A stretch of DNA of 64,000 bases from an uncultured bacterium. GTDB lineage: Bacteria; Sysuimicrobiota; Sysuimicrobiia; Sysuimicrobiales; Sysuimicrobiaceae. Shown piece by piece: positions 1 to 64,000 of the stretch. The stretch lies in assembly GCA_964437095.1 (NCBI GenBank), contig CAYTFH010000014.1, positions 1,428-65,427 of the forward strand. The letters run 5' to 3'. Position 1 is the first letter of the stretch. The number at the start of each line of letters is the position of its first letter. The notes beneath the pieces are model-generated. The model saw only the letters and a program-made list of their open reading frames with translations, had not been told where the DNA came from and did not search any database. The translations under genes were made by a program, and so were the position numbers.

Positions 1-434
1 TCTCGGACCGGCCAATGGAGGCGCACCTCTTGCGGTTGTTGGCCGCGGGCGCCCACGGGTTCGTCTGCAAGCAGGTTACCCCGGAGCTCTTGGTGCACGC
101 CATCCTCACCGCAGCCTCGGGAGGCGCGTTCGTGGTTACCGCCTCCGCGCAGCCGCTGCACAAGCCCCTGGAGCTCCTGTCCGCGGTGGACAAGGCGGAA
201 GAAAAGCCAGTTGAGCTTTCCGAGCAGGAGTGGGTGCTGCTGGGGCTCGTGGCCCAGGGGCTCACCGACGCCCAGATCGCCAGACGGCTTCGGGTTGCTA
301 CCGCCACCGTGCGCAGCCAGCTGGGCCGGCTGTACCGCAAGCTGCGCGCCCGCAACCGGGCGCAGGCCCTGGCCCGGGCTGTACTGTCGGGCCCGGGGCA
401 CCAAACCAGCGACCTCCGCCCCCGGGACGGCTGA
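1..434 (+). CDS. LuxR/NarL-family response regulator, C-terminal part (5' end outside window)
   Basis: ORF 15..434. The C-terminal LSEQEWVLLGLVAQGLTDAQIARRLRVATATVRSQLGRLYRKL is a LuxR-type HTH. The preceding GAHGFVCKQVTPELLVHAILTAASGG looks like the end of a receiver domain, so the gene probably starts before position 1. Confidence 0.8.
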   Translation, partial: SDRPMEAHLLRLLAAGAHGFVCKQVTPELLVHAILTAASGGAFVVTASAQPLHKPLELLSAVDKAEEKPVELSEQEWVLLGLVAQGLTDAQIARRLRVATATVRSQLGRLYRKLRARNRAQALARAVLSGPGHQTSDLRPRDG

Positions 435-522
435 GGGCGGCTTCCGAGGCCACAGCGAACCCGCGACCGTGCGGCCGCGGTGTATCCTGGGCGGGGGTGC
501 ACGCCCGCGGGAGGTGACTTGA

Positions 523-1077
523 GTGGCAGTCCGGGTGCGGAGGTGGACACGGGCGGAGTACGACCGGCTCATCGCTCTGGGGCTACTGGGAGAGGACGAG
601 CGGGTCCAGCTGGTGGAAGGGGAGATCCTGGAGATGAGCCCGCAGAGTGCGCCGCACGTGGCCGCCATCCGGCTCGTGCAGGAGGCCCTGCGGGCAGCGT
701 TCGGGCCGGGCTTCGACGTGCGGGTGCAGGGCCCCCTCGCCCTGGGTCCAGACTCGGAGCCGGAGCCGGACGTGGCCGTGGTGCGGGGCGGCCCGCGTGA
801 CTACCGCGACCACCACCCCACCGGCCAGGACGCCGTCCTGGTGGTGGAAGTGGCGGACGTCAGCTTGCGCTTCGACCGGGAGCGCAAGGGGAAGGTGTAT
901 GCCGCGGCCCGGGTCCCCGAGTACTGGGTCGTCCATCTCGAGTCCCGGGTGCTGGAGGTGTACCGAGAGCCCGAGCAAGGACGGTACACCAGCTGCCTCG
1001 TGTACGGGCCGGGCGACGCGGTGGCTCCTCTGTTTTCTCCCCGGGCCCACATCGCCGTGGCAGACCTCCTCCCGTGA
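523..1077 (+). CDS. Uma2-family (DUF820) restriction-endonuclease-fold protein
   Basis: The 184-aa ORF has a GTG start. The W-T..EY..L......RVQLVEGEI.EMSP...H pattern and the later D..VVVEV.D....FDR..K...YA...VPEYWVV pattern are typical of Uma2. Confidence 0.8.
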   Translation: MAVRVRRWTRAEYDRLIALGLLGEDERVQLVEGEILEMSPQSAPHVAAIRLVQEALRAAFGPGFDVRVQGPLALGPDSEPEPDVAVVRGGPRDYRDHHPTGQDAVLVVEVADVSLRFDRERKGKVYAAARVPEYWVVHLESRVLEVYREPEQGRYTSCLVYGPGDAVAPLFSPRAHIAVADLLP

Positions 1078-1128
1078 GGCAGGCCCGGGCCGGGGGTGGC
1101 GAGCATCCTCGTCCGGTGCGGGTTTTGC

Positions 1129-1203
1129 TGGAGCCGGCGGGGGGATTCGAACCCCCGGCATGCGGATTACAAATCCGCCGCTCTGCCGCTGAGCTACGCC
1201 GGC
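1129..1203 (-). tRNA. tRNA-Thr (anticodon UGU), CCA encoded
   Basis: The reverse complement reads GCCGGCG-TA-GCTC-AGCGGCA-GAGC-G-GCGGA-TTTGTAA-TCCGC-ATGCC-GGGGG-TTCGAAT-CCCCC-CGCCGGC-T-CCA. This gives a full cloverleaf with a 7-bp acceptor stem, the TTCGAAT T-loop and the anticodon loop U-U-UGU-A-A. Confidence 0.9.
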
Positions 1204-1227
1204 TCCCGCCAGCAGCTTACCACCCGT

Positions 1228-1647
1228 CTAGCCGGACCGCAGGCCCCAGCGGGGGTACAGCCACGCACACGCCACCGCGGGCGCGACGTGCAGGGCCCCC
1301 AGGCCCGCGGCCAGGGCCCACGTGGCCTCGGGGAACCGGGGCGACCCCGGCAGCCACGCGTCCGGCACCCACGACACCACCAGCGCCACCGCCGCCAGCC
1401 GCCGGTACACCCGCGCCGGTTCCGCCGCCCAACGGGCTACCAGGGCAAAGGCCACCGCGGCCGTGGTGACCCCCACCGTAGTCCAGAACACCACCGCCTG
1501 CCGCGTGAAGGGCAGGAAGGCCTCGGGCACGGCCAGCCACCTCGCCAGGGCGGACCGCAGCAGCTCGTTCACCACCACGGACCCCACCAGGGCCACGAAC
1601 CAAGCCCGGACCAGCCCTCCCGCGGACAGCGACCGCGGCACCTTCAC
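1228..1647 (-). CDS. hypothetical integral membrane protein
   Basis: Taken from ORF 1228..1668. The product is hydrophobic with about 4 predicted TM segments (LVRAWFVALVGSVVV, AVVFWTTVGVTTAAVAFALV, LAAVALVVSWV, ALAAGLGALHVAPAVA). The start was placed at GTG 1647, which forms a GTGA overlap with the DoxX stop. GTG 1668 is an alternative start. Confidence 0.55.
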   Translation of the reverse strand: MKVPRSLSAGGLVRAWFVALVGSVVVNELLRSALARWLAVPEAFLPFTRQAVVFWTTVGVTTAAVAFALVARWAAEPARVYRRLAAVALVVSWVPDAWLPGSPRFPEATWALAAGLGALHVAPAVACAWLYPRWGLRSG

Positions 1648-2033
1648 CACCCCACGCTGAGCGGCCACGGCTGAGGGATGGCCAGGAACATGAGGGCGCT
1701 ACCGGCCAAGGCCAGGTTCTTGTTGAAGTTCACCATCTCCCCCATGCGCTGCATGGGGTCCTGCACCGTCCAGAAGTTGTGCATCCAGAAGGCCACCACC
1801 ACCAGGAACACCACCACCGCGGCCACCCCCACGGTGGGGTACGCGCCCAGGAGGATGGACAGCCCACCCACCAGGAGCAGCAGCCCCGTGATCACCACCA
1901 TGGCCCGCGGGGCGGGGACCCCCTTGCTGGCGGCGTACCCGCTCATCATCTCCACGTTCCGGAAGTGGTTGAGGGCGTTCACGATGTAGAACAGGCCCAC
2001 CACGATGCGGCCCACCAGGAACAGCGCGTCCAC
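1644..2033 (-). CDS. DoxX-family membrane protein
   Basis: The 129-aa product LFLVGRIVVGLFYIVNALNHF...GVPAP...GLLLLVGGLSILLG...FWMHNFW...NKNLALAGSALMF has the typical DoxX layout. Confidence 0.85.
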   Translation of the reverse strand: MDALFLVGRIVVGLFYIVNALNHFRNVEMMSGYAASKGVPAPRAMVVITGLLLLVGGLSILLGAYPTVGVAAVVVFLVVVAFWMHNFWTVQDPMQRMGEMVNFNKNLALAGSALMFLAIPQPWPLSVGW

Positions 2034-2102
2034 GTCTTCTCCCTCCTTTCATTCGAGACTTCGCGAAGCATAGAAATGAAGCCGACGAGATCCCGCGCGC
2101 CC

Positions 2103-2378
2103 TCAGTCCATCTCCCACCTCCCCCACCGGCTCAACGCCCGGCGCAGCACCGCCCGGTTGAGCCGGAAGTAGTGGTACGGGCCGTCCTTCCGGACCCGCA
2201 GCAGGCCACACTCCTGCAGCACGCGGAAATGGTGGGACAGGGCAGGAGCGCTGAGGCGGAAGCGCTTGGCCAGCTCCCGGCAGGCCACCTCCTCCCGCTT
2301 CGCCAGGAGCTGCACGATGCGGTAGCGCGTGGGGTCCCCCAGGGCCCGGAACACCCGCACCGCCTGCTGCTCCGTCAC
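2103..2378 (-). CDS. ArsR/SmtB-family transcriptional regulator
   Basis: The 91-aa product has FRALGDPTRYRIVQLL....EVACRELA..F.LSAPALSHHFRVLQECGLL, the winged-HTH ArsR signature. The start is GTG 2378, with GGAGG 5 nt upstream. Confidence 0.85.
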   Translation of the reverse strand: MTEQQAVRVFRALGDPTRYRIVQLLAKREEVACRELAKRFRLSAPALSHHFRVLQECGLLRVRKDGPYHYFRLNRAVLRRALSRWGRWEMD

Positions 2379-2389
2379 CCGCGCCTCCA

Positions 2390-2412
2390 GCGTTTCGAAA
2401 TTCGTTTAAATG
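2390..2412 (-). promoter_or_regulatory. AT-rich patch with TTTCGAAA palindrome upstream of the ArsR-DoxX operon (possible operator/promoter)
   Basis: This is the only AT-rich stretch in the local ~70% GC context (cgtTTCGAAAttcgtttaaatgtta). It sits in the 34-nt gap between the upstream gene's stop (2413) and the ArsR start (2378). Confidence 0.25.
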
Positions 2413-3180
2413 TTAGCCGCCCCGGGCGGGCCGCTTCAAGGTCACCCGGTCCCACAGGGCGTTGCCCCGGCCCCGCTGGGTGGCCCGGCCCAGGGCCAGC
2501 AGGCACGCGTGGGCCCGCAGCAGCAGCTCGGGGTCCGGCCCGGCCACCCGTTCCACCAACGCCCGGACTTCCTCCGGGTCTGCGCGTTGCACCCACCCGA
2601 GGGTGCGGGCTACCCGCAGCACGTTGGTGTCCACGGGGAACTTGGGACGCCCGTACCGGAACAGCAGCACCACCGCCGCGGACTTGGGGCCGATCCCGGG
2701 CAGCTCCAGGAGAGCTCGCCAGGCCGCTTCGAGGGGCGCGGACCGCAGCACGGACGACAGAGCCCGCAGGCTCTTCCACCGGGTGCGGACGGCCCGCGCC
2801 AGGGCCACCAAGCGCCGGGCCTTGAGCCGGCCCAGACCCACGTCCCGCACCAAGGGCTCCAACTCGGCGGGGCGGGCCCGAGTCAGGGCGTCCAGGGACC
2901 TGTAGCGCGCCCACACCCGCCGGCTGGCCTGGTAGGTGCGGGCTCCCGTGCTCTGGTGGGACAGCACCGTGTGCACCAGCACCCACAGCAGCGGCGCCCT
3001 GCGCCGGGCGCGCAGCCTGGCCCACAGCCGCCGGGCTTCCGGGACTTCCTCCTCCACCCGGTCCAAAACCCGCAGCAACTGGGTCCGCGTGAGCGCCACT
3101 GGGGGTCGCCTCGCCAAGGATCGCCGGCGCGGTTTTTGCGAAGACCCCGGTCCCGCCAACCGCGCAGGTTTGCCGGGCAT
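2413..3180 (-). CDS. HhH-GPD / endonuclease III-like base-excision repair protein (no obvious C-terminal Fe-S Cys cluster)
   Basis: Taken from ORF 2413..3204. It carries the HhH motif LELPGIGPKSAAVVLLF, followed by FPVDTNVLRVARTLG. The start was placed at ATG 3180, 5 nt after the upstream TAG. Confidence 0.75.
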   Translation of the reverse strand: MPGKPARLAGPGSSQKPRRRSLARRPPVALTRTQLLRVLDRVEEEVPEARRLWARLRARRRAPLLWVLVHTVLSHQSTGARTYQASRRVWARYRSLDALTRARPAELEPLVRDVGLGRLKARRLVALARAVRTRWKSLRALSSVLRSAPLEAAWRALLELPGIGPKSAAVVLLFRYGRPKFPVDTNVLRVARTLGWVQRADPEEVRALVERVAGPDPELLLRAHACLLALGRATQRGRGNALWDRVTLKRPARGG

Positions 3181-3184
3181 GCCT

Positions 3185-4528
3185 CTAGCGCGGCCCCGGC
3201 CCAACCACCGCCACCGCGGGGTGCTGCAGGTAACGGCGCGCCACCCGCTGCACGTCCGCGGGGGTGACCCGCCAGATCAGCTCACCCACCCGCCCGTCGA
3301 ACCGGTAGCCGACTCCCAGCAGCTCGTACCAGGCGGGGTAGAAAGCGCGCCGGCGCAGGTCCTCGTGGTCCAACAGGTGCAGGCCCACCAGCCTGCTGCG
3401 CGCCCGCTCGACTTCGTCCTCCTGTAGAGGACGGGCCTGCAGCTGTTGGACTTCCCGTAAAATGGCCGCGAGGGCGCGGTCCACGTGATTCGGGTCCACG
3501 CCCGCGGTGACGGTGACCGGAGCGGGCCCCTGTTGGGTGGGGAAGCTGGCGCCCACCGCGTACGCCAGGCCCTCCCGCTCCCGCAGGGACTGGAACAGCC
3601 GCGAGCCCATGCCCCCGCCCAGCACCGCAGCGGCCACCCGCAGGGCCGCCCAGTCGGGGTGCCGGACGGACACCCCCAGGTAGCTGACCGCCACCCACGC
3701 CCCGGCTGTCTGCCGGGTCTCCCGGACCTCCCGGCGCCGGCTGGGCTGCTCCGCCAGGGCGCGCTCCACCGCGTCCAGGAGTCTGACCCGGGCGGGCAGT
3801 GCGGAAGTCCGCAGCCCGGAAAAAGCCCGCTGGACCTTGGCCACCGCCACGGCCGCGGGCAGCTCTCCGGCCACGGACACCACCACGTTGGGCGCGGTGT
3901 AGAAGGTGGCGTGGTAGCGCACCAGGTCTTCCCGGCTGAGGCGGGCCAGGCTTTCCGGCGTCCCCGGCAGGGGGTTCCGGTATGGGTGCCACGGGTATAG
4001 CAGGGCCTGAGCCAGCTCCGCGGCCCGCTGCTGGGGCTGGTCTCGCTGCTGCTGCAGCCGCGCCAGGCTCACCCGACGCTGAGCGTCCACGTCCTCCGGC
4101 GCGAACTTAGGCGCGGTGAGCACCTCCGCGAGGAGCTCCAGGGCGCCGTCGGTGTGCTCCACGGGAACCAGCAGGGTCCACTCCGTGTGGTCGGGCCCCG
4201 TGAGGGCCCGCAGGCTCGCGCCCATGGAGTCCAGGGCCTCCGCCAGGGCCTGGCCGCTCCGCCGCGTGGTGCCCTGCAGCATCACCTCGCGGGTGAGGAT
4301 GGAAATCCCTGCCTGGGAGGGCTCCTCCACCCGGGGCCCTGCTCCCACCAGCACCGCCACGGCCACCAGGCCGTGGGCGGGCAGCTCCTGGGCAAGCACC
4401 CGCAGGCCACTGTTCAGCCTCCAGTACACGGGCTCCAGCAAGCCCGCCTGCGGGACCTCTCCCTCCGCCCTCGCGGACGCCGCAAACAGCGCCAGCGCCA
4501 CCACCACCGCCAGGCAGAGCCGCCTCAC
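3185..4528 (-). CDS. M16-family peptidase, non-catalytic partner subunit
   Basis: The 447-aa product has an insulinase fold and a signal peptide (MRRLCLAVVVALALFAASARA). The HxxEH site is degenerate (GISILTREVMLQGT). The GTG start forms a GTGA overlap with the upstream M16 gene's stop. Confidence 0.85.
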   Translation of the reverse strand: MRRLCLAVVVALALFAASARAEGEVPQAGLLEPVYWRLNSGLRVLAQELPAHGLVAVAVLVGAGPRVEEPSQAGISILTREVMLQGTTRRSGQALAEALDSMGASLRALTGPDHTEWTLLVPVEHTDGALELLAEVLTAPKFAPEDVDAQRRVSLARLQQQRDQPQQRAAELAQALLYPWHPYRNPLPGTPESLARLSREDLVRYHATFYTAPNVVVSVAGELPAAVAVAKVQRAFSGLRTSALPARVRLLDAVERALAEQPSRRREVRETRQTAGAWVAVSYLGVSVRHPDWAALRVAAAVLGGGMGSRLFQSLREREGLAYAVGASFPTQQGPAPVTVTAGVDPNHVDRALAAILREVQQLQARPLQEDEVERARSRLVGLHLLDHEDLRRRAFYPAWYELLGVGYRFDGRVGELIWRVTPADVQRVARRYLQHPAVAVVGPGPR

Positions 4529-5835
4529 GGACTCCTCCTGGGCCGTACCGCCACCACCGCGTAGCGCTCGGGGTCCAGGTAGCGGCGCGCCACCCGCAGC
4601 ACGTCGTCTCGCGTTACCGCCCTCACGAAGTCCAAGTACGTCCTGTAGTACTCCAGGCCCGCCACCGTGGCGGCGAAGCCGAGGCTGGCCGCTAGCCCTT
4701 GGCTGGTGTGTTGCTCGGTGCGGACCTCCGCTTCCAGCAGCGTCTTGGCCCGTTGCAGCTCCTCCTCGCTCAACCCCCGCTCCCGCAGCTCCCGCACTTC
4801 CTCCAACAACGCCCGCTCCGCCCTGGACTCATCGGGGTCCGCGGTGGCCGCCACCACCAACACGAGGGGCGGGTCCTTGGCGGTGGGGAAGCTGACGGAC
4901 ACGCTCTGCACCACCCGCCTGCGGTCCCGCAGGGCACGGACCCACCTGGCCGCGCGGCCCCGCCCCAGGGCGTAAGTCAGGACGTCCACCGCGTAGTGGT
5001 CCTCGTCCCGCACGTGGGGACCCAGCCACCCCACGGCGAGGGTGGTCACCCCCACGTCCCGGACCTCCCCCCACCGCCGCACCCGGTCCATCGGCGGCTC
5101 CTGGGGTGCCGGAGCTCGGGGAGCCACCGGGCGGGCCCACCGGCCCAGCAGCCGGCGCACTTCGTCCACGGCCAGGCGGGCGGGAACGCCGCCCGTCACC
5201 ACCACGGTGACGTTGGCGGGTCCGTAGTGCCGGCGGTAGAAGTCCACCAGCTGCTCCCGGGTCATGCGCCGGATGGCGTCCACGGAGCCGCCCACGGGCC
5301 TGCGGTACGGGTGCACGGCGTAGGCCGTCTCGTACAGCTTGAACACCGCGTACCGCGCGGGCGTGTCGTGGATCAGGCTCAGCTCCTGCAGGACCACGGT
5401 GCGCTCGCGTTCCACCTCTTGCGGGTCGAAGGTGGGGTTGGTGAGGGCGTCGGACTGGATGTCCAGGGCCTGCCGCCACGCGCCCGCGGGGACGACCACG
5501 TAGGAATGGGTGTAGTCCCAGCTGGTGGAGGCGTTGGTCCAGCCGCCGAGGGCCTCCACCTCGCGGGCGATTTGGCCCACCGGGCGGCGCCGCGTGCCCT
5601 TGAACAGCATGTGCTCCACGAAGTGAGCGGCCCCGCTCAGCTCGTCCGTCTCGTCCCGGGACCCGGCCCGGACCCACGCGTCCACGGTCACCGCGGGGGA
5701 GGTGGGCTGCTCGGCGGCCACCACCCGCAGCCCGCTGGGGAGCAGCTCGTGCAGCAGAAGGGGCTGGCCCGAGCCCGGGGCGGGGAGCCCCGCGAGGACG
5801 AGGAAGAGAACCAGGGCCACCGCGGCGCGCGGCAT
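4525..5835 (-). CDS. M16-family zinc peptidase (pitrilysin-type, catalytic subunit)
   Basis: This is the C-terminal 436 aa of ORF 4525..6291. It starts at ATG 5835 (MPRAAVALVLFLVLAGLPAPGSG signal peptide). The intact zinc motif GAAHFVEHMLFKGT (HxxEH) is present. Confidence 0.9.
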   Translation of the reverse strand: MPRAAVALVLFLVLAGLPAPGSGQPLLLHELLPSGLRVVAAEQPTSPAVTVDAWVRAGSRDETDELSGAAHFVEHMLFKGTRRRPVGQIAREVEALGGWTNASTSWDYTHSYVVVPAGAWRQALDIQSDALTNPTFDPQEVERERTVVLQELSLIHDTPARYAVFKLYETAYAVHPYRRPVGGSVDAIRRMTREQLVDFYRRHYGPANVTVVVTGGVPARLAVDEVRRLLGRWARPVAPRAPAPQEPPMDRVRRWGEVRDVGVTTLAVGWLGPHVRDEDHYAVDVLTYALGRGRAARWVRALRDRRRVVQSVSVSFPTAKDPPLVLVVAATADPDESRAERALLEEVRELRERGLSEEELQRAKTLLEAEVRTEQHTSQGLAASLGFAATVAGLEYYRTYLDFVRAVTRDDVLRVARRYLDPERYAVVAVRPRRSP

Positions 5836-6254
5836 CACGCTCCCTCCGCCGGCTCCCACAGGCACACCACCTCCCCCTCCGCGAGGGCCTCCCCGTGGAG
5901 GTCGGTAGCACCCACCCGGAGGGTGACCACCGGCTTGTCCTGGCGCAACGCGGCCACCTCCGCCCACACGGTCACGGTGTCCCCGACCCGGGTGGGCTTG
6001 AGAAAGCGCAGGCTGCACGACAGGAGGATGGCCCCGGGGCCGGGCAGCCGCGTGCCCAGGACCGCGGACACCCACGCCCCCAGCAGCATGCCGTGGGCCA
6101 CCCGCTGGCCGAACCGGGTGCGGGCCGCGTACACCACGTCCGTGTGGAGGGGGTTGAAGTCCCCGGAAACGCCCGCGAAGTTCACCAGGTCCGCTTCCGT
6201 CACCGTGCGCCGCAGCTCGGCCCTCTGCCCCACGTAAAACGGCGCGGAGCTCAT
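5835..6254 (-). CDS. MaoC-like (R)-specific enoyl-CoA hydratase (hotdog fold)
   Basis: This is the tail of ORF 5835..7085, starting at ATG 6254 (MSSAPFYVGQ...). The motif GDFNPLHTD....A..T.FG..VAHGML is present. The TGATG junction gives a 1-nt overlap with the next gene. Confidence 0.85.
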   Translation of the reverse strand: MSSAPFYVGQRAELRRTVTEADLVNFAGVSGDFNPLHTDVVYAARTRFGQRVAHGMLLGAWVSAVLGTRLPGPGAILLSCSLRFLKPTRVGDTVTVWAEVAALRQDKPVVTLRVGATDLHGEALAEGEVVCLWEPAEGA

Positions 6255-7045
6255 CTGGCGGTCCACCCGAGGTCCAAGGGGTAGGCGGCACCCGTTAGCC
6301 CTGAGGCCAACTCCGAGCACAGGTACAGGACGAAGGCGGCCACCTCCTCCGGCTCCAGCAACCGCTTGATGGCCGCGGGCTGCAGCAGGATGCGCCCCAC
6401 CACCTCCTCCTCGGGGATGCCGTGGACCCTCGCCTGATCCGCGATCTGCCCTTCCACCAGGGGCGTGCGCACGTAGGCGGGGCACACCGCGTTCACCGTG
6501 ATGCCGTACTCGGCCACCTCCAGGGCCACGCTCTTGGTGAACCCCACCACCCCGTGTTTGGCCGCCACGTATGCGCTCTTGAAGGGGGAAGCCACCAGCC
6601 CGTGGGCGGAGGCTATGTTCACCACCCGCCCCCACCGCCGGGCCATCATGTGGGGCAGGGCGTATTTGGTGCACAGGAAGGTCCCCGTGAGCATCACCCC
6701 CACTAGCAGGTCCCACTTCTCCTCCGGGAAGTCGTGCACCGGACACACGTACTGCAGCCCCGCGTTGTTCACCAGCACGTCCAGGCTGCCCAGGGAGCGC
6801 ACCGTGGTTTCCACCATGCGCCGGACCGCTTGTGGGTCCCGGACGTCCGCCGCCACCGCTACGACCCGGGCACCCAGCCCTTCCGCCTCCGCCGCCACCG
6901 TCTCCGCGCGAGCCCGGTCCACGTCCGCCACGCACACCGCAGCACCCGACCGGGCCAGGGTGAGGGCCACGGACCTGCCGATCCCGCTCCCTGCCCCGGT
7001 CACCAGAGCCACCTTGCCGTGCAGGTCCACCGCGATCCCCGCCAT
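6251..7045 (-). CDS. SDR-family oxidoreductase, 3-hydroxybutyrate dehydrogenase-like
   Basis: The 264-aa product has TGAGSGIG, NNAG, and S...Y..K (SAYVAAKHG). The C-terminal region is close to bacterial 3-hydroxybutyrate dehydrogenases. It has an ATGA overlap with the MaoC gene. Confidence 0.85.
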   Translation of the reverse strand: MAGIAVDLHGKVALVTGAGSGIGRSVALTLARSGAAVCVADVDRARAETVAAEAEGLGARVVAVAADVRDPQAVRRMVETTVRSLGSLDVLVNNAGLQYVCPVHDFPEEKWDLLVGVMLTGTFLCTKYALPHMMARRWGRVVNIASAHGLVASPFKSAYVAAKHGVVGFTKSVALEVAEYGITVNAVCPAYVRTPLVEGQIADQARVHGIPEEEVVGRILLQPAAIKRLLEPEEVAAFVLYLCSELASGLTGAAYPLDLGWTAR

Positions 7046-7096
7046 CCCGCACCTCCTCCCGGTATAATAGGCTTCGACGGACCACCGGAGGCCGCC

Positions 7097-8074
7097 TTGC
7101 TGGACCAGTACGGTCGTCCCATCCGCGACCTACGGATCTCCCTCACCGACCGGTGCAACCTCCGGTGCGTCTACTGCATGCCCGCGGAGGGCATCCAGTT
7201 CCGGCCCCCCGCAGAGCTGTTGCAGGACGAGGAGATCCTGCTCCTGACCCGCATCGCCGCGGAGCTGGGTGTTTCCAAGGTCCGGCTGACGGGAGGGGAG
7301 CCCACTGTGCGCCCCGGACTGGTGGACCTGGTCCGCGGGATCGCCTCCCTTCCCGGGATCCGGGACGTGGCCCTCACCACCAACGGGGTCCGGCTGCGGG
7401 ACCTGGCGGGCCCCCTGGCGGAGGCGGGGCTGCGGAGGGTGAACGTGAGCCTGGACACCCTGGACCCCGAGCAGTTCCGCCGGATCACCCGGGGCGGGAG
7501 GTTGCAGGACGTGCTGGACGGCATCCGCGCCGCGGAGGAGGCGGGGCTGCGGCCGGTCAAGCTGAACACCGTGGTGGTCCGCGGGTTCAACGAGGACGCG
7601 GTGGTCCCCCTGGCGGCTTTGACCCTGGACCGTCCGTGGGAGGTGCGGTTCATCGAGGTGATGCCCTTCGGCGGGGTAGCGGACTTCGCGGAGGGCAGCG
7701 TGGTGCGTACCGAGGAGACCATGAGGCGCATCGAGGCGGCCTTCGGGCCGTTGGAGCCCCTGGACCTGTCCGGGGACGAGCCCGCCCGCACCTACCGCAT
7801 CCGGGGTGCGGCGGGCACCCTGGGGTTCATCAGCCCCATCAGCCAGCCGTTCTGCGCCAAGTGCGGGCGCCTGCGCCTCACCGCGGACGGCAAGCTCCGG
7901 CTGTGTCTGCTGCGGGACGACGAGGAGGACCTGCTGACCCCCCTGCGGGCCGGGGCTTCCTACGAAGAGCTGCGGGAGATCTTCCGGGCCGCGGCGTACC
8001 GGCGCCCCTTCGGCCACGCCCTGGCGGAGCGGCTGTACCCCAAGCAGCGGGCGATGATCCAGATCGGGGGCTGA
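7097..8074 (+). CDS. moaA: GTP 3',8-cyclase MoaA (radical SAM)
   Basis: It lies in frame with ORF 6734..8074. The start is TTG 7097, with GGAGG 5 nt upstream. The N-terminus is LDQYGRPIRDLRISLTDRCNLRCVYCMP (CxxxCxxC), and the C-terminal Fe-S motif is FCAKCGRLRLTADGKLRLCL. Confidence 0.9.
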   Translation: MLDQYGRPIRDLRISLTDRCNLRCVYCMPAEGIQFRPPAELLQDEEILLLTRIAAELGVSKVRLTGGEPTVRPGLVDLVRGIASLPGIRDVALTTNGVRLRDLAGPLAEAGLRRVNVSLDTLDPEQFRRITRGGRLQDVLDGIRAAEEAGLRPVKLNTVVVRGFNEDAVVPLAALTLDRPWEVRFIEVMPFGGVADFAEGSVVRTEETMRRIEAAFGPLEPLDLSGDEPARTYRIRGAAGTLGFISPISQPFCAKCGRLRLTADGKLRLCLLRDDEEDLLTPLRAGASYEELREIFRAAAYRRPFGHALAERLYPKQRAMIQIGG

Positions 8075-8087
8075 AGGGCCCGGGCGG

Positions 8088-8231
8088 TCAGGCGTCCTCG
8101 GGGTCCACCCACGACTCCTCTTCCGGCTCGAACCGGTGGCCGCACCGGGGGCAGGTCACGGACTCCCCGGGTTCGGCGGGGGCCAGCCTGAGGATGTCCG
8201 CGGCGCAGCGCGGGCAGGTCAGGTGGACCAT
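8088..8231 (-). CDS. small zinc-ribbon protein (47 aa) downstream of sigH
   Basis: ATG 8231 gives MVHLTCPRCAADILRLAPAEPGESVTCPRCGHRFEPEEESWVDPEDA, with two CPxC knuckles and an acidic tail. It lies 50 nt downstream of the sigH stop on the same strand. Confidence 0.5.
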   Translation of the reverse strand: MVHLTCPRCAADILRLAPAEPGESVTCPRCGHRFEPEEESWVDPEDA

Positions 8232-8281
8232 GTTGCGGCGCTCCCCCGTTCCCCAGCCCGCGGGGCCCTGCGGAGGCGGCG

Positions 8282-8920
8282 CTAGTCGTCCTGCTCGAGG
8301 TTCTTCTCGAGCTTCCGCTTGACCCGCTGCAGGGCGTTGTCGATGGACTTCACGTGGCGCTGGAGCTCGTTGGCCATCTCCTGGTAGGACTTGCCGTCCA
8401 GGTACAGGTTCAGGACCCGGTGCTCCAGCTCGCTCAGGTTCTGGCGGATCCGCTGCCGCATGCGGGCGGAGGCCTCCCGGTTGATCACCATCTCCTCGGG
8501 GTCCGCCACCCGCAGCCCCCCGATGACGTCCAGCAGGGTCCGGTCGGAGTCGTCGTCGTAGATGGGCTTGTTCAGGGAGACGTAGGAGTTGAGGGGGATG
8601 TGCTTCTGACGGGTGGCGGTCTTGATGGCGGTGATGATCTGACGGGTGATGCACAGCTCCGCGAAGGCGCGGAAGCTGCTGAGCTTGTCCCGCCGGAAGT
8701 CGCGGATGGCCTTGTACAGGCCGATCATCCCCTCCTGGATGATGTCCTCGCGGTCGGCGCCCACGAGGAAGTAGGCCTTGGCCTTCACCCGGACGAAGTT
8801 GCGGTACTTGTGGATGAGGAACTCGGAAGCTCGGTCGTCTCCGGCTTTGGCGGCCTCCACCAGGTCTTCGTCGAGCATCTCGGGGTACGGAGTCGCCGCT
8901 TGCTTCCGCGCCACCGCCAC
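8282..8920 (-). CDS. sigH: RNA polymerase sporulation-type sigma factor SigH
   Basis: The 212-aa product has FLIHKYRNFVRVKAKAYFLVGADREDIIQEGMIGLYKAIRDF...SFRAFAELCITRQIITAIK...YQEMA..L..HVKSIDNALQRVKRKL, a very close match to Firmicute SigH. The start is GTG, with GGAGG 8 nt upstream. Confidence 0.9.
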   Translation of the reverse strand: MAVARKQAATPYPEMLDEDLVEAAKAGDDRASEFLIHKYRNFVRVKAKAYFLVGADREDIIQEGMIGLYKAIRDFRRDKLSSFRAFAELCITRQIITAIKTATRQKHIPLNSYVSLNKPIYDDDSDRTLLDVIGGLRVADPEEMVINREASARMRQRIRQNLSELEHRVLNLYLDGKSYQEMANELQRHVKSIDNALQRVKRKLEKNLEQDD

Positions 8921-8981
8921 CGGTACCGCCTCCGCGCTGCTTGGGATCCCGCCGGACTCCGATTCGCCGAAAACTAAGCAG

Positions 8982-9010
8982 ATTATAGAGACGGTCTATC
9001 CGCCGGTCAA
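8982..9010 (-). promoter_or_regulatory. near-consensus sigma-A-type promoter for sigH (TTGACC-17 nt-TATAAT)
   Basis: The minus strand has TTGACC (9010..9005), a 17-nt spacer, then TATAAT (8987..8982), about 60 nt upstream of the sigH start. The -35 hexamer contains the VanW stop codon. Confidence 0.5.
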
Positions 9011-10341
9011 GGACGGAACGCCCCGGAGGTGCCCCACCCGGCCTCCCGCCGGGCTCCCACCTTGACCGTGCGCGGCACGGGCCGGTACCAGGACCGTGCC
9101 ACCACTTCCCGACGCACCCGCACCCTCCCCTCCCACACTTCCCGGACCGTGGTGGCGCGGTAGCCCGGTTGCGCCTCCACCACCCGCACTTCCCCTTCCC
9201 GCAGGCGGGGGTCTGTACGCACCACGAGCCCTGCGGGGGGCGGGAGCACCTCCAGCCCGTCCACCAGCACCCGCACGGTGCGGCCGGGCCGCGGCGGGCC
9301 GTAAAACGTCACCACGAGCCTGGAGCCCTCCACCTCCGTCCACAGCAGCAGGGGCGGTCCGTGGTTGCGGACCCGCAGGTCCACGGCGCCGTACACCACC
9401 GTGGCGTCCCGGCCCACCGGTACGTAGGGCACGGGACGGCTGTGGTTGGCGCGGCTCAGGACCGTGAGGTCCGCAAGCAGGGCGGCGTTGAACAGGGTGG
9501 TGGAAACCTGACAGACTCCTCCCCCGTCCCCGGGAACCAGCTCGTCCTCCACCAGCACGGGCGCTTCCCGGAACCCGGCCCGCCGGGTGCGGGGTCCCAC
9601 CAGGCGGTTGAAGGACAGCTCAGAGCCCGTGGGCAACAGGACACCCCGCAGCCGCGAGGCCGCCAGGGCCACGTTGTGGGTCCGGTCCGGGTCGGGCGCA
9701 AGGCGCGTGGAGAAGGTGGCCACCGGCCGCACGATCCCCAGGCCCACCAGGCGCTGGGTGGTCCACCGGGGCTCCACCACCTTCGTGGGCAGGTCCGCCT
9801 CCGCCGCGCCGGAGACCAGCGCGGCTTCCAGCGCCCGCCGCGCCCGGGGCCGGTCCAGGCTCAGCCCCGACCGGCTCGGGACCACCACCACGCGCCCAGA
9901 GTCCACCGCCAGCCGGCCGTCGCGGGGTGGTACGTCCACCACCTTCGCCACCGCGTCCAACAGAGCACTCAGCCGCTCCGGGTCCACGGACCTGCGGAGG
10001 TGGACATCTACGCGCCCGCGGCGCAGCCGCCAGCGCTGCTCCAGCCGGGTCCCCAGGTGCGGGTGGCGGCCCAGCCCGTACGCCTCCCGGACCGCGTCCT
10101 CCACGTGGACCCGGAGCCCTGCCTCCCAGGCCCGCACCGTCCAGCGGGAGCGTCCCGCGCGCACCACCAGGTAGCGTTGCACCTCCCGCTGCGCCAGCGG
10201 TTCCAGGAACTCCCTCAGTTGGCGCGGGGTGAGGCCCGCGGCGGGCCGCCCTTCCACCCACACTCCCGGCAGAACCCGGCCCGCGTGCCGGAAGGAGTCC
10301 CACGCCACCAGGGCGGCGCACACGGCCACCGCTACACCCAA
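9007..10341 (-). CDS. VanW-family protein (membrane-anchored)
   Basis: This is the C-terminal part of ORF 9007..11061. It has an N-terminal TM segment (ALGVAVAVCAALVAW) and the VanW core (FSTRLAPDPDRTHNVALAASRLRGVLLPTGSELSFNRLVGPRT...GGGVCQVSTTLFNAALLADL...R.NHS). The start is uncertain. It could be TTG 10341, or CTG 10362 overlapping the rlmB stop as CTGA. Confidence 0.8.
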   Translation of the reverse strand: MGVAVAVCAALVAWDSFRHAGRVLPGVWVEGRPAAGLTPRQLREFLEPLAQREVQRYLVVRAGRSRWTVRAWEAGLRVHVEDAVREAYGLGRHPHLGTRLEQRWRLRRGRVDVHLRRSVDPERLSALLDAVAKVVDVPPRDGRLAVDSGRVVVVPSRSGLSLDRPRARRALEAALVSGAAEADLPTKVVEPRWTTQRLVGLGIVRPVATFSTRLAPDPDRTHNVALAASRLRGVLLPTGSELSFNRLVGPRTRRAGFREAPVLVEDELVPGDGGGVCQVSTTLFNAALLADLTVLSRANHSRPVPYVPVGRDATVVYGAVDLRVRNHGPPLLLWTEVEGSRLVVTFYGPPRPGRTVRVLVDGLEVLPPPAGLVVRTDPRLREGEVRVVEAQPGYRATTVREVWEGRVRVRREVVARSWYRPVPRTVKVGARREAGWGTSGAFRP

Positions 10342-10358
10342 AGCCCACCCAGCCTTCT

Positions 10359-11162
10359 TCAGACCGCAGCCCCCCTCTCGCGGGCGCGCAGCCTGCGCAC
10401 CACCTCGTACAGCAGGATGGCCGCCGCCACCGACACGTTCAGGGACTCCACCTTGCCCCGCATGGGGATCCGCACCGCCTGGTCGCAGCGCTCCCGCACC
10501 AGCCTCCGCACGCCGCGCTCCTCCCCGCCCACCACCAGGGCCAGGGGCGGGTCCAGGGCCGCCTCGTCGTAGCTCACCTCGGCCCGCGGGTCCGCGGCCA
10601 CCGCGCGGAACCCGGCCTCCCTGCACGCCTCCACCGCCCTCCCCATGTTCACCACCCCCGCCACCGGGAGGTGCAGGGCCGCGCCCGCGGACGCCTTGGC
10701 CACCGCGGGCGAAAGGCCCGCGGAACGCCGGGTGGGGATCACCACCCCCACCGCACCCGCGGCCTCCGCGGTGCGCAAAATGGCGCCGAGGTTGCGCGGG
10801 TCCTGGACCCCGTCTGCCAGCACCAGCACGGGGTCGGGGGTGCTGCGGGCACGCTGCAAGAGGTCCTCCAGCTCCCACAGAGGGCGCACCCCCACCAGGG
10901 CCACCACCCCCTGGTGGGCGCCGGTACCGGACAGTCGGTCCAGGTGGCCAGGGTTCACGAACTGCACGGGGATCCCGCGCCGGCGGGCTTCCTGCACGAT
11001 CTCCGCCAGGCTGCCCCGGAGGTGCGCGGTGCGGGACACCTGCAGCTTGCGAATGGGCCATCCCGCGCGCAGGGCCTCCCGCACGGGGTTGCGGCCCTCC
11101 ACCAGGGCGTGTTGTGACCCTGCCCGCGCCTCCCTGCCGCCTCCAGCCTCCGGTCCTGCCAC
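10359..11162 (-). CDS. rlmB: 23S rRNA (guanosine-2'-O)-methyltransferase RlmB/YacO (SpoU/TrmH family)
   Basis: The 267-aa product has GRNPVREAL, VQDPRNLGAILRTAEAAG, LVVGGEERGV and IPMRGKVESLNVSVAAAILLYE. Confidence 0.85.
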   Translation of the reverse strand: MAGPEAGGGREARAGSQHALVEGRNPVREALRAGWPIRKLQVSRTAHLRGSLAEIVQEARRRGIPVQFVNPGHLDRLSGTGAHQGVVALVGVRPLWELEDLLQRARSTPDPVLVLADGVQDPRNLGAILRTAEAAGAVGVVIPTRRSAGLSPAVAKASAGAALHLPVAGVVNMGRAVEACREAGFRAVAADPRAEVSYDEAALDPPLALVVGGEERGVRRLVRERCDQAVRIPMRGKVESLNVSVAAAILLYEVVRRLRARERGAAV

Positions 11163-11174
11163 GCGACTCGAGCT

Positions 11175-12701
11175 TCAGGTCCCGTTGCGGATGCGCCAGC
11201 GGCTGCCGCCGGGGTAGTCCTCCACGGACACCCCCAGGTCCGCCAACCGTTGCCGGATGCGGTCCGCGGTGGCGAAGTCCCGGCGCTCCCGGGCCCTCTG
11301 CCGGACCTCCAGGACCCGGTCCAGCACCGCCTCGGGAGATCCCTCGCCGTCCACCTCCCGCAAAGCTTCCTCTTCTTGCAGCAGGCGCCGCAGGGCGGCC
11401 ACCAGGGACGGGGGCACGGGCTGTGTGAGCCGCAGGCCCAGTACACCCGCCAGCTCCCGCAGGACGTCCCGCGCTTCCGCCACCGCCTCCACCGCCTCTT
11501 CCGGCGATCCCGCGTCGGGCTGCCGCTTAGCCAGGGCGTCGGTGAGCCGGTTGACCTCCGCCGCAAGGCCGTGCAGGGCCGCGATGGCCGAGGGGGTGTC
11601 GAAGTCGTCGTCCAACGCCGCGCGGAAGGCCTCCCGGAACCTGGCCACCTCCTCCCGCAGGCGCTGGGCCGTCGCGGAACTGCGCCCCGAGGGCCGGGTG
11701 CGGCGCAGCAGGGTGTCCGCGGCCTCCACCGCGGCCCGCAGGTGGCCCGCGCCCCGCTCCGCGGAGGCCACGGCCTCCTCCCGCCACGTCATGGGGCTGC
11801 GGTAGTGGGAGCTGAGCAGGAACAGCCGGATGCCGTCGGGGCGGTACCGACTCAAGGCGTCCTGGATCCACACCACGTTGCCCAGAGAACGCGTCATGCG
11901 CTCCTCCTGGCCCTCCATGCGGAGGTGCGCGTTGTGCAGCCAGTACTTCACGAAGGGCTTGCCCGTGTAGCACTCGCTCTGGGCGATCTCGTTCTCGTGG
12001 TGGGGGAAGATGACGTCCTCCCCGCCCCCGTGGATGTCCAGCTGTTCTCCCAGGTACGCCATGGACATGGCCGAGCACTCGATGTGCCAGCCGGGCCGGC
12101 CCGGCCCCCACGGGCTCGGCCAGGAGGGCTCGCCCGGCTTGGCCGCCTTCCACAGGGCGAAGTCCATGGGGTGCTCCTTACGCGGGTCCACCTCCACCCG
12201 GGCGCCCGCCTGCAGCTCGTCCAACGAGCGGCCGGAGAGCTTCCCGTAGTGGGGGTCGGAGGTGACCCGGAAGTACACGTCCCCGTCCACCACGTACGCG
12301 TGGCCCCGGGCCAGCAGCCCCTCCACGATCCGCACCATCTGCGGGATGTGCTCGGTGGCGCGGGGGTAGTGGTGGGCCCTCAGCACGTTCAGGGCGTCCA
12401 TCTCCCGCAGGAACCGTTCGATGTACTCCCGCGCGATGGACTCCAGGCTGCGGCCCTCCCGCTGCGCCCGGGCGATGATCTTGTCCTCGATGTCGGTGAA
12501 GTTCTGCACGTGGCGCACCCGGTACCCCGACCACTCCAGGTGCCGGCGGACCACGTCGAAGAACAGGTAGCTGCGGGCGTGGCCCACGTGGGCAGGGCCG
12601 TGCAGGTTCACCCCGCACACGTACATCCTCACCTCGGGCGGGTTGTGCGGATCGAAGGGTTCCTTGCGACGGGTCAGGGTGTTGGTCACGTACAGGGCCA
12701 A
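11175..12701 (-). CDS. cysS: cysteine--tRNA ligase
   Basis: Taken from ORF 11175..12722. The motifs are MYVCGVNLHGPAHVGHARSY (HIGH-type) and ERMTRSLGN (KMSKS-type). The preferred start is TTG 12701 (MALYVTNTLTRRKEPF), with GGAGG 6 nt upstream. TTG 12722 (TTGA overlap with ispF) is the alternative. Confidence 0.9.
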   Translation of the reverse strand: MALYVTNTLTRRKEPFDPHNPPEVRMYVCGVNLHGPAHVGHARSYLFFDVVRRHLEWSGYRVRHVQNFTDIEDKIIARAQREGRSLESIAREYIERFLREMDALNVLRAHHYPRATEHIPQMVRIVEGLLARGHAYVVDGDVYFRVTSDPHYGKLSGRSLDELQAGARVEVDPRKEHPMDFALWKAAKPGEPSWPSPWGPGRPGWHIECSAMSMAYLGEQLDIHGGGEDVIFPHHENEIAQSECYTGKPFVKYWLHNAHLRMEGQEERMTRSLGNVVWIQDALSRYRPDGIRLFLLSSHYRSPMTWREEAVASAERGAGHLRAAVEAADTLLRRTRPSGRSSATAQRLREEVARFREAFRAALDDDFDTPSAIAALHGLAAEVNRLTDALAKRQPDAGSPEEAVEAVAEARDVLRELAGVLGLRLTQPVPPSLVAALRRLLQEEEALREVDGEGSPEAVLDRVLEVRQRARERRDFATADRIRQRLADLGVSVEDYPGGSRWRIRNGT

Positions 12702-12718
12702 GGCGGACCTCCGACGTT

Positions 12719-13201
12719 TCAACTCGTCCCCACGGGCTCCACCAGCGCCACCGCCAGGGCCGCGATGCCTTCCCCGCGGCCCAGGGCTCCCAGCCCCTCG
12801 GGGGTGGTGGCCTTCACCCCCACCGCCTCAGGAGGCAGGCCCAGGCGGGCCGCCAGGGTCTGCCGCATCCGGGGCAGGTACTCCGCCAGACGGGGCTGCT
12901 GGGCCACCACCACGCAGTCTACCTGGACCACCCGCCAGCCCGCCTGCCGCGCCCGGTCCAGCACCCGGTCCAGCAGGTTCAAGCTGTCGGCGCCCTCGTA
13001 GGCGGGGTCCGTGGGCGGGAACAGGGTGCCGATGTCGGGCAGGCCGCACGCGCCCAGGACCGCGTCCATGACCGCGTGGGTGAGGGCGTCCGCGTCGCTG
13101 TGCCCCGCGAGCCCCAACTCGTACGGCACCACCACGCCTCCCAGGACCAGCCGGCGTCCGGGGCTCAGGGGGTGCACGTCGTAGCCGATGCCCACCCTCA
13201 C
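12719..13201 (-). CDS. ispF: 2-C-methyl-D-erythritol 2,4-cyclodiphosphate synthase
   Basis: The product reads RVGIGYDVHPL...LGGV.VP....L.GHSDADALTHAVMDA.LGA....DIG..FP. The start was placed at GTG 13201, a GTGA overlap with the ispD stop. The ORF extends to 13213. Confidence 0.9.
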   Translation of the reverse strand: MRVGIGYDVHPLSPGRRLVLGGVVVPYELGLAGHSDADALTHAVMDAVLGACGLPDIGTLFPPTDPAYEGADSLNLLDRVLDRARQAGWRVVQVDCVVVAQQPRLAEYLPRMRQTLAARLGLPPEAVGVKATTPEGLGALGRGEGIAALAVALVEPVGTS

Positions 13202-13902
13202 CCTTCCCGCCACTGCAGGAGCGCCTCCGCCATGAGCAGGTCCTCCGGGGTGGTGATCTTGAGGTTCTCGGGGCTGCCCGCCACCACCGCCACGGGGTGG
13301 CCCATGCGTTCCACCAGGGTGGCGTCGTCAGTGCCGTAGAACCCCTCGGCCCGCGCGCGCTCGTGGGCCTGCACCAGGAGGTCATAGCGGAAGCCCTGGG
13401 GGGTCTGCACCGCCCGCAGCTCGTCCCGGTTCAAGGTCTCCACCACCCGGTCCCCGTCCACCCGCTTGACGGTGTCCCGCACCGGGACCGCGGGGACCGC
13501 GGCTCCGTGCTCCACGGTGGCCTCCACCACCCGCTCGATGATGTCCGCGGTGACCAAGGGGCGCGCCCCGTCGTGGACCAGCACCACGTCGCACCGGCCC
13601 ACCGCCTGCAGCCCCAACGCCACCGATTGCTGGCGTTTGAGGCCCCCCGCCACCACCGCGGACACCTTGCCGAGCCCGTAGCGGTGCACCAGCTCCCGGA
13701 CCCGGTCGATGGACGCCTCCGTGGCCACCACCGCGATGTCGTCCACCAGGGGGCTGTGGTGGAAGGGCAGGATGGATCGCACGATGACGGGGACCTGGTG
13801 CAGCGACAGCAGGACCTTGGGGGTGCCCTGGCCCATGCGCGCGCTGCGGCCCGCCGCGGCCACCACCGCGGCCACCCGCAGCCGCTTGGACTTGCCCTTC
13901 AC
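13198..13902 (-). CDS. ispD: 2-C-methyl-D-erythritol 4-phosphate cytidylyltransferase
   Basis: This is the tail of ORF 13198..14862. The motifs are AVVAAAGRSARMG...PKVLL, VLVHDGARPLV and VQTPQGF. GTG 13902 forms a GTGA overlap with the yacL stop. Confidence 0.9.
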   Translation of the reverse strand: MKGKSKRLRVAAVVAAAGRSARMGQGTPKVLLSLHQVPVIVRSILPFHHSPLVDDIAVVATEASIDRVRELVHRYGLGKVSAVVAGGLKRQQSVALGLQAVGRCDVVLVHDGARPLVTADIIERVVEATVEHGAAVPAVPVRDTVKRVDGDRVVETLNRDELRAVQTPQGFRYDLLVQAHERARAEGFYGTDDATLVERMGHPVAVVAGSPENLKITTPEDLLMAEALLQWREG

Positions 13903-14978
13903 CGGGGCGACACCGCCCCACCCCGACGGCCCGTGGCTTCCTGCTTGGGCCGCGCGAACACCATGCGCCCCGCGGAGGTCTGCAGTACGCTGGTCACCAC
14001 CGCGTCCACGGTGGTCCCCACCAGGGGCTTGCCGCCCTCCACCACGATCATGGTCCCGTCCTCCAGGTAGCCCACGCCCTGCCCGGGCTCCTTGCCCTCC
14101 CGCAACAGCTGCACGCTCACCTCCTCGCCCGGGAGGACCACGGGCCGCACCGCGTTGGCCAGCTCGTGGACGTTCAGCACCCGCACCCCCTGCAGCTGCG
14201 CCACGCGGTTGAGGTTGAAGTCCGTGGTGACCACGCACGCCCGCGCGGACCGGGCCACCCGCACCACCCGCTCGTCCACCCCGCCGTCGCCCTCGTCGTC
14301 CACCACCTGCACCCCGTGGGACTCCTCCTGAAGCCGGTGGAGGACGTCCAGGCCCCGGCGGCCCCGGGCCCGCCGCACGGGGTCGGTGGAGTCCGCGATG
14401 GCCTGCAGCTCCCGCAGCACCGACCGGGGGATGAGGAACGGACCTTCCAGGAACCCGGCCCGCACCACGTCCGCGATGCGGCCGTCGATGATGGCGCTGG
14501 TGTCCAGCACCTTGGCCGGACCCCTCGGCCGGCGGCCCCGCTCCAGGAGGCTTGCCAGCTCCTCCCGCCTCTGCAGGGCGAACTGCAGGCCCAGGTAGCC
14601 GAACACCACCAGGGCCACCACCCTGAGGTAACCGCCGATCACCGGAACCCCGGACAGGAGGTAGCCCACCGCGGTGGCCACCAGCAGGCCCAGCAGCAGC
14701 CCTGCCGTTCCCACAGCCAGGTCCCGGGAAGGGATGCGGTTCATCCACGCCAGCAGCCGGCCCATGAGGCGGACCAACAGGTTCCACAGAGGTGGGGCCA
14801 CCACGCTGCCCGCCAGAGCGCCCACGGCCGCCCCCGCCACACCCGCGCCCATGCGCATCCATCCGAACAGGGGCACGAAGGGGGCCACGGAAAGGCCCAC
14901 CTGCGCCCCCACGGCCGCACCCAGCAGCACACCGCCCCAGGCCGCGATCCTTCGAACCGTCCTCCCCTCGGATGCCAT
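13899..14978 (-). CDS. yacL: PIN/TRAM domain-containing membrane protein (YacL-like)
   Basis: The 359-aa product has N-terminal TM helices, a PIN core (KVLDTSAIIDGRI) and a C-terminal TRAM-like domain (GEEVSVQLLREGKEPGQGVGYLEDGTMIVVEGG). It sits in the conserved position between radA and ispD. Confidence 0.85.
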   Translation of the reverse strand: MASEGRTVRRIAAWGGVLLGAAVGAQVGLSVAPFVPLFGWMRMGAGVAGAAVGALAGSVVAPPLWNLLVRLMGRLLAWMNRIPSRDLAVGTAGLLLGLLVATAVGYLLSGVPVIGGYLRVVALVVFGYLGLQFALQRREELASLLERGRRPRGPAKVLDTSAIIDGRIADVVRAGFLEGPFLIPRSVLRELQAIADSTDPVRRARGRRGLDVLHRLQEESHGVQVVDDEGDGGVDERVVRVARSARACVVTTDFNLNRVAQLQGVRVLNVHELANAVRPVVLPGEEVSVQLLREGKEPGQGVGYLEDGTMIVVEGGKPLVGTTVDAVVTSVLQTSAGRMVFARPKQEATGRRGGAVSPR

Positions 14979-15036
14979 TTCGAGCCCAGTATAAGCAGGC
15001 TACGGTGCTTTGGTCCGCGACGGTTTGGCCGGAGCC

Positions 15037-16374
15037 CTAGCGCCAGGGCGCCAGGTCGAGGGCCTCGGTGACCGTGGTCACGGGCACCACCTCCAGCCCC
15101 GTGTCCTCCGCTCCGGAAAGCCCGGCCCGCGGGACCAGGGCCCGGCTGAACCCCAGCTTCTTCGCCTCCGCCAGGCGCCGGCCCAGCTGGGGCACGGGGC
15201 GCACTTCCCCTGCAAGCCCCAGCTCCCCGCAGAACACCGTGTGGGAGTCCAACGCGGTGCTGCGGTACGAGGACGCCAGACTCAGCGCCACGCCCAGGTC
15301 CGCGGCGGGCTCCTCCACCCGCACCCCGCCCGCGGCGTTGGCGTACACGTCCGCCTGGGAGAAGGAAAGCCCCGCGTGCTTTTCCAGCACCGCCAGGAGC
15401 AGCAGCAGCCGGTTGTAGTCCACCCCTGAGGTGGCGCGACGCGGGGTGCCGAAGGCGGAGGGGCTCACCAGGGCCTGCACCTCCACCAGCAGCGGACGGC
15501 TGCCCTCCAGGGTGCACACCACCGCGGCCCCGGAAGCTCCCGGGGGCCGCTCGCTCAAGAAGGCCGCGGAAGGGTTGGGCACTTCCTCCAGCCCGTTGGC
15601 TCGCATCTCGAACACCCCGATCTCGTTGGTGGACCCGAACCGGTTCTTGGTGGCCCGCAGGACGCGGTAGCTCTGGTGGCGCTCGCCCTCGAAGTACAGG
15701 ACGGTGTCCACCAGGTGCTCCAAGACCTTCGGACCCGCCAGCATCCCCTCCTTGGTCACGTGGCCCACCAGCAGTACCGCCACCCCCTCCGACTTGGCCA
15801 GCTGCAGCAGCGCGGCGGCGCACTCCCGCACCTGCCCCACGCTCCCGGGCGCGCTGGGGACGTCGGGCCGGTACACGGTCTGGACGCTGTCCACCACCAC
15901 CAGGGCCGGCCGCAGCCTGCGGCAGGCGGCCAGCACCGCGTCCAGGTCCGTCTCCGCCACCACCCACACGCCCCGGGAGAGGGCGCCCAAGCGCTCCGCC
16001 CGCATCCGGGTCTGCTGGGCCGACTCCTCCCCCGCCACGTACAGCACCTGCCGGCCCACCTCCGCCAGGCGGTGGGCCGCCTGCAGGGCCAGGGTGCTCT
16101 TGCCGATGCCCGGATCCCCGCCCAGCAGCACCAGGGAGCCCGGCACGAAGCCCCCGCCCAGCACCCGGTCCAGCTCGGTGATCCCCGTGGGCCACCGCTC
16201 CTCGGGAAGGGGCGAGACCTCCGGCAGCGGCACGGGCTTTCCGGCGCGGGACGCAAGCCGTCGGGGCACGGCCACTTCCTCTACCAAGGTGTTCCACCCC
16301 TCGCAGCTGGGGCACCGCCCTAGCCACCGGGCGGACCGGTAGCCGCACGACTGGCACACGTACTCGACCTTCAC
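15037..16374 (-). CDS. radA: DNA repair protein RadA (Sms)
   Basis: This is the tail of ORF 15037..17448. It has a zinc finger (YVCQSCGYRSARWLGRCPSC), Walker A (GGDPGIGKSTL), KNRFG and a Lon-like C-terminus. GTG 16374 forms a GTGA overlap with the upstream stop. Confidence 0.92.
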   Translation of the reverse strand: MKVEYVCQSCGYRSARWLGRCPSCEGWNTLVEEVAVPRRLASRAGKPVPLPEVSPLPEERWPTGITELDRVLGGGFVPGSLVLLGGDPGIGKSTLALQAAHRLAEVGRQVLYVAGEESAQQTRMRAERLGALSRGVWVVAETDLDAVLAACRRLRPALVVVDSVQTVYRPDVPSAPGSVGQVRECAAALLQLAKSEGVAVLLVGHVTKEGMLAGPKVLEHLVDTVLYFEGERHQSYRVLRATKNRFGSTNEIGVFEMRANGLEEVPNPSAAFLSERPPGASGAAVVCTLEGSRPLLVEVQALVSPSAFGTPRRATSGVDYNRLLLLLAVLEKHAGLSFSQADVYANAAGGVRVEEPAADLGVALSLASSYRSTALDSHTVFCGELGLAGEVRPVPQLGRRLAEAKKLGFSRALVPRAGLSGAEDTGLEVVPVTTVTEALDLAPWR

Positions 16375-19045
16375 GGCGCCGCTCCCCCGCGGGCCTGCCG
16401 CAGTTCCACCACCTCCACCGCCGCCGCGGCCGCGAGCCCCGGAGCCAGGCACGCCAACACCTGCCCCGCCGTCAGGGCCTGGGTGTGGAAGTACGGCGGG
16501 AGGGCCGGCACGTACACCACCGCCGCCAGCAACACCGCGCCCGCAAATACGGAAACCGCGAGGGCGGGGTTGGTCGCGGTCCCGCGCCACAGGGGCTTGG
16601 AGCTGCGCACCGCGTACACGTTGAAGAACTGCGCCACCGTGAGGGCGGCGAACACCGACGTCTGCCACGCTGGCCCCCCCCGCCGGTAGAAGTACGCGCC
16701 CACCGCCAGGGTCGCGATCCCCATGAGCAACCCCACCCACACCACGTGCACCGCGTGTCCGGGCGTGAGGAGGGGTTCCCGTGGCCTGCGCGGCGGACGG
16801 CGCATCACGTCGCCCTCGGGGGGTTCCACGCTCAGGGCCAGGGCCGGCGGCCCGTCCGTGACCAGGTTGATCCGCAGGACCCGCAGGGGGTACAAGGGGA
16901 AGGGCAATCCGGCGAGGCTCGCGGCCAGGACCGTCCACAGCTCCGCCACGTTGGTGGTGAACAGGTACCGGACGAACTTGCGCACGTTGTCGAACACCAC
17001 CCGCCCTTCCTCCACGGCCGCCACCACGGTGGCGAAGTTGTCGTCCAGGAGCACCACCGCGCTGGCCTCCCGCGCCACCTCCGTGCCGCTGCCCATGGCC
17101 ACCCCCACCTCCGCCCGGCGGAGGGCCGGGCCGTCGTTGACCCCGTCCCCCGTCACCGCCACCACCTCCCCCTGCGCCTGCAGGGCCTCCACCAGCACGA
17201 GCTTCTGCTCGGGGACCACTCGCGCGAACACACAAGCCTGCCGCACCGCCTCCAGCACCTGCTCGCGCGTCATGGCCTCCAGCTCCGGCCCCGTGACCAG
17301 GCGTTGCGGCCCGGGGTCTGCGATGCCGGCTTCCCGCGCCACCGCCAGGGCGGTGGCGGGGTGGTCTCCGGTCACCATCACCACCCGCACGCCGCGGCGC
17401 GGCATTTGCGCACCGCCTCCGGAAACTCGGGCCGCAAGGGGTCCACAAGCCCCGCTAGTCCCAGGAACACCAGATCCTCCTCCGCTTCCAGCTCCGTGGA
17501 GGGCAGCGCCTCCCGCGCCCCGCACACCAGGGCCGGCACCCGCGCCCCGCTGCGCGCCAGCTCTTCCACCTTCTCGTCCACCCGGTGGCGCTCCGCCCCT
17601 TCCAGCATCTCACGCCGGCCGGCTTTCCAGACCCACCGGCACCGCGACAGCACCACCTCGGGAGCGCCCTTCACCAGCACCAGGTAGCCGTCGGCGAGCC
17701 CCTCGGGGAGCCGATCGGGCTCCAGCACCCGGTGGACCGTGGTCATGCGTGTGCGCCCGCCGTCGAAGGGCCACTCCGCACGGCGGGGCAGAACCCGATG
17801 CCAGTGGTCCCGCCGGTACCCGCAGGACGCCACGCCCCGGGCCAGGGCCACGTCCACCGGGTCGCCCACGGCGCCCCCTCCCTCGTCCACCTCCGCGCCG
17901 TTGCACAGGCACGCGGCCACGGGCGCCCAGTTCACTTCGCCCGTGCTCCCGTCCGGGGTTCGTGCGGGGCCGTCAGGCGTCCACACCTCCACCAGGGTCA
18001 GGCGGTTCTCCGTGAGCGTGCCCGTCTTGTCGGTGCAGATGACCGTGACGCTGCCGAGGGTCTCCACCGCGGGGAGCTTCCGGACCAGGGCCCGGCGCTT
18101 CAGCATGCGCTGGGCGCCCAGACTCAGGGCCAGGGTCAGGACCACGGGCAGGCCCTCCGGTGCCGCGGCCACCGCCAGGCTCGCCGCCATCAGCCACACC
18201 CGGGCCGGATCCTCCCCGCGGGCGAAGCCCAGGGCCGCCACCACCAGCACGATGGCCGCGGCGAACACCCCCAGGGTTCGCGCGGGCCGCTCCAGGCGCC
18301 GCTGGAGTGGCGTGGCCTCGGGCCGCGTGGCCGCCACCAGCCCCGCCACCCGCCCCAGCTCCGTGCGCGACCCCGTGGCCACCATCACCGCCGCCCCGCG
18401 CCCCGCGGTTACCAACGTCCCCATGTACACCAGGCTCCGTCGGTCCGACACCGGGGTGTCAGCCGCCACCGCCTCCGGGCCCTTGTCCACGGGCACGGAC
18501 TCGCCCGTGAGGGCCGACTCGTCGGCCCGCAAACCCACCGCCTCCACCACCCGCGCGTCGGCGGGCACCCTGTCCCCCGCTTCCAGCAGGATCACGTCGC
18601 CGGGCACCAGGTGCGCGCTGGACAGCTCCTGCACCCGGCCGGCCCGGCGCACTTGCGCCTTGGGCACTGCGAGCTTCCTCAAAGCCGCCATGGCCCGCTC
18701 CGCCCGGTACTCCTGCACGAACCCCAGCGCCGCGTTCAGCACCACCACCGCGCCGATGGCCACCGCCTCCTTCGCGTTGCCCAGCAGGGAAACCGCGAGG
18801 GCCGCGAGAAGCACTCCCACCAGGGCGCTCTTGAACCGGGCCCCGAGCAGCCGCACCGGGCTCGGCCCGCTCCTCTCCGGGAGCACGTTCGGGCCTAGGA
18901 CGCGGGCGCGTCGCGCAGCCTCTTCGGGTGCCAGCCCGCGAGCCAGGTCGGTGCCCAAGCGCACGGCCACCTCCTCCGGCGCCAGGGCGTACCAGGGGAC
19001 CGTGTCTTGTTGCACCGGAACGGGGATTCCGGAGGCGTGCCGCAC
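16371..19045 (-). pseudogene. cation-transporting P-type ATPase (type IIA, Ca2+-ATPase-like), split by a single-base frameshift near 17390..17400
   Basis: The N-terminal ORF 17378..19192 has TGES, PEGLP and DKTGTLT, and ends ...EAVRKCRAAACGW*. The C-terminal ORF 16371..17525, in another frame, continues ...GVRVVMVTGDHP...TGDGVNDGPAL. Joining the two needs one extra nucleotide in gccgcggcg. The 5' start is approximate (GTG 19045 or 19015). Confidence 0.8.
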
Positions 19046-19104
19046 GCCCCCATGGTACCCGGTCCCGGGCAGGGAAGGGGTCCGGTGCAAACGAGGAGGG
19101 AACC

Positions 19105-19983
19105 GTGCCGCGCAAGGTGAGCCACATCCTCGCCCCCACGGACTTTTCTGAGGCCTCCGAGTCCTCCAGCGAGTGGGCCGCGTGGCTGGCACAGCGTCTC
19201 GGTGCCCGGGTGACCTTCCTCCACGCTTTGGAAGTGGAGTGGTGGGCGGTGCCGGAGGAGGTATCGGGTCACGGCAACACCATCCAACAGCTCCGGCAGG
19301 CCGCGGCTCGGTGGGCGGAACAGGAGCTGGGGCGGTGGAGCCAGCGCTTCGGCGGAGGTGAGGGGGCGCTCCGGGAGGGTTCTCCCCGGGACGTCATCCC
19401 CCAGGTGTGTGGGGAACTGCAGGCGGACCTGGTGTGCATGGGCACCCACGGCCGGAGCGGGCTCGCCCGCGCGTTCTTCGGCAGCGTGGCCGAGCAAGTG
19501 GTCCGGACCAGCCCCGTACCGGTCCTCACGGTGCGGCCCGGACATCCCCCTCGCGTGGGCCGGGTGCTGGTGGCCACGGACTTTTCACCGCCCGCTCAGG
19601 AGGCCGTGGAGTACGCCAGGACTTTGGCCGCGGCGTGCGGGGCAGAGGTGGTGGTCCTGCACGTGGTGGAGCTGGACCCGGAGACGTTTGCCTCCGTCCC
19701 CCGGGAGGTGCTGGCGCCCGCGGTGGGCGAGCAGATCCGCGACTACCTGGTGGAGCACGCCACCCGGCGCCTGAAGGCCGTGGTCCGGGAGGGCGAGCGG
19801 GTGGAGGTCCGCCTGGGCGCCGCGGGCAGCGGGGTGGTGCAGGCGGCGGAGGAGTTGGGCGCGGACCTGGTCTGCATGGGCACGCGGGGCCGCCGGGGGC
19901 TTGGCCACGCGCTGCTGGGCAGCGTGGCGGAGTACGTGCTGCGGCGCAGCCGGCTGCCCGTGCTCACCTGCCGGGCGCGGTAG
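19105..19983 (+). CDS. tandem universal stress protein (two UspA domains)
   Basis: It lies in frame with ORF 18928..19983. The start is GTG 19105, with GAGGAGG 5 nt upstream. It contains two copies of the ...ILAPTDFS / VLVATDFS ... G(T)HGRSGL....GSVAE.V.R....PVL(T)V pattern. Confidence 0.85.
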   Translation: MPRKVSHILAPTDFSEASESSSEWAAWLAQRLGARVTFLHALEVEWWAVPEEVSGHGNTIQQLRQAAARWAEQELGRWSQRFGGGEGALREGSPRDVIPQVCGELQADLVCMGTHGRSGLARAFFGSVAEQVVRTSPVPVLTVRPGHPPRVGRVLVATDFSPPAQEAVEYARTLAAACGAEVVVLHVVELDPETFASVPREVLAPAVGEQIRDYLVEHATRRLKAVVREGERVEVRLGAAGSGVVQAAEELGADLVCMGTRGRRGLGHALLGSVAEYVLRRSRLPVLTCRAR

Positions 19984-20028
19984 GGGGCGCACTTCGGGGA
20001 AAACTGGGCACGCCATCTACCACCGGGG

Positions 20029-20940
20029 GTGCGGGTGTCGGAGATCGAGCTGCTGGGTGAGGGTTGCGGCTACCTGCCCGGGGCGGTGAACGTGGGGGTG
20101 GTGTGGGGGCCTGACGGCCGCGCGGTGGCCGTGGACACCGGCGGGGACCGCGACGCGGGCCGCCACCTGCTGCGCGCGGTGCAGGCCCGCTCCCTGCGGC
20201 TGGTGGCGGTGGTGAACACCCACTCCCACGCGGACCACTACGGCGGCAACGAGTACCTCCTGCGTCAGGTGCCGGACCTAGAGGTGTGGGCCCCCGTGGT
20301 GGAGGAGGCGGTGCTGCGGTACCCGTACCTGGAACCCTTCTCCCTGTACGGGGCCCGGCCCCCCGAGCCTTTGCAGAACAAGTGGCTCATGGCCAGGGCC
20401 TCCGCGGTCCACCACGTGTACGACACCGTGGACGGGGAGCTGGAGGTGGCCGGGCTCGTGCTGCGGGTGCACCGCGCGGACGGACACGCGGTGCGGCAGG
20501 CCGCGGTGGGCTTCGGGGGCGTGTGCTACGCTGCGGACGCCTTCTTCGGGCCCGAGGTCCTGGACAAGTACGAGGTCCCCTTCACCCACGACGTGGCCGG
20601 GCAGCTGTCCACCCTCCAGCGCCTGCGGACGTGGCCGTACGAGGTGTTCGTTCCCGGCCACGGCAGCCCCGTGCCCCGCGACCTGCTGCCCCGGGTCGTC
20701 GACGCCAACGAGCAGGCGGTGCGCCGCACCACGGAGCGGGTCCTGGAAGCGGTGGGCCCGGGGGCCACCTCGGACGAGGTGGTGCACCGGGTGGCGGCGG
20801 GCCTGCGGAACCCTCCCGCCAACCCGTCCACGTACTTCCTCCTGCGGTCGACCGTGATGGGCCACCTGGCGTACCTGCTGGAGGCGGGACGGGTGGACTG
20901 GACCGTGGAACGGGGCGTGCTGCGCTGGACGCCTCGGTAG
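20029..20940 (+). CDS. MBL-fold metallo-hydrolase
   Basis: The 303-aa product has VVNTHSHADHYGGN (HxHxDH) and a later PGHG motif. Confidence 0.8.
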   Translation: MRVSEIELLGEGCGYLPGAVNVGVVWGPDGRAVAVDTGGDRDAGRHLLRAVQARSLRLVAVVNTHSHADHYGGNEYLLRQVPDLEVWAPVVEEAVLRYPYLEPFSLYGARPPEPLQNKWLMARASAVHHVYDTVDGELEVAGLVLRVHRADGHAVRQAAVGFGGVCYAADAFFGPEVLDKYEVPFTHDVAGQLSTLQRLRTWPYEVFVPGHGSPVPRDLLPRVVDANEQAVRRTTERVLEAVGPGATSDEVVHRVAAGLRNPPANPSTYFLLRSTVMGHLAYLLEAGRVDWTVERGVLRWTPR

Positions 20941-20977
20941 GTCCCGTCCCACGACCCCGAGACGCCGGGTCACCCGT

Positions 20978-21006
20978 TTGACAGACGGGTGGGGGCGTGC
21001 TACGCT
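20978..21006 (+). promoter_or_regulatory. possible sigma-A-type promoter of the cold-shock gene (TTGACA-17 nt-TACGCT)
   Basis: TTGACA lies at 20978..20983, followed by a 17-nt spacer and TACGCT at 21001..21006. It leaves a ~60-nt leader containing the hairpin CGGGCG-GAGTTCT-CGCCCG ahead of AAAGGAG and ATG 21072. Confidence 0.35.
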
Positions 21007-21071
21007 CGGGCGGAGTTCTCGCCCGGGCGGGATGCTCAAAAATCCAAGGCAAGGCCGAAAGGAGCAAGGGA

Positions 21072-21272
21072 ATGGCAGAAGGCACGGTCAAGTGGTTCAA
21101 CGCGGAGAAGGGCTACGGCTTCATCTCCGTGGACGGTGGGAAGGACGTGTTCGTCCACTACACCGCCATCGCCATGGACGGCTACCGCACCCTCCAGGAG
21201 GGGCAGCGGGTGCAGTTCGACGTGGTGGACGGCCGGAAGGGCCCGCAGGCGGCCAACGTCCGCCCGCTGTAA
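21072..21272 (+). CDS. cold-shock protein (CspA family)
   Basis: [33 protein letters not shown]......[19 protein letters not shown] carries the RNP1/RNP2 motifs. The RBS is AAAGGAG. Confidence 0.92.
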
Positions 21273-21295
21273 GCGCCGGTCCGCGCAAGGCACAA

Positions 21296-21325
21296 GGGGC
21301 CCCGCCACGCGGGGCCCCTCGCTTT
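21296..21325. terminator. GC-rich hairpin between convergent csp and AEC-transporter genes (probable bidirectional terminator)
   Basis: GGGGCCCCGC-cac-GCGGGGCCCC forms a 10-bp stem, followed by tcgctttccc. It lies between the stops at 21272 (+) and 21388 (-). Confidence 0.5.
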
Positions 21326-21387
21326 CCCAGCAGGGGGAACGGTCGGCTGAAAGCTCCTCCAGGCGGCTGCGGTGCCCACGCTGGCCG

Positions 21388-22281
21388 TCACAGCAGCCAG
21401 GACAGCAGGGCGCTCACCGACAGGAAGCTCGCCAGGGTGGTGGCGAACACCGCGCTGGCCACGAACCCCGGCTCGCAGCCGAACTCGGAGGCAAACAGGA
21501 AGGTGTTCACCGCCGCGGGCATGGCCGCCACCACCACGAACACGTCCCGCGCCAGCCCCTGCAGACCCACCAACGACGCCACCCCCGCGGCCACCGCAGG
21601 GGAGACCGCCAGCCGCAACGCCGCGGCCACGAGCAAGGGTACGGACGGCTCCACCCCGCTCCCCTGGGCCAACTGGATGCCCAGGGTCACCACCAGGAGC
21701 GGTACCGCGCCCGAAGCCAGGGTGCCCACCGCGCGGTCCAACCACTCGGGGACCTTCCACCCCGTGGCCATCACCAGCAGCGCCGCCACCACCGCGTAGA
21801 CGAGAGGGAGGCGCAACATGTCCCGCACCGCCCGGCCCAAGCCCCCTCCGCTGCCCCAGGCCGCGGTCAGACCCGCGGTGAGGTTGGCCACGGTGGCGTT
21901 CACCACGAAGATCAGGGTGGCGGCCTGGAAGCCCGGCTGCCCGAAGGCGAAGAGGGATACCGGAAGGCCGTAGTTGCCCGCGTTGTAGTGGAAGGCGGGC
22001 AGCAGGAAGGCAGCCCGGCGCCGGCCCCGCAGTGCCAGGGCCTCCGAGGCGCCCAACCCCAGGGCCAACATAGCGAACAGGTGCGCCACCGTGGCGGCCA
22101 GCAGCCGTGGGGTGTAGTCCACCGCCAGGGGCGAGCGGGTCAGGGACTGGAAGACCAGGGCGGGCGCGAACAGGTACATGGACACGGGCGCCAGGCTCGA
22201 GACCTCCACGGGCCGGTACCGGCCAAGCAGGTAGCCCGTGAGCACCAGCAGGACCACGGGCCCGACCACGTTCAGCAGCAC
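21388..22281 (-). CDS. AEC-family (auxin efflux carrier-like) transporter
   Basis: The 297-aa polytopic membrane protein starts MLLNVVGPVVLLVLTGYLLGR....S.....L.FAPALVF, an N-terminus typical of the family. Confidence 0.85.
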   Translation of the reverse strand: MLLNVVGPVVLLVLTGYLLGRYRPVEVSSLAPVSMYLFAPALVFQSLTRSPLAVDYTPRLLAATVAHLFAMLALGLGASEALALRGRRRAAFLLPAFHYNAGNYGLPVSLFAFGQPGFQAATLIFVVNATVANLTAGLTAAWGSGGGLGRAVRDMLRLPLVYAVVAALLVMATGWKVPEWLDRAVGTLASGAVPLLVVTLGIQLAQGSGVEPSVPLLVAAALRLAVSPAVAAGVASLVGLQGLARDVFVVVAAMPAAVNTFLFASEFGCEPGFVASAVFATTLASFLSVSALLSWLL

Positions 22282-22336
22282 CGCCGGCTCCGCTGGGTCC
22301 TCCGGACGGCCCCGACCCGCAAGCCGGGGGCAGCGC

Positions 22337-22810
22337 TCAGCGCGGGGAGGGCCGGCGCGCGGCCGCCTTCCGCTTGGGACGTGGGCTGGCCGCGGGTGCC
22401 GCGGCCTTGGGGAGCCGCTCCTCCTCCCACGTGACGATGCTGTGGAAGTACACGCGGTCCCCTTCGTCCAGCCCCCGGGTGACCTCCGTGATGTGGACGT
22501 TCTTGGCCCCGAACTCCCCCAGGGCGTACTCCACGGCCGCCTCGGGTTTCGCGTCCTCGCCGCACGTGTAGATGTCCAGGGCCACGTACCCCGTCTCCGG
22601 CCACGTGTGCACCGAGAGGTGGGACTCGGAGATGACCACCACCCCGCTCACGCCCACGGGGGAGAACCGGTGGAAGGAGATGGCCCAGATCTGTACACCC
22701 GCCACCTCCGCGGCCCGGGTCATGATCTGCTCCACCCGTTCCACCTTGCTGATGACCTCCGGGTCGCACCCCGAGGCTTCCACGATGTAGTGGTGTCCCA
22801 CCGTGTCCAT
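22337..22810 (-). CDS. speD: S-adenosylmethionine decarboxylase proenzyme (pyruvoyl, SpeH/SpeD type)
   Basis: ATG 22810 gives MDTVGHHYIVEASGC... and the self-cleavage motif VVVISESHLSVHTWPE, then YVALDIYTCGE. It has an unusual basic Pro/Ala-rich C-terminal tail. Confidence 0.88.
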   Translation of the reverse strand: MDTVGHHYIVEASGCDPEVISKVERVEQIMTRAAEVAGVQIWAISFHRFSPVGVSGVVVISESHLSVHTWPETGYVALDIYTCGEDAKPEAAVEYALGEFGAKNVHITEVTRGLDEGDRVYFHSIVTWEEERLPKAAAPAASPRPKRKAAARRPSPR

Positions 22811-23014
22811 GGGCGCCCTCCTGCCGTCGCGTCCCCGCGTTCTCGACCCCCAAACACACACGTCCCCGGGCGTGACGCAGGCCACGCCCAGGGACGGCTC
22901 GTTTTGATCACGACCATGCTAAGGACACCTGGGCCCCCGGGTCAAGGGACCCGGCCTCAGCCTGAGGAAAATGCGCGAAAACCGCCCGTCACACGACCGC
23001 GCTATGCTGGCGGT

Positions 23015-23969
23015 GTGCGGCGGGTGGGCGTCTGCGTTCTCTTGAGCACCGCGGTGCTGGCCACCGCCTGCACGGTGGTGTTCCGCACCGCCCCGGTGGT
23101 CCTCTCAGGACTGTACGTGGCCAACGCCGGTGGAGACTCCGTGACCGTTTACCGGCTCGACGCCTCCGGTGACTCCCCGCCCCTCCGGGCCCTGGTAGGT
23201 CCCAACACCCGGCTCCTGGTGCCCGTGGCCCTGCTCCTGGACGCGTCCGACGCGCTGTACGTGGCCAACGTGTCCGGCAACCGGGTGACGGTGTACCCCC
23301 CTGGGGCTGCCGGGAACGCGGGCCCCATCCGGGTCCTGGAAGGATCGGAGACCCTGCTGTCGGGTCCGTCCGGCCTCGCCCTGGATCCCTTGGGCCGGCT
23401 GTACGTGGCGAACGCTGCGCCGTCGCGGATCACCGTCTACCCCGCAGGCGCTCACGGCAACACCAGGCCCCTCCGTGTCCTGGAAGGACCTCTGACCCAA
23501 CTCGCAGCACCTCGCGGGCTGGCCCTGGACCTGCGCGGAAACCTGTTCGTGGCCAACTCCGCGGCCCACAGCATCCTCGTGTTCGACGCCGCCGCCTCCG
23601 GCGACGTACCGCCCCGGCGCCGGATTTCGGGGAGCCTCACCCAACTCCTTGAGCCCTCCGCGGTAGCCATCGACAGCTTCGGCAGGCTCTACGTGGCGAA
23701 CGCGGCCGGAAACTCCGTCACCGTGTATCCCCCGGACGCCTCCGGGAACGTCCCTCCAGAGCGCCGCCTGGCGGGCCCCTCCACGGCTCTGGCCGTCCCC
23801 CACGGCCTGGCCGTGGACGCTGCCGGCAGCCTGGTGGTGGCGAACGCGGGCGGCCCTTCGGTGACCGTGTACCCGCCGGGAGTGGCGGGGGACAGCCCGC
23901 CGCTACGGACCATCGTCGGACTGAGTACCGGCCTGAACCTGCCCCTGGGGCGTGGCGGTGCGCCCCTAA
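23015..23969 (+). CDS. six-bladed NHL/beta-propeller repeat lipoprotein (3' end requires a 1-nt frame correction near 23947..23950)
   Basis: It lies in frame with ORF 22238..24448. GTG 23015 gives MRRVGVCVLLSTAVLATAC (lipoprotein-like signal), then 6 repeats of P.GLA.D..G.LYVAN...N.VTVYP....G...P.R.L.G. As sequenced, the frame runs on to 24448 across a convergent gene. Removing one G from GGGG (23947..23950) gives ...LNLPLGVAVRP* ending at TAA 23967..23969. Confidence 0.65.
23111..23966 (+). repeat. six tandem 144-nt (48-codon) coding repeats (propeller blades)
   Basis: The CTG-TAC/TTC/GTG-GTG-GCC/GCG-AAC (L-Y/F/V-V-A-N) landmark recurs at 23111, 23255, 23399, 23543, 23687 and 23831. The spacing is exactly 144 nt each time. 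Confidence 0.85.
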
Positions 23970-24017
23970 CGGCTCACCCCACGCTGTGGCGCGCACCACG
24001 CCCTTCCTCGGCGCCGT

Positions 24018-24476
24018 CTACCGCAGGATCCAGCGCACCCCGGCCAGCACGCCCGTGGAGACGGCGGTCACCACCACCCCCGCGGCCACCACCCCCGCGG
24101 CCACCGCGCCCCACGCCCGCAGCTTCGGAAGCCCCAGCAGCCAGCCCAGCAATGTCCCCGCGTACGCCCCCGTGCCCGGCAGGGGCACCGCCACGAACAG
24201 GGCGAGCCCCACGACCTGGTACCGCCGCACGTACCCCTCTCCCCTCCGCCGCAAGCGGTCCACCCGGGCCCGCACCCACGGCCACCGGGACAGCCCGCGG
24301 GCGTAGCACCAGTCCAACAACAGCCACCCCACGGGCACCACCACGAGGTTGGCCGCGGTGCACACCGCGAACGCCGCCGCAGGGCTGTAGCCCAGCGCCA
24401 GGGCCAGGGGGATGGAGCCCCGGAGCTCCACCCACGGGACCAGGCTGAGGCCCGCCGCCCACACGAGACCGCTCAC
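24018..24476 (-). CDS. small multidrug-export-like membrane protein (COG2426 / Sm_multidrug_ex-type)
   Basis: This is the tail of ORF 24018..24629. The product reads LVPWVELRGSIPLALALG...VVVPVGWLLLDW...LALFVAVPLPGTGAYAGTLLGWLLGL. GTG 24476 forms a GTGA overlap with the thioesterase stop. Confidence 0.7.
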   Translation of the reverse strand: MSGLVWAAGLSLVPWVELRGSIPLALALGYSPAAAFAVCTAANLVVVPVGWLLLDWCYARGLSRWPWVRARVDRLRRRGEGYVRRYQVVGLALFVAVPLPGTGAYAGTLLGWLLGLPKLRAWGAVAAGVVAAGVVVTAVSTGVLAGVRWILR

Positions 24477-25429
24477 CGCGCGCTCCGCAGCCGCGCCTGG
24501 CGGGCCCGCCGGCGCAGCTCCGCCTGCTCCCACCGGCGCCGCTCCGCCTCGGTTTCCGGCCGGTAGGGCGGCAACGGCTGGGGCCGCCCGTGGAGGTCCG
24601 TGTGGACCATGGTGACGAAGGTACTGCACGTGTGGTGGACCTGGCCGGACCGCGGGTCCTCACCCAGGACCCGCACGCCCACTTCCATGGACGTCCGTCC
24701 CACGTGGTTGAGGGCGGCCCGGTAGTGCACCACCTGCCCCACGTGGATCGGGTGCAGGAAGTCCAGGTCGTCCACGGAGGCGGTGACCACCGGACCCCGC
24801 GCGTACCGCATGGCCACGATGGAGGCTACCTGGTCCAGGTCCATGAGCAGCCTGCCCGCGAACATGAGGTTGCCCGCCACCGCGTCCTCCGGGAGCACCA
24901 GCCGGCAGGTCTCCAGGTGGCACCGGGGCGGCGGGTCCTCCGGCTCCGGCCGGCGGCGCTGGACCAGGCGCTGGTGGCGGACCTTGCGGCGCTGCAGCGC
25001 CTGCTCCTGCATCCGCTCCTCCTCCGGCCCGTGGGCCACCACCTGCGCCCCCACGGGCCGCGGGCGGCCGGCTTCGTCCACCGCCACGAAGGCCAGGGAC
25101 GCCCGGGTGGCGAGGGCGGTGGTCCCCGTGGCGGGCTCCTCCACGTGTACCTCCACGTCCACCTCCATGGATGACCGGCCCACCAGGGGCACCACCGCCG
25201 CCAGGTGCAGCATCTGGCCCGCCAGCACGGGCTGGAAGAAGTCCAGCGCGTCCATGGAGCCCAGGACCACCATCCCGCGGGCCAGCCGCGAGCCAGCCAG
25301 GGTGCCCACGGTGACGATCCAGCTCATCATGCGGCCGCCGTACAGGGAACCGCGGTCGTTGGTGTGCTCGGGGAACACCATGTGCACGGTCTCCGTGCGG
25401 GTGTCAGCCACGCGAAAGGCGCGGATCAC
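24473..25429 (-). CDS. acyl-CoA thioesterase, double hotdog domain
   Basis: The 318-aa product has two copies of the ...P...N..G.L.GG.....D......A........VT.S.D.L.F..P...G pattern (VHMVFPEHTNDRGSLYGGRMM and LVLPEDAVAGNLMFAGRLL). Confidence 0.85.
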   Translation of the reverse strand: MIRAFRVADTRTETVHMVFPEHTNDRGSLYGGRMMSWIVTVGTLAGSRLARGMVVLGSMDALDFFQPVLAGQMLHLAAVVPLVGRSSMEVDVEVHVEEPATGTTALATRASLAFVAVDEAGRPRPVGAQVVAHGPEEERMQEQALQRRKVRHQRLVQRRRPEPEDPPPRCHLETCRLVLPEDAVAGNLMFAGRLLMDLDQVASIVAMRYARGPVVTASVDDLDFLHPIHVGQVVHYRAALNHVGRTSMEVGVRVLGEDPRSGQVHHTCSTFVTMVHTDLHGRPQPLPPYRPETEAERRRWEQAELRRRARQARLRSAR

Positions 25430-25472
25430 GGGCAGTGCGCTGCGGCCGGCACCGCCGGGGGCCTCTCCGGGC

Positions 25473-27242
25473 TCACGGGAACCCGCCCCGCGCGGCGCCC
25501 GCGGAGGGCACCCGCGCCCAGGCCCGGTACCAGGAGGTGATGGGCAGCCGGCGGTCGCGGCCGAAGGCCTTGGGCGTGATCTTGACCCCCGGCGGAGCCT
25601 GGCGGCGCTTGTACTCGCTGAGGTCCACCATGCGCACCACCTTGGCCACCGTGTCGGGGTCGAAGCCCAAGCGCACGATGTCTTCCGGCGGGGTGTCGTG
25701 CTCCACGTACAGCTCCAGGATGGGGTCCAGGACCTCGTAGGGCGGCAGGGCCTCCTGGTCCGTCTGCCCCGGCCGCAGCTCCGCGGTGGGCGGTCGGGTC
25801 AGCACGCCCTCGGGGATCACCGGCTGCCGCTCGTTGCGCCAGCGCGCCAGGGCGTACACCAACGTCTTGGGCACGTCCTTCAGGACCGCGAACCCGCCCG
25901 CCATGTCGCCGTACAGGGTGGCGTATCCCACGCTGAGCTCGCTCTTGTTCCCCGTGGTGAGCACGATCCCCCCCAGCTTGTTGGTGAGGGCCATGAGGTA
26001 GTTGCCCCGGATGCGCGCCTGCAGGTTCTCCTCCGTGACGTCGGGCGCAAGACCCTCGAAGGCGGGCCGCAGGGCTTCCAGGTAGGCTTCGAAGGGCCCG
26101 CGGATGGGCAGGACCAGGAGGCGGATGTTGAGGTTCCGGGCCAGCTCCTCCGCGTACCGCACGCTCTCGGGGGCGGTGTACGGGGACGGCATGGACACCC
26201 CCACCACCGCCTCCGGCCCCAGGGCGTCCGCAGCCACGGTGGCCACCAAAGAAGAGTCCACCCCTCCGGACAGCCCCACGAACACCTGCCGGAACCCGTT
26301 CTTGCGCACGTAGTCCCGGGTGCCCACCACCAGGGCCCGGTACACCTCCTCCAGGTCCGGCAGGGGCTCCGCCACCACGGGCGGGGCCGGCGTGGACGGC
26401 TCCCGCAGGGACACCTCCACGGGGATGGTGGGACACAGGGACACGTCCCCCACGGGGAACCGCTCCGACTCGTCCACCCCGGTGCGCCGCGCCCGCTGGC
26501 GCCGGGCCGCGGCCACGTCCAGGTCGCACACCAGCAGCGCCTCCTCGAACTGCGGGGCCCGGGCCAGGATGCGCCCGTTGTGGTCCACCACCACGCTGTC
26601 CCCGTCGAAGACCAGCTCGTCCTGCCCGCCCACCAGGTTCACGTAGCACACCATCACCCCGCAGTCCCGGGCCCGGGTTCGGAGCATCTCCTCCCGCTCC
26701 CGCCACTTGCCCCGGTGGTACGGCGAGCCGTTGATGTTGAACACCACCAGGGCCCCGGCTCGGGCCTGCACCGCACAAGGCCCGTCGGGGAACCAGATGT
26801 CCTCGCAGATGTTCACCGCCACGGGCACGTCGCCCAGGAGGAACACGGGAGCCTGCTGGCCGGGGGCGAAGTAGCGCTTCTCGTCGAACACGCCGTAGTT
26901 GGGCAGCAGGCGCTTGTGGTACACGGCCTGGACCCGCCCGCCCGCGCACACCGCGGCGGCGTTGTACAGGTAGTTGGCGCGATCCGCGAACCCCACCACC
27001 GCTACTACGTCGGTGGCGTGCCGTGCCACCTCCTGCACCGCGGCCAGGTTGGCCTCCACGAAGTCCGGCTTGAGCAGCAGGTCCTCCGGCGGGTAGCCGG
27101 GGATGGCCAGCTCGGGGAACAGCACCACGTGGGCCTGCGCCTGGCGCGCCCGGTGGAGGTACTCCACCACGCGGCGCACGTTCCCCTCCAGGTCCCCCAC
27201 CACGGGGTTGATCTGGGCCAAGGCCACCTGCAGGGTCCGCAT
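25473..27242 (-). CDS. nadE: glutamine-dependent NAD+ synthetase (nitrilase + synthetase domains)
   Basis: The 589-aa product has an N-terminal CN-hydrolase domain (VALAQINPVVGDLEGN...FPELAIPGYPPEDL...ICEDIW) and a C-terminal NAD synthetase domain (GLSGGVDSS). Confidence 0.92.
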   Translation of the reverse strand: MRTLQVALAQINPVVGDLEGNVRRVVEYLHRARQAQAHVVLFPELAIPGYPPEDLLLKPDFVEANLAAVQEVARHATDVVAVVGFADRANYLYNAAAVCAGGRVQAVYHKRLLPNYGVFDEKRYFAPGQQAPVFLLGDVPVAVNICEDIWFPDGPCAVQARAGALVVFNINGSPYHRGKWREREEMLRTRARDCGVMVCYVNLVGGQDELVFDGDSVVVDHNGRILARAPQFEEALLVCDLDVAAARRQRARRTGVDESERFPVGDVSLCPTIPVEVSLREPSTPAPPVVAEPLPDLEEVYRALVVGTRDYVRKNGFRQVFVGLSGGVDSSLVATVAADALGPEAVVGVSMPSPYTAPESVRYAEELARNLNIRLLVLPIRGPFEAYLEALRPAFEGLAPDVTEENLQARIRGNYLMALTNKLGGIVLTTGNKSELSVGYATLYGDMAGGFAVLKDVPKTLVYALARWRNERQPVIPEGVLTRPPTAELRPGQTDQEALPPYEVLDPILELYVEHDTPPEDIVRLGFDPDTVAKVVRMVDLSEYKRRQAPPGVKITPKAFGRDRRLPITSWYRAWARVPSAGAARGGFP

Positions 27243-27324
27243 CCTCTACACCCCCGGTCGGTCCAACCGGCTCGGTGGGCGTACCTTATACCAGTATCCC
27301 GCCCCCGTGGCCCGCGCGGAAGGG

Positions 27325-28695
27325 TCAGCGGACCTGCCGCAACTCGTGCAGGAACCGGATCACCGCCTCCACCCCGCCCCACAGCAGCGGCAAGCTCACC
27401 TTCTCGTTGGGCGCGTGGAGGTTGTCGTCGGGAAGCCCGAACCCGGTCACCACCACGGGCTGGCCGAGCACGCGGCTAAAGAGGTCCACCACGGGCACCG
27501 ACCCGCCCGCCCGCACGAACCGGGCGGGCGCTCCGTAGGTGGCGCTCCACGCCCGCGCCGCGGCCTGTACCGCGGGCTCTGTTGGGGAGACCACCCACGG
27601 GCGGCCCGTGTGCAGCTTGCGGACCGTGACCTCGTAGGCCGGGTGCGCGTGGCGCAGCAGGTACCGCTCGAAGGCCCGGTACACGCGGTCCGGGTTCTGG
27701 TCCGGCACCAGGCGCATGCTCACCTTGGCCACACACCGGCTGGGCAGCACCGTTTTGGCGCCGGGGCCGCTGAAACCTCCCCCCATGCCGTGGATCTCCA
27801 GGGTGGGCCGGACCCACAGCCGCTCCAAGAGGGAGTACCCTTCTTCCCCCACCAGCCCCCGCGCACCGATGCTGCGGGCGAAGTCCTCTTCCCGAACGGG
27901 CAGAGACCGCCACGCGGCCCGCTCCTCCTCGGAGGGCTCCCGCACCGGCTTGTAGAACCCGGGGATGCGCACCCGGCCGTGGCGGTCCCGCAGGGACGCC
28001 AGCAGCCGGACCATCTCGTGGAACGGGTTCGGGGCCGCACCGCCGAAGGTGCCGGAGTGGAGGTCGCTGGACGGCCCGCGGATCTCCACCTCCGTGTACA
28101 GGATGCCCCGCAGCCCCACGGTGATGGACGGAACCCCGGGCTGGACGAACCCCGAGTCCATCACCAAGGCGCAGTCCGCGCGCAGGCGCCGCCGGTGGCG
28201 GGGCACGTAGCGGGTGATCTCGTCGCCGCTGCTCTCCTCCTCGCCCTCCACCAGCACCTTCACGTTCACGGGCAGGCCGTCCGTGGCCAGCAGGCTCTCC
28301 AGGGCCTTCAGGGTAGCGAACACGTGCCCCTTGTCGTCCGAAGCCCCCCGGGCGTACAGGTTGTCGCCCCGCACCGTGGGCTGGAAGGGCGGGGTCTCCC
28401 ACAACTCCAGAGGGTCCGCGGGCTGCACGTCGTAGTGCCCGTAGACCAGCACCGTGGGCGCGGACGGCAGGCCCACCCACTCGCCGTACACCAGGGGGTG
28501 TCGCCGCTGGGACGGGATCACCTCCACACGCTGCAGGCCCGCCTGGCGCATGCGGTCCGCCAGCCACCGGGCCGCCCTCTCGCAGTCGGGCCCGTGTTCC
28601 GGCAGGGTGCTCACGCTGGGGATGGCCAGCCACTCCTTGAGTTCCTCCAGGAAGGCCGCACGGCGCTCCCTGGCGTACGCCATGGCGCGTTCCAT
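27325..28695 (-). CDS. M20-family dipeptidase / peptidase
   Basis: Taken from ORF 27325..28737. The motifs are IPSVS....H......A..WLA, VLVYGHYDVQP, RGASDDKG and VEGEEESSG. The start was placed at ATG 28695 (MERAMAY), with GGAGG 6 nt upstream. Confidence 0.85.
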   Translation of the reverse strand: MERAMAYARERRAAFLEELKEWLAIPSVSTLPEHGPDCERAARWLADRMRQAGLQRVEVIPSQRRHPLVYGEWVGLPSAPTVLVYGHYDVQPADPLELWETPPFQPTVRGDNLYARGASDDKGHVFATLKALESLLATDGLPVNVKVLVEGEEESSGDEITRYVPRHRRRLRADCALVMDSGFVQPGVPSITVGLRGILYTEVEIRGPSSDLHSGTFGGAAPNPFHEMVRLLASLRDRHGRVRIPGFYKPVREPSEEERAAWRSLPVREEDFARSIGARGLVGEEGYSLLERLWVRPTLEIHGMGGGFSGPGAKTVLPSRCVAKVSMRLVPDQNPDRVYRAFERYLLRHAHPAYEVTVRKLHTGRPWVVSPTEPAVQAAARAWSATYGAPARFVRAGGSVPVVDLFSRVLGQPVVVTGFGLPDDNLHAPNEKVSLPLLWGGVEAVIRFLHELRQVR

Positions 28696-28850
28696 CGGAA
28701 GCCTCCAGAGGGGAGGTAGGGGCCGGGCCGCACCCAACCCACCTACCTGTACGACCCTGCTGGTCCGGAACCCTGCCGGGCCGCGGTATCATGGGTTCCA
28801 GCTGGCCCCGGCGCGGGCTCGGCGGGCCAGCTCCACGCCGGAGGGGAAAC

Positions 28851-29921
28851 ATGGACCGCCTGTTGGAAATGTTTCGGGAACTCACGGAAGCGCCGGGCGT
28901 TCCGGGCTTCGAGGGGCCCGTGCGGGCGGTGCTGCGCAAGTACCTCAGCCCCCTGGGCGAGATCCTGCAGGACCGGCTGGGCAGCCTGGTGGCCCGCAAG
29001 GAAGGCACCAGCCCCCAGCCCAAGGTGATGGTGGCTGGGCACATGGACGAGATCGGATTCCTGGTCACCCGCATCACCGAGGAGGGCTACCTGAAGTTCC
29101 AGACCCTGGGGGGCTGGTGGTCGCAGGTGATGCTGGCGCAGCGGGTACGGGTGTGGACCCGGCAGGGGCCCGTGCTGGGGGTGATCGGCAGCAAGCCGCC
29201 CCACCTGCTGGAAGAGGAGGAGCGCAAGAAGCCCGTGGAGCCCAAGGACATGTACATCGACGTGGGGGCGGCAAGCCGCGAGGAAGCGGAGCGGTTCGGC
29301 ACCCGGCCCGGCGACCCCGTGGTCCCTGACTCGCCCTTCACCGTCCTGCACAACCCCAAGCTCCTGCTGGCCAAGGCCTGGGACAACCGGTTCGGGTGCG
29401 CCGCGGTGGTGGAGATCCTGCGGGCGCTCCAGGAAGAGCCCCACCCCAACACGGTGTACGGGGTGGCCAGCGTTCAGGAGGAGGTCGGGCTGCGGGGCGC
29501 CCAGACCGCCTCCCACCTGGTGCAGCCGGACGTGGGCATCGCCCTGGACACGGGGATCGCGGGAGACACGCCGGGGGTGAAGCCCGACGAGGCGCAGGGC
29601 AAGCTCGGGAAGGGCCCCGTGATCCTTCTGTACGACGCCACCATGATCCCCCACGTGCGCCTTCGGGACCTGGTGGTGGAGACCGCGGAGGCGGAGGGGA
29701 TCCCCTACCAGTTCGACCGGGTGGCCCGGGGTGGCACGGACGCGGGCCGCATCCACACCTTCGGGGTGGGCGCGCCGTCCATCGTCATCGGGGCACCCGT
29801 GCGGTACATCCACAGCCACAACGCGGTGCTGCACCGCGACGACTTCGACAACACGGTTCGCCTAGTGACCGCCGTGATCCGGCGGCTGGACGCGGCCACG
29901 TGGCAGCGCCTGGTGGCGTGA
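28851..29921 (+). CDS. M42-family metallo-aminopeptidase
   Basis: ATG 28851 gives MDRLLEMFRELTEAPGVPGFEGPVR. Later motifs are MVAGHMDEIGFLV, AKAWDNRFGCA, QEEVGLRGA and TD. Confidence 0.88.
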   Translation: MDRLLEMFRELTEAPGVPGFEGPVRAVLRKYLSPLGEILQDRLGSLVARKEGTSPQPKVMVAGHMDEIGFLVTRITEEGYLKFQTLGGWWSQVMLAQRVRVWTRQGPVLGVIGSKPPHLLEEEERKKPVEPKDMYIDVGAASREEAERFGTRPGDPVVPDSPFTVLHNPKLLLAKAWDNRFGCAAVVEILRALQEEPHPNTVYGVASVQEEVGLRGAQTASHLVQPDVGIALDTGIAGDTPGVKPDEAQGKLGKGPVILLYDATMIPHVRLRDLVVETAEAEGIPYQFDRVARGGTDAGRIHTFGVGAPSIVIGAPVRYIHSHNAVLHRDDFDNTVRLVTAVIRRLDAATWQRLVA

Positions 29922-30748
29922 TGGCGGGTCCAGTTTGGCTGGCGCGGTTGGCCACCGCGGATAGCCGCCGGCGGTTCGGCCGGTACCTGCTGCTGGCGTG
30001 CGCCGCGGGGTTCGGCACCACCGGGGGGCTGTTGGGCTGGGACCGGTGGTTCTTCTGGGCCATGCTGTGGGGGGCGGGGGTGTTCGCGCCGCTGCGGCTG
30101 GCTACGGAACTCCTCGGAGCCAAGGGGCAGCGGGTGCGGCAGGCCTTCCGGGACCACTTCCCCGACCGCGTCACGCCTGGCAACCTGCCCCTGGTGGCGC
30201 AAGGGGTCTACGAGCGGGACGTCCTCATGCCCCGCATCGTCACCCCGCCGTACGCCACCAAGGTCCAGGAAACCGTGGTGGCCGTGGGGAAGGCGGCCTT
30301 CGCACGGCCCGACCCCGGGGAGGTGCTGCGCCGCGCCGCCGCACAGCTGGTGAGCGTGGCCGACGGGTGGATGGCGGAGATGCGGGCGCAGCGGGAAGCC
30401 GACCCCACATCCACCAACATCCAGGCCCGCTGGCAGGAGGTGCGGTCCCTGGCGGTGCTGGCGGCCACCGCCCGGGTGCTGGTGGCCCTGTCGGAGGAGC
30501 TGTCCGGGCAGCCCTTCCACGCACCCGGGCTGGACGCCCAGAACGTACGGGCATTCTTGGAGGACGCCCTGGCGTACCTGGACCGGGCGGCTCTGGACCC
30601 GGACGTCCCCCCGTGGACCGGCGTGCTGCCGGGCGTGTGGACCGCGGAGGTGCAGGAGCTGCGGAGGCGGTGGGACGCCTACCTGGAGGTCACGGGGCCC
30701 GCGGCCTCCCGGCTGGCGGCGGTGGTGGAGGAGCTGGTGCAGCCGTGA
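29921..30748 (+). CDS. hypothetical membrane protein (275 aa)
   Basis: ATG 29921 overlaps the M42 stop (TGATG). It has two N-terminal TM helices (YLLLACAAGFGTTGGLLGW, FWAMLWGAGVFAPL) and then a helical soluble region. I recognised no family. Confidence 0.6.
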   Translation: MAGPVWLARLATADSRRRFGRYLLLACAAGFGTTGGLLGWDRWFFWAMLWGAGVFAPLRLATELLGAKGQRVRQAFRDHFPDRVTPGNLPLVAQGVYERDVLMPRIVTPPYATKVQETVVAVGKAAFARPDPGEVLRRAAAQLVSVADGWMAEMRAQREADPTSTNIQARWQEVRSLAVLAATARVLVALSEELSGQPFHAPGLDAQNVRAFLEDALAYLDRAALDPDVPPWTGVLPGVWTAEVQELRRRWDAYLEVTGPAASRLAAVVEELVQP

Positions 30749-31707
30749 CCCTGTTCCTCACGGAGTCTGAGGTGGCGTCCCTGGTGACGGTGGCGGAGCT
30801 GGTGGACGCCCTGGAAGCCGCCTTCCGCGACAAATCCGCGGGACGGGCGGTGAACGTCCCCCGGGCCCGCGCGGCCCTGCCTTCCGGCACGGTACTGCAC
30901 GTGATGTCCGCGGCGTGGGCGTCCGCAGGCGTCCTCGGCCTCAAGGCGTACACCACCACCCGGGCGGGCGGCCGGTTCCTGGTCCTCCTCTACGACGAGG
31001 CAGGCAGGTTGCTGAGCCTCATGCAGGCGGACACCCTGGGCCAGCGCCGCACGGGCGCGGCCACGGGACTCGCGACCCGGCACCTGAGCCGGCCGGACTC
31101 CCGCACGGTGGCGGTGTTGGGTACGGGCTGGCAGGCGCGCACGCAGCTGGAAGCGGTGTGCGCGGTGCGGCCGGTCCAGGAGGCGCGGGTCTACAGCCGG
31201 ACGCCCGAGCGGCGGGAGCGCTTCGCAAAGGAGATGCAGCGCGCCCTGGACGTGGCCGTGCGGGCCACCTCCTCCGCGGAGGAGGCGGTCCGTGACGCGG
31301 ACGCGGTGTGCACCATCACCACGTCCCGGGAGCCCGTGCTGCTGGGCCGGTGGCTGAGGCCGGGCGTGCACGTGAACGCCGCGGGGTCCAACTGGGCCCA
31401 CCGCCGGGAGCTGGACGGGGAGGCGGTGGCCCGCGCGGACCGCGTGGTGGTGGACGACTTACCCCAGGCCAGGGTGGAGTGCGGGGACTTGATCCAGGCT
31501 GCGGCGGAAGGTCTGTTCGACTGGTCCCGCGCGGTGGAGCTGGCGGACGTGGTGGCGGGCAACGCCCCGGGCCGCACCGCCGCCGAAGAGGTCACGCTGT
31601 TCTGCTCCCAGGGGGTGGCCCTGGAGGACGTGGTGGCCGCACGCCTGGTGTACGAACGCGCCCGGGCCCAGGGTGTGGGCCGCGAGCTCGACCTGGCGGT
31701 TTTGTGA
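30745..31707 (+). CDS. ornithine cyclodeaminase / mu-crystallin family protein
   Basis: GTG 30745 forms a GTGA overlap with the previous stop. The motifs are LGLKAYT, TLGQRRTGAATGLATRHL, VAVLGTGWQARTQL, NAAGSN and FCSQGVALEDV. Confidence 0.85.
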   Translation: MTLFLTESEVASLVTVAELVDALEAAFRDKSAGRAVNVPRARAALPSGTVLHVMSAAWASAGVLGLKAYTTTRAGGRFLVLLYDEAGRLLSLMQADTLGQRRTGAATGLATRHLSRPDSRTVAVLGTGWQARTQLEAVCAVRPVQEARVYSRTPERRERFAKEMQRALDVAVRATSSAEEAVRDADAVCTITTSREPVLLGRWLRPGVHVNAAGSNWAHRRELDGEAVARADRVVVDDLPQARVECGDLIQAAAEGLFDWSRAVELADVVAGNAPGRTAAEEVTLFCSQGVALEDVVAARLVYERARAQGVGRELDLAVL

Positions 31708-32408
31708 CGTCCCGCGTGGCGAACGAAGTGCAGGCGTCCGAGGTGGTGGTCCTCGGAGGTGGGTGCTACGGCTGCTACCACGCCCGACAGCTGCTCAAGG
31801 CCATGGAACGGGGTCGTCTGCGGTGCGGGCGGCTGGTGGTGCTAGACCGAAACCCCCACTGCCGGGCGCGCGCGGAGCTCGGGGGCTTTGTGGAGCTGGT
31901 CACCGCCCCGTGGGTGGACTACCTGGTGGACTACGTGCCCACAGCGCCCGAGGACGCGCAGCTGGTGCCCGCGCCCTTCGCTCCCCACGTCCTCGCAGAG
32001 TGGCTGGTGGCCTCCCTGGAGCGGCTCCGCCCGGACGTGCGGGTGCGCTGCGAGCCCCTGTCCGGCTCCTACCCCTTGCCCTACGACGTCACGGTCCAGC
32101 ACCGCCGGTACGTGAGCGAGGCGGCGTGGCGCTGCCCGGCCACCTGCCCGGAGCCGGACGTGTGCCCCGCCACCCGCCACGCCCGCACGTGGGACCTGGG
32201 CCGGACGGTGCAACGGTACTCCCATATCCCCGTGCTCGCCTTCCGGTGCCTGCACTGGGTGTTCGGGGTGGGCACCGTGCCCGTACGGGACCTGCAGCGA
32301 GCTCTGAGCGCCCTCGCTGAGCAAGCGAAGCCCGGCAGCCGCACGAACGTGCTCACCGCTTCCCGCTGCCACGGGGTGGGGACGTGTTTTGTGGTGGAGG
32401 CGGTTTGA
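31704..32408 (+). CDS. hypothetical Cys-rich protein with N-terminal Rossmann-like GGGxxG (234 aa)
   Basis: GTG 31704 forms a GTGA overlap with the OCD stop. It has VVVLGGGCYGCYHARQLL and later WRCPATCPEPDVCPATRHARTWDL. I recognised no family. Confidence 0.6.
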   Translation: MTSRVANEVQASEVVVLGGGCYGCYHARQLLKAMERGRLRCGRLVVLDRNPHCRARAELGGFVELVTAPWVDYLVDYVPTAPEDAQLVPAPFAPHVLAEWLVASLERLRPDVRVRCEPLSGSYPLPYDVTVQHRRYVSEAAWRCPATCPEPDVCPATRHARTWDLGRTVQRYSHIPVLAFRCLHWVFGVGTVPVRDLQRALSALAEQAKPGSRTNVLTASRCHGVGTCFVVEAV

Positions 32409-32442
32409 CCGTCGGCGATCCACCGAACAAGGAGGGAAGGCC

Positions 32443-33900
32443 GTGCGCGTTTCGGTTTCCAACCGGCCGTGGAGCAAGGTGGCGTGTGACGTCCTGGCGG
32501 TGCCGGTGCGCGCCCCTGAACCTCTCGCGGGGCTAGAGGCCCTGGACCGCGCCCTGGACGGCTGGCTGCGGGAGGCAGCGCAGCTGGACCGGTTCCAGGG
32601 CAAGCGGGAGGCGGTCCTGCAGGTGTTCACCCACGGGCGCCTTCCCACGCCCCGGGTGCTGCTGGTGGGAACGGGCACCGAGCAGGACCCCCTGCAGGCG
32701 GCCCGCCGGGCTGCCGCGGCGGCCGCCCGCCACGCGCAGGGCCTGGGGGCTAGGCGGCTCGCCCTCTGGCCCGGCGCCCTGCCCGCCACCGCGGAGGTGG
32801 CAGAAGCCCTGGCCGAGGGCGCCCTGCTGGGCGCGTACCGCTACACCCGGTACAAGACCCCGGACACCCCGGCCCTGGAGTCGGTGGAGGTGTTGGGGGT
32901 GGCCGGGGCGGCCGCCGCGGTGGCCCGGGCTCAGCTCCTGGCCCAGGCCACCTGGTTCGCCCGCGACCTGGTCAACGGCCCGCCCAACGAGGTGCACCCG
33001 CTCTTTTTGGCCCGCACCGCACGGCGCATGGCCAGGGAGCTCGGGCTGCGGGTCCGCGTGCTCGGCCCTGCCGAACTCCGGCGCATGGGAGCCGGGGCCA
33101 TCCTGGCCGTGGGCGCGGGCAGCCGCCAGCCCCCGCAGATGATCGTGCTGGACTACCGCCCGCCCCGGGCCCGGCGCACGTACGCCCTGGTGGGCAAGGG
33201 CGTCACCTTCGACGCGGGCGGGTTGGACATCAAGAGCCACGAGGGCATGCAGACCATGAAGTCGGACATGGCGGGCGCGGCCGCGGTGCTGGCGTGCTTC
33301 CGCGCCCTGCCCGCCCTGGGGGTCCCGCACCGGGTGGTGGGGGTGGTGGGCGCGGTGGAGAACCTGTTGGGGGAGGCGGCCTTCAAGCCCGGGGACATCC
33401 TCCGCACCCTGGACGGCCAGACCGTGGAGATCACCAACACGGACGCGGAAGGCCGCGTGGTGCTGGCGGACTGTCTCGCGTACGCGCAGCGCTACCGGCC
33501 GGACGCGGTGGTGGACCTCGCCACCCTCACGGGAGCGGCCATGGTGGCCCTGGGCTTCCACGCGGCGGCCGTTCTGGGCAACGACCGCGCCCTCATGGAC
33601 GCCCTGGTACGCGCGGGGGCCCGGTCCGGGGAACGACTGTGGGAGCTGCCCCTGTACGACGAGTTCGTGGAGGCCATGCGCAGCGAGGTGGCGGACCTGA
33701 AGAACTCCGGAGGCCGGTACGGCGGAGCCCAGAAGGGGGCCGCCTTCCTCAGCCGGTTCGTGAAGGACCGTCCGTGGGCCCACCTGGACATCGCGGGGGT
33801 CGCGTTCCTGGACGGCCAGGAAGGCCAGGCGCCCCACCTGCCCAAGGGCGCCACGGGCTTCGGCGTGCGGACGCTCCTGCGGTGGCTGCGGGAGGCGTAG
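32443..33900 (+). CDS. pepA: leucyl aminopeptidase (M17)
   Basis: The start is GTG 32443, with AAGGAGGG upstream. The motifs are VGKGVTFDAGGLDIK, MKSDMAGAA and NTDAEGRVVLAD. Confidence 0.9.
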   Translation: MRVSVSNRPWSKVACDVLAVPVRAPEPLAGLEALDRALDGWLREAAQLDRFQGKREAVLQVFTHGRLPTPRVLLVGTGTEQDPLQAARRAAAAAARHAQGLGARRLALWPGALPATAEVAEALAEGALLGAYRYTRYKTPDTPALESVEVLGVAGAAAAVARAQLLAQATWFARDLVNGPPNEVHPLFLARTARRMARELGLRVRVLGPAELRRMGAGAILAVGAGSRQPPQMIVLDYRPPRARRTYALVGKGVTFDAGGLDIKSHEGMQTMKSDMAGAAAVLACFRALPALGVPHRVVGVVGAVENLLGEAAFKPGDILRTLDGQTVEITNTDAEGRVVLADCLAYAQRYRPDAVVDLATLTGAAMVALGFHAAAVLGNDRALMDALVRAGARSGERLWELPLYDEFVEAMRSEVADLKNSGGRYGGAQKGAAFLSRFVKDRPWAHLDIAGVAFLDGQEGQAPHLPKGATGFGVRTLLRWLREA

Positions 33901-33901
33901 G

Positions 33902-34153
33902 GTGGCCCGCAACGCCTGGGTGGACGCGGCCGGCTGGCTCGGCGCGGCCGCGTTGCTGTTCGCGTACTTCCTGGTGGCCAGCCGCCGCGTCCACGGCGGG
34001 AGCGTGTTCTACCACGGGCTGAACGCCGCGGGCAGCGTGCTGCTGGGTATCAACAGCCTGTACTACGGGGCCGTCCCCTCCGCCTTCGTGAACGCCGTGT
34101 GGCTCGCCATCGCCCTGTACGGCGCCACCCGCGGAGCGCGCGCCGTCCGGTAG
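33902..34153 (+). CDS. small 3-TM membrane protein
   Basis: The 83-aa product has a GTG start and reads WLGAAALLFAYFLVAS....GSVFYHGLNAAGSVLLGINSLYYGAVPSAFVNAVWLAIALYG. It resembles a conserved small-membrane-protein family. Confidence 0.7.
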   Translation: MARNAWVDAAGWLGAAALLFAYFLVASRRVHGGSVFYHGLNAAGSVLLGINSLYYGAVPSAFVNAVWLAIALYGATRGARAVR

Positions 34154-34584
34154 GACACCACCGCCGCGTCCACGTGGGAGAACAAGGGCGCCAGGCCCGT
34201 CAGGGCCCGGCGGATAGCGGTATGCATCCCGTCCTCAAAACGGGTGGGGCTGCGGGGATCGTAGGTCGCCGCCGGGACGCCGCGCGCCCCCGCCGTGATC
34301 CGTCGCGAGCGAGGCTCGGACCTGTGCCGAAGTGGGCGATCAGGGGAGCAGCCCCTGGGGGGTACGGACCGAGCCACAGGGCATCACTTCCAAGCGCACT
34401 GGCACCGCGGGCCGCCCCTCCGCGGTCCGACCCCTGCCCCGGTGGGTCGGTGCTCGCCCCCCGGGCGGTCCTGCCCCCGCGGTGGAAAGCCCTGTGGGCG
34501 GAAGCCTACACTGACAGACGAAGCGGCCCTGCGGGACGGAGGCAGGCCGCGCCCCCAGGCGGGACCCCAAGGAGGCAGACGAAC

Positions 34585-35235
34585 GTGGCGGTAGAGGTCG
34601 TCTTCTTCCACGACGTGCTCTGAGCCTGGTGCTTCATAGCCTCGGAGAGGCTGCGGGAGGCCGTGGAGCCCTATCGCCACCGGGTTGCGGTGAGCCACCG
34701 GAGCTTCGCCCTGGCCCCCGACCCGGGGGCCATCGCCCGCATCTTCGGGAGTGCCGCGGCGGGCAAGGAGGAGATCATGCGCCACTGGGAAGCCGCGCGC
34801 CGGCACGCGGGTGCGGGGCGGGGCAGCCGCATCAACGTGGAGCTCATGCGCGAGCGCCCCTTCCCCTATCCCTACTCGTTGCCGGGGCTCCGGGCCTGCA
34901 AGGCGGCCGAGTTCCAAGCGGGCCAGGAGGGTCACTGGCGCTACTTCGACCGGGTGCAGGAGGCGCACCTCGTCGAGTGCCGGAACATCGCCGAGGAGGA
35001 GGTGCTCCTCGACCTCGCGCGCGAGCTGGGATTTGACGCGGGGCGCTTCGCCGCCGACCTGGGCGGGGAGAGGACCCTCCTGGCCGTGCTGGCCGACTGC
35101 CGGGAGGCGGCGCGCCTCGGCATCCACGCGGTGCCCACGGTGCGGGTGGGTCGGCGCCTGATCCAGGGGGCGGTGCCCGTCGCCACCTACCGCGCCGCCA
35201 TCGAGGAAGCCGCCCAGGGAGAGCTGGCTCCCTAG
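34585..35235 (+). CDS. DsbA/FrnE-like thiol-disulfide oxidoreductase with in-frame TGA (candidate selenocysteine, U-A-W-C) at 34621..34623
   Basis: The start is GTG 34585, with AAGGAGG 9 nt upstream. The reading is MAVEVVFFHDVL-TGA-AWCFIASERLREAVEPYRHRVAVSHRSF..., contiguous and in frame with ORF 34663..35235 (the rest of the DsbA fold, ...IHAVPTVRVG...). The TGA replaces the first Cys of the family's CPWC motif. Confidence 0.7.
34624..34661 (+). promoter_or_regulatory. candidate bacterial SECIS hairpin directly after the in-frame UGA
   Basis: GCCU(34624..34627) pairs with AGGC(34658..34661). The core stem is AGCCUC/GAGGCU (34638..34652) with the apical loop GGA (or CGGAG). The loop centre lies about 20 nt after the UGA. 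Confidence 0.4.
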
Positions 35236-35449
35236 CCCCGTTCCCAGCCGGGCGAAGCGGGGACGAACGCTCGGGTCCTCTGTGTCCCCTCCGGCCCGCA
35301 GCCTTCGGGCGCGCAGCGGGTCCCGGACCTCCGGCGCCCGCAGCGGTGAGCTGGACCTGAGTCCGGACCGTGGGGAACCGCCACCAGGGTGCTCACGTGA
35401 CGGGACAAGGGCCGACGAGACGGCGCAGCGGCTCAAGCCCCTGGCCGAC

Positions 35450-35938
35450 CTACCCGGTTTGACGGGCCCGGAGCTGGGCTTCCTCCACCAGCCGCCAGGC
35501 CTCCTCCGCCCCCCGCCACCCGTAGATCTCCACGGGCTTGCGCTCCAGCTCCTTGTACACCGCGAAGAAGTGCTCCACCTCCCGGAGGAAGTGGGCCGGC
35601 ACCCCGCTGAGGTCCGTCACCCCGTCGAACCGCGGGTCCGCCACGGGCACCGCGAGGATCTTCTGATCCCTGCCCTTCTCGTCCCGCATGTCCAGCACGC
35701 CGATGGGCCGCACCTCCACCAGACACCCCGGGAAGGTGGGCTCGAAGGTGAACACCAAAACGTCCAGGTGGTCCCCGTCCTCGGCCAGGGTGTCCTCCAG
35801 GAAGCCGTAGTCCGCGGGGTAGTGCAGGGGCGAGTACAGGACCCGGTCCAGCCGCACCCCCCGCTGCGGGTCCCACTCGTACTTGTTGCGGCTGCCCCGC
35901 GGGATCTCCACCCGCGCCAGCACGCTGCGGGCGGTCAA
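35450..35938 (-). CDS. ppa: inorganic pyrophosphatase (family I)
   Basis: This is the tail of ORF 35450..36592. The product reads VEIPRGSRNKYEWD...LDRVLYSPLHYPADYGF...TLAEDGD.LDVLV...DEKGRD.KILAVP. TTG 35938 forms a TTGA overlap, with AAGGAG upstream. Confidence 0.9.
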   Translation of the reverse strand: MTARSVLARVEIPRGSRNKYEWDPQRGVRLDRVLYSPLHYPADYGFLEDTLAEDGDHLDVLVFTFEPTFPGCLVEVRPIGVLDMRDEKGRDQKILAVPVADPRFDGVTDLSGVPAHFLREVEHFFAVYKELERKPVEIYGWRGAEEAWRLVEEAQLRARQTG

Positions 35939-36615
35939 GCCTTCTCCTTCCAGTCCATCACCCAGATCTCCCGGTAGCTCGGCAGCGGCGTGGCCTCCAC
36001 CAGGTGCCCTACCCGCGTGACGTTGCGCTTGCCCGCCACGAACTCCTCCACGGGGGCCAGGGGCCAGGTGGGGTTGGCCTCGGTACGGTAGTGCATGGGG
36101 ATCACCACCCGGGGCTGGAGCCGGTTGACCACCAGCTCCGCGGTGCGGGCGTCGATGGTGTAGTGGCCGCCCACGGGCACCATGAGGATGTCGGGCTTGA
36201 GGGCCCCCTTGTACGCCCCCTCGTGGAAGTTGGCGCCCTCCAGGTCGTGGCCCAAATCGCCGCAGTGCACGATCTTCAGCGCGTCCACCTCGATGCGGAA
36301 TATGGCGTTCTTCCCCCGCTGCGCCCCGTGCGCGGCGTCGTGGTAGGTGGGGATGGCCACCACCCGCACGCCGTCCACGGTCTCCCGCACCTCCGCGTGC
36401 TCGCGGCCGCCGTCCCGCAGTCCGCGGATCACCCGCGGCGACCCGATGGCCATGGCCACGTAGTTGTGGTCGAAGTGCTCGTGGCTCACCAGCACCAAAT
36501 CCGCGGCCACCCGTGGCACCGGGTAGCCCACCTGGGGGTCGAAGGGGTCGATGAGGATCCGCTTGCCTTCCCGGGTCTCCAGGAGGAAGCACGCGTGCCC
36601 GAAATACGTGATCTT
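35935..36615 (-). CDS. MBL-fold metal-dependent hydrolase (UPF0173-like)
   Basis: Taken from ORF 35935..36627. The motifs are KITYFGHACFLLE, ILIDPF and VLVSHEHFDH. The start was placed at GTG 36615, with GGAGGTG 6 nt upstream. Confidence 0.85.
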   Translation of the reverse strand, partial: KITYFGHACFLLETREGKRILIDPFDPQVGYPVPRVAADLVLVSHEHFDHNYVAMAIGSPRVIRGLRDGGREHAEVRETVDGVRVVAIPTYHDAAHGAQRGKNAIFRIEVDALKIVHCGDLGHDLEGANFHEGAYKGALKPDILMVPVGGHYTIDARTAELVVNRLQPRVVIPMHYRTEANPTWPLAPVEEFVAGKRNVTRVGHLVEATPLPSYREIWVMDWKEKA

Positions 36616-36695
36616 CACGGCCGGCACCTCCCCGCAGGGCCTTCGAACATTCCCTTACGCGGTCCCCCCTCCCCTCTCCTGGCCCTAGGATGGGC

Positions 36696-37511
36696 TTACC
36701 ACAGGGCGAACACCCGGCACGGCCCGCCGGACCCGCCCGCCACCTTGGGGGCGCCCACGAACACCCACGCCCCCGCAGGGGGGATCCGGCTCAAGTTCGC
36801 CAGGTTCTCCAGGCCCCAGCGGTTCGCGGGAAGCCACGTGCGGTGGGTCTTGAAGTCCTTGGAGGGCCCGAAGTCCAGGCTCAAGGTGTCCACCCCGATG
36901 CCCACCACGTCCCGCTCGTGCAGGAGGAACTCCACGGTGTCCGGCCGGAAGCCCGGGAAGTGCATCACGCCCGCGCTATCGGGGTTCCGGAAGGCCCGGG
37001 AGCTGCCCACCCGGGACTCCCACCCGCTGTGCATGAACACCGCCGCACCCCTGGGCAGCCGGCCGTAGCGCCGCTCCCACGCGCGCACGTCGTCGGGGGT
37101 CACCTGGGCGTCGGGGTCCTTGGCCGCCCGCTCGTGGATGTGGATCACCGCCACGGGCGCCACCAGCACCGCGGGCGACAGCTGCTCCACGGTACGGGCC
37201 CCCTCCCCGAAGTGGGCGGGGGCGTCCATGTGGGTCCCGATGTGCTCGAAGTAGCTGATGTTCAGGCCGTAGTAGCCGTCCTTCTGGACGGTCACGGCCA
37301 CCTCGCTCTTGAACACGGGCTGGCCGGAAAACGACGGAAAGGTGGGCTTGAGGGTGTGGGTGAGATCCTGGACCCTCCGGAACCCGCCCACCCGGGGAGC
37401 GGCCAAAAGTTCCCGAGGGCCAACCAGCTGCGCGCCCACGACCCCCGCCACGACCCCTGCGGCCGCCCTCAGGAACCGCCTCCGGCTCACCTCCTCCGCC
37501 ACCGCCTCCAT
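36696..37511 (-). CDS. cyclase-family protein (kynurenine formamidase-like) with Tat signal
   Basis: ATG 37511 gives MEAVAEEVSRRRFLRAAAGVVAG (twin-arginine signal). Later motifs are HIGTHMDAPAHF and GVDTLSLD. Confidence 0.85.
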   Translation of the reverse strand: MEAVAEEVSRRRFLRAAAGVVAGVVGAQLVGPRELLAAPRVGGFRRVQDLTHTLKPTFPSFSGQPVFKSEVAVTVQKDGYYGLNISYFEHIGTHMDAPAHFGEGARTVEQLSPAVLVAPVAVIHIHERAAKDPDAQVTPDDVRAWERRYGRLPRGAAVFMHSGWESRVGSSRAFRNPDSAGVMHFPGFRPDTVEFLLHERDVVGIGVDTLSLDFGPSKDFKTHRTWLPANRWGLENLANLSRIPPAGAWVFVGAPKVAGGSGGPCRVFALW

Positions 37512-37626
37512 CACCACCGGCCCGCACACGGATGCCACCCCCTTTTGCGTCTTTTCCGGATCGGTACGCTGCGGGTGGGCGAAACTCCTGCCGGGCGGTA
37601 TCCTGGGCGGGAACGGAGGCCGAGCG

Positions 37627-38766
37627 ATGGAGTTCCTGCGCGAGCTGGAGTACCTGCGGCAGCAAACACCCCTCACGGCGCGGGTGGCGGAGGACTTCCG
37701 CGGTCGGGACCTGCGCGGCGCGTGCGTGGCGTTCTCCGTCCACCTGGACATCAAGACCGTCCCCGTCCTGGAAGCCGTACTGGAGGCCGGCGCGCGGACG
37801 GTGGTGGTGACCTGCAACCCCGCCACGGTCCGGGACGAGGTGGTGGCCTACCTCCGGGATCGCGGCGCGGAGGTGCGGGCGCGGGCGCAGATGCCTCCGG
37901 AGGAGTGGGAGGAAAGCTTCCGGTGGGCCCTCCACCAGCGGCCCCAGTACCTGTGCGAGATGGGGGCGGAGCTGGCCAGCCGCGCCGCTGCAGACCCCGA
38001 GGCGGCAAGCTCCGTCCGGGCGGGCATGGAGGCCACGGGCACAGGGATCCAGCGCCTGCGGGGCCTGCCGTTGCCGTTCCCCGTCCTGGACTGGAACGCC
38101 CTGCCCCTGAAGGAAGGCCTGCACAACCGGTACCTGGTGGGGCTCGTGACGTGGACCACGTTCCTGCAGGTGGCCCGCGTGACCCTGTACGGCAAGCGCG
38201 TGGTGGTGGTGGGGTACGGGCCGGTGGGCCAGGGGGTGGCGGAGTACGCCCGGTTGCTGGGTGCTGTCCCGGTGGTGGTGGAGCCCAGGCCCGACCGGCA
38301 ACTGCTGGCCCGCCACGCGGGCTGCCAGGTGGCCTCCCTGGAGGACGCCCTGCCCCGTGCGGACGTGGTGGTCACCGCCACGGGCAGGCAAGGCGTAGTA
38401 CGGGAGGAGCACTTCCTGCGGCTGCGGGAAGGTGCCTTCCTCCTCAACGTGGGCCACACCAACCAGGAGCTGGACGTGCAGGCCCTCCGGCGGTATCCGA
38501 CCCGTTCGCTGCGGCCCCACGTGGAGGAGGTTCAGCTGCCCGGCGGGCGCGTGTATTTGCTGGCGGGCGGGGCCATGTTCAACCTGGCCGCGGGCCCCGG
38601 GGACCCGTACGACGCCTTCGACCTGACCTCGGCCCTGCTGGTGGCCGGGCTCGCCCACCTCGTGGACCACGGCCACCACTACCCGCCGGGGCTGCACCCC
38701 ATGCCCCGCGAGGTGGAGCTGGCCGTGGCTTCCCTGGCCGCGGGCGGCAGGTTCGCGAGCTCGTGA
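37627..38766 (+). CDS. adenosylhomocysteinase-like NAD-binding protein (short form)
   Basis: ATG 37627 gives MEFLRELEYL.... The product contains HLDIKT, EATGTGI, NRYLVG, KRVVVVGYGPVGQGVA and NVGHTNQEL, which resemble the AhcY fold. At 379 aa it is shorter than canonical AhcY. Confidence 0.7.
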   Translation: MEFLRELEYLRQQTPLTARVAEDFRGRDLRGACVAFSVHLDIKTVPVLEAVLEAGARTVVVTCNPATVRDEVVAYLRDRGAEVRARAQMPPEEWEESFRWALHQRPQYLCEMGAELASRAAADPEAASSVRAGMEATGTGIQRLRGLPLPFPVLDWNALPLKEGLHNRYLVGLVTWTTFLQVARVTLYGKRVVVVGYGPVGQGVAEYARLLGAVPVVVEPRPDRQLLARHAGCQVASLEDALPRADVVVTATGRQGVVREEHFLRLREGAFLLNVGHTNQELDVQALRRYPTRSLRPHVEEVQLPGGRVYLLAGGAMFNLAAGPGDPYDAFDLTSALLVAGLAHLVDHGHHYPPGLHPMPREVELAVASLAAGGRFASS

Positions 38767-38773
38767 GCAGGGC

Positions 38774-40027
38774 TCAGCGGAAGCGGTCGGGGCTCAACAG
38801 GTCCAGGTCCTCCGGCCGCCCTTCGCCGCACGCGAGGCCCGCCACCAGCTCGCCCGTGGCCGGCGCCAGGGAGATCCCGAGGGTCCCGTGGCCCGTGGCC
38901 ACCAGGAGGTTGTGGAAGTCCTTCGGCCTGCCGACCACCGGCAGCCCGTCCGGGGTGGCTGGACGCAGGCCGGCCCACACCTCGCCCCCTTCTGCGTCCA
39001 CCTTCAGGTAGCGGGAGGCGGCTTTGCGGATGGCTTCCACCCTGCGCGGGTTCACCCCACCCGTCCACACGCCCAGCTCCAGGGTTCCCGCCAACCGCAG
39101 CCGCGTTCCCTGGGGGCCAAAAAGCGGGGTCACCGCCACCCGCGCCTCGCTGAGCATCACCGGGCTCTTGGGGGTCGCGCGGTCCTCAAAGGTCACGCTG
39201 TACCCCTTGGCCGGGAGGACCGGCAGGTCCACCCCCGCGCCACGCAGCAGCCCCGCACTCCAGACGCCGGCGGCCACCACCACCCACCCGGGCCGAAGCT
39301 CGCGCCCTGCGGCCTCCACCCGCACCGCGTGGCCGTCCCGGTGCAGAGCCACGGCCTCGGTCCCCGCGCGCACCTCCACGCCGAGCCGGTGGGCGCGTTC
39401 TGCCAGCGCCTGCACGAGCCGCGAGGGGTCGAGGTGGCCGTCGTCCGGAAAGTAGACTCCGCCCACCACCTCTGGCCGCAGCAGGGGCTCTCTCTCCGAG
39501 ACTCCCGCCCGGTCCAGCACCTGCGCCCGGATCCCCTCCCCTCGCAGCAACTCCACCTCCGCCGCCAAGCCGTCCAGTTCGCGGGCGTCCAGGCACACGG
39601 ACAGGGAGCCCACCTTGCGGAAGCCGAACTCCAGCCCTTGGCGCGCCAGGTCCTCGTACAGCTGCAGGCTACGGCGCTGCAGCCGCACCAACAGGGGCAG
39701 GCCCCTGCGCACGTGCGCCGGGGTACTGGACTTCGAGAACCGCCAAAGCCAGCCCCACACCCGCCGGTCCGCACGCGGGGGGACGTACAGGGGGCTTTCG
39801 GGGTCCACGAGCCAGCGCAGGCCGCGGCGCAGGGCACCCGGGTGCGCCAGGGGCACGCTGTGGGAGGGCACCACCCACCCCGCGTTGGCCCACGAGGCCC
39901 CCGCCCCGGGCCGGTTCCGTTCCAGCACCACCACCCGCAGGCCCCGCCGGGCCAGGCAGCACGCGCACCACAGGCCCACGGCTCCGGCTCCCACCACCAC
40001 CACGTCCGCCCGGTCCAGTCCGCTCAC
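38774..40027 (-). CDS. FAD-dependent oxidoreductase (D-amino-acid dehydrogenase / glycine oxidase-like, DAO family)
   Basis: The 417-aa product has a GTG start, VVVVGAGAVGLWCACCLARRGLRVVVLE (the dinucleotide-binding motif) and the C-terminal ATGHGTLGISLAPATGE. Confidence 0.85.
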   Translation of the reverse strand: MSGLDRADVVVVGAGAVGLWCACCLARRGLRVVVLERNRPGAGASWANAGWVVPSHSVPLAHPGALRRGLRWLVDPESPLYVPPRADRRVWGWLWRFSKSSTPAHVRRGLPLLVRLQRRSLQLYEDLARQGLEFGFRKVGSLSVCLDARELDGLAAEVELLRGEGIRAQVLDRAGVSEREPLLRPEVVGGVYFPDDGHLDPSRLVQALAERAHRLGVEVRAGTEAVALHRDGHAVRVEAAGRELRPGWVVVAAGVWSAGLLRGAGVDLPVLPAKGYSVTFEDRATPKSPVMLSEARVAVTPLFGPQGTRLRLAGTLELGVWTGGVNPRRVEAIRKAASRYLKVDAEGGEVWAGLRPATPDGLPVVGRPKDFHNLLVATGHGTLGISLAPATGELVAGLACGEGRPEDLDLLSPDRFR

Positions 40028-40095
40028 CTCTCCGCCCCACTGTCCCTACCCCCTTGACAGTGTAGGAGGAAGCGGTGGCTACAGGCAGGGCCGCG

Positions 40096-40130
40096 ACGCC
40101 CGCCAGGTGGCGGGCGTGGCTTTGCTTTTT
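40096..40130 (+). terminator. intrinsic-terminator-like hairpin plus U-tract inside the amt leader (possible attenuator)
   Basis: ACGCCCGCC-AGGT-GGCGGGCGT forms a 9-bp stem (40096..40117), followed by GGCTTTGCTTTTT (to 40130). It ends 14 nt before ATG 40144. The upstream gene is divergent, so the hairpin terminates no upstream ORF. Confidence 0.5.
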
Positions 40131-40143
40131 CGGGGCGTTGGGG

Positions 40144-41524
40144 ATGCGGGCCTGGATTGCCACGGCGGTGGTGGTGCTCGCGGGGGCCTTGCCCGCCTGG
40201 GCTGCGGACCCTACGGGTCAGGCCACCCTGAAGGCAGACCCTCACGCCCCCGTGAACTTCACGTGGACCCTGGTGGCCGCTTTCCTGGTGTTCTTCCTGC
40301 AGGCGGGCTTCGCCCTCCTCGGGGCAGGCCTCATCCGTTCCACGAACACCGTCAACTACCTGACCAAGAGCTTCATGGACTCCTGCATGGCGTCGTTGTC
40401 CTTCTGGGCCTTCGGGTTCCCGCTCATGTTCGGGGGTTCCGGAGCCGCACCGGGTCTGGACCAGGGCAACCCTTGGGTGGGCTGGTCCGGGTTCTTCCTC
40501 GCGGGTGAGGCGTACGACGTCCGCACCATGATGCTCTGGTTCTTCCAGATGGTGTTCGCGGCCACCGCGGCCACCATCGTGGCGGGCGCGGTGGCCGAGC
40601 GCATGCGCATCACCGCCTACCTGGCCTACAGCTTCCTGGTGGGCGCCATCATCTACCCGGTCTACGGACACTGGGTGTGGGGCGGCGGCTGGCTCGCGAA
40701 CCTGCCCCTGGGGGTGGGCGCCAGGGACTTCGCGGGTTCCAGCGTGGTGCACGCGGTGGGAGGGCTCGTGGGGCTTGCAGGGCCCGCCATGGTGGGGCCC
40801 CGCATCGGCAAGTTCAACCCCGACGGCACGGCCAACCCCATCCCGGGCCACAACATGGCCTACGTGGTGGCGGGGACCTTCATCCTGTTCTTCGGCTGGT
40901 TCGGGTTCAACCCCGGCAGCACCCTGGCCGCCACCGACCTGCGCATCGCCGCCATCGCGGTGAACACCCTGCTGGCGGGCGCCGCGGGCGCCGTGGCGGC
41001 GGTGTACTACAGCCTGGCCCGCACGGACAAGGCGGACCTGGCCCTGGCGTGCAACGGCGCCCTGGCAAGCCTCGTGGGGATCACCGCCCCGTGCGCGTAC
41101 GTGGCCCCGTGGGCCGCGGTGGTCATCGGGGTGGTGGCGGCCTTCGTCATGATGCTCACCGCGGCCTTCGTGGAACGGGTCCTCCGGGTGGGCGACCCCG
41201 TGGGCGCGGTGGCGGTGCACGCGGGCGGCGGGCTGTGGGGGATGGTGGCGGTGGGCATCTTCGCGGACGGCACGTACGGCAACGTGGCGGGTGTGATCAC
41301 CGGCCAGTTGGGGGCAGCTGGCCGCCCAGCTGGTGGCGGTGGTGGCCGTCACGGTCTGGTCCCTGGGCACGGGGTTCTTGATGTTCTGGGCGCTGAAGAA
41401 GACCGTGGGCCTGCGGGCGCCGCGGGAGGAGGAGCTGAGCGGGCTGGACCTGCCCGAGCACGGCACCCTCTGCTACCCGGAGGAGCTGGTGCCCGCGTCC
41501 CCAGGCCTCGCAGGAGGGCTGTGA
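40144..41524 (+). pseudogene. amt: ammonium transporter Amt, frame broken by a 1-nt insertion in a G5 run (41310..41314)
   Basis: ATG 40144 gives a signal peptide (MRAWIATAVVVLAGALPAWA). Amt motifs follow (FLQAGFALLGAG, DFAGSSVVHAVGG, FGWFGFNPGS, DPVGAVAVHAGGGLWG). After ...GVITGQLG the conserved C-terminus (QLAAQLVAVVAVTVWS...LKKTVGLRAPREEELSGLDLPEHG) continues in the frame of ORF 41333..41524. Confidence 0.85.
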
Positions 41525-42738
41525 CCGAAGCGGGGGAAGGGGAGGTGAGGTCCGTGGCGGTGGAAGCGATTCTAGCGGTGGTGGCCTTCGTGGTGCTGTT
41601 CGCCGCGTGGTCGCTGTTGCCCAGCCGGTTCCTCAAACGCAGGCAGAAGGAGGCGCAAGTCCCCCGCGCCCCTGCGCCGGCGCCAACTGTGCCCGCCGCC
41701 GTACCCCGGCCTGCGGCCGTCCGAGCGTCGGGGGTGGTGGAGCTGAAGCTCGTGCGCAACCCGGCCTTCACGCACACTTCCCCCCACCTGCCCCGCTACT
41801 TCTACCTGGTGCGGCTCAACGGCACGTCGGAGGAAGCCCGCCTGCCCGTGTACTGGGATCCCACACCCGCCTCCGAGGACTTCCTGGTCCGGGAGGCCTA
41901 CCGGGTGCGGGTGGCGGGCCAGACCCTGCAAGCGGGCAACCTGCAGGTGCTGGGGGATCTGGTGCGGGCGGCGGTGGGCGCCCTGGTGGCGGCGGGCGGC
42001 CCGCCCCAGTTCTGGCTCCTCTACGGAGGCCGCACGGTGCCCGTGTACCGGAACGGCGGGACCTACGAGGCCCTCACGGACGGCCCACGCCTCTGGGGCC
42101 GTGACCTAGCGGAGCTGCGGGACCGGTACGCCCACTACCTGGCCTCCTGCAACGGCGGCGGGTGCGGTCCGGTGACCGTGGCCCTGTTCTCCCTTGCGGA
42201 CCTGGACGTGCACGCCCCGCAGGCGGCTCTGGTGGCCCCAGGCGTCTGGGCCCCGGCCTTCGCCCGTCAAGGGTGGCTGGTGGCCTTCGGCCCCGGGGAC
42301 GCCACCTGGTCGGTCCCCCTGGGCCCGGCCGCGCCGTCGACCTTGTGGGAGCGGGTGGCCGCCCAGCTGGCCGCCAGCGGGCGGATTGCGCACCCCTGCG
42401 CGGTGTGGGCGGAGGAGGTGTCCGCGTCCTGCCGCGCGGAGCTGCTGCAGGCCAGCCGGCCGGTGGGGCTCGCCCTGCGCTTCGTGCGGTTCGGGGCGTC
42501 CGGCGCCAGGAAGGTGAGCCTACCCGTGTACCGCGCGGGCGGCGTGTTCTTCGCGGGGTGCGAGGAGCTGGGCTGCGTGCACGCAGCACCCGACCCGCAC
42601 ACCCTTCGGGAGTTTTTGGCCCGCCACCTCCTGGATGCCGGCGTGGTGGCGGGAGTTCCGGAGGTGACGTTGGAGGAGGAAGCGGCGCACGCCGGCACCC
42701 GGGAGGCGGTGCGCGCGCAGGCGTTGGTGCCCGCGTGA
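41521..42738 (+). CDS. hypothetical membrane-anchored protein (405 aa) translationally coupled to amt
   Basis: GTG 41521 forms a GTGA overlap with the amt stop. It has one TM helper segment (AILAVVAFVVLFAAWSLL), a Pro/Ala-rich linker, and a ~330-aa domain I recognised in no family. It is the in-frame tail of the artefactual 887-aa ORF 40075..42738. Confidence 0.6.
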   Translation: MTEAGEGEVRSVAVEAILAVVAFVVLFAAWSLLPSRFLKRRQKEAQVPRAPAPAPTVPAAVPRPAAVRASGVVELKLVRNPAFTHTSPHLPRYFYLVRLNGTSEEARLPVYWDPTPASEDFLVREAYRVRVAGQTLQAGNLQVLGDLVRAAVGALVAAGGPPQFWLLYGGRTVPVYRNGGTYEALTDGPRLWGRDLAELRDRYAHYLASCNGGGCGPVTVALFSLADLDVHAPQAALVAPGVWAPAFARQGWLVAFGPGDATWSVPLGPAAPSTLWERVAAQLAASGRIAHPCAVWAEEVSASCRAELLQASRPVGLALRFVRFGASGARKVSLPVYRAGGVFFAGCEELGCVHAAPDPHTLREFLARHLLDAGVVAGVPEVTLEEEAAHAGTREAVRAQALVPA

Positions 42739-42742
42739 GGAG

Positions 42743-44140
42743 GTGGTGACGGTGTCCTGGGTGTGGTGGGTGGTCGCGGGACTGGTGGCAGCCGCCGCCG
42801 CGGTGGTGTGGGCGGTGCGCTACACCAAGGTGGGCCCCAACGAGGTGCTGATCATCTCCGGACGGCGCCGCACGGTCACGGGCCCGGACGGGCGGCGGAG
42901 GACCGTGGGCTACCGGCTGGTGCACGGGGGCGGCACCTTCGTGTGGCCCATCAAGGAGAAGGTCCAGCGCATGTCCCTGGAGCTCATGACCCTGGAGGTG
43001 CGCACCCCCGAGGTGTACACGGTGAACGCGGTTCCCGTCACCGTGGACGGGGTGGCCCAGGTGAAGATCAAGGGCGACGAGGAGTCCATCGCCATCGCCG
43101 CGGAGCAGTTCCTCTCCCGGTCCCGGGAGGACGTGATGAAGACCGTCCTGCAGACCCTGGAGGGCCACATGCGGGCGGTGCTGGGCACCCTCACGGTGGA
43201 GGACATCTACCGGGGACGGCAGGAGTTGGCGCGCCGGGTGCGGGAGGCCGCCGCGGAGGACCTGCACAAGATGGGCATGGAGATCCTGTCCCTGACCATC
43301 CGCAACGTCACGGACACCCAGGGCTACCTGGAGGCCTTGGCCAGGCCCCGCATCGCCCAGGTGAAGCGGGACGCGGTGAAGGGCGAGGCGGAGGCGGAGA
43401 AGGAGGCGCAGCAGGCCCGGTTCCAGGCGGAGACGGCCATCGCCCAGGCTCAGCGGGACATGGAGCTGAAGAAGGCGGAGTACGAAGCGGAGGTGAAGGC
43501 CAAGCGGGCCGAGGCGGACCTCAGCTACGACCTGCACCGCTACCGGATCGCCCAGCGGGTGAAGGCGGAGGAGATCCAGGTGGGCATCGTGGAGCGGGAG
43601 AAGCTGGCGGAGCTGGAGGAGCGGGAGGTGGCCCGCAAGGAGAAGGAGCTGCTGGCCACGGTGCTCAAGCCCGCCCAGGTGGAGCGCCAGCGCACGGAGG
43701 TGCTGGCGGAGGCGGAGCGCTACCGCCTGGAGGCGGAGGGGCTGGGCCGGGCGGAGGAGATCAAGGCCCAAGGTGCCGCGGAGGCGGAGGTCATCCGCCT
43801 GAAGGGCCTGGCGGAAGCCGAGGCCACGCGGAAGAAGGCGGAGTCGTGGAGCCAGTACAACGAGGCCGCCATCACGGAGCTCATCGTGCGAGTGCTGCCG
43901 GAGCTGGCCCGGGCGGTGTCCGAACCCCTGGCGAAGACGGAGCGGATCGTGGTGGTGAACGCCGACTCCTCCGGCGCCGGGGTTTCCCGTATCCCCGCGG
44001 ACGTGGCCAAGGTGGTGGCGCAGCTGCCCGCGGTGGTGGAGTCGCTCACGGGCGTGAAGCTGGAACAGCTCCTCCAGCGTATCCCCGAACTCGGGCAGGC
44101 TCGCGCCGCGGAGGAGCCCGCCACCCCAGCCCAGACCTGA
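42743..44140 (+). CDS. flotillin-like SPFH/band-7 protein
   Basis: The 465-aa product has an N-terminal TM segment, an SPFH domain ([11 protein letters not shown]...[10 protein letters not shown]...[11 protein letters not shown]), then a long EA-rich coiled coil typical of flotillin (FloT/YuaG-like). GTG 42752 is an alternative start. Confidence 0.88.
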
Positions 44141-44146
44141 GGAGGG

Positions 44147-45606
44147 ATGGCCGTGGCGGTGGTCCAAAAGCGTGTGCGAGAACAGCCGGCCGCCACCCCG
44201 GAGGACGTCCTGGAGCTGTGAGAGCGCAAGGGCGTCCAGATGGTGGACCTGCGGTTCACCGACCTGGTGGGTGGCTGCCAGCACTTCTCCCTGCCCGTGG
44301 AGGAGCTGTCGGAGGACCTGTTCACGGAAGGCGTGGGGTTCGACGGGAGCAGCATCCGGGGTTCCCAGGACATCCACGAGAGCGACATGATCCCCTCCCC
44401 GACCCCCGCACCGCCCGGGTGGACCCCATGTGCAAGACGCCCACCCTGATCCTGGTCTGCGACGTGTACGACCCCGTGACCCGGGAGCGGTACACCCGCG
44501 ACCCCCGGGGGGTGGCGCAGCGGGCGGAGGAGTTCCTGGTCCGCACGGGGATCGCCACCACCAGCTACTGGGGGCCCGAAGCGGAGTTCTTCGTGTTCCA
44601 CGACGTGCGGTTCGACCAGAACGTCCACTGCGGGTACTACTTCGTGGACTCCGCGGAGGGCGCGTGGAACACCGGCCGGGACGAACGGCCCAACCTGGGG
44701 TACAAGCCCCGCTACAAGGAGGGCTACTTCCCCGTGCCGCCCACGGACAGCTTCCAGGAGTTCCGCTCCCAGCTGGTCCGGAAGATGCGGGAGGCGGGGG
44801 TGGAGGTGGAGGTGCACCACCACGAGGTGGCCACCGCGGGCCAGTGCGAGATCGACATGCGCTTTTCCACCCTCACGGACATGGGGGACCGGGTGCAGAT
44901 GTACAAGTACCTGGTGAAGGCCTTCGCCCGGGAGCACCTGAAGACCGCCACCTTCATGCCCAAGCCCCTGTTCGGCAACAACGGCTCGGGGATGCACACC
45001 CACCAGAGCTTGTGGCACGAGGGCCGCAACCTGTTCTTCGACCCGCGGGGCTACGCGCAGCTGAGCGAGCTGGCCCTGTACTACATCGGGGGGCTGCTCC
45101 ACCACTCCCCGGCCCTCCTGGCCTTCTGCGCGCCCACCACCAACTCGTACCGGCGGCTGGTGCCCGGCTATGAAGCGCCCGTGAACCTGGTGTACTCCCA
45201 GCGCAACCGCAGCGCGGCCATCCGCATCCCCCTGTACTCCACCAACCCCAGGGCCAAGCGCATCGAGTACCGGCCCCCGGACTTCAGCTGCAACCCCTAC
45301 CTGGCCTTCGCCGCCATGCTCATGGCGGGCCTGGACGGCATCCTCAACCGCATCGACCCCGGCCCGCCCATGGACGTGGACCTGTACGAGCTCCCTCCCG
45401 AGGAGGCCAAGCACGTGCGGCAGGTACCGGGCTCCCTGGAGGAGTCGCTGCGGGCCCTGGAGGAGGACCACGAGTTCCTCCTGCGGGGAGGGGTGTTCAC
45501 GGAGGACCTGATCGAGACGTGGATCGCCTACAAGCGCAAGCGGGAGGTGGACTACATCCGGCTCCGGCCCCACCCCTCGGAGTTCTACCTGTACTACGAC
45601 GTGTGA
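44147..45606 (+). pseudogene. glnA: glutamine synthetase type I, interrupted by in-frame TGA (44219..44221) and a 1-nt frameshift in a C-run (44392..44395)
   Basis: ATG 44147 ([11 protein letters not shown]) gives [52 protein letters not shown]...[18 protein letters not shown]. The frame then shifts to [19 protein letters not shown]...EAEFFVF...[20 protein letters not shown]...[13 protein letters not shown]...SAAIRIP...RIEYRPPD, ending at 45606. Confidence 0.85.
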
Positions 45607-46304
45607 CCGAGGCCGGGGCCGAGCACCACCCGGGCGTCCACGGCGCAGCAGCCCTGGGGCCCCACCAGCACAGGGTTCAGGTCCAGCTCCTGGACCGCGG
45701 GTTCGGCCACCATCAGGTCCCCCACCCGCACCACCACCTCCGCGAGGCCGTCCACGTCCGCGGGAGGAGCCCCCCGCACGCCCCGGAGCAGCCGGTAGCA
45801 GCTCGTCTCCTGGATCTGCCGCAAGGCCTCCTCGCGGTCCAGGGGCGCCAGCCGGAACGCCACGTCCTGCAACACCTCCACCAGGATTCCTCCGGAGCCC
45901 ACCATCACCACCGGCCCGAACTGGGGATCCCTCAGCCCTCCCACCACCACTTCCACGGAGCCCGTCACCAGGGGCTGCACCAGCACGCCGCCCCACCGGG
46001 CCTGCGGCGCACTGTGGGCCAGCCTTGCCCGCAGGCTCCGGAACCCCTCCCGCACCGCTCCGTCCCCCCGCAGGCCCACCAGCACCCCGCCCACGTCGGA
46101 CTTGTGCAGCACGTCCGGGGACACCACTTTGAGCACCACGGGGTTGCCCAGGCGGCGCGCGGCTTCCACCGCCCCTTCTTCGTCCTGCACCACTTCCCAA
46201 GGGGGATGCGGGATGCGGTAAGAGGAGCACAGCTGGTAGGCCTCCCACTCTAGAAGGCTCCGCCGCCCCTCCTGCAAGGCCCGTTCCACTACCGGGTGAC
46301 CCAT
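45594..46304 (-). CDS. acetate--CoA ligase (ADP-forming) family, ATP-grasp subunit
   Basis: This is the tail of ORF 45594..47159, from ATG 46304. The product reads [16 protein letters not shown]......[35 protein letters not shown]...DLNPV. Confidence 0.8.
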
Positions 46305-47734
46305 GCCTCCGCCCGCCCCCGGGCGTCCGCGTACTCCACCATGCGCGCCAGGACCTGCACTGCCTCCTCCGGGAACTCGAAGGTGCACAGCCCCGCCGCC
46401 TCCAGCACCCTGCGGGCTCGAAGGGCCGCGTCCCCGAAGGTGAGCACCACCAGCACCGGCTTGCGCCCCTCCTCCGGCTGGTCCAGGTACGCGTCTACCA
46501 CACACCGGGCCACCTCCTCCTCGTCCAGGAAGGTGGGAGGCGGGGTCAGGAGGACGATGGCGTCCACACCTTCGTCGGCGAGCAACACCCTCAGGGCGTC
46601 GCCGTGGGTGCGGGCCGTGAGGGCGCCCGTCATGTCCACGTACCCCTCCGGCCGTCCGATGGCCGCGATGTCCGACAGCACCTCCTGCAGGGCCGCCCGG
46701 GTGTGCGGGGCGAACCGGGCGAAGCGCAGGGCGGGCTGGGAGGCCACCTCGTCCACGCACACCGTCCCGGGCCCGCCCACCGCGCTGAGCACCGCCACCC
46801 GGTTCCCGCGGGGCAGGGGCAACCGAGCCAAAGCCCGCACCACGTTGTAGAACTCCGACACCGTCCGGGCCCGCACCACGCCCGCCTGGCGGAAGGCCCC
46901 CTGGTAGATGGCGTCGGGGCTGGCGACGGAGCCCGTATGGCTGTGGGCCGCGCGGGATCCCTCGGCGGTCCTGCCCGGCTTCAGCACCACCACCGGCTTC
47001 CGGGCCGCCACGCGGGCGGCGGTCTGCACGAAGGCCCTGGCGTCCTCCACCCCCTCCAGGTACACGCCCACCACGCGGGTGCAGGGGTCGTCGGCGAGGT
47101 AGGCCAGCAGCTCCGTGAGCGTTACGTCCGCCATGTTGCCCACCGACGCCAGCTTGCACAGGCCCACCATCTCCAGGGGACGGGCCCAGTGCAGGAAGGA
47201 CATGACGAAGGCCCCGCTCTGGCTCAGCAGGGAGACCCCACCCCGCGGGTACGGCCCGAGGTCAAAACAGGTGGTCAGGCCCGTATGGGCGTCCGCCACC
47301 CCGAGGCAGTTGGGGCCCACCAGCCGGATGCCGGCCGTCTGTAGGGTCCGGACCAGGGCCTCCTGCAGCCTCCGGCCCTCGGCACCGGTCTCCGCGAACC
47401 CACCCGAGACCACCACGGCTGCCGCCGCGTCCCCCCGCTGCTGCCGGCGCGACGCCAGCTGCGCGGCCACCACCAGACACACAGGTGCCGGCACCGCCAC
47501 CACCGCCAGGTCCAGCGGGCCCGGCACCTGGACCACACCGGGGAAGCACGGAAGCCCCCGCACCGACTCCGCGCGGGGGTTGACGGGGTACACCCCACCC
47601 CGGTAGCCCGTCTGCTGCAGCTGCGCCACGATCTGGTGGCCGGGGCTGCCGGGCTCCGCGGACGCGCCCACCACCGCCACACCCCGGGGCGCGAAGAAAG
47701 CGTCCAGTCCCTGCGGCGCCGAGCCGCTCCCCAT
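46289..47734 (-). CDS. acetate--CoA ligase (ADP-forming) family, CoA-binding/succinyl-CoA-synthetase-like subunit
   Basis: The 481-aa product reads FFAPRGVAVVGAS......G......L...GY.G.VYPVNP, GPNCLG, SQSGAF and HSHTGS (phosphohistidine loop). Confidence 0.85.
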   Translation of the reverse strand: MGSGSAPQGLDAFFAPRGVAVVGASAEPGSPGHQIVAQLQQTGYRGGVYPVNPRAESVRGLPCFPGVVQVPGPLDLAVVAVPAPVCLVVAAQLASRRQQRGDAAAAVVVSGGFAETGAEGRRLQEALVRTLQTAGIRLVGPNCLGVADAHTGLTTCFDLGPYPRGGVSLLSQSGAFVMSFLHWARPLEMVGLCKLASVGNMADVTLTELLAYLADDPCTRVVGVYLEGVEDARAFVQTAARVAARKPVVVLKPGRTAEGSRAAHSHTGSVASPDAIYQGAFRQAGVVRARTVSEFYNVVRALARLPLPRGNRVAVLSAVGGPGTVCVDEVASQPALRFARFAPHTRAALQEVLSDIAAIGRPEGYVDMTGALTARTHGDALRVLLADEGVDAIVLLTPPPTFLDEEEVARCVVDAYLDQPEEGRKPVLVVLTFGDAALRARRVLEAAGLCTFEFPEEAVQVLARMVEYADARGRAEAWVTR

Positions 47735-47743
47735 GGTGGGCGT

Positions 47744-48898
47744 TCAGCTCACCCGTTCCAGGACGGTGGCCGTGGCCATCCCGTGGCCGATGCACATCAC
47801 CTGGAGCCCGAACTGCCCACCTCGGCGCTCCAGCTCGTCCACCAGCTTGGCCATCAGCACCGCACCCGTGGCACCCAAGGGGTGGCCGTGGGCGATGGCT
47901 CCGCCGTTGGGGTTCACCCGGTCCAGGTCCGGCTCCAGCTCCCGGGCCCAGCCCAGGACCACGCTGGCGAACGCCTCGTTGATCTCGATCACGTCCACGT
48001 CCTTGAGGGTCAACCCCGCCCGGGCCAGGGCCGCCCGGGTGGCGGGCACCACTTCCATCAGCTGCAGGGTCGGGTCTCCCGCCACCACCACCCGCGCCCG
48101 GAACCGCGCCCGCACCCGCAACCCGTGCGCGCGGGCGAAGTCTGCGTCGGCCACCAGCACCGCCGCGGCGCCGTCGGAGATCTGGGAGCTGTTGCCCGCG
48201 GTCACCCGGCCGTCCGGGCGGAAGGCCGGGGGTAGCTGCAGCATGCGCTCCAGGGAAGGTTCGAACCGGATCCCCTCGTCGTGCTCCACCCGCACCGGCC
48301 GGCCCTCGCGGTCGTGCCCCTGCACGGGCACCAGGTGCCCGCGGAAGCGGCCTTCGTGTGTGGCACGGGCGGCCAGGACGTGGCTCCGGTACCCGAACTC
48401 GTCCAGCTCCCGCCGCGAGATCCCGTAGCGCTCCGCGATGCGTTCCGCGGACTCGCCCTGGTGCACCAGCTCGTACTTTTCCCGGGCCACGGGGCTCAAG
48501 TTCTTTAGGTCCCCCACGTCCAGGAACATGGGGACCCGGGTCATGGACTCCACGCCGCCCGCGATGATCAGCCGGGCGTCCCCTGCGGCGATGGCCTGGG
48601 CCGCGAAGTGCACCGCCTGCTGGCTGCTGCCGCACATCCGGCTCAGGGTCACCGCCGGCACCCCCTGGCCCAGGGACGAGCACAGCACCGCCAGGCGGCC
48701 CACGTTCATGCCCTGCTCCCCCGCCTGGGTCACGCACCCCGTGATCACGTCGTCCACCCACTCCGGGGCGAGACGGTTGCGCTCCACCAGGGCGTCCAAC
48801 ACGGCCGCGTACAGGACTTCCGGACGCACCGCCCGCAACAGCCCGTCCCGTTTCCCGATGGGGGTCCGCACCGCGTCCACGATCACCGGCTCTCCCAC
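47744..48898 (-). CDS. acetyl-CoA C-acetyltransferase (thiolase)
   Basis: This is the tail of ORF 47744..49216. The start is GTG 48898, with GGAGG 6 nt upstream. The motifs are VIVDAVRTPIGK, LSRMCGSSQQAV (active-site Cys), NEAFA, NPNGGAIAHGHPLGATG and CIGHGMA. Confidence 0.9.
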   Translation of the reverse strand: MGEPVIVDAVRTPIGKRDGLLRAVRPEVLYAAVLDALVERNRLAPEWVDDVITGCVTQAGEQGMNVGRLAVLCSSLGQGVPAVTLSRMCGSSQQAVHFAAQAIAAGDARLIIAGGVESMTRVPMFLDVGDLKNLSPVAREKYELVHQGESAERIAERYGISRRELDEFGYRSHVLAARATHEGRFRGHLVPVQGHDREGRPVRVEHDEGIRFEPSLERMLQLPPAFRPDGRVTAGNSSQISDGAAAVLVADADFARAHGLRVRARFRARVVVAGDPTLQLMEVVPATRAALARAGLTLKDVDVIEINEAFASVVLGWARELEPDLDRVNPNGGAIAHGHPLGATGAVLMAKLVDELERRGGQFGLQVMCIGHGMATATVLERVS

Positions 48899-49080
48899 GC
48901 CACACCTCCGACCCAGGCGCCTGCTCCCCAGCATACGCAAAAGCTGGGCGCCGGGCCAGCCCGGAGGGCTCTCCAGACAGCACCGTGGTACACTGGCCGT
49001 GACCCTCGCCCTCCTCGGGCCGGGCTCGTGGTCCGTGCACGCAACGTTGGGCTGGGGCCGGCGCGCAGCGTCCTGATGGG

Positions 49081-49403
49081 CTACTCGACCCGCACCTCGG
49101 CCGCGGAGTCCAGGAACAGCTCGTAGCGCTCGAGCCTCGACGGCCCGCGGAACGCCTCCAGGGGCAGGCTGCCGGACCGCGCGTGCCCGCGCGGGAAGGC
49201 CTCGGAGCGGGTCCACGCCTCGAAGGCTGCGACTCCCACACCGTCAGGACCACGTAGGGGCCTCCCGGGTCCACGGGCCGGAGGACCCAGTTGCGCACGA
49301 AGCCCGGCATCCGGTCCACCTCCCGAGCCCGCGAGCGGAAGCGGTCCTCGAAGGCCTCCCGGAACGCCGGGCGTACTGGGATGCGGTTCATGACCACGAA
49401 CAT
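49081..49403 (-). pseudogene. antibiotic-biosynthesis-monooxygenase (ABM/IsdG-like) domain protein with a 1-nt frameshift near 49225..49232
   Basis: The N-terminal part is the start of ORF 47262..49409 (MFVVMNRIPVRPAFREAFEDRFRSRAREVDRMPGFVRNWVLRP....PYVVLTVWES). The C-terminal part is the tail of ORF 49081..50727 (AFEAWTRSEAFPRGHA......AFRGPSRLERYEL). Together they form one ~107-aa ABM domain. Confidence 0.7.
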
Positions 49404-49439
49404 TCCCATTCCTCCTCTCCGGCCGACCCCGTCCGGCTT

Positions 49440-51188
<1,749 letters not shown>

Positions 51189-51225
51189 CTCCACCTCCGG
51201 GCCCGTGGGGTGCGAGCGTGGGGTC

Positions 51226-53178
51226 TCAAAAGCGCAGCCGTCCGGCGGGCAGGTGCAGACCGAGCAGCGAGGCGAAAAGCTCCAGGCCAGCCACCAAGCC
51301 CGCTGTGTACGCCACCGCCGCCGGCCACCGCAACCGGGCCACTCCGCGGAGGAACCACAGGCTCCACAGGGCCGACGCCACGCGGAGGCCGAAGAACCAC
51401 GTGACGGCCACGTACAGCGCCAGGCTCGCCAGGTAGCCCACCGCCCGGCGGACCCGTCCCCGCACCACGTCTTCGGGCACTTCCCCTTCGTCCTCATCGC
51501 TGAGGGCGCTTGCCTGACCGCGGAGCTCCCGCACCAGCTGCAGGCCTGTGAGGACCGTCCCCGCCGCCGCCACGGAGACGGGCATGAGGGCGGCGTCCGG
51601 CAAGAAGCCCGTGGCCTGCCACCACGCGTACGCGAACAGCCCCAGGACCACGGCCGTGGCCACCCCACCGGCGCCCGGCCCCCGTGCGGGTGCCCGCGCC
51701 TCCGGCTTCCGCCCGGTCCGCAGCCACCGCACCGCGCTCCACACCAGAGGCGCCACCACCAGCAGCCCGATGATCACCACCCCGGGACGCAGCAACCACT
51801 CCTCAGTCCTCGGGTACAGCTTCACCGTGAGGAAGCAGTACCGCTCCAAGGGGTTGCTCAACACGAACCCGATGAGCATGGGGCCGCGAGGCCATCCCGT
51901 GATCTTCAGGGCGTAGCCCGCCACGCCCAGGACCACCAGGGTGACCAGGTCGCCGAAGTGCTGGGTCTCCTGGTACGCAGCCAGCACCATGGCCAGGACC
52001 ACGGGCGGGGCGATGCGGGGGAAGGGGACGTACGTGAGGCGAGCCAGGAGGGGGCTCGCGGCGAACATCACGCCCGCCCCCAGCACGTTGGCCAGGGCGA
52101 AGGACCACACCACGGTGTAGATGAGGTCCAGGTGCTCGGTGACGATGCGCGGCCCGGGCAGGATCCCGTACGCCAGCAGGGCGCCCAGGATCATGGCGGA
52201 GGGCGCGCCCCCGGGGACACCGAACAGCAGGGTGGGCACCAGGTCCCCTGCCTCCACCGCGTTGTTGGCCGCCTCGGGGGCGATGATGCCCCGCACGTCT
52301 CCCTTGCCGAAGCGCGACCGGTCCCGGCTGGTGGCCACCGCGTGGCCGTAGGCCATGAGGGTGCCCGCCGTGGCCCCGATGGCGGGCAGCACCCCTGCCC
52401 ACATCCCGATGAGGGCGCCCCGCAGGACCAACCACCGATGGCGCCACACGTCCAGGACTCCCTCCCACCAGCCCCGCCCCAGCTCCACCCGCTGGGCCAC
52501 GGCACCCCCGCGCGCCATCAGGGACACCACTTCCGCCAGACCGAACATCCCCAGGGCCACCAGGGCCAGGTCGATCCCGTCGGTGAGGTAGACCTGCCCG
52601 AAGGCGAACCGGACCTCCGCGGCCGCGGGAGCTGGGCCCACGGTCCCCAGCAACAGGCCCAGAAGGCCCGCCGCGAGCCCCTTGAGGGGCTCCTTGCCTA
52701 GGAGGCTTCCCGCGAACGACACGCCCAGAACGGTGAGCATGAACAGCTCGGGGGAGGCGAAGGACAGCACCAGGGGGCGGGCCATGGGGATGGACAGGGT
52801 CAGGCCCACCGCGCCGATGATCCCGCCCACCAGGGAGGAGAGGTAGGCCGCGGCCAGGGCTCGGGCCGCCTCGCCCCGCCGCGCCATGGGGTGACCCTCC
52901 ATCATGGTGGGGACCGCGGCCGCGGACCCTGGAGCGCCGATGAGCACGGAGGTGATGGTGTCCGAGGTGTGCACCACCGCCAGGGCGCCCGTCGCCATGG
53001 CGAGAGCCGGGAAGGGGTCCAGCTTCACCATGAAGGGGAGGAGGATGGCCACGGCCACGATCCCGCCCATGCCGGGCAGGATGCCGACCAGCAGCCCCAC
53101 CGCGCTGCCGAGGGCGAGCATGCCCAGCCTCGCGGGGTTCACGAACAGCTCAACCGCCGCGCGGAGTGCTTCCGCCAT
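51226..53178 (-). CDS. tripartite tricarboxylate transporter permease TctA with fused TctB-like C-terminal extension
   Basis: In the 650-aa product, the first ~500 aa carry TctA hallmarks (GILPGMGG, GAPGSAAAVPT, LFGVPGGAPSAMILGAL). The last ~150 aa add four more TM helices in the TctB position. Confidence 0.85.
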   Translation of the reverse strand: MAEALRAAVELFVNPARLGMLALGSAVGLLVGILPGMGGIVAVAILLPFMVKLDPFPALAMATGALAVVHTSDTITSVLIGAPGSAAAVPTMMEGHPMARRGEAARALAAAYLSSLVGGIIGAVGLTLSIPMARPLVLSFASPELFMLTVLGVSFAGSLLGKEPLKGLAAGLLGLLLGTVGPAPAAAEVRFAFGQVYLTDGIDLALVALGMFGLAEVVSLMARGGAVAQRVELGRGWWEGVLDVWRHRWLVLRGALIGMWAGVLPAIGATAGTLMAYGHAVATSRDRSRFGKGDVRGIIAPEAANNAVEAGDLVPTLLFGVPGGAPSAMILGALLAYGILPGPRIVTEHLDLIYTVVWSFALANVLGAGVMFAASPLLARLTYVPFPRIAPPVVLAMVLAAYQETQHFGDLVTLVVLGVAGYALKITGWPRGPMLIGFVLSNPLERYCFLTVKLYPRTEEWLLRPGVVIIGLLVVAPLVWSAVRWLRTGRKPEARAPARGPGAGGVATAVVLGLFAYAWWQATGFLPDAALMPVSVAAAGTVLTGLQLVRELRGQASALSDEDEGEVPEDVVRGRVRRAVGYLASLALYVAVTWFFGLRVASALWSLWFLRGVARLRWPAAVAYTAGLVAGLELFASLLGLHLPAGRLRF

Positions 53179-53250
53179 GGACCCGCCTCGATCAGGCGCA
53201 GCTCCCCCCGGCCCCCGCGCGGGGCTCGCGAAGGGGAGCTGCGCCGCCTC

Positions 53251-54324
53251 CTACAACCGGACCTGGTACTTGCTCCGGAGCAGGTCCGTGATGAACTTCT
53301 TCACGTCCAGGGTGACGCGGGTGGCCCGCAGGACGGCCGCCTTGGCCACGTCCCCCCGCAGCACCTCGTAGCCCTCCAGGACCTGCTTTCCCTGCTGCTG
53401 GAACTGTGGGTCGTTCCGCATGCGGTCCACGGCGGTGCGCAGGGCTTGCAGGGCCTCCGGCGGCGTGCCCGCGGGGGCCCACAGGGCCTTCTGGAAGGTG
53501 AAGGCCGCGGCCACCATGCTCTGGTAGGCTTTCCACCGCAGCAGGCCGTCCGGCTTGCGCTTGAACAGGGCCTGGTACGCCTCGTACGCGCTGGGCAGGT
53601 CGGGCACGCTGGGGTCCCGCACCATCACGCCCTTCTCGTTCACGAACCCCATGGAGAGGACGGGGATGGCCTTCCCTTCCCGCACCAGGAACACCACCTG
53701 CGAGAGGTATGCGGGAGTGGTCTGGTAGTCGATGTTGGTCTCCCCGCGCTCGAAGGCCAGCCGCGCCGGGCCGCGACCTTCGAAGCCCATCACCACCCGC
53801 ACGTCCAGCCCCAGCACCTCGAACAGCAGCAGGGTCACCAGGTCCAACCCCGTGGCGCTGATGCCGCCGTACACCAGCCGCTCCGCGGGCCGGGCCAGGT
53901 CCTCCGGCTTCCGGACGCCCGTGCGGGGCGAGACGTACAGCACCCCGCCCACCCCGTTCACCTTGATGAGCTCCCACTTGGTGGGGTCGTAGCGGACCTG
54001 GGGCACGCCCAGGATGTACGGGATCATGGTGGACCCGGAGGTGGTCAACAGCTGCGTGCCGTCCGGGCGCGCGTTCTCCGCGAAGAAGTTGGCTCCCAGG
54101 ATGCTTCCCCCGCCGGGCATGTTGCGGACGATGACCCTGGGGTTGCCGGGCACGTATTTTTCGAAGAACGGCGCGAAGAACCTGGCGTCGATGTCGCTCC
54201 CCCCTCCCGGGGCGAAGGGCACGATGATCTCGATGGTCTTGCCCGCGTAGTACGGCTGCTGCGCCCCCACCGGGAGGGCAGCCAGCACCACCGCCAACGC
54301 CAGGACCCACGGTAGCTTCCTCAC
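53251..54324 (-). CDS. tripartite tricarboxylate transporter substrate-binding protein (TctC/Bug family)
   Basis: GTG 54324 has AAGGGGG upstream and gives a signal peptide (VRKLPWVLALAVVLAALPVGAQQ). The product then reads KTIEIIVPFAPGGGSD...RNMPGGGS. Confidence 0.88.
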   Translation of the reverse strand: MRKLPWVLALAVVLAALPVGAQQPYYAGKTIEIIVPFAPGGGSDIDARFFAPFFEKYVPGNPRVIVRNMPGGGSILGANFFAENARPDGTQLLTTSGSTMIPYILGVPQVRYDPTKWELIKVNGVGGVLYVSPRTGVRKPEDLARPAERLVYGGISATGLDLVTLLLFEVLGLDVRVVMGFEGRGPARLAFERGETNIDYQTTPAYLSQVVFLVREGKAIPVLSMGFVNEKGVMVRDPSVPDLPSAYEAYQALFKRKPDGLLRWKAYQSMVAAAFTFQKALWAPAGTPPEALQALRTAVDRMRNDPQFQQQGKQVLEGYEVLRGDVAKAAVLRATRVTLDVKKFITDLLRSKYQVRL

Positions 54325-54350
54325 GCTCGCACCCCCTTTCCCCTCTCTGG

Positions 54351-55514
54351 CTACGCCGGCCACACCGACCACGGCACGAGGGCGTACCCTTCCATCAGCC
54401 GCCTCGCGGTGCGGTAGGTGGTGACCTTCTCCGCCACCCACTGCCCGTCCCGCCAGGCCACGGAGGCGCCGACCTCCAGGACGCCCGCCGGGTGCCCGAT
54501 GCGGACCTGCCCCTCCCGTGCGGGTCTTGCCAGCGCCTCGTGCACCACGGTTCCCTCCACTTGCGCCGCCACCGCGGTGCACGCCGCTCCGCTCAGGGCG
54601 TACGCCCGGTGGAGCTTGCCCATGGACAGCATGCGCCCCACCAGGTCCACGGCGTCCGCGTCCACCACCGCCCCCCGCGTGGAACGGTAGGAGGCAGGCG
54701 GCGAGACGAAGGCCAGCTTGGGAATCCCCGGGCTGCGGCGGGTGGCGTCCTCGGGGCTCGCCGCGATCCCCATCCGCACGGCCGCGTGCGCCCGCACCAG
54801 CTCCAGCCGCCGCAGCAAGGCGGGGTCGCCGTCCACCTCCTCCGGCCCTTCCGTGCCCCGCAACCCGGCGTCCTGGGGCCGCACGAACACCACGGGGTTC
54901 ACCGCGTCCACCAAGGAGACCGTCACCGCGCCCACGCCGGGGAGCTCCAGGACCTCAGAAGCCCTGCCGGTGGGCAAAAGACGCCCCGTGACCGCTCCAC
55001 CCGGGTCCAGGAAGTCCAAGGCGATGCGGGCCCCGGTGCCCAGGACGCCGTCGATGGCGTAGTCGCCCTCCACCTCGGGGAGGTTGTGGCGGGTGGGCAC
55101 GTGGGCGTGGATGCGCTTGCGGGTGTTGGTCTGCCAGATGCGCACGGTGGTCACGGGGTCCGTGCCCCGCACCAGACCCTCCTCCATGGCGAAGGGGCCC
55201 ACCGCGGCGGTGAGGTTCCCACACGTGCCGCCGTAGTCGATGAGGGGTTCGGTCACGCTGACCTGGCCGAAGGTGTAGTCCACGTCCGCGTCCGGCACGG
55301 AAGGCGGACCCACGACCACCACCTTGCTGGTGGTGGACACCGCGCCGCCCAACCCGTCCACCTGCCGGCCGTACGGGTCCCCGCCCCCGAACACCTTGAG
55401 GATCACCCGGTCCCGCAGGTCGGGGTCCTCCGGCAGGTCCGGCCGCAGGAAGAACACCCCGCGGCTGGTGCCGCCGCGCATGAGCACCGCCCGAATCCTC
55501 CGCTGGTTGCCCAC
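54351..55514 (-). CDS. PrpF-family isomerase (2-methylaconitate isomerase / methylitaconate isomerase-like)
   Basis: The start is GTG 55514, with GGAGG 7 nt upstream. The motifs are RIRAVLMRGGTSRGVFF, SKVVVV, DYGGTCGNLTAAVGPFA and YRTARRLMEG. Confidence 0.85.
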   Translation of the reverse strand: MGNQRRIRAVLMRGGTSRGVFFLRPDLPEDPDLRDRVILKVFGGGDPYGRQVDGLGGAVSTTSKVVVVGPPSVPDADVDYTFGQVSVTEPLIDYGGTCGNLTAAVGPFAMEEGLVRGTDPVTTVRIWQTNTRKRIHAHVPTRHNLPEVEGDYAIDGVLGTGARIALDFLDPGGAVTGRLLPTGRASEVLELPGVGAVTVSLVDAVNPVVFVRPQDAGLRGTEGPEEVDGDPALLRRLELVRAHAAVRMGIAASPEDATRRSPGIPKLAFVSPPASYRSTRGAVVDADAVDLVGRMLSMGKLHRAYALSGAACTAVAAQVEGTVVHEALARPAREGQVRIGHPAGVLEVGASVAWRDGQWVAEKVTTYRTARRLMEGYALVPWSVWPA

Positions 55515-55605
55515 GGTCTCCCCTCCGCCCTGGAGAGCTTCCACGCCGTTCCCCTCGATCCTCCACAGGCAGGCTCGCAAGCACGCATACCACCGCGCCA
55601 TTCTC

Positions 55606-55634
55606 TTGTCAAGTTGTGGCCGTTTGTATACAAT
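55606..55634 (+). promoter_or_regulatory. sigma-A-type promoter (TTGTCA-17 nt-TACAAT) with perfect palindrome TTGTATACAA overlapping the -10 (GntR-type operator candidate)
   Basis: TTGTCA lies at 55606..55611 and TACAAT at 55629..55634. The palindrome TTGTATACAA lies at 55624..55633, just upstream of the GntR start (55642), in the divergent region shared with the prpF-tct operon. Confidence 0.45.
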
Positions 55635-55641
55635 AGGCCCG

Positions 55642-56367
55642 ATGTCACGCAGAGCAGCGCCCACGGCGGGCCGGAGGCCGGCCCCCACGTCCGTGGCGGT
55701 CTACGAGTGGCTGGTGGCGGCCATCCGCGGGGGGCGCCTGCGCCCCGGGGAGCCCCTGCGGGAGGAGGTGCTGGCCCGGCAGCTTCGCTGTAGCCGGACG
55801 CCCGTCCGGGAGGCGCTGCAGCGGCTGCGGGCGGAGGGGTACTTGGAACACGGCCGCCGCCGGGGCCTGGCCGTGGCCGCGCCCACTCAGGAAGAGCTGC
55901 TGGACCTGTGTGTGGTGCGGGAGACCCTGGAGGGCCTGGCGGCGCGTCTTGCGGCTCGCGGCATCACCACCAGCGAGGTGTACTTCCTCGAGGAGCTGTG
56001 CCGGGACATGGAGCGGGCGCTGCAGGCGGACCACCTGCAGGAGCTGGCGCGGCTCAACGCGGAGTTCCACGCGGTGATCTGGCGTGCGGCCCGCAACCGG
56101 TTCCTGGCCCGGGAGCTGCAGAGGATCTGGTTGCTCATCACCCGCCAGCCCGTGACCACCTTGAGCTACCCCGGGCGCGCCCGGGAGGCCCTGGACGAGC
56201 ACCGCGCGCTGCTGGAGGCCATCCAGCAAGGCGACGCTGACCGGGCGGAGCAACTGGCCCGCCAGCACATGGCCAGGGCCCAGATGATCCGCATGCGCAT
56301 CGCCGCCTCCCGCCCCGCACCCGTCCCCGGCCTTCCCGTCCCCGCCGTGGGCGCCACGGAGCCGTAG
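55642..56367 (+). CDS. GntR-family transcriptional regulator (FadR/FCD subfamily)
   Basis: ATG 55642. The winged HTH is VYEWLVAAIRGGRLRPGEPLREEVLARQLRCSRTPVREALQRLRAEGYL. The C-terminal helical FCD-like domain has the F H...I and H..L motifs. Confidence 0.88.
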   Translation: MSRRAAPTAGRRPAPTSVAVYEWLVAAIRGGRLRPGEPLREEVLARQLRCSRTPVREALQRLRAEGYLEHGRRRGLAVAAPTQEELLDLCVVRETLEGLAARLAARGITTSEVYFLEELCRDMERALQADHLQELARLNAEFHAVIWRAARNRFLARELQRIWLLITRQPVTTLSYPGRAREALDEHRALLEAIQQGDADRAEQLARQHMARAQMIRMRIAASRPAPVPGLPVPAVGATEP

Positions 56368-56369
56368 CG

Positions 56370-57413
56370 GTGGCCCGCTTCCCCGTGCCGGCGCTGCGCG
56401 GGTGGGTGACCCGCTTCTTCCAGGCCGCGGGGCTCGCGCCCGACGAGTCGGAGCTGGTGGCGGACGTGCTGGTGGCCGCGGACTGCGTCGGCGTCCACTC
56501 CCACGGCGTGATGCGACTGGCTGCGTACGCGGACCTCGTGCGGGCCGGCGTGTGGCGGTCCGGGGTGCGGCCACGGGTGGTGCGCGAGGGCCCTGGCTTC
56601 GTCCTCCTGGACGGAGAAGGGTGCGTGGGGCCGGTGGCCGCGGTGGACGCCATGGGCCGCTGCGTGGACAAAGCCCGCCACGCCGGGCTGGCCGGCGCGT
56701 GGGTCCGCGCCGCGGGCCACTTCGGCCGCGCGGGGTACTACGCGGAGCTGGCCGCGCAGCGAGGCCTCATCGGCGTGGCGATGGCCAACGCGGCCCCGAG
56801 CCTCGCGCCCTGGGGCGGCCGGGAACGGGTCCTCGGCAACAATCCCGTGGCCGTGGCCGTCCCCCGCAGGCACGACCCACCCGTGGTGCTGGACATGGCT
56901 CTGTCGGTGGGGGCCCAGGGCTGGGTGCGCCTCGCCGCGGAACGGGGCGAACGGTTGCCACCCGGTTGGGCCCTCGACCCCGAGGGCAACCCCACGGACG
57001 ACCCCAACCAGGCCCTGGCCGGTAGCCTCCTCCCCGTAGGCGGGTACAAAGGATACGGCCTGGCCTTGATGGTGGAAATCCTGGTGGCCGTGCTGAGCGG
57101 CGGGGCCTTCGGCAAGGGCGTTTCGCCGCGACGGGGGAGCCGGTTCGCAGCCAGCCACGCTTTCTTCGCCGTGGACGTCGGCCAGTTCCGCGACCCGGAC
57201 GCCTTCCTGGACGACGTGGAGCACCTGGTCCGCATGGTCAAGGGCACCGCCCTAGCCCCGGGCTTCCGGGAGGTGCTGGTGCCCGGGGAACCGGAAGCCC
57301 GGCGAAGGGCCGCGCAGCGGGACTCCGTGGAACTGCCCCAGGAGGTGCTCACCCAGGTCCGGCGGGCCGCGGCAGAATTGGGCTTTTCCGAGCCCCTCGA
57401 GGAGCTTCCGTGA
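56370..57413 (+). CDS. Ldh2-family (malate/L-lactate/sulfolactate dehydrogenase-type) oxidoreductase
   Basis: The 347-aa product has GVHSHGVMRL..Y, GHFGRAGYY, LGNNP.AVAVP and GGYKGYGLALMVEIL. Confidence 0.85.
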   Translation: MARFPVPALRGWVTRFFQAAGLAPDESELVADVLVAADCVGVHSHGVMRLAAYADLVRAGVWRSGVRPRVVREGPGFVLLDGEGCVGPVAAVDAMGRCVDKARHAGLAGAWVRAAGHFGRAGYYAELAAQRGLIGVAMANAAPSLAPWGGRERVLGNNPVAVAVPRRHDPPVVLDMALSVGAQGWVRLAAERGERLPPGWALDPEGNPTDDPNQALAGSLLPVGGYKGYGLALMVEILVAVLSGGAFGKGVSPRRGSRFAASHAFFAVDVGQFRDPDAFLDDVEHLVRMVKGTALAPGFREVLVPGEPEARRRAAQRDSVELPQEVLTQVRRAAAELGFSEPLEELP

Positions 57414-58555
57414 CGGAGGTTCGGGTGCCCGCGTACCGCATCGGCGTGCTGGAGGGGGACGGGATCGGTCCGGAGGTGGTGCCCGCGGCTGTGGAGGTAG
57501 CGGAGGCGGCGGCGCACGAGGCGGGACTTCGGGTGGAGTGGGTGGAGCTGCCCGCGGGCCTGGCGGCGTACGAGCGGTTCGGGTCCACGCTGCCCCAGGC
57601 CACGGTGGACGCCCTGGAAGCCTGCCACGGCTGGCTCCTGGGCCCGGTGGAGCACCACCGGTACCAGGTGCACCGGCCGGAGATGCCCAACCCCAGTGCC
57701 GTGCTCCGCAAGCGGTTCGACCTGTACGCCAACGAGCGCCCTGCGTGCAGCTTGCCGGGCGTGCCCAGCCGTTACCCGCAGGTCGACCTGGTGGTGGTCC
57801 GCGAGAACACCGAGGGCTTCTACGCGGATCGCAACGTCCTGGAGGGCGACGCGGAACTGAAGCTCACCCCGGACGTGGTGGTCAGCTTGCGGTTGGTGAC
57901 CCGCCGGGCCTGCCTGAGGATCGCGGACTACGCGTTCCAGCTGGCCCGCCGCAGGGCCGCGGTTCGGGAGCGCCCCGGCCGCGTCACCGCGGTGCACAAG
58001 GCCAACGTGCTCCGCCGCGGCGACGGCCTGTTCCTGGAGTGCTGCCGGGAGGTGGCCGGCGGCTACCCCGACGTGGCGCTGGACGACGTGCACGTGGACG
58101 CGGCCGCGTACTTCCTGGTCCGGGACCCGGGTCGCTACGACGTCCTGGTAACCACCAACCTGTTCGGGGACGTCCTCAGCGACCTGGCCGCCGGGCTCGT
58201 GGGCAGCCTGGGGGTCGCCCCGTCCCTGAACGCCGGCGACCACCACGCCATGGCCCAGGCGGTGCACGGCTCCGCCCCGGACATCGCAGGTCGCGGGGTG
58301 GCCAACCCCACCGCGGAGATCCTGTCCGTGGCCATGCTGTTCGAGTGGCTGGGCCGACGCTACGGGGACTCCGCCGCGACCCACGCGGCCTCCCTGCTGG
58401 AGCGCGCGGTGCGGCTCGCCCTCGCCCGCGGCGTCCGAACCCCCGACCTGGGGGGCACGGCCGGCACCGCGGAGTTCGCCCGAGCGGTGCGGGAAGCCCT
58501 GCAGCAGGCTACAATGGACTCCACGAAGGGAGGGCACCGTGGCGGGCCGGACTGA
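57410..58555 (+). CDS. isocitrate/isopropylmalate dehydrogenase-family enzyme (tartrate/D-malate/3-IPM dehydrogenase-like)
   Basis: GTG 57410 forms a GTGA overlap with the previous stop. The motifs are [53 protein letters not shown] and [13 protein letters not shown]. Confidence 0.85.
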
Positions 58556-59099
58556 GCTGGCCACCCTGGCGGGCGGCTGCTTCTGGTGCACCGAGGCCGC
58601 CTTCGACGAGCTGGAGGGCGTGCTGGACGTGGTGCCGGGTTACGCGGGCGGCCACGTGCCCAACCCCACGTACGAGCACGTGTGCACCGGGACCACGGGC
58701 CACGCGGAGACCGTGCAGATCACCTTCGACCCCGACCGCGTCTCGTACCGCGAGCTGCTGGAAGTCTTCTTCTCCGTGCACGACCCCACCACCCTCAACC
58801 GCCAGGGGCCGGACGTGGGTCACCAGTACCGCTCCGCCATCTTCACCCACAGCCCGGAACAGGAGCGGGTGGCCCGGGAGGTCATCGCAGAACTGGAACG
58901 CCAGCGCGTGTGGCCCGACCCCATCGTCACGGAGGTGGTGCCCTTCACCAACTTCTACCCCGCGGAGGAGTACCACCGGGACTACTACCGCCGTCACCCC
59001 GACCAGGCGTACTGCGCCGCGGTGATCGCGCCGAAGCTGGAGAAGTTCCGCCGGCGGTACCGGGACCGACTCAAGCGCACCGTCCCGGAACTCCCCTAG
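58539..59099 (+). CDS. msrA: peptide-methionine (S)-S-oxide reductase
   Basis: The 186-aa product has [20 protein letters not shown]...NPTYE.VC.G.TGHAE.VQI.FDP, QG.D.G.QYRS.IF and EYHRDYY. Confidence 0.92.
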
Positions 59100-59142
59100 G
59101 CGGTTCCGGCCTTGATGGCACCCGCCCTCGCCCGGGCCCGGC

Positions 59143-59901
59143 TCAACGCCGGACCGCCACGAACACCGCCTTGGGCAAGCAGAACCGCAGGGGCTGCGTC
59201 CGCACCGCGAAGAGCTCCCGGAGCCGCTCGGGCGCTCGTGTGAGCATCGTCACCAGCACCGCCCGCAGCTCGGGCGGCGTGGCAGAGCGCTCCACCCACG
59301 ACCCGAACTCGATGTCCACCGGCATCTCCTCATAGCCTTCCAGGGAGAGCCCGGCCGCTTCGAACGCCTCCTCCCACTCCGCCACGCTCCAGTCCCGGAC
59401 GTGGGTCCGGTCCCGCACCGTCTCCACCGCGTTGACGAACCGGTCCGCCACCTCGTCCGCGGGCGACACCGTGTCCGAGACCACCAGCCGGCCTCCGCGG
59501 CGCAGGACCCGGCCCATCTCCCGCACCGGGGTCACCAGCTCGGGGTAGTGGTGGGCCGCGGTCCGGCAGGTCACCACGTCGAAGGTGGCGTCTCCGAACG
59601 GCAGCGCACGCACGTCGGCCTCCTGGAACTCCACGTTGCGCACACCGCGCTCCGCCGCGAGCCTCCGGGCCACCGCCAGCATCTCCGGCGTCAGGTCCGT
59701 GGCCACCACCCGGGCCACGTACGGCGCCAAAGCCAGGGCCGTGTGGCCAGCCCCCGTGGACACGTCCAGGACCACGTCCGTGGGCTGTGGACGGGCGAAC
59801 CGCACCACCACGTCCAGGTCGCGGCCTCGGGCGTGGACGGCGCTGGTGGCGTACAGCTCCGCGCTGCGGGCGAATTGGGCGCGTACGTCACGGTCCTTCA
59901 A
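59143..59901 (-). CDS. class I SAM-dependent methyltransferase
   Basis: The 252-aa product has a TTG start. Motif I is VLDVSTGAGHTALAL, followed by FDVVTCRTAAHH and LRRGGRLVVSD. Confidence 0.85.
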   Translation of the reverse strand: MKDRDVRAQFARSAELYATSAVHARGRDLDVVVRFARPQPTDVVLDVSTGAGHTALALAPYVARVVATDLTPEMLAVARRLAAERGVRNVEFQEADVRALPFGDATFDVVTCRTAAHHYPELVTPVREMGRVLRRGGRLVVSDTVSPADEVADRFVNAVETVRDRTHVRDWSVAEWEEAFEAAGLSLEGYEEMPVDIEFGSWVERSATPPELRAVLVTMLTRAPERLRELFAVRTQPLRFCLPKAVFVAVRR

Positions 59902-59938
59902 CGTGCACCTCCCACCCGTGCCGCACTCGGCCTCGGGG

Positions 59939-60565
59939 CTACCCCTGCGGGTTGCCCATCTCCAACTCCCCGAGGTGGATCAGGCTCTCCAGGTCCTCCA
60001 GGGCGTCGGGTAGCCACCGACGGAACACCTGCCGGGCCGCCTCTCGGTCTTCCTCGGAGGCCGCACCCAGCATCCGAGCCGCGTCCGCCAGGTCCTGCGT
60101 GCGGCCCGCCTGGACCTTCATGAGCACCAGGTACGGCAACGCCAGGGCCGGGAGCCCCTGGGGGTCATGCCGCACGTGGGACAGAGCCTCCCGCGTCCAC
60201 GGAGCGTCCGACGCAATGACGTCCACCGGCACCCCGTCCGGGCTCATATAACTTCGGCCTCCGATGGCCAGCGGCGGCCCTGCGGTGAAGCCTCCTCCCA
60301 CCAGCCGCCGGTGCACCTCCGCCAACTCCTCCGCCGGCACGAGGACGTCCAGGTCCGCGGTGGCCCGTTCCGGCATGTAGGCGCGGCTCCCCACCGCGCC
60401 CACCACCGCCCAGGGAATCCCTCCGAGGATTTGGGTCAGGTCCGGCCACCGCCTCAGCGCGGTCCTCCGCAACAGCAGGTCACGCGGACTGCCCGAACCC
60501 GGCTTCGCCCGGCGCCGGGCCACCTCCAGGAACTTCCGCCGCCGCTGCTGAGCTGAGATGGGCAT
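59939..60565 (-). CDS. nucleotidyltransferase-fold protein of unknown function
   Basis: In the 208-aa product, the GAVGSRAYMPERATADLDVLV pattern (GS...D.D) suggests a minimal polymerase-beta-type NTase. The rest was not recognised. Confidence 0.55.
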   Translation of the reverse strand: MPISAQQRRRKFLEVARRRAKPGSGSPRDLLLRRTALRRWPDLTQILGGIPWAVVGAVGSRAYMPERATADLDVLVPAEELAEVHRRLVGGGFTAGPPLAIGGRSYMSPDGVPVDVIASDAPWTREALSHVRHDPQGLPALALPYLVLMKVQAGRTQDLADAARMLGAASEEDREAARQVFRRWLPDALEDLESLIHLGELEMGNPQG

Positions 60566-60611
60566 GCTTGTGCCCTTCGACCTCCGGGCTGCGTCACCTG
60601 CTGGAGGACCC

Positions 60612-61742
60612 TCACGGGAGGGCGGGCGGTCTGGGCAGCGACGGAGGCCGCACAGGTGGCGCGAAGGGACCTCCTGAGGTCAGGTCCACGCGCGCGTCCA
60701 CCCGGTCCGGCCCGGCACCCACGGGGATGGCGAGTGCTGCGGGCCACACGGGACCCCGCTTCTCGAACACCAGGACCCCTTCCACCCGTCCTCGCGCGGG
60801 TACCTCCGCGGGCAGCGTGGACCGCAGGAAACGTACGGCCAGCTCGCCGTCCGGGCCGTGCAGCGCCGCCTCCATGACGCCCAGGCCCACCGCGCGGCTG
60901 CCCGCGTTCTCCGCACTCAAAAACAGGACCCAGGAGTCCCGCAGCTCCTCCAGCCTCACGGGCCGCAGCACCACGGGGCCGACCTGGTGGGCCACGCGGA
61001 AGTGCCGGACCCGCAGGGGCAGGTTCCGGGTGGGGAACTCCTCGTACGCCCGCTGTACGGCCCGTACCCGATCCGCGAACCCCGGGTGGGTGCCGGCCCA
61101 GTGGGTATTCTCCTGCCGCCGGCCTGTGACCTCGTTGAACCAGCTGAGCGTGCGGACCGCGGCCTGAGGCTCAAACCCCGCCTGGACCAGCATCCGCAGG
61201 GCTTCCCGGTCCGCCTCCACCTCCAGCTCCCGGGAAAAGCCCAGGGTGGAGATCTGGAGCAGGACCTGCACCAGATCGCCCGCGGCGCGGCTGCCCGTGA
61301 GGATGGCCACCAGCACGCTGGCGATCTGCCCGACCTGGTACCGGGCCACGTGCTGCGCCACGTGGCGGCGCGCGGTGTGAGCCATCTCGTGCGCCACCAC
61401 GAAGGCCCAGGCGTCCCGGTCCAGGTTGAGGTGCACGAGCCCCGTGGTGACGAAGATCCAGCCCGGGGTGCTCACCGCGTTGGGTTCCTGGTGCTCGAGG
61501 ATGGCGAACCGGTACGGTACGTTCGACCGCCCTGAAAAGGGCACGAGCCGGTCGCGCAGGTCTTCCAGGAACGCCAGCCACTCCGCGTCCACCACCACGC
61601 CGTACTGGGCCATCAGCCGCGCGGCCACCGCCCGGCCCACGGCCAGCTCCTGGTCCTCGGGGATGGCGGCCTGGGCACCCGCCGGACCGGCCAGCAGCGC
61701 CAGGGCCAGCGCCACCGCCACCCCGCGCACTGCGCTGTACAC
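60612..61742 (-). CDS. M48-family zinc metallopeptidase with uncharacterised ~170-aa C-terminal domain
   Basis: Taken from ORF 60612..61964. It has AFVVAHEMAHTARRH (HExxH), a later E...D, and the signal-like VAVALALALLAGPAGAQA. The start is approximate (GTG 61742 or 61730). Confidence 0.8.
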   Translation of the reverse strand: MYSAVRGVAVALALALLAGPAGAQAAIPEDQELAVGRAVAARLMAQYGVVVDAEWLAFLEDLRDRLVPFSGRSNVPYRFAILEHQEPNAVSTPGWIFVTTGLVHLNLDRDAWAFVVAHEMAHTARRHVAQHVARYQVGQIASVLVAILTGSRAAGDLVQVLLQISTLGFSRELEVEADREALRMLVQAGFEPQAAVRTLSWFNEVTGRRQENTHWAGTHPGFADRVRAVQRAYEEFPTRNLPLRVRHFRVAHQVGPVVLRPVRLEELRDSWVLFLSAENAGSRAVGLGVMEAALHGPDGELAVRFLRSTLPAEVPARGRVEGVLVFEKRGPVWPAALAIPVGAGPDRVDARVDLTSGGPFAPPVRPPSLPRPPALP

Positions 61743-61996
61743 CCGGAACTGGTCCGTCCGACTCACGAAACCCGACCCCCTTCGAGAGTCCCCGGTGCCT
61801 CCGCGACCTCTCCTGCCATAATCCTCCGACGTTCGAGCCGGAACGCCAAGCGCTTCCTGGGAGCACATCCCCGGAAGGCTACCCCGACGCGGTGCGCCGG
61901 GGCCTTGAGAACCGCGCCGGCGGGTGGGATCCTCTGGACCACCCGGCCTCGCAGCCCTGGACACCCCGGAGGGATCCTACGGGTCCGTGGGTGGAC

Positions 61997-62320
61997 CTAG
62001 GTCGGCCGCGCGGACGTCCAGAGGGAAGGCAAGTGTGCGACCCGCTGCCAGCCTTCCCCTTCCCGCACCCGTTCTACCCGGAGGTCGTGGAAGTACGAGT
62101 CCAGCACCGCGGCCCGCTCCATGGCCAGGGGCGGGGAGCAGTAGTCCTCCTCCTCCCACACGGCCTCGCCCGTGCTCGGGTCCAGGCGGGCGTTTCGCAG
62201 TGCGCGGGTGAGGGCGTCCCCGAAAGGCCGCAGGGGCCGGAACTCGTCCCTCCGCAACCGTGCCAGCAGTTCTTCCGCGACCTCCGGCTTCAGGCGCCCG
62301 CGGACCAGGTAGTACGCCAT
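61997..62320 (-). CDS. hypothetical protein (107 aa)
   Basis: ATG 62320 has a strong RBS (GAGGAGG 7 nt upstream). The product starts MAYYLVRGRLKPEVAEELLARLRRDEF.... I recognised no family. Confidence 0.6.
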   Translation of the reverse strand: MAYYLVRGRLKPEVAEELLARLRRDEFRPLRPFGDALTRALRNARLDPSTGEAVWEEEDYCSPPLAMERAAVLDSYFHDLRVERVREGEGWQRVAHLPSLWTSARPT

Positions 62321-62510
62321 GGTTCCACCTCCTCTTTGTTCCCGCAACCCGGCCGACCCGTGGAGTGCCCGCAGCAACGCCTCCACGGACTCCCCCAGAG
62401 CCGGGCCCCTGGGGCCACCTCGCGGCCTGCACCACCGACAGTATGAGCCACCTAAGGTCTCCGCAGCCAACAAAGCGCGTCCGAGTCGGCCCCGGATCCT
62501 CCCGCTAAAC

Positions 62511-62776
62511 TGTCAACCCTAGCTCAAAATTGACCCGCAGCGCCAACTTGCATTTGCCCCACCTGGGTCCTAACGTAGGGGATCGGTGTGCTTGCCCGCG
62601 GTCCCCTCCTCTGGGGCAGGCGAGATCCGAACAGGCCGCGGGCTTTTTCTCCCTCACGCGGTCGCTCTCGCCCGCATGCTGATGACGAGGCCGTGGTGTA
62701 GCAGTCGGTCCACGGTGGCGGTGGCGATGATGCCATCACCGCGCACGCCCCACACGCGGTGGCCTTCCGGGTTCCC
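62511..62776 (-). mobile_element. IS21-family remnant: 3' fragment of istB plus lower-GC putative terminal sequence
   Basis: The tail of ORF 62654..63037 reads ...WGVRGDGIIATATVDRLLHHGLVISMRA, matching the conserved IstB C-terminus (W..FGD...A.A..DRL.HH). The lower-GC stretch downstream on that strand, starting TGTCAACCCTAGCTCAAAATTGACC at 62511, is compatible with an IS end. No intact transposase is present. Confidence 0.4.
62594..62650 (+). terminator. orphan terminator-like structure (GCCCGCGG ... CCGCGGGC + TTTTT)
   Basis: The 8-bp stem arms lie at 62594..62601 and 62636..62643, enclosing a 34-nt insert with an inner CCCC/GGGG hairpin. TTTTT follows at 62644..62648. No plus-strand gene ends here. 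Confidence 0.3.
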
Positions 62777-62805
62777 CAACCTCCGCGGACGACCTCCGGG
62801 CCCTC

Positions 62806-62950
62806 GTGCGGCCATGGACCGGGCCGAGCTGTCCGCTGTCCACCAGGGCCAGGCGCATCGCGGCCGTCCGCCGCCTCTACCGGTGGTCCAAAGACCAGCC
62901 GGGCACCCGTGCCATCTTCGCAGATCCTCCTGGTCCCTTCCTCCTGAAGA
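62806..62950 (+). pseudogene. fragment resembling the N-terminal (SAM-like) domain of a tyrosine recombinase/integrase
   Basis: ORF 62806..63039 contains LSTRARRIAAVRRLYRWS, which resembles the ARRL.ALR.FYR.L helix of XerC/D-type integrases. No catalytic domain follows. Confidence 0.3.
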
Positions 62951-63036
62951 CCCTCTCAGAGAGGGCCGGGATCTATTCCCCTGGAGGCGCCCGCCGCAAA
63001 GATCATCCGCGAGATCCACCAGGAAGAGCAAGCCCA

Positions 63037-63115
63037 TGAGAGGACGCTCGAGGGCCTACGTCCTTGACGCCTACGCAGCGCTCGCCTGGCTGGTGAACGA
63101 CGAGGAAAAGGAAAA
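63037..63115 (+). pseudogene. truncated PIN-domain (VapC-like) toxin N-terminus
   Basis: ATG 63037 gives MRGRSRAYVLDAYAALAWLVNDEEKEK, the typical first strand and Asp of VapC toxins. The reading then runs into the 3' end of the convergent methyltransferase gene. The ATG overlaps an upstream stop as ATGA. Confidence 0.35.
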
Positions 63116-63158
63116 GTGCGTGCCACCTCCAGGACCACGCGTGAAGGTTCTGGCTCTT

Positions 63159-64000
63159 CACCGTCCGGCAGGGGTCTCCGGCTTGCGCGCGGTGAAGACG
63201 AGGGAGCGGGCCACCCTTGCTTGCCGCTCCTGCGGGATCAGCCCGCGCATCAGGGCGATGAGCTCCGGTGTGAACAGCGGGTACTGCGCGCACTCGTCCA
63301 CTCCGAAGAGACGTTCCTCTCCACGGCGGATCTCGGTGAACCCGACGTTCTTCAGTTTGCCGACGAAGACACGCTCCGCCAGGGCGCCCGAGAGTCACCC
63401 CGCCCACGCCGCGGGGTTGGTCAGGCTCTCGGGCGGCAGGTCGTCGTCCACCACGAGGTCCGCGACCACCATCCGCCCACCGGGTCGCAGGATGCGGAAG
63501 ATCTCGGAAAAGGCCCGTGATTTGCGCGGGGACAGATTGATCACCCCGTTGCTGATCACCACGTCCACGCTGGCGCCCGGGAAAGGAATCGCCTCGATCT
63601 GCCCGAGCCCCCAGTCGACGTTGCGCACGCCAGCCTCCACGGCGTGGCGTGCGGCCACCTCGAGCATCTCCGCAAGCATGTCCAGCCCGATCGCCCTGCT
63701 ACCGGCGCTACGGCCCGGGCGGCCAGGAGGGTGTCGATTCCACCGCCGCAGCCCAGGTCCACGACCACCTCACCCGGCCGCAGGCTCGCTACCCGCACCG
63801 GGTTGCCGACGCCCAGGGCCTGCTCGATGGCGCCCCGGGGCAGGTGTGCGAGCTGTTCAGGATCGTAGAGCGTTTCAGCGACGCCGCTGCCGGCGCCGAC
63901 CACCTGTCGGTAAGCCTGCCGGCCCACCTCGCGCACCGCCTCCTGGCCGAGCAGGTCGTCCCGACCGGTGCTGGTGGATGCTCTCCGCGACGGCTCACGC
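63159..64000 (-). CDS. ArsM/UbiE-like SAM-dependent methyltransferase with in-frame TGA (candidate selenocysteine) at 63395..63397; also a 1-nt frameshift near 63695..63715; 5' end outside window
   Basis: Three collinear minus-strand pieces make up the gene:
- ...[47 protein letters not shown]...[22 protein letters not shown] (frame of ORF 63556..63936)
- [30 protein letters not shown]...[19 protein letters not shown]...[13 protein letters not shown]...NPAAWAG (ORF 63395..63679)
- then TGA, then in frame [24 protein letters not shown]...[11 protein letters not shown], with the stop at 63159..63161. Confidence 0.65.

What the first reader, a model, noticed from the sequence alone, without database searches (positions are those of the whole stretch)
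34585..35235. In-frame TGA replaces the first Cys of the CxxC motif in a DsbA/FrnE-like oxidoreductase: candidate selenoprotein (U-A-W-C)
From GTG 34585 (AAGGAGG 9 nt upstream) the reading is MAVEVVFFHDVL-TGA-AWCFIASERLREAVEPYRHRVAVSHRSF.... The TGA at 34621..34623 is in the same frame as ORF 34663..35235, which encodes the remainder of a DsbA/FrnE thioredoxin-fold protein. That ORF lacks any redox motif on its own.

Family members carry D-V-x-C-P-W-C at exactly this N-terminal position. The stop codon therefore sits on the nucleophilic Cys, the classical signature of a Sec/Cys pair.

A ~38-nt imperfect hairpin begins right after the UGA (34624..34661). Its core is AGCCUC-GGA-GAGGCU at 34638..34652, with a G-rich apical loop about 20 nt from the UGA. 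That is where a bacterial SECIS would sit.

Automatic annotation would report only a truncated 190-aa protein with no active site.
Basis: partly seen in the sequence, partly recalled or inferred. Interest (0 to 1): 0.75.

Follow-up and report, generated by a model that had tools for sequence, protein, structure and literature searches.

The report
Selenocysteine-coding DsbA/FrnE-like oxidoreductase gene
The stop codon inside this gene most likely encodes selenocysteine at the active site of a cytoplasmic DsbA/FrnE-like redox enzyme, so the gene is real but is truncated by gene callers; it belongs to a selenoprotein family described since 2005.

Summary
GTG 34585 (AAGGAGG 9 nt upstream) opens a 216-codon frame with one in-frame TGA (34621-34623). 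With that codon read as Cys, the product matches Pfam DSBA over its full length. The TGA aligns with the first Cys of the near-invariant FFHDVL-C-[AV]-W-C motif and with the first Cys of CPWC in FrnE (PDB 5cnw).

The strongest evidence is comparative. 25 distinct homologous genes from several phyla, plus L085, carry TGA at this codon. All have a start codon upstream; 26 of 27 distinct upstream contexts place it 8-13 codons away, usually with an SD-like motif. The F[FY]HDVL segment before the TGA is conserved and varies synonymously.

A hairpin meeting all four published bacterial SECIS constraints follows the TGA (tip helix 34637-34653, loop GGA, 20 nt after UGA). Its codons show no synonymous variation in 17 TGA genes, and most Cys homologues lack such a hairpin (P = 3.5e-10). 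TGA also ends 32 of 64 predicted ORFs, so it is not reassigned.

No selA/B/C/D is in the window and the rest of the genome was unreachable. "DsbA-like protein, UxxC" is an established selenoprotein family, so this is a new member of a known kind.

The parts
34569..34575 (+). Shine-Dalgarno sequence AAGGAGG, 9 nt upstream of the true start
   Evidence: Read directly. It scored 6/6 for SD. Homology with the 88% relative L001 begins at 34567, which includes this site.
34585..35235 (+). Full coding sequence of the DsbA/FrnE-like selenoprotein: 216 residues including Sec13, then a TAG stop
   Evidence: Translation. Pfam DSBA PF01323, E = 9e-18, over residues 5-206. Homologues. FrnE 5cnw aligns over residues 4-207.
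34585..34620 (+). N-terminal 12 codons (MAVEVVFFHDVL, strand beta-1) that gene callers drop
   Evidence: F[FY]HDVL is conserved in 27 distinct TGA loci with free synonymous variation, e.g. TTC/TTT, CAC/CAT, GAC/GAT. Compared with L001 there are 2 synonymous changes and 1 Val-to-Ile change.
34621..34623 (+). In-frame TGA, predicted selenocysteine codon (U13, the nucleophilic position of U-A-W-C)
   Evidence: TGA at the homologous codon in 25 distinct genes and TGC/TGT in 43, and also in L085. It aligns with the first Cys of CPWC in FrnE. The equivalent Cys12 sits at the N-cap of helix alpha-1 in the model of P0020.
34630..34632 (+). TGC, Cys16, the resolving Cys of the U-x-x-C motif
   Evidence: This column is at least 90% conserved as Cys in the family.
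34627..34663 (+). Extended SECIS-like hairpin (family consensus structure)
   Evidence: RNAalifold consensus on 17 genes spans alignment columns 7-43, with 14 pairs. On the window sequence this structure has -16.1 kcal/mol, and it is the MFE when only 42-45 nt downstream are folded.
34637..34653 (+). SECIS tip: 7-bp helix UAGCCUC/GAGGCUG with apical loop GGA (34644-34646), 20 nt after the UGA
   Evidence: 97.5% of cells are paired in 17 genes, against at most 57% in the slid controls, and 2 pairs have double changes. The hairpin codons show no synonymous variation: Ala GCC 16/16 (the 17th gene has Thr ACC), TCG 17/17, AGG 17/17. Pairing probability is 0.96-1.0 once nt before 34634 are excluded. 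All four bSECIS constraints are met.
34663..35235 (+). Truncated 190-aa ORF as called automatically (P0001); not the real gene start
   Evidence: It has no CxxC. There is no conserved alternative start across TGA loci: the callers chose different starts in different homologues.
34897..34899 (+). Family-invariant Cys105 (GL[LR]ACKAAE); role unknown
   Evidence: Invariant in alignments A1, A3 and A4.
35134..35136 (+). Pro184, invariant, in the A-V-P-T motif that I interpret as the thioredoxin-fold cis-Pro loop
   Evidence: Invariant column P184. It aligns with V-P-F of FrnE. In the model it precedes strand 182-185. The cis conformation is an inference and was not measured.

Best explanation
Positions 34585-35235 encode one 216-residue cytoplasmic DsbA/FrnE-like thiol-disulfide oxidoreductase. 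Its active site is Sec13-Ala-Trp-Cys16.

Proposed mechanism (inferred from the established bacterial Sec pathway):
1. Translation starts at GTG 34585.
2. When UGA 34621-34623 reaches the ribosomal A site, the mRNA hairpin just downstream acts as a bacterial SECIS. Its tip is at 34637-34653 with loop GGA.
3. SelB-GTP-Sec-tRNA(Sec) binds the hairpin and inserts selenocysteine instead of terminating.
4. The selenolate at the N-cap of helix alpha-1 replaces the nucleophilic Cys of CxxC. It would cycle between selenol/thiol and a selenenylsulfide with Cys16.

Shown here:
- the reading frame and domain homology;
- Sec/Cys codon homology with many relatives;
- conservation of the TGA, of the upstream coding segment and of a SECIS-compliant hairpin;
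- RNA-level constraint on the hairpin codons.

Inferred, not shown:
- actual Se incorporation;
- SelB binding;
- the enzyme's substrate.
For: **Protein family**
- Full-length DSBA domain only if the TGA is read through.
- The modelled Cys homologue has a DsbA-type fold, closest to YjbH (TM 0.80), FrnE and DsbM. Its first Cys lies at the alpha-1 N-cap.

**Codon homology**
- The TGA aligns with the first Cys of FFHDVL-C-x-W-C in the family and of CPWC in FrnE.
- TGA occupies the same codon in 25 distinct genes from Chloroflexota, Thermomicrobia-like, Gemmatimonadota, Armatimonadota, Actinomycetes and Bacillota assemblies, and in L085. This includes the window's own clade: L001 at 88% and L085 at 72%.

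**Upstream segment is translated**
- All 27 distinct TGA loci have an in-frame start codon upstream, 8-13 codons away in 26 of them, mostly with an SD-like motif. The FFHDVL segment evolves as coding sequence.
- Window-L001 homology starts at the RBS (34567), not at 34663.

**Hairpin**
- It meets all four bSECIS constraints (PMC13188914). The loop GGA is 3 nt, the stem is 7 bp, and GG fills the first two loop positions. The loop starts 20 nt after the UGA, and the energy is -8.4 to -16.1 kcal/mol.
- Hairpin codons GCC-TCG-GNG-AGG show no synonymous variation in 17 TGA genes. Flanking codons vary, and Cys forms use 4 Ser and 6 Arg codons.
- SECIS-like hairpin energy has median -8.4 in TGA genes and -0.2 kcal/mol in Cys genes, Mann-Whitney P = 3.5e-10.
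- At least four different hairpin sequences occupy the same position in different Sec clades, including a compensatory pair between L048 and L066.

**Genetic code and Sec use**
- TGA ends 32 of 64 predicted ORFs, so there is no code reassignment.
- One host (L003) has a second TGA-interrupted selenoprotein-family gene (UGSC) about 2.5 kb away.

**Literature**
- DsbA-like UxxC is a recognised selenoprotein family.
Against: - No selA, selB, selD or tRNA-Sec is in the 64-kb window. The rest of the genome could not be examined, so Sec competence of this organism is not shown.
- No Rfam family matches the hairpin.
- The hairpin is not more stable than shuffled sequence of the same composition (z = -0.05).
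- In the free 49-57-nt RNA, a competing fold uses the second GAGGC at 34657-34661. That leaves the family-type tip helix at probability about 0.17.
- Covariation in the tip helix is limited because its core is invariant. Only 2 pairs have double changes, and 17 of 500 shuffles do as well.
- There is no experimental evidence.
Confidence: 0.9

Rival explanations
1. The gene is a pseudogene, or the TGA is an assembly or sequencing error. Either a Cys codon (TGC/TGT) suffered a nonsense change or was miscalled, and no full-length protein is made from this sequence.
For: TGA is one substitution from TGC or TGT. Sec machinery was not found in the window. The sequence appears to be a metagenome-type contig, and no read data were available.
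Against: The same TGA is present in independent assemblies of relatives at 88% and 72% identity, and in more than 20 further genes. The frame is otherwise intact, and the upstream 12 codons are under purifying selection. The hairpin codons are frozen only in TGA genes. A random nonsense change would not coincide with a SECIS-compliant hairpin.
Confidence: 0.03
2. The TGA is a genuine stop. The functional product is the 190-aa protein starting at GTG 34663, a redox-inactive DsbA-fold protein, and the upstream 12 codons are a leader peptide or are untranslated.
For: This is what gene callers report (P0001). A GGGAGG lies just upstream of GTG 34663. Some family members have lost a Cys (C-A-W-A and U-A-W-S variants), so redox-inactive relatives are conceivable.
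Against: The GGGAGG is only 2 nt from GTG 34663. No alternative start is conserved: the callers picked different starts in each homologue. The truncated product lacks strand beta-1 and the N-terminal part of helix alpha-1 of the thioredoxin fold, mapped from the P0020 model. The FFHDVL-x-A-W-C segment is conserved at the amino-acid level across the stop in all TGA genes, which a non-translated leader would not show.
Confidence: 0.03
3. The UGA is read through, but not as selenocysteine. Possibilities are Cys or Trp inserted by near-cognate or suppressor decoding, or Cys inserted by the Sec machinery under selenium limitation.
For: Selenium content was not measured and the Sec machinery is unverified for this genome. 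From general knowledge, Cys can be inserted at Sec-UGA codons in some systems when selenium is scarce.
Against: TGA ends half the ORFs in the window, so general suppression would be costly. The hairpin matches the SelB-dependent bSECIS model. The position is the classic Sec/Cys redox site of an established selenoprotein family.
Confidence: 0.04

Closest known systems
DsbA-like protein selenoprotein family ("form 1", COG2761/PF01323, motif UxxC). Sources: Zhang, Fomenko and Gladyshev 2005 (PMC1088965); Zhang et al. 2006 (PMC1794560); 2026 review (PMC13188914).
   Same: Same Pfam domain (PF01323). The literature assigns the family to COG2761, the FrnE-type COG by my own knowledge. Sec is at the first position of UxxC. 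A bacterial SECIS hairpin with a G-containing small apical loop lies just downstream. Cys-containing homologues are widespread.
   Different: Identity of the subfamily (FFHDVL-U-[AV]-W-C with invariant Cys105) with the published examples is therefore inferred from COG/Pfam and motif, not shown. The host is a 72% G+C organism whose nearest relative is labelled a Clostridiales MAG. The Clostridia host named for this family in PMC1794560 is Desulfotomaculum reducens.
FrnE of Deinococcus radiodurans (PDB 5cnw, 5cp1, 5xwh), a cytoplasmic disulfide oxidoreductase/isomerase
   Same: It is the best sequence match among solved structures (E = 8e-9 over residues 4-207). The fold matches with TM 0.75. 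The active site sits directly after strand beta-1, with no room for a signal peptide. The V-P-T/F loop is conserved.
   Different: Only about 23-24% identical. FrnE has Cys, not Sec, and CPWC rather than UAWC. FrnE (260 aa) carries a C-terminal tail with extra Cys (a C239S mutant was crystallised; the tail motif is from my own knowledge). The window protein ends at residue 216 with no Cys in its last 45 residues.
YjbH/SpxH (PDB 6gho, 6ghb) and DsbM (5hfg), other cytoplasmic DsbA-fold proteins
   Same: YjbH is the best structural match of the family model (TM 0.80). Pfam Thioredoxin_5 (PF13743) also hits.
   Different: YjbH is a ClpXP adaptor for Spx, not shown to need redox catalysis, and shares only about 24% identity. 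No Spx-type partner was seen nearby. No selenoprotein forms of these two are known to me.
Bacterial SECIS elements (bSECIS consensus model; E. coli fdhF/fdnG paradigm)
   Same: Located in the coding region immediately 3' of the UGA. It has a small apical loop starting with GG on a 7-bp upper stem, 20 nt from the UGA, with energy below -7.5 kcal/mol.
   Different: No sequence resemblance to the E. coli element and no Rfam model hit. The loop is only 3 nt, the lower limit of the model. SelB binding is untested.

Membership tests
DsbA-like selenoprotein family (UxxC, PF01323/COG2761) | DSBA-like thioredoxin domain (PF01323) | tested here: met
   E = 9e-18, 65.2 bits against cut-off 25.6, covering profile positions 2-190 of 191, when the TGA is read as Cys.
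DsbA-like selenoprotein family (UxxC, PF01323/COG2761) | In-frame TGA aligned with the first Cys of CxxC in Cys-containing homologues (Sec/Cys pair) | tested here: met
   43 distinct Cys-form genes have TGC or TGT at the same codon. The FrnE alignment agrees. 89 of the 120 top database homologues have CxxC at this site.
DsbA-like selenoprotein family (UxxC, PF01323/COG2761) | TGA conserved in orthologues, with coding sequence conserved on both sides | tested here: met
   L001 (88%), L085 (72%) and more than 20 other genes. The upstream segment is under purifying selection.
DsbA-like selenoprotein family (UxxC, PF01323/COG2761) | Host genome encodes SelA, SelB, SelD and tRNA-Sec | not testable with these tools
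   None is in the window or in the flanks of 26 TGA loci. Indirect support only: the L003 host has a second TGA-containing selenoprotein-family gene, UGSC.
DsbA-like selenoprotein family (UxxC, PF01323/COG2761) | Selenium actually incorporated at residue 13 | not testable with these tools
   Requires 75Se labelling or mass spectrometry.
Bacterial SECIS (bSECIS consensus model, PMC13188914 Fig. 2) | Apical loop of 3-9 nt on an upper stem of 4-16 bp | tested here: met
   Loop GGA (3 nt) on the 7-bp stem UAGCCUC/GAGGCUG at 34637-34653.
Bacterial SECIS (bSECIS consensus model, PMC13188914 Fig. 2) | At least one G in the first two loop positions (typically G[G|U]) | tested here: met
   The loop starts with GG. 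Columns G24 and G25 are invariant in 17 genes.
Bacterial SECIS (bSECIS consensus model, PMC13188914 Fig. 2) | [quoted passage not shown] | tested here: met
   20 nt (34624-34643). The other hairpin types in the family sit at 17-34 nt.
Bacterial SECIS (bSECIS consensus model, PMC13188914 Fig. 2) | Minimum free energy of -7.5 kcal/mol or lower | tested here: met
   The 7-bp tip helix evaluates to -8.4 kcal/mol as an isolated hairpin and -9.0 within the 57-nt context. The extended family structure gives -16.1, or -17.1 to -19.7 as the MFE of 42-45 nt. Caveat: a competing fold of -21.8 exists in the longer free RNA.
Bacterial SECIS (bSECIS consensus model, PMC13188914 Fig. 2) | Binds SelB and directs UGA recoding | not testable with these tools
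   Requires a reporter or binding assay.
FrnE sensu stricto (D. radiodurans type) | C-terminal Cys-containing tail in addition to CxxC | tested here: not met
   The window protein ends at residue 216 (…AAIEEAAQGELAP), with no Cys after Cys171. FrnE is 260 aa and has Cys239 (PDB 5cp1 title). The gene is therefore FrnE-like in fold and active site, not an FrnE orthologue.
Cytoplasmic DsbA-fold oxidoreductases (FrnE/DsbM/YjbH group) | Thioredoxin fold with inserted helical domain, active-site Cys at the alpha-1 N-cap, conserved Pro loop, no signal peptide | tested here: met
   Model of the 54%-identical Cys homologue P0020 has pLDDT 96.8, with beta-1 at 2-8, alpha-1 at 13-28 and Cys12 at the cap. 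Foldseek gives YjbH TM 0.80, FrnE 0.75 and DsbM 0.74. Pro184 is invariant. Only 12 residues precede the active site.

The most novel reading that the evidence does not exclude
Within this one DsbA-like subfamily, selenocysteine use may have arisen or been re-equipped at least four times, each time with a different SECIS hairpin:
- GCCUC-GGN-GAGGC at +20;
- GYCGUGGC-GUC-GCCRCGGY at +17;
- GCUCCRCC-GGGU-GGYGGAGC at +34;
- GCCU-AGGUUN-AGGC at +24.

The type-A gene-plus-SECIS cassette carried by the window may have moved horizontally between phyla (Chloroflexota, Actinomycetes, Gemmatimonadota, high-GC Bacillota). Recent Sec-to-Cys reversions (L015, L021) still carry the fossil hairpin.

Support for mobility: the window and its 88% relative share only the 640-nt gene in otherwise unrelated contexts, and the 72% relative sits among toxin-antitoxin-like genes. 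The family could serve as a natural series for studying how SECIS elements are born inside coding sequence.
Probability: 0.4. Interest if true: 0.4.

Novelty: new member of a known kind. Interest (0 to 1): 0.3.

Why it matters
The practical value is in annotation.
- The gene is called as a 190-aa protein with no active site.
- About 31 of the 120 best database homologues are truncated in the same way.
- NCBIfam has no "(seleno)protein" model for this family. The best hit scores 26 bits against a cut-off of 190, so pipelines that rely on such models probably cannot rescue it.

Correcting the call adds one selenoprotein to this organism. It also implies that the organism has, or very recently had, the full Sec machinery.

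Biologically it is one more example of Sec at the nucleophilic position of a thioredoxin-fold UxxC site. The family-wide data show several distinct SECIS solutions and nested Sec-to-Cys conversions. That gives a tidy illustration of Sec/Cys dynamics, but it does not change current understanding.

Tried and rejected
- **Rfam.** Gathering thresholds on the whole window, and E-value mode on 34560-34720, gave no SECIS family, only noise hits. I did not count this against the claim, because bSECIS elements share no sequence (PMC13188914).
- **Thermodynamic significance.** The hairpin z-score is -0.05, which is uninformative at 72% G+C. I replaced this test with comparative ones.
- **Sec machinery.**
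  - No tRNA-Sec in the window or in 26 TGA loci.
  - No SelB or SelD motif, and no other credible TGA-split gene, in the window. All 16 candidates were antisense or out-of-frame junk or gene junctions.
  - Looking up the window's own contig through P0001 failed.
- **General TGA reassignment.** Rejected, because TGA ends 32 of 64 ORFs.
- **Periplasmic DsbA.** Rejected, because only 12 residues precede the active site and there is no signal peptide.
- **FrnE orthology.** Rejected, because the C-terminal Cys tail is absent.
- **Operon context.** No informative partners in the window: an M17 aminopeptidase and a small ORF upstream, and an MBL-fold gene downstream on the other strand. No sigma-70-like promoter or terminator was found for the gene.
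- **Whole-window Pfam annotation with pseudo-proteins.** Prepared but not run, because by-eye identification and the motif scan were enough.
Full report
**1. The observation**

- GTG 34585 is preceded by AAGGAGG (34569-34575) at a 9-nt spacing.
- The frame reads MAVEVVFFHDVL-TGA(34621-34623)-AWCFIASERL and runs without a further stop to TAG 35233-35235.
- The mechanical ORF 34663-35235 (190 aa) lies in this frame. It is the form stored in the protein database (P0001), and it has no CxxC.
- The core AGCCUC-GGA-GAGGCU is at 34638-34652.

**2. The protein**

With the TGA read as Cys, the 216-residue product matches Pfam DSBA (PF01323). The match has E = 9e-18 and covers profile positions 2-190 of 191. 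The 12 upstream codons therefore belong to the domain.

Among the 120 best homologues, the N-terminus FFHDVL-C-[A/V]-W-C is almost invariant.

The closest solved structure by sequence is FrnE of Deinococcus radiodurans (5cnw, E = 8e-9). Its DIACPWCYIGKRRF aligns column for column with DVL-U-AWCFIASERL, which puts the TGA on the first, nucleophilic Cys.

A model of the 54%-identical Cys homologue P0020 has pLDDT 96.8. It shows strand beta-1 (residues 2-8) followed directly by helix alpha-1 (13-28), with the first Cys at the helix N-cap. Its best structural matches are the cytoplasmic DsbA-fold proteins YjbH (TM 0.80), FrnE (0.75) and DsbM (0.74).

With only 12 residues before the active site there is no signal peptide, so the protein is cytoplasmic.

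**3. Comparative evidence for recoding**

About 31 of the 120 homologues are N-terminally truncated gene calls. Nine of them start at V/M-W-C-F, one codon after the first-Cys position.

I fetched DNA for four truncated homologues: L001/L002 (88% identical), L003, L004 and L085 (72%).
- In every case an in-frame TGA sits at the Cys codon.
- It is preceded by F[FY]HDVL and a start codon, with an SD-like motif in most cases.

A scan of one genome per species returned 80 loci.
- Over all fetched loci and the window, 25 distinct sequences have TGA and 43 have TGC or TGT at that codon.
- The TGA genes come from Chloroflexota/Anaerolineae, Thermomicrobia-like organisms (including the isolate Thermalbibacter longus), Gemmatimonadota, Armatimonadota and Actinomycetes. 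They also come from Bacillota (a Clostridiales MAG, Tissierellales and the isolate Soehngenia longivitae).

All 27 distinct TGA contexts have an in-frame start upstream, 8-13 codons away in 26 of them. The six codons before the TGA keep their amino acids while varying synonymously, for example TTC/TTT, CAC/CAT, GAC/GAT, GTN and CTN/TTR. The upstream segment is therefore translated in the same frame as the downstream body. That only makes sense if the UGA is decoded.

Window-to-L001 nucleotide homology spans 34567-35205 only. It starts at the RBS, and the flanking genes are unrelated.

**4. The RNA element**

The published bSECIS model (PMC13188914, Fig. 2) has four constraints:

| Constraint | Window element |
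|---|---|
| 3-9 nt loop on a 4-16 bp stem | GGA loop, 7-bp stem UAGCCUC/GAGGCUG (34637-34653) |
| G in the first two loop positions | GG |
| 16-37 nt from the UGA | 20 nt |
| MFE of -7.5 kcal/mol or lower | -8.4 to -9.0 for the tip helix alone, -16.1 for the extended family-type hairpin |

Comparative tests on the 17 distinct "type A" genes:
- RNAalifold predicts a 14-pair hairpin from 3 nt after the UGA (columns 7-43).
- The tip helix is paired in 97.5% of cells, against at most 57% when the 3' partner is slid. Two pairs carry double changes, and 17 of 500 shuffles do as well.
- The hairpin codons show no synonymous variation: Ala GCC 16/16 (the 17th gene has Thr ACC), Ser TCG 17/17 and Arg AGG 17/17. 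Neighbouring codons vary freely, and Cys-form genes use four Ser and six Arg codons.
- The best SECIS-like hairpin has median -8.4 kcal/mol in TGA genes and -0.2 in Cys genes. Mann-Whitney gives P = 3.5e-10, and P = 2e-6 when restricted to G+C of at least 0.5.

The only Cys genes that keep the type-A stem are L021 (fully intact) and L015 (loop GGC changed to UGC). Both are nested in the type-A Sec clade and look like recent Sec-to-Cys conversions. L025 has a different, comparably stable hairpin.

Other Sec clades use different hairpins at the same place:
- GYCGUGGC-GUC-GCCRCGGY;
- GCUCCRCC-GGGU-GGYGGAGC, with a G-C to A-U compensatory change between L048 and L066;
- GCCU-AGGUUN-AGGC.

Caveats:
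- Rfam has no matching model.
- Stability is not unusual for this G+C content (z = -0.05).
- In the free 49-57-nt RNA of the window, an alternative fold uses a second GAGGC at 34657-34661 and nt 34631-34637. It is 5-6 kcal/mol better than the family-type fold.
- When nt before 34634 are excluded, as they would be by a ribosome with UGA in the A site (inference), the family-type tip has probability 0.96-1.0.

**5. Alternatives**

- *General TGA reassignment* is excluded, because TGA ends 32 of 64 predicted ORFs.
- *A pseudogene or sequencing error* does not explain conservation of the TGA across independent assemblies and phyla, together with a SECIS-specific codon freeze.
- *A functional 190-aa product* would lack strand beta-1 and the active-site start of helix alpha-1. 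No alternative start is conserved.

**6. What could not be tested**

- The window holds no tRNA-Sec (only tRNA-Thr).
- It has no SelB or SelD motif and no other TGA-split gene.
- The flanks of 26 TGA loci hold no tRNA-Sec.
- The window's own contig record was not retrievable.

Sec competence of this particular organism is therefore inferred. Indirect support comes from the L003 host. It has a UGSC-family gene interrupted by TGA at T-S-D-U-G-S-C, about 2.5 kb from its DsbA-like TGA gene.

**7. Comparison with what is known**

- "DsbA-like protein" (COG2761, motif UxxC) was reported as a new selenoprotein family from the Sargasso Sea in 2005, with nine sequences and a predicted SECIS (PMC1088965).
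- It was then found in Anaeromyxobacter dehalogenans, Desulfovibrio desulfuricans and Desulfotomaculum reducens (PMC1794560).
- It is listed as "DsbA-like protein form 1, PF01323, UxxC" in a 2026 review (PMC13188914).

The window gene meets every sequence-level criterion of that family, so I class it as a new member of a known kind. It is FrnE-like but not an FrnE orthologue, because it lacks the C-terminal Cys tail.

NCBIfam has no model for it (26 bits against a cut-off of 190 for the nearest model). That probably contributes to the recurrent truncation of these genes in databases.

**8. Function**

The function is inferred: a cytoplasmic thiol-disulfide oxidoreductase or isomerase. A selenolate at the nucleophilic position would form a selenenylsulfide with Cys16.

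Across the family, recurrent neighbours are HxlR-type regulators (14 loci, 10 with TGA), DoxX membrane proteins and luciferase-like oxidoreductases. Glyoxalase-like (VOC) proteins also recur, identified by eye. These hint at a thiol or electrophile stress role. In the window the neighbours are uninformative: an M17 aminopeptidase, a small membrane ORF and an MBL-fold protein.

**9. Verdict**

- Novelty is low, because the family is known.
- Interest is 0.3. Its value lies mainly in correcting an annotation and in illustrating several SECIS solutions and Sec/Cys turnover within one family.

Noticed in passing
L003:5953-5955 (minus strand; gene pieces L003:4570-5922 and 5953-6246): A UGSC-family gene (PF24696, E = 6e-40) is split by an in-frame TGA at T-S-D-U-G-S-C, followed by a hairpin. 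It lies about 2.5 kb from that contig's DsbA-like TGA gene, so the host carries at least two selenoprotein-family genes side by side.
   Followed up: yes
window 34567-35205 versus L001:4506-5143: The window and its 88%-identical relative share only this 640-nt gene (86% nt identity). All flanking genes differ: Pirin/MiaB-like/Ddl in L001, and M17 peptidase/MBL-fold in the window. The 72% relative L085 sits between HEPN/nucleotidyltransferase pairs. This suggests the gene moves, or that the hosts are not close relatives.
   Followed up: partly
L017:3037-3048 (Candidatus Pelearchaeum maunauluense MAG): A Cys-form homologue reads TGT GCT TAG TGT, with TAG in place of the invariant Trp of C-A-W-C. 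It could be a pseudogene, an assembly error or something else.
   Followed up: no
L028:3031-3042 (Chloroflexota MAG); P0050, P0053, P0063, P0077, P0082; L029, L045: Active-site variants exist. U-A-W-S keeps Sec and an intact hairpin but has the resolving Cys replaced by Ser. C-A-W-A has the second Cys replaced by Ala, including in archaeal MAGs. These imply single-Cys or single-Sec chemistry in some members.
   Followed up: no
L015:131, L021:3019, L025:3031, L061:1602: These Cys-form genes nest inside the type-A Sec clade. L021 keeps the SECIS hairpin intact, L015 has one loop change (GGC to UGC), and L025 has recoded the same amino acids (GCG TCG GCG CGG TTG) and lost the hairpin. They appear to show stages of SECIS decay after Sec-to-Cys conversion.
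   Followed up: partly
window 34897-34899 (Cys105), plus His67, Trp68, Gln125, His128 of the protein: A third Cys (GL[LR]ACKAAE) and several His, Trp and Gln residues are invariant across 56 family members. FrnE has Ala-His at the aligned positions, so this is not a FrnE feature. It could mark a second functional site.
   Followed up: no
flanks of L005-L084 (for example L068:2350-3000, L047:93-1055, L047:1540-2500): Recurrent neighbours of the family are an HxlR-type regulator (14 loci, 10 with TGA), DoxX (16 loci, 7 with TGA) and a luciferase-like oxidoreductase (11 loci, 7 with TGA), plus by-eye glyoxalase/VOC and ArsR-type genes. None is adjacent in the window.
   Followed up: partly
window 34656-34669: A second GAGGC (34657-34661) followed by GUGGAGC allows a window-specific alternative hairpin with a 13-nt loop. 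In the free RNA it outcompetes the family-type SECIS tip. It is absent from L001, which has GAAGCC at that position.
   Followed up: yes
window about 44270-45606 (+): A long plus-strand ORF ends ...[11 protein letters not shown] at 45604-45606. My GC3-based gene picking missed it. By eye the C-terminus resembles glutamine synthetase, but I did not verify this. The two short minus-strand ORFs picked there (44322-44561, 44724-45029) are probably spurious.
   Followed up: no
window 58539-59099 (+): By eye this is an MsrA-like gene with GGCFWC, the Cys form of a family that has Sec forms elsewhere. I did not verify it with Pfam.
   Followed up: no

Follow-up and report, generated by a model that had tools for sequence, protein, structure and literature searches.

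A selenocysteine/cysteine ArsM-like methyltransferase family in a predicted stress operon, and its probable pseudogene in a 64-kb bacterial window

The stretch of DNA analysed here, 64,000 nt in its entirety and called the window below, carries on its minus strand a gene for an ArsM-like SAM methyltransferase that is interrupted by an in-frame TGA. A first-pass annotation had proposed that this TGA encodes selenocysteine (Sec) in an intact gene. Our comparative analysis bears out the Sec codon at the level of the gene family, through Cys orthologues, a conserved and translated tail and a SECIS element, but goes against an intact selenoprotein gene in the window, where two frameshifts are accompanied by nonsense and frameshift lesions in the operon partners. 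We consider it likely that the gene belongs to a family of SECIS-recoded, single-Sec ArsM-like proteins encoded in a stress operon, and that the copy in the window was inactivated recently and is now a pseudogene. The features are listed in the table.

Table. Features of the methyltransferase locus and of the DsbA-like gene in the window
Feature	Position	Strand	Basis or remark
ArsM-like SAM methyltransferase, ancestral Sec form, very probably now a pseudogene	63158..63998	-	three-way split frame
Ancestral Sec codon UGA, motif AAWAG-U-LSG (UxxG)	63395..63397	-	aligns to crystallised ArsM
C-terminal 78 codons after the UGA (remnant of the ArsM C-domain)	63161..63394	-	kept in all relatives
Putative bSECIS hairpin H1, CUGGCGGAG-CGUGU-CUUCGUCGG, 9-bp stem	63360..63382	-	comparative pairing, RNAalifold
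Hairpin H2 of the first-pass annotation (UCUUCGU...AC-U-GAAGA)	63349..63369 (63347..63370 as first proposed)	-	overlaps 3' arm of H1, unsupported
Deletion 1, single base, in the G run CCGGTCGG-GACGAC	63960..63962 (~63961)	-	MAFFT alignment with 13 intact relatives
Deletion 2, single base, GCGCCGG-TAGCAGG	63701..63703 (~63702)	-	alignment with 13 intact relatives
3' end of zf-HC2 anti-sigma gene	63995..64000	-	remainder lies beyond the window end
DsbA-like gene, UxxC, intact	34585-35235		in-frame TGA 34621-34623

The ancestral methyltransferase frame starts at a GTG (63996-63998) and ends at the stop codon 63158-63160. The TGA is present where it had been reported, and it is followed by 78 sense codons, the last of them at 63161-63163, rather than by the 77 counted earlier. 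The protein matches ArsM structures in the PDB at E=4e-27, and in the alignment with 4FR0 and 5EVJ the TGA falls on the Cys of the gecLaGAL stretch of these crystallised proteins. Counting along the alignment makes this Cys C224 of CmArsM, and it corresponds to C206 of human AS3MT. The same alignment places a U-x-x-G at the C224-equivalent position, the motif given in Table 1 of PMC13188914. The protein has a class-I SAM methyltransferase domain (Pfam Methyltransf_31/11/25) with the motif DLGCGGG, and, after frameshift repair and minus about 20 N-terminal residues, it scores 217.6 bits against NCBIfam PRK11873/NF008823, under the cut-off of 263.

The Cys losses described by the first-pass annotation, GVGNP for GCGNP and SNG for SNC, hold in the alignment to ArsM structures, where the V of GVGNP aligns with C72 of CmArsM and the G of ISNGVINL with C174. 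The N-terminal Cys is absent as well, in every member of the clade, and the clade alignments agree that the Sec position is the sole ArsM Cys position kept. The field's working criterion for a canonical ArsM asks for three or more of the four conserved cysteines C44, C72, C174 and C224 of CmArsM (PMC5552862); the clade keeps the C224 position alone, as Sec. Because three of the four cysteines are missing, the canonical cysteine chemistry of ArsM is impossible for the clade, and its members, judged from this loss and from their operon context, are probably not canonical arsenite methyltransferases.

Evidence for the Sec codon comes chiefly from the relatives. A search with the frame-repaired conceptual protein against 5.8 billion proteins returned dozens of relatives with 76-81% identity and a length of only 196-201 aa, all ending in ...AAWAG, together with a few full-length Cys relatives (P0001-P0003, 274-278 aa) that read AAWAGCLSGAL. 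The window protein is 74-81% identical to its orthologues, which are placed in Armatimonadota by their NCBI protein names. The window itself is assigned to Armatimonadota by its CysS gene, which shows 92% identity to named MAGs. When the DNA of 36 loci was examined, the codon at the Sec site proved to be TGA in 31 and TGC in 5, with neither TAA nor TAG in any of them, and 72-87 conserved in-frame codons lie beyond it in every complete locus. The first-pass annotation had made the Sec reading depend on whether close homologues end at this position and on whether the tail is conserved. The called proteins do stop at AAWAG, but the DNA continues in frame. The tail is conserved, and in the Sec forms its variation is dominated by third positions: in 24 distinct sequences the variable sites after the hairpin number 29/21/57 at codon positions 1/2/3, and those upstream of the UGA number 65/48/142. 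Since the tail varies in the same pattern as the upstream part, it appears to be translated in the organisms carrying the Sec form. On this comparative evidence the family is a genuine Sec/Cys pair, with Sec on a conserved ArsM Cys position, and the length of 196-201 aa given for dozens of Armatimonadota proteins in public databases would be an artefact, a truncation at a Sec codon that went unrecognised. A pattern scan of genome contigs gave distant relatives only (27-52% identity), L004 and L012 among them. A TGA also stands at the Sec-equivalent codon of a canonical ArsM in a Tissierellia genome (L012) and of a GVGNP/SNG-type gene in a Gemmataceae MAG.

Synonymous sites are conserved as well just downstream of the UGA. 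GGCGGAGCGUGUCUUCG is invariant, synonymous sites included, in all TGA-bearing sequences, and synonymous diversity is 0 at codons +6 to +12, as against a gene mean of 0.40, which makes this the lowest interval of 222 codons. Hairpin H1 begins 12 nt after the UGA (nt 16-38 if the U of UGA is nt 1) and has its apical loop at 63369-63373, with 21 nt from UGA to loop. Over 23 distinct sequences it is 98.6% paired, compared with 25-66% for slid controls, and in two of its pairs both bases have changed in a compensatory manner (C-G to U-A and G-C to C-G); covariation is confined to these 2 of the 9 pairs, most of the stem being invariant. RNAalifold returned the H1 helix alone, and the energy of H1 is -9.6 kcal/mol (z = -2.6). 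The published bSECIS model specifies a loop of 3-9 nt, a stem of 4-16 bp, a G in the first two loop positions, a spacing of 16-37 nt between UGA and loop and an energy of -7.5 kcal/mol or below (PMC13188914), and H1 agrees with it in all of these respects. Comparative data were needed because single-sequence folding is uninformative in sequence of 72% GC, the 70 nt after the UGA folding with a z of about 0. Rfam gave no SECIS match or family at gathering or permissive thresholds.

The hairpin that the first-pass annotation had suggested as a SECIS, H2, can be drawn, but it is only 82% paired, which is not above shuffles, it shows 0 compensatory changes, and the same helix slid by +3 reaches 85.7%. 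The Cys forms differ in what they keep of H1: synonymous changes break 4 of its 9 pairs in L053, a divergent form, and L027, a form converted only recently, with TGC at the Sec site, still carries it. We infer that H1 serves as a SelB-dependent bacterial SECIS.

The copy in the window has lost its reading frame. The single frame described by the first-pass annotation turns out to be three, with the N-terminal, middle (DDLLGQ...AVAP) and C-terminal (SRAIGLDM...) parts each in a different one, and the GC3 signal shifts along with them. Deletion 1 splits the N-terminus into HPPAPVG and DDLLGQ at a switch from frame 2 to frame 1. Deletion 2 lies within AVAP-x-G/S-R-AIGLDM, directly past SAM motif I. 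As a result of these interruptions, no uninterrupted methyltransferase frame exists in the window: the upstream open frame amounts to only 124 aa, versus more than 200 aa in the relatives with enough upstream sequence, in all of which the frame is intact. Logan assemblies of three runs (SRR11582145, SRR11582147 and SRR11582148) match the window at 99.96-100% with zero gaps, deletion 1 included, and deletion 2 is identical in loci L062 and L063. All three derive from a single sample series, hence not from independent populations.

The damage extends to the operon partners. The 5' end beyond 64000, which the first-pass annotation lacked, was obtained from L063, which runs 2940 nt past the window. 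The ancestral stop of the anti-sigma gene, TGA 63995-63997, overlaps the methyltransferase start (GTGA). About 230 nt past the window end this gene has a TGG>TAG change at an invariant Trp, a codon that is TGG in 12 of 12 matched relatives, and a +29-nt change at its 3' end has left it with the stop lost and the 3' end frameshifted. An in-frame TAG interrupts the sigma gene, in which r4_2 is detected and region 2 is not; the sigma factor of the intact relative L024 has r2 + r4_2, and Sigma70 region 2 is found at 54.8 bits in an intact relative. On the other side of the methyltransferase, 12 flanking genes are normal in length and domain content. A crude GC3 scan for frame switches over the whole window recovered the 63.7-kb site, which served as positive control, and gave no other convincing case. 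Substitutions at otherwise invariant residues are most numerous in the window copy, with 5 against 4 and 3 in the next two; because this excess is small, the inactivation would be recent, and the promoter-like motif, the UGA and H1 all persist. We therefore regard the operon in the window as very probably pseudogenised, and recently so, and the locus would be better annotated as a pseudogene. A second methyltransferase in the window (at about 59.1-59.9 kb) was considered as a substitute paralogue and rejected, since it is a generic class-I enzyme.

These observations might be read in other ways. It could be argued that the gene in the window is intact and expressed as a selenoprotein, and that its frameshifts arose in sequencing or assembly, at G/C runs, as both deletions fall within short G runs, the protein still shows its 74-81% identity, the UGA and SECIS are undamaged and unusual substitutions are in small excess. 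However, separate assemblies of the three runs have an identical sequence without gaps, and neighbouring genes are unaffected. Moreover, the operon is also disabled by base substitutions, which homopolymer errors cannot produce, namely by the TGG>TAG of the anti-sigma gene, the in-frame TAG of the sigma gene and the loss of sigma r2; nor is TAG a codon that could stand for Sec. While a systematic sequencing artefact at G/C runs can be formally excluded only with reads, we think it very unlikely that the gene is intact. The idea that translation simply stops at the TGA, or that the TGA is a random nonsense mutation, with the downstream frame a separate small gene or non-coding, has a probability close to nil. 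It would fit the behaviour of gene callers, which end the protein at the TGA, and one annotation with a 68-aa ORF downstream, but not the occurrence of TGA at the identical codon in 31 of 31 interrupted loci, with no TAA or TAG among them, nor Cys forms that run straight through, nor a coding-type tail that aligns to the ArsM C-domain.

Another alternative accepts both the recoding and the SECIS, but has a tRNA-ReC-like tRNA insert Cys at the UGA, at least some of the time, in these Armatimonadota. Such tRNAs do occur in Armatimonadota genomes (PMC13582414), and Sec and Cys forms interconvert readily in the clade, L027 combining the SECIS with a TGC. The published genomes also speak against this idea in that canonical tRNA-Sec co-occurs there, the two tRNAs being found together in 5 of 5 Armatimonadota genomes having UXXU hydrogenases (PMC13582414). 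In the sequences scanned (the window and 18 loci), both tRNA-ReC and tRNA-Sec went unfound, and the fact that 23 distinct sequences strictly retain both the TGA and the SECIS points to an advantage over plain Cys. We consider decoding as Cys unlikely, and favor a Sec family with an inactivated copy in the window.

The intact operons hint at what the family might do. In all relatives with enough upstream sequence, the methyltransferase gene is the third of the operon, behind genes for an ECF sigma factor and a zf-HC2 anti-sigma factor, and adjacent genes share overlapping stop and start codons. The sigma factor of the orthologues consists of r2 + r4_2, and the anti-sigma factor has the motif H-x3-C-x2-C (EEHLGLCRHCC). 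A promoter-like motif, GCAATAA-N16-CGTCT, is conserved upstream of the operon, and genes for OsmC-type, AhpD/CMD-like and cupin proteins recur beside it on the same strand. The AhpD-like neighbour protein has a single Cys and lacks a CxxU. The 20-kb flanks showed no ars genes. The sigma/anti-sigma pair presumably resembles the modules of thiol stress composed of a SigR/RsrA-type ECF sigma factor and a ZAS anti-sigma factor, with which it has in common an ECF r2 + r4_2, a small zf-HC2 anti-sigma, an upstream motif and antioxidant-type neighbours. It differs from these modules in that both sigma and anti-sigma appear inactivated in the lineage of the window.

We suggest that an intact member of the clade would be an ArsM-like SAM methyltransferase of about 274 residues with Sec at the metalloid-binding Cys position (CmArsM C224), made by SelB-dependent recoding of the UGA via H1. 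Its expression may be triggered by thiol or oxidative stress through the ECF sigma/anti-sigma pair, and its lone selenol might hold or attack a soft electrophile beside the methyl group of SAM, for which a metalloid, a chalcogen or a thiol-reactive compound would be a candidate. We speculate, as a tentative suggestion, that the GVGNP/SNG single-Sec clade could represent a separate stress enzyme under ECF-sigma/ZAS control rather than an arsenite methyltransferase, with a selenol chemistry undescribed for the ArsM fold. It might, for example, methylate or trap a chalcogen, or an electrophile that reacts with thiols, together with OsmC- or AhpD-like partners; the clade would then also show unusually frequent Sec-to-Cys reversion and loss, possibly aided by tRNA-ReC. 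That an enzyme of ArsM fold with a single selenol is tied to a sigma/anti-sigma pair of thiol-stress type suggests that it does something else than methylate arsenic, which could be tested on the intact orthologues. The H2S and methanethiol methyltransferases MddH and MddM1/2 were considered as functional relatives and set aside, as they are short UbiE/UbiG-type enzymes with no ArsM link and are not homologous.

The presence of Sec at the UxxG site of ArsM is already established. Eight sequences of arsenite-methyltransferase-family selenoproteins were reported from the GOS survey (PMC2398784), and Peng et al. 2016 found arsenite-methyltransferase selenoproteins in 39 genomes (PMC5029168). A 2026 review lists arsenite-methyltransferase selenoproteins, with UxxG, as 'experimentally verified', citing Fomenko et al. 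2007 (PMC13188914), and Sec-containing UxxG proteins of the ArsM family have been catalogued since 2007-2008 (PMC13188914, PMC2398784). The review also names, after Haft & Tolstoy 2025, three NCBIfam families with UxxG each, ArsM_AhpD_UU (NF041537), ArsM_DUF2284_UU (NF041536) and MTase_UXPK_star (NF047649) (PMC13188914). The features specific to the present case are the subfamily with a single Sec, the phylum in which it occurs, the regulatory setting and the decay of the gene in this genome.

With the selenoproteins of PRK11873/NF008823 the clade has in common the superfamily, the U-x-x-G position of Sec, the class-I SAM fold and a SECIS that follows directly. It differs from them in its score below the cut-off, in GVGNP, SNG and the missing N-terminal Cys, in having an ECF-sigma/anti-sigma/OsmC/AhpD-like context instead of an ars operon, and in belonging to Armatimonadota. 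The methyltransferase domain is homologous to that of NF041537, NF041536 and NF047649 (E=1e-46 to 1e-52), and the frequent AhpD/CMD-like next gene echoes the ArsM-AhpD fusion of ArsM_AhpD_UU; by contrast, the clade has a single domain of about 274 aa with one Sec and no fused second domain, and its scores against the two-domain models are 176, 157 and 172, for cut-offs of 510, 575 and 460, respectively. Canonical ArsM/AS3MT (CmArsM 4FR0, CrArsM 5EVJ) shares with it the fold, the SAM-binding motifs and the position of the As(III)-binding C224, which is the Sec position, whereas the clade has one of the four cysteines, no C-terminal third domain and no ars genes nearby. A model specific to the subfamily, including the H1 SECIS, would mend the truncated Armatimonadota annotations.

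The Sec site appears to have changed repeatedly within this clade. In an NJ tree, to be taken as indicative only, Cys-bearing outgroups and P0003 are basal, the window copy diverges early within the Sec clade, and two Cys forms, L027 and L053, sit inside groups of Sec forms. This nesting points to one gain of Sec from Cys, at least two reversions, one of them with a fossil SECIS, and one loss by pseudogenisation, which would have taken the whole operon. Sec-to-Cys substitutions are called rare in bacteria by a 2026 review.

In the 64-kb window, the fetched flanks and 18 loci, neither motifs of SelA, SelB or SelD nor a tRNA-Sec came to light. Sec-type hydrogenases and tRNA-Sec have been reported in Armatimonadota MAGs by a 2026 study (PMC13582414), which lends indirect support to Sec decoding, as does the DsbA-like gene of the window. 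The first-pass annotation had also pointed to another in-frame TGA on a redox Cys position in the window, and this one exists as well, in the DsbA-like gene, where the protein would read FFHDVL-U-AWC. The loop of a hairpin downstream of it, GCCUC-GGA-GAGGC, starts 20 nt past the UGA, and a relative with 86% identity keeps the TGA as well as the hairpin. The neighbours of a DsbA-like relative suggested a Bacillota origin of the window, which was rejected, as CysS points to Armatimonadota and the contig in question shares the DsbA-like gene alone with the window.

The identity of the residue encoded at the ArsM position equivalent to CmArsM C224 changes even between close orthologues of the methyltransferase. 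The genes of the bacterium HR32 type (loci L027-L029 and L044) carry TGC at this codon, while their close orthologues in L049 and L057 carry TGA, and the two forms are nearest neighbours in the NJ tree. The HR32-type Cys form still retains the complete H1 hairpin, the bSECIS element of the methyltransferase gene, as a fossil SECIS, which points to a very recent reversion from Sec to Cys. In a second Cys form, that of L053, the H1 hairpin has been lost. Outside this phylum, too, TGA is found at the equivalent codon of ArsM, namely in a Gemmataceae MAG (L004, position 8068) and in Tissierellia bacterium KA00581 (L012, position 10469), one of these genes being of the GVGNP/SNG type and the other a canonical GCGNP/SNC ArsM. 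Sec at this site is thus recurrent across the superfamily.

The window also contains an intact gene for a DsbA-like selenoprotein (see table), which begins at a GTG 12 codons ahead of the UGA, with GGAGG as the ribosome-binding site, and in which 20 nt separate the UGA from the loop of the hairpin. Both the TGA and the hairpin are kept in a relative with 86% identity (L066), and the database calls of this gene (P0121 and P0122) are N-terminally truncated.

Over 13.5 kb, the window differs by five mismatches from L063, the Logan assembly that reproduces it, and one of these falls inside the methyltransferase pseudogene, so the broken gene is polymorphic in the population.

Several genes repeatedly accompany the intact methyltransferase. 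An AhpD/CMD-like gene lies immediately 3' of it in many loci, an arrangement that echoes the ArsM-AhpD fusion selenoproteins (NCBIfam NF041537), and OsmC and cupin genes are likewise repeated neighbours. The promoter-like motif upstream of the ECF sigma gene is conserved, with an equivalent site in >25 loci, and is probably an autoregulated ECF promoter. L036 and L038 have a second copy in the opposite orientation, while members of the HR32 group carry the motif upstream of OsmC.

Between the stop of the decayed methyltransferase and the next called gene, no Pfam match was found in the ~840-nt gap. It holds an ORF whose end is similar to that of IS21 IstB helper proteins at their C-terminus, and this stretch adjoining the decayed operon is possibly what remains of a mobile element.

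The window, which comes from a contig of 70,089 nt, is placed taxonomically by its CysS gene, whose relatives with 92-96% identity come from Armatimonadota MAGs in JGI, Logan and NCBI.

Coordinates of features in the window and in related loci
Feature	Location	Strand	Details
CysS gene, then RlmB-like gene	window 11175-12722	-	
DsbA-like selenoprotein gene, intact	window 34585-35235	+	motif FFHDVL-U-AWC (UxxC)
TGA of DsbA-like gene	window 34621-34623	+	U of UxxC
Hairpin of DsbA-like gene	window 34638-34652	+	GCCUC-GGA-GAGGC
Gap without gene call	window ~62320-63157	-	
ORF in gap	window 62654-63037	-	ends in ...VDRLLHHGLVISMRA
Pseudogene mismatch	window ~63580-63590	-	IEAIPFPG (window) vs IEAIPLPG (L063 and most relatives)
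Promoter-like motif	L063 2022-2050, ~890-920 nt past window end		(T/C)GCAATAA-N16-CGTCT
AhpD/CMD-like gene	L024 10857-11441; equivalents in ~16 loci		single conserved Cys, STYCVLVYA
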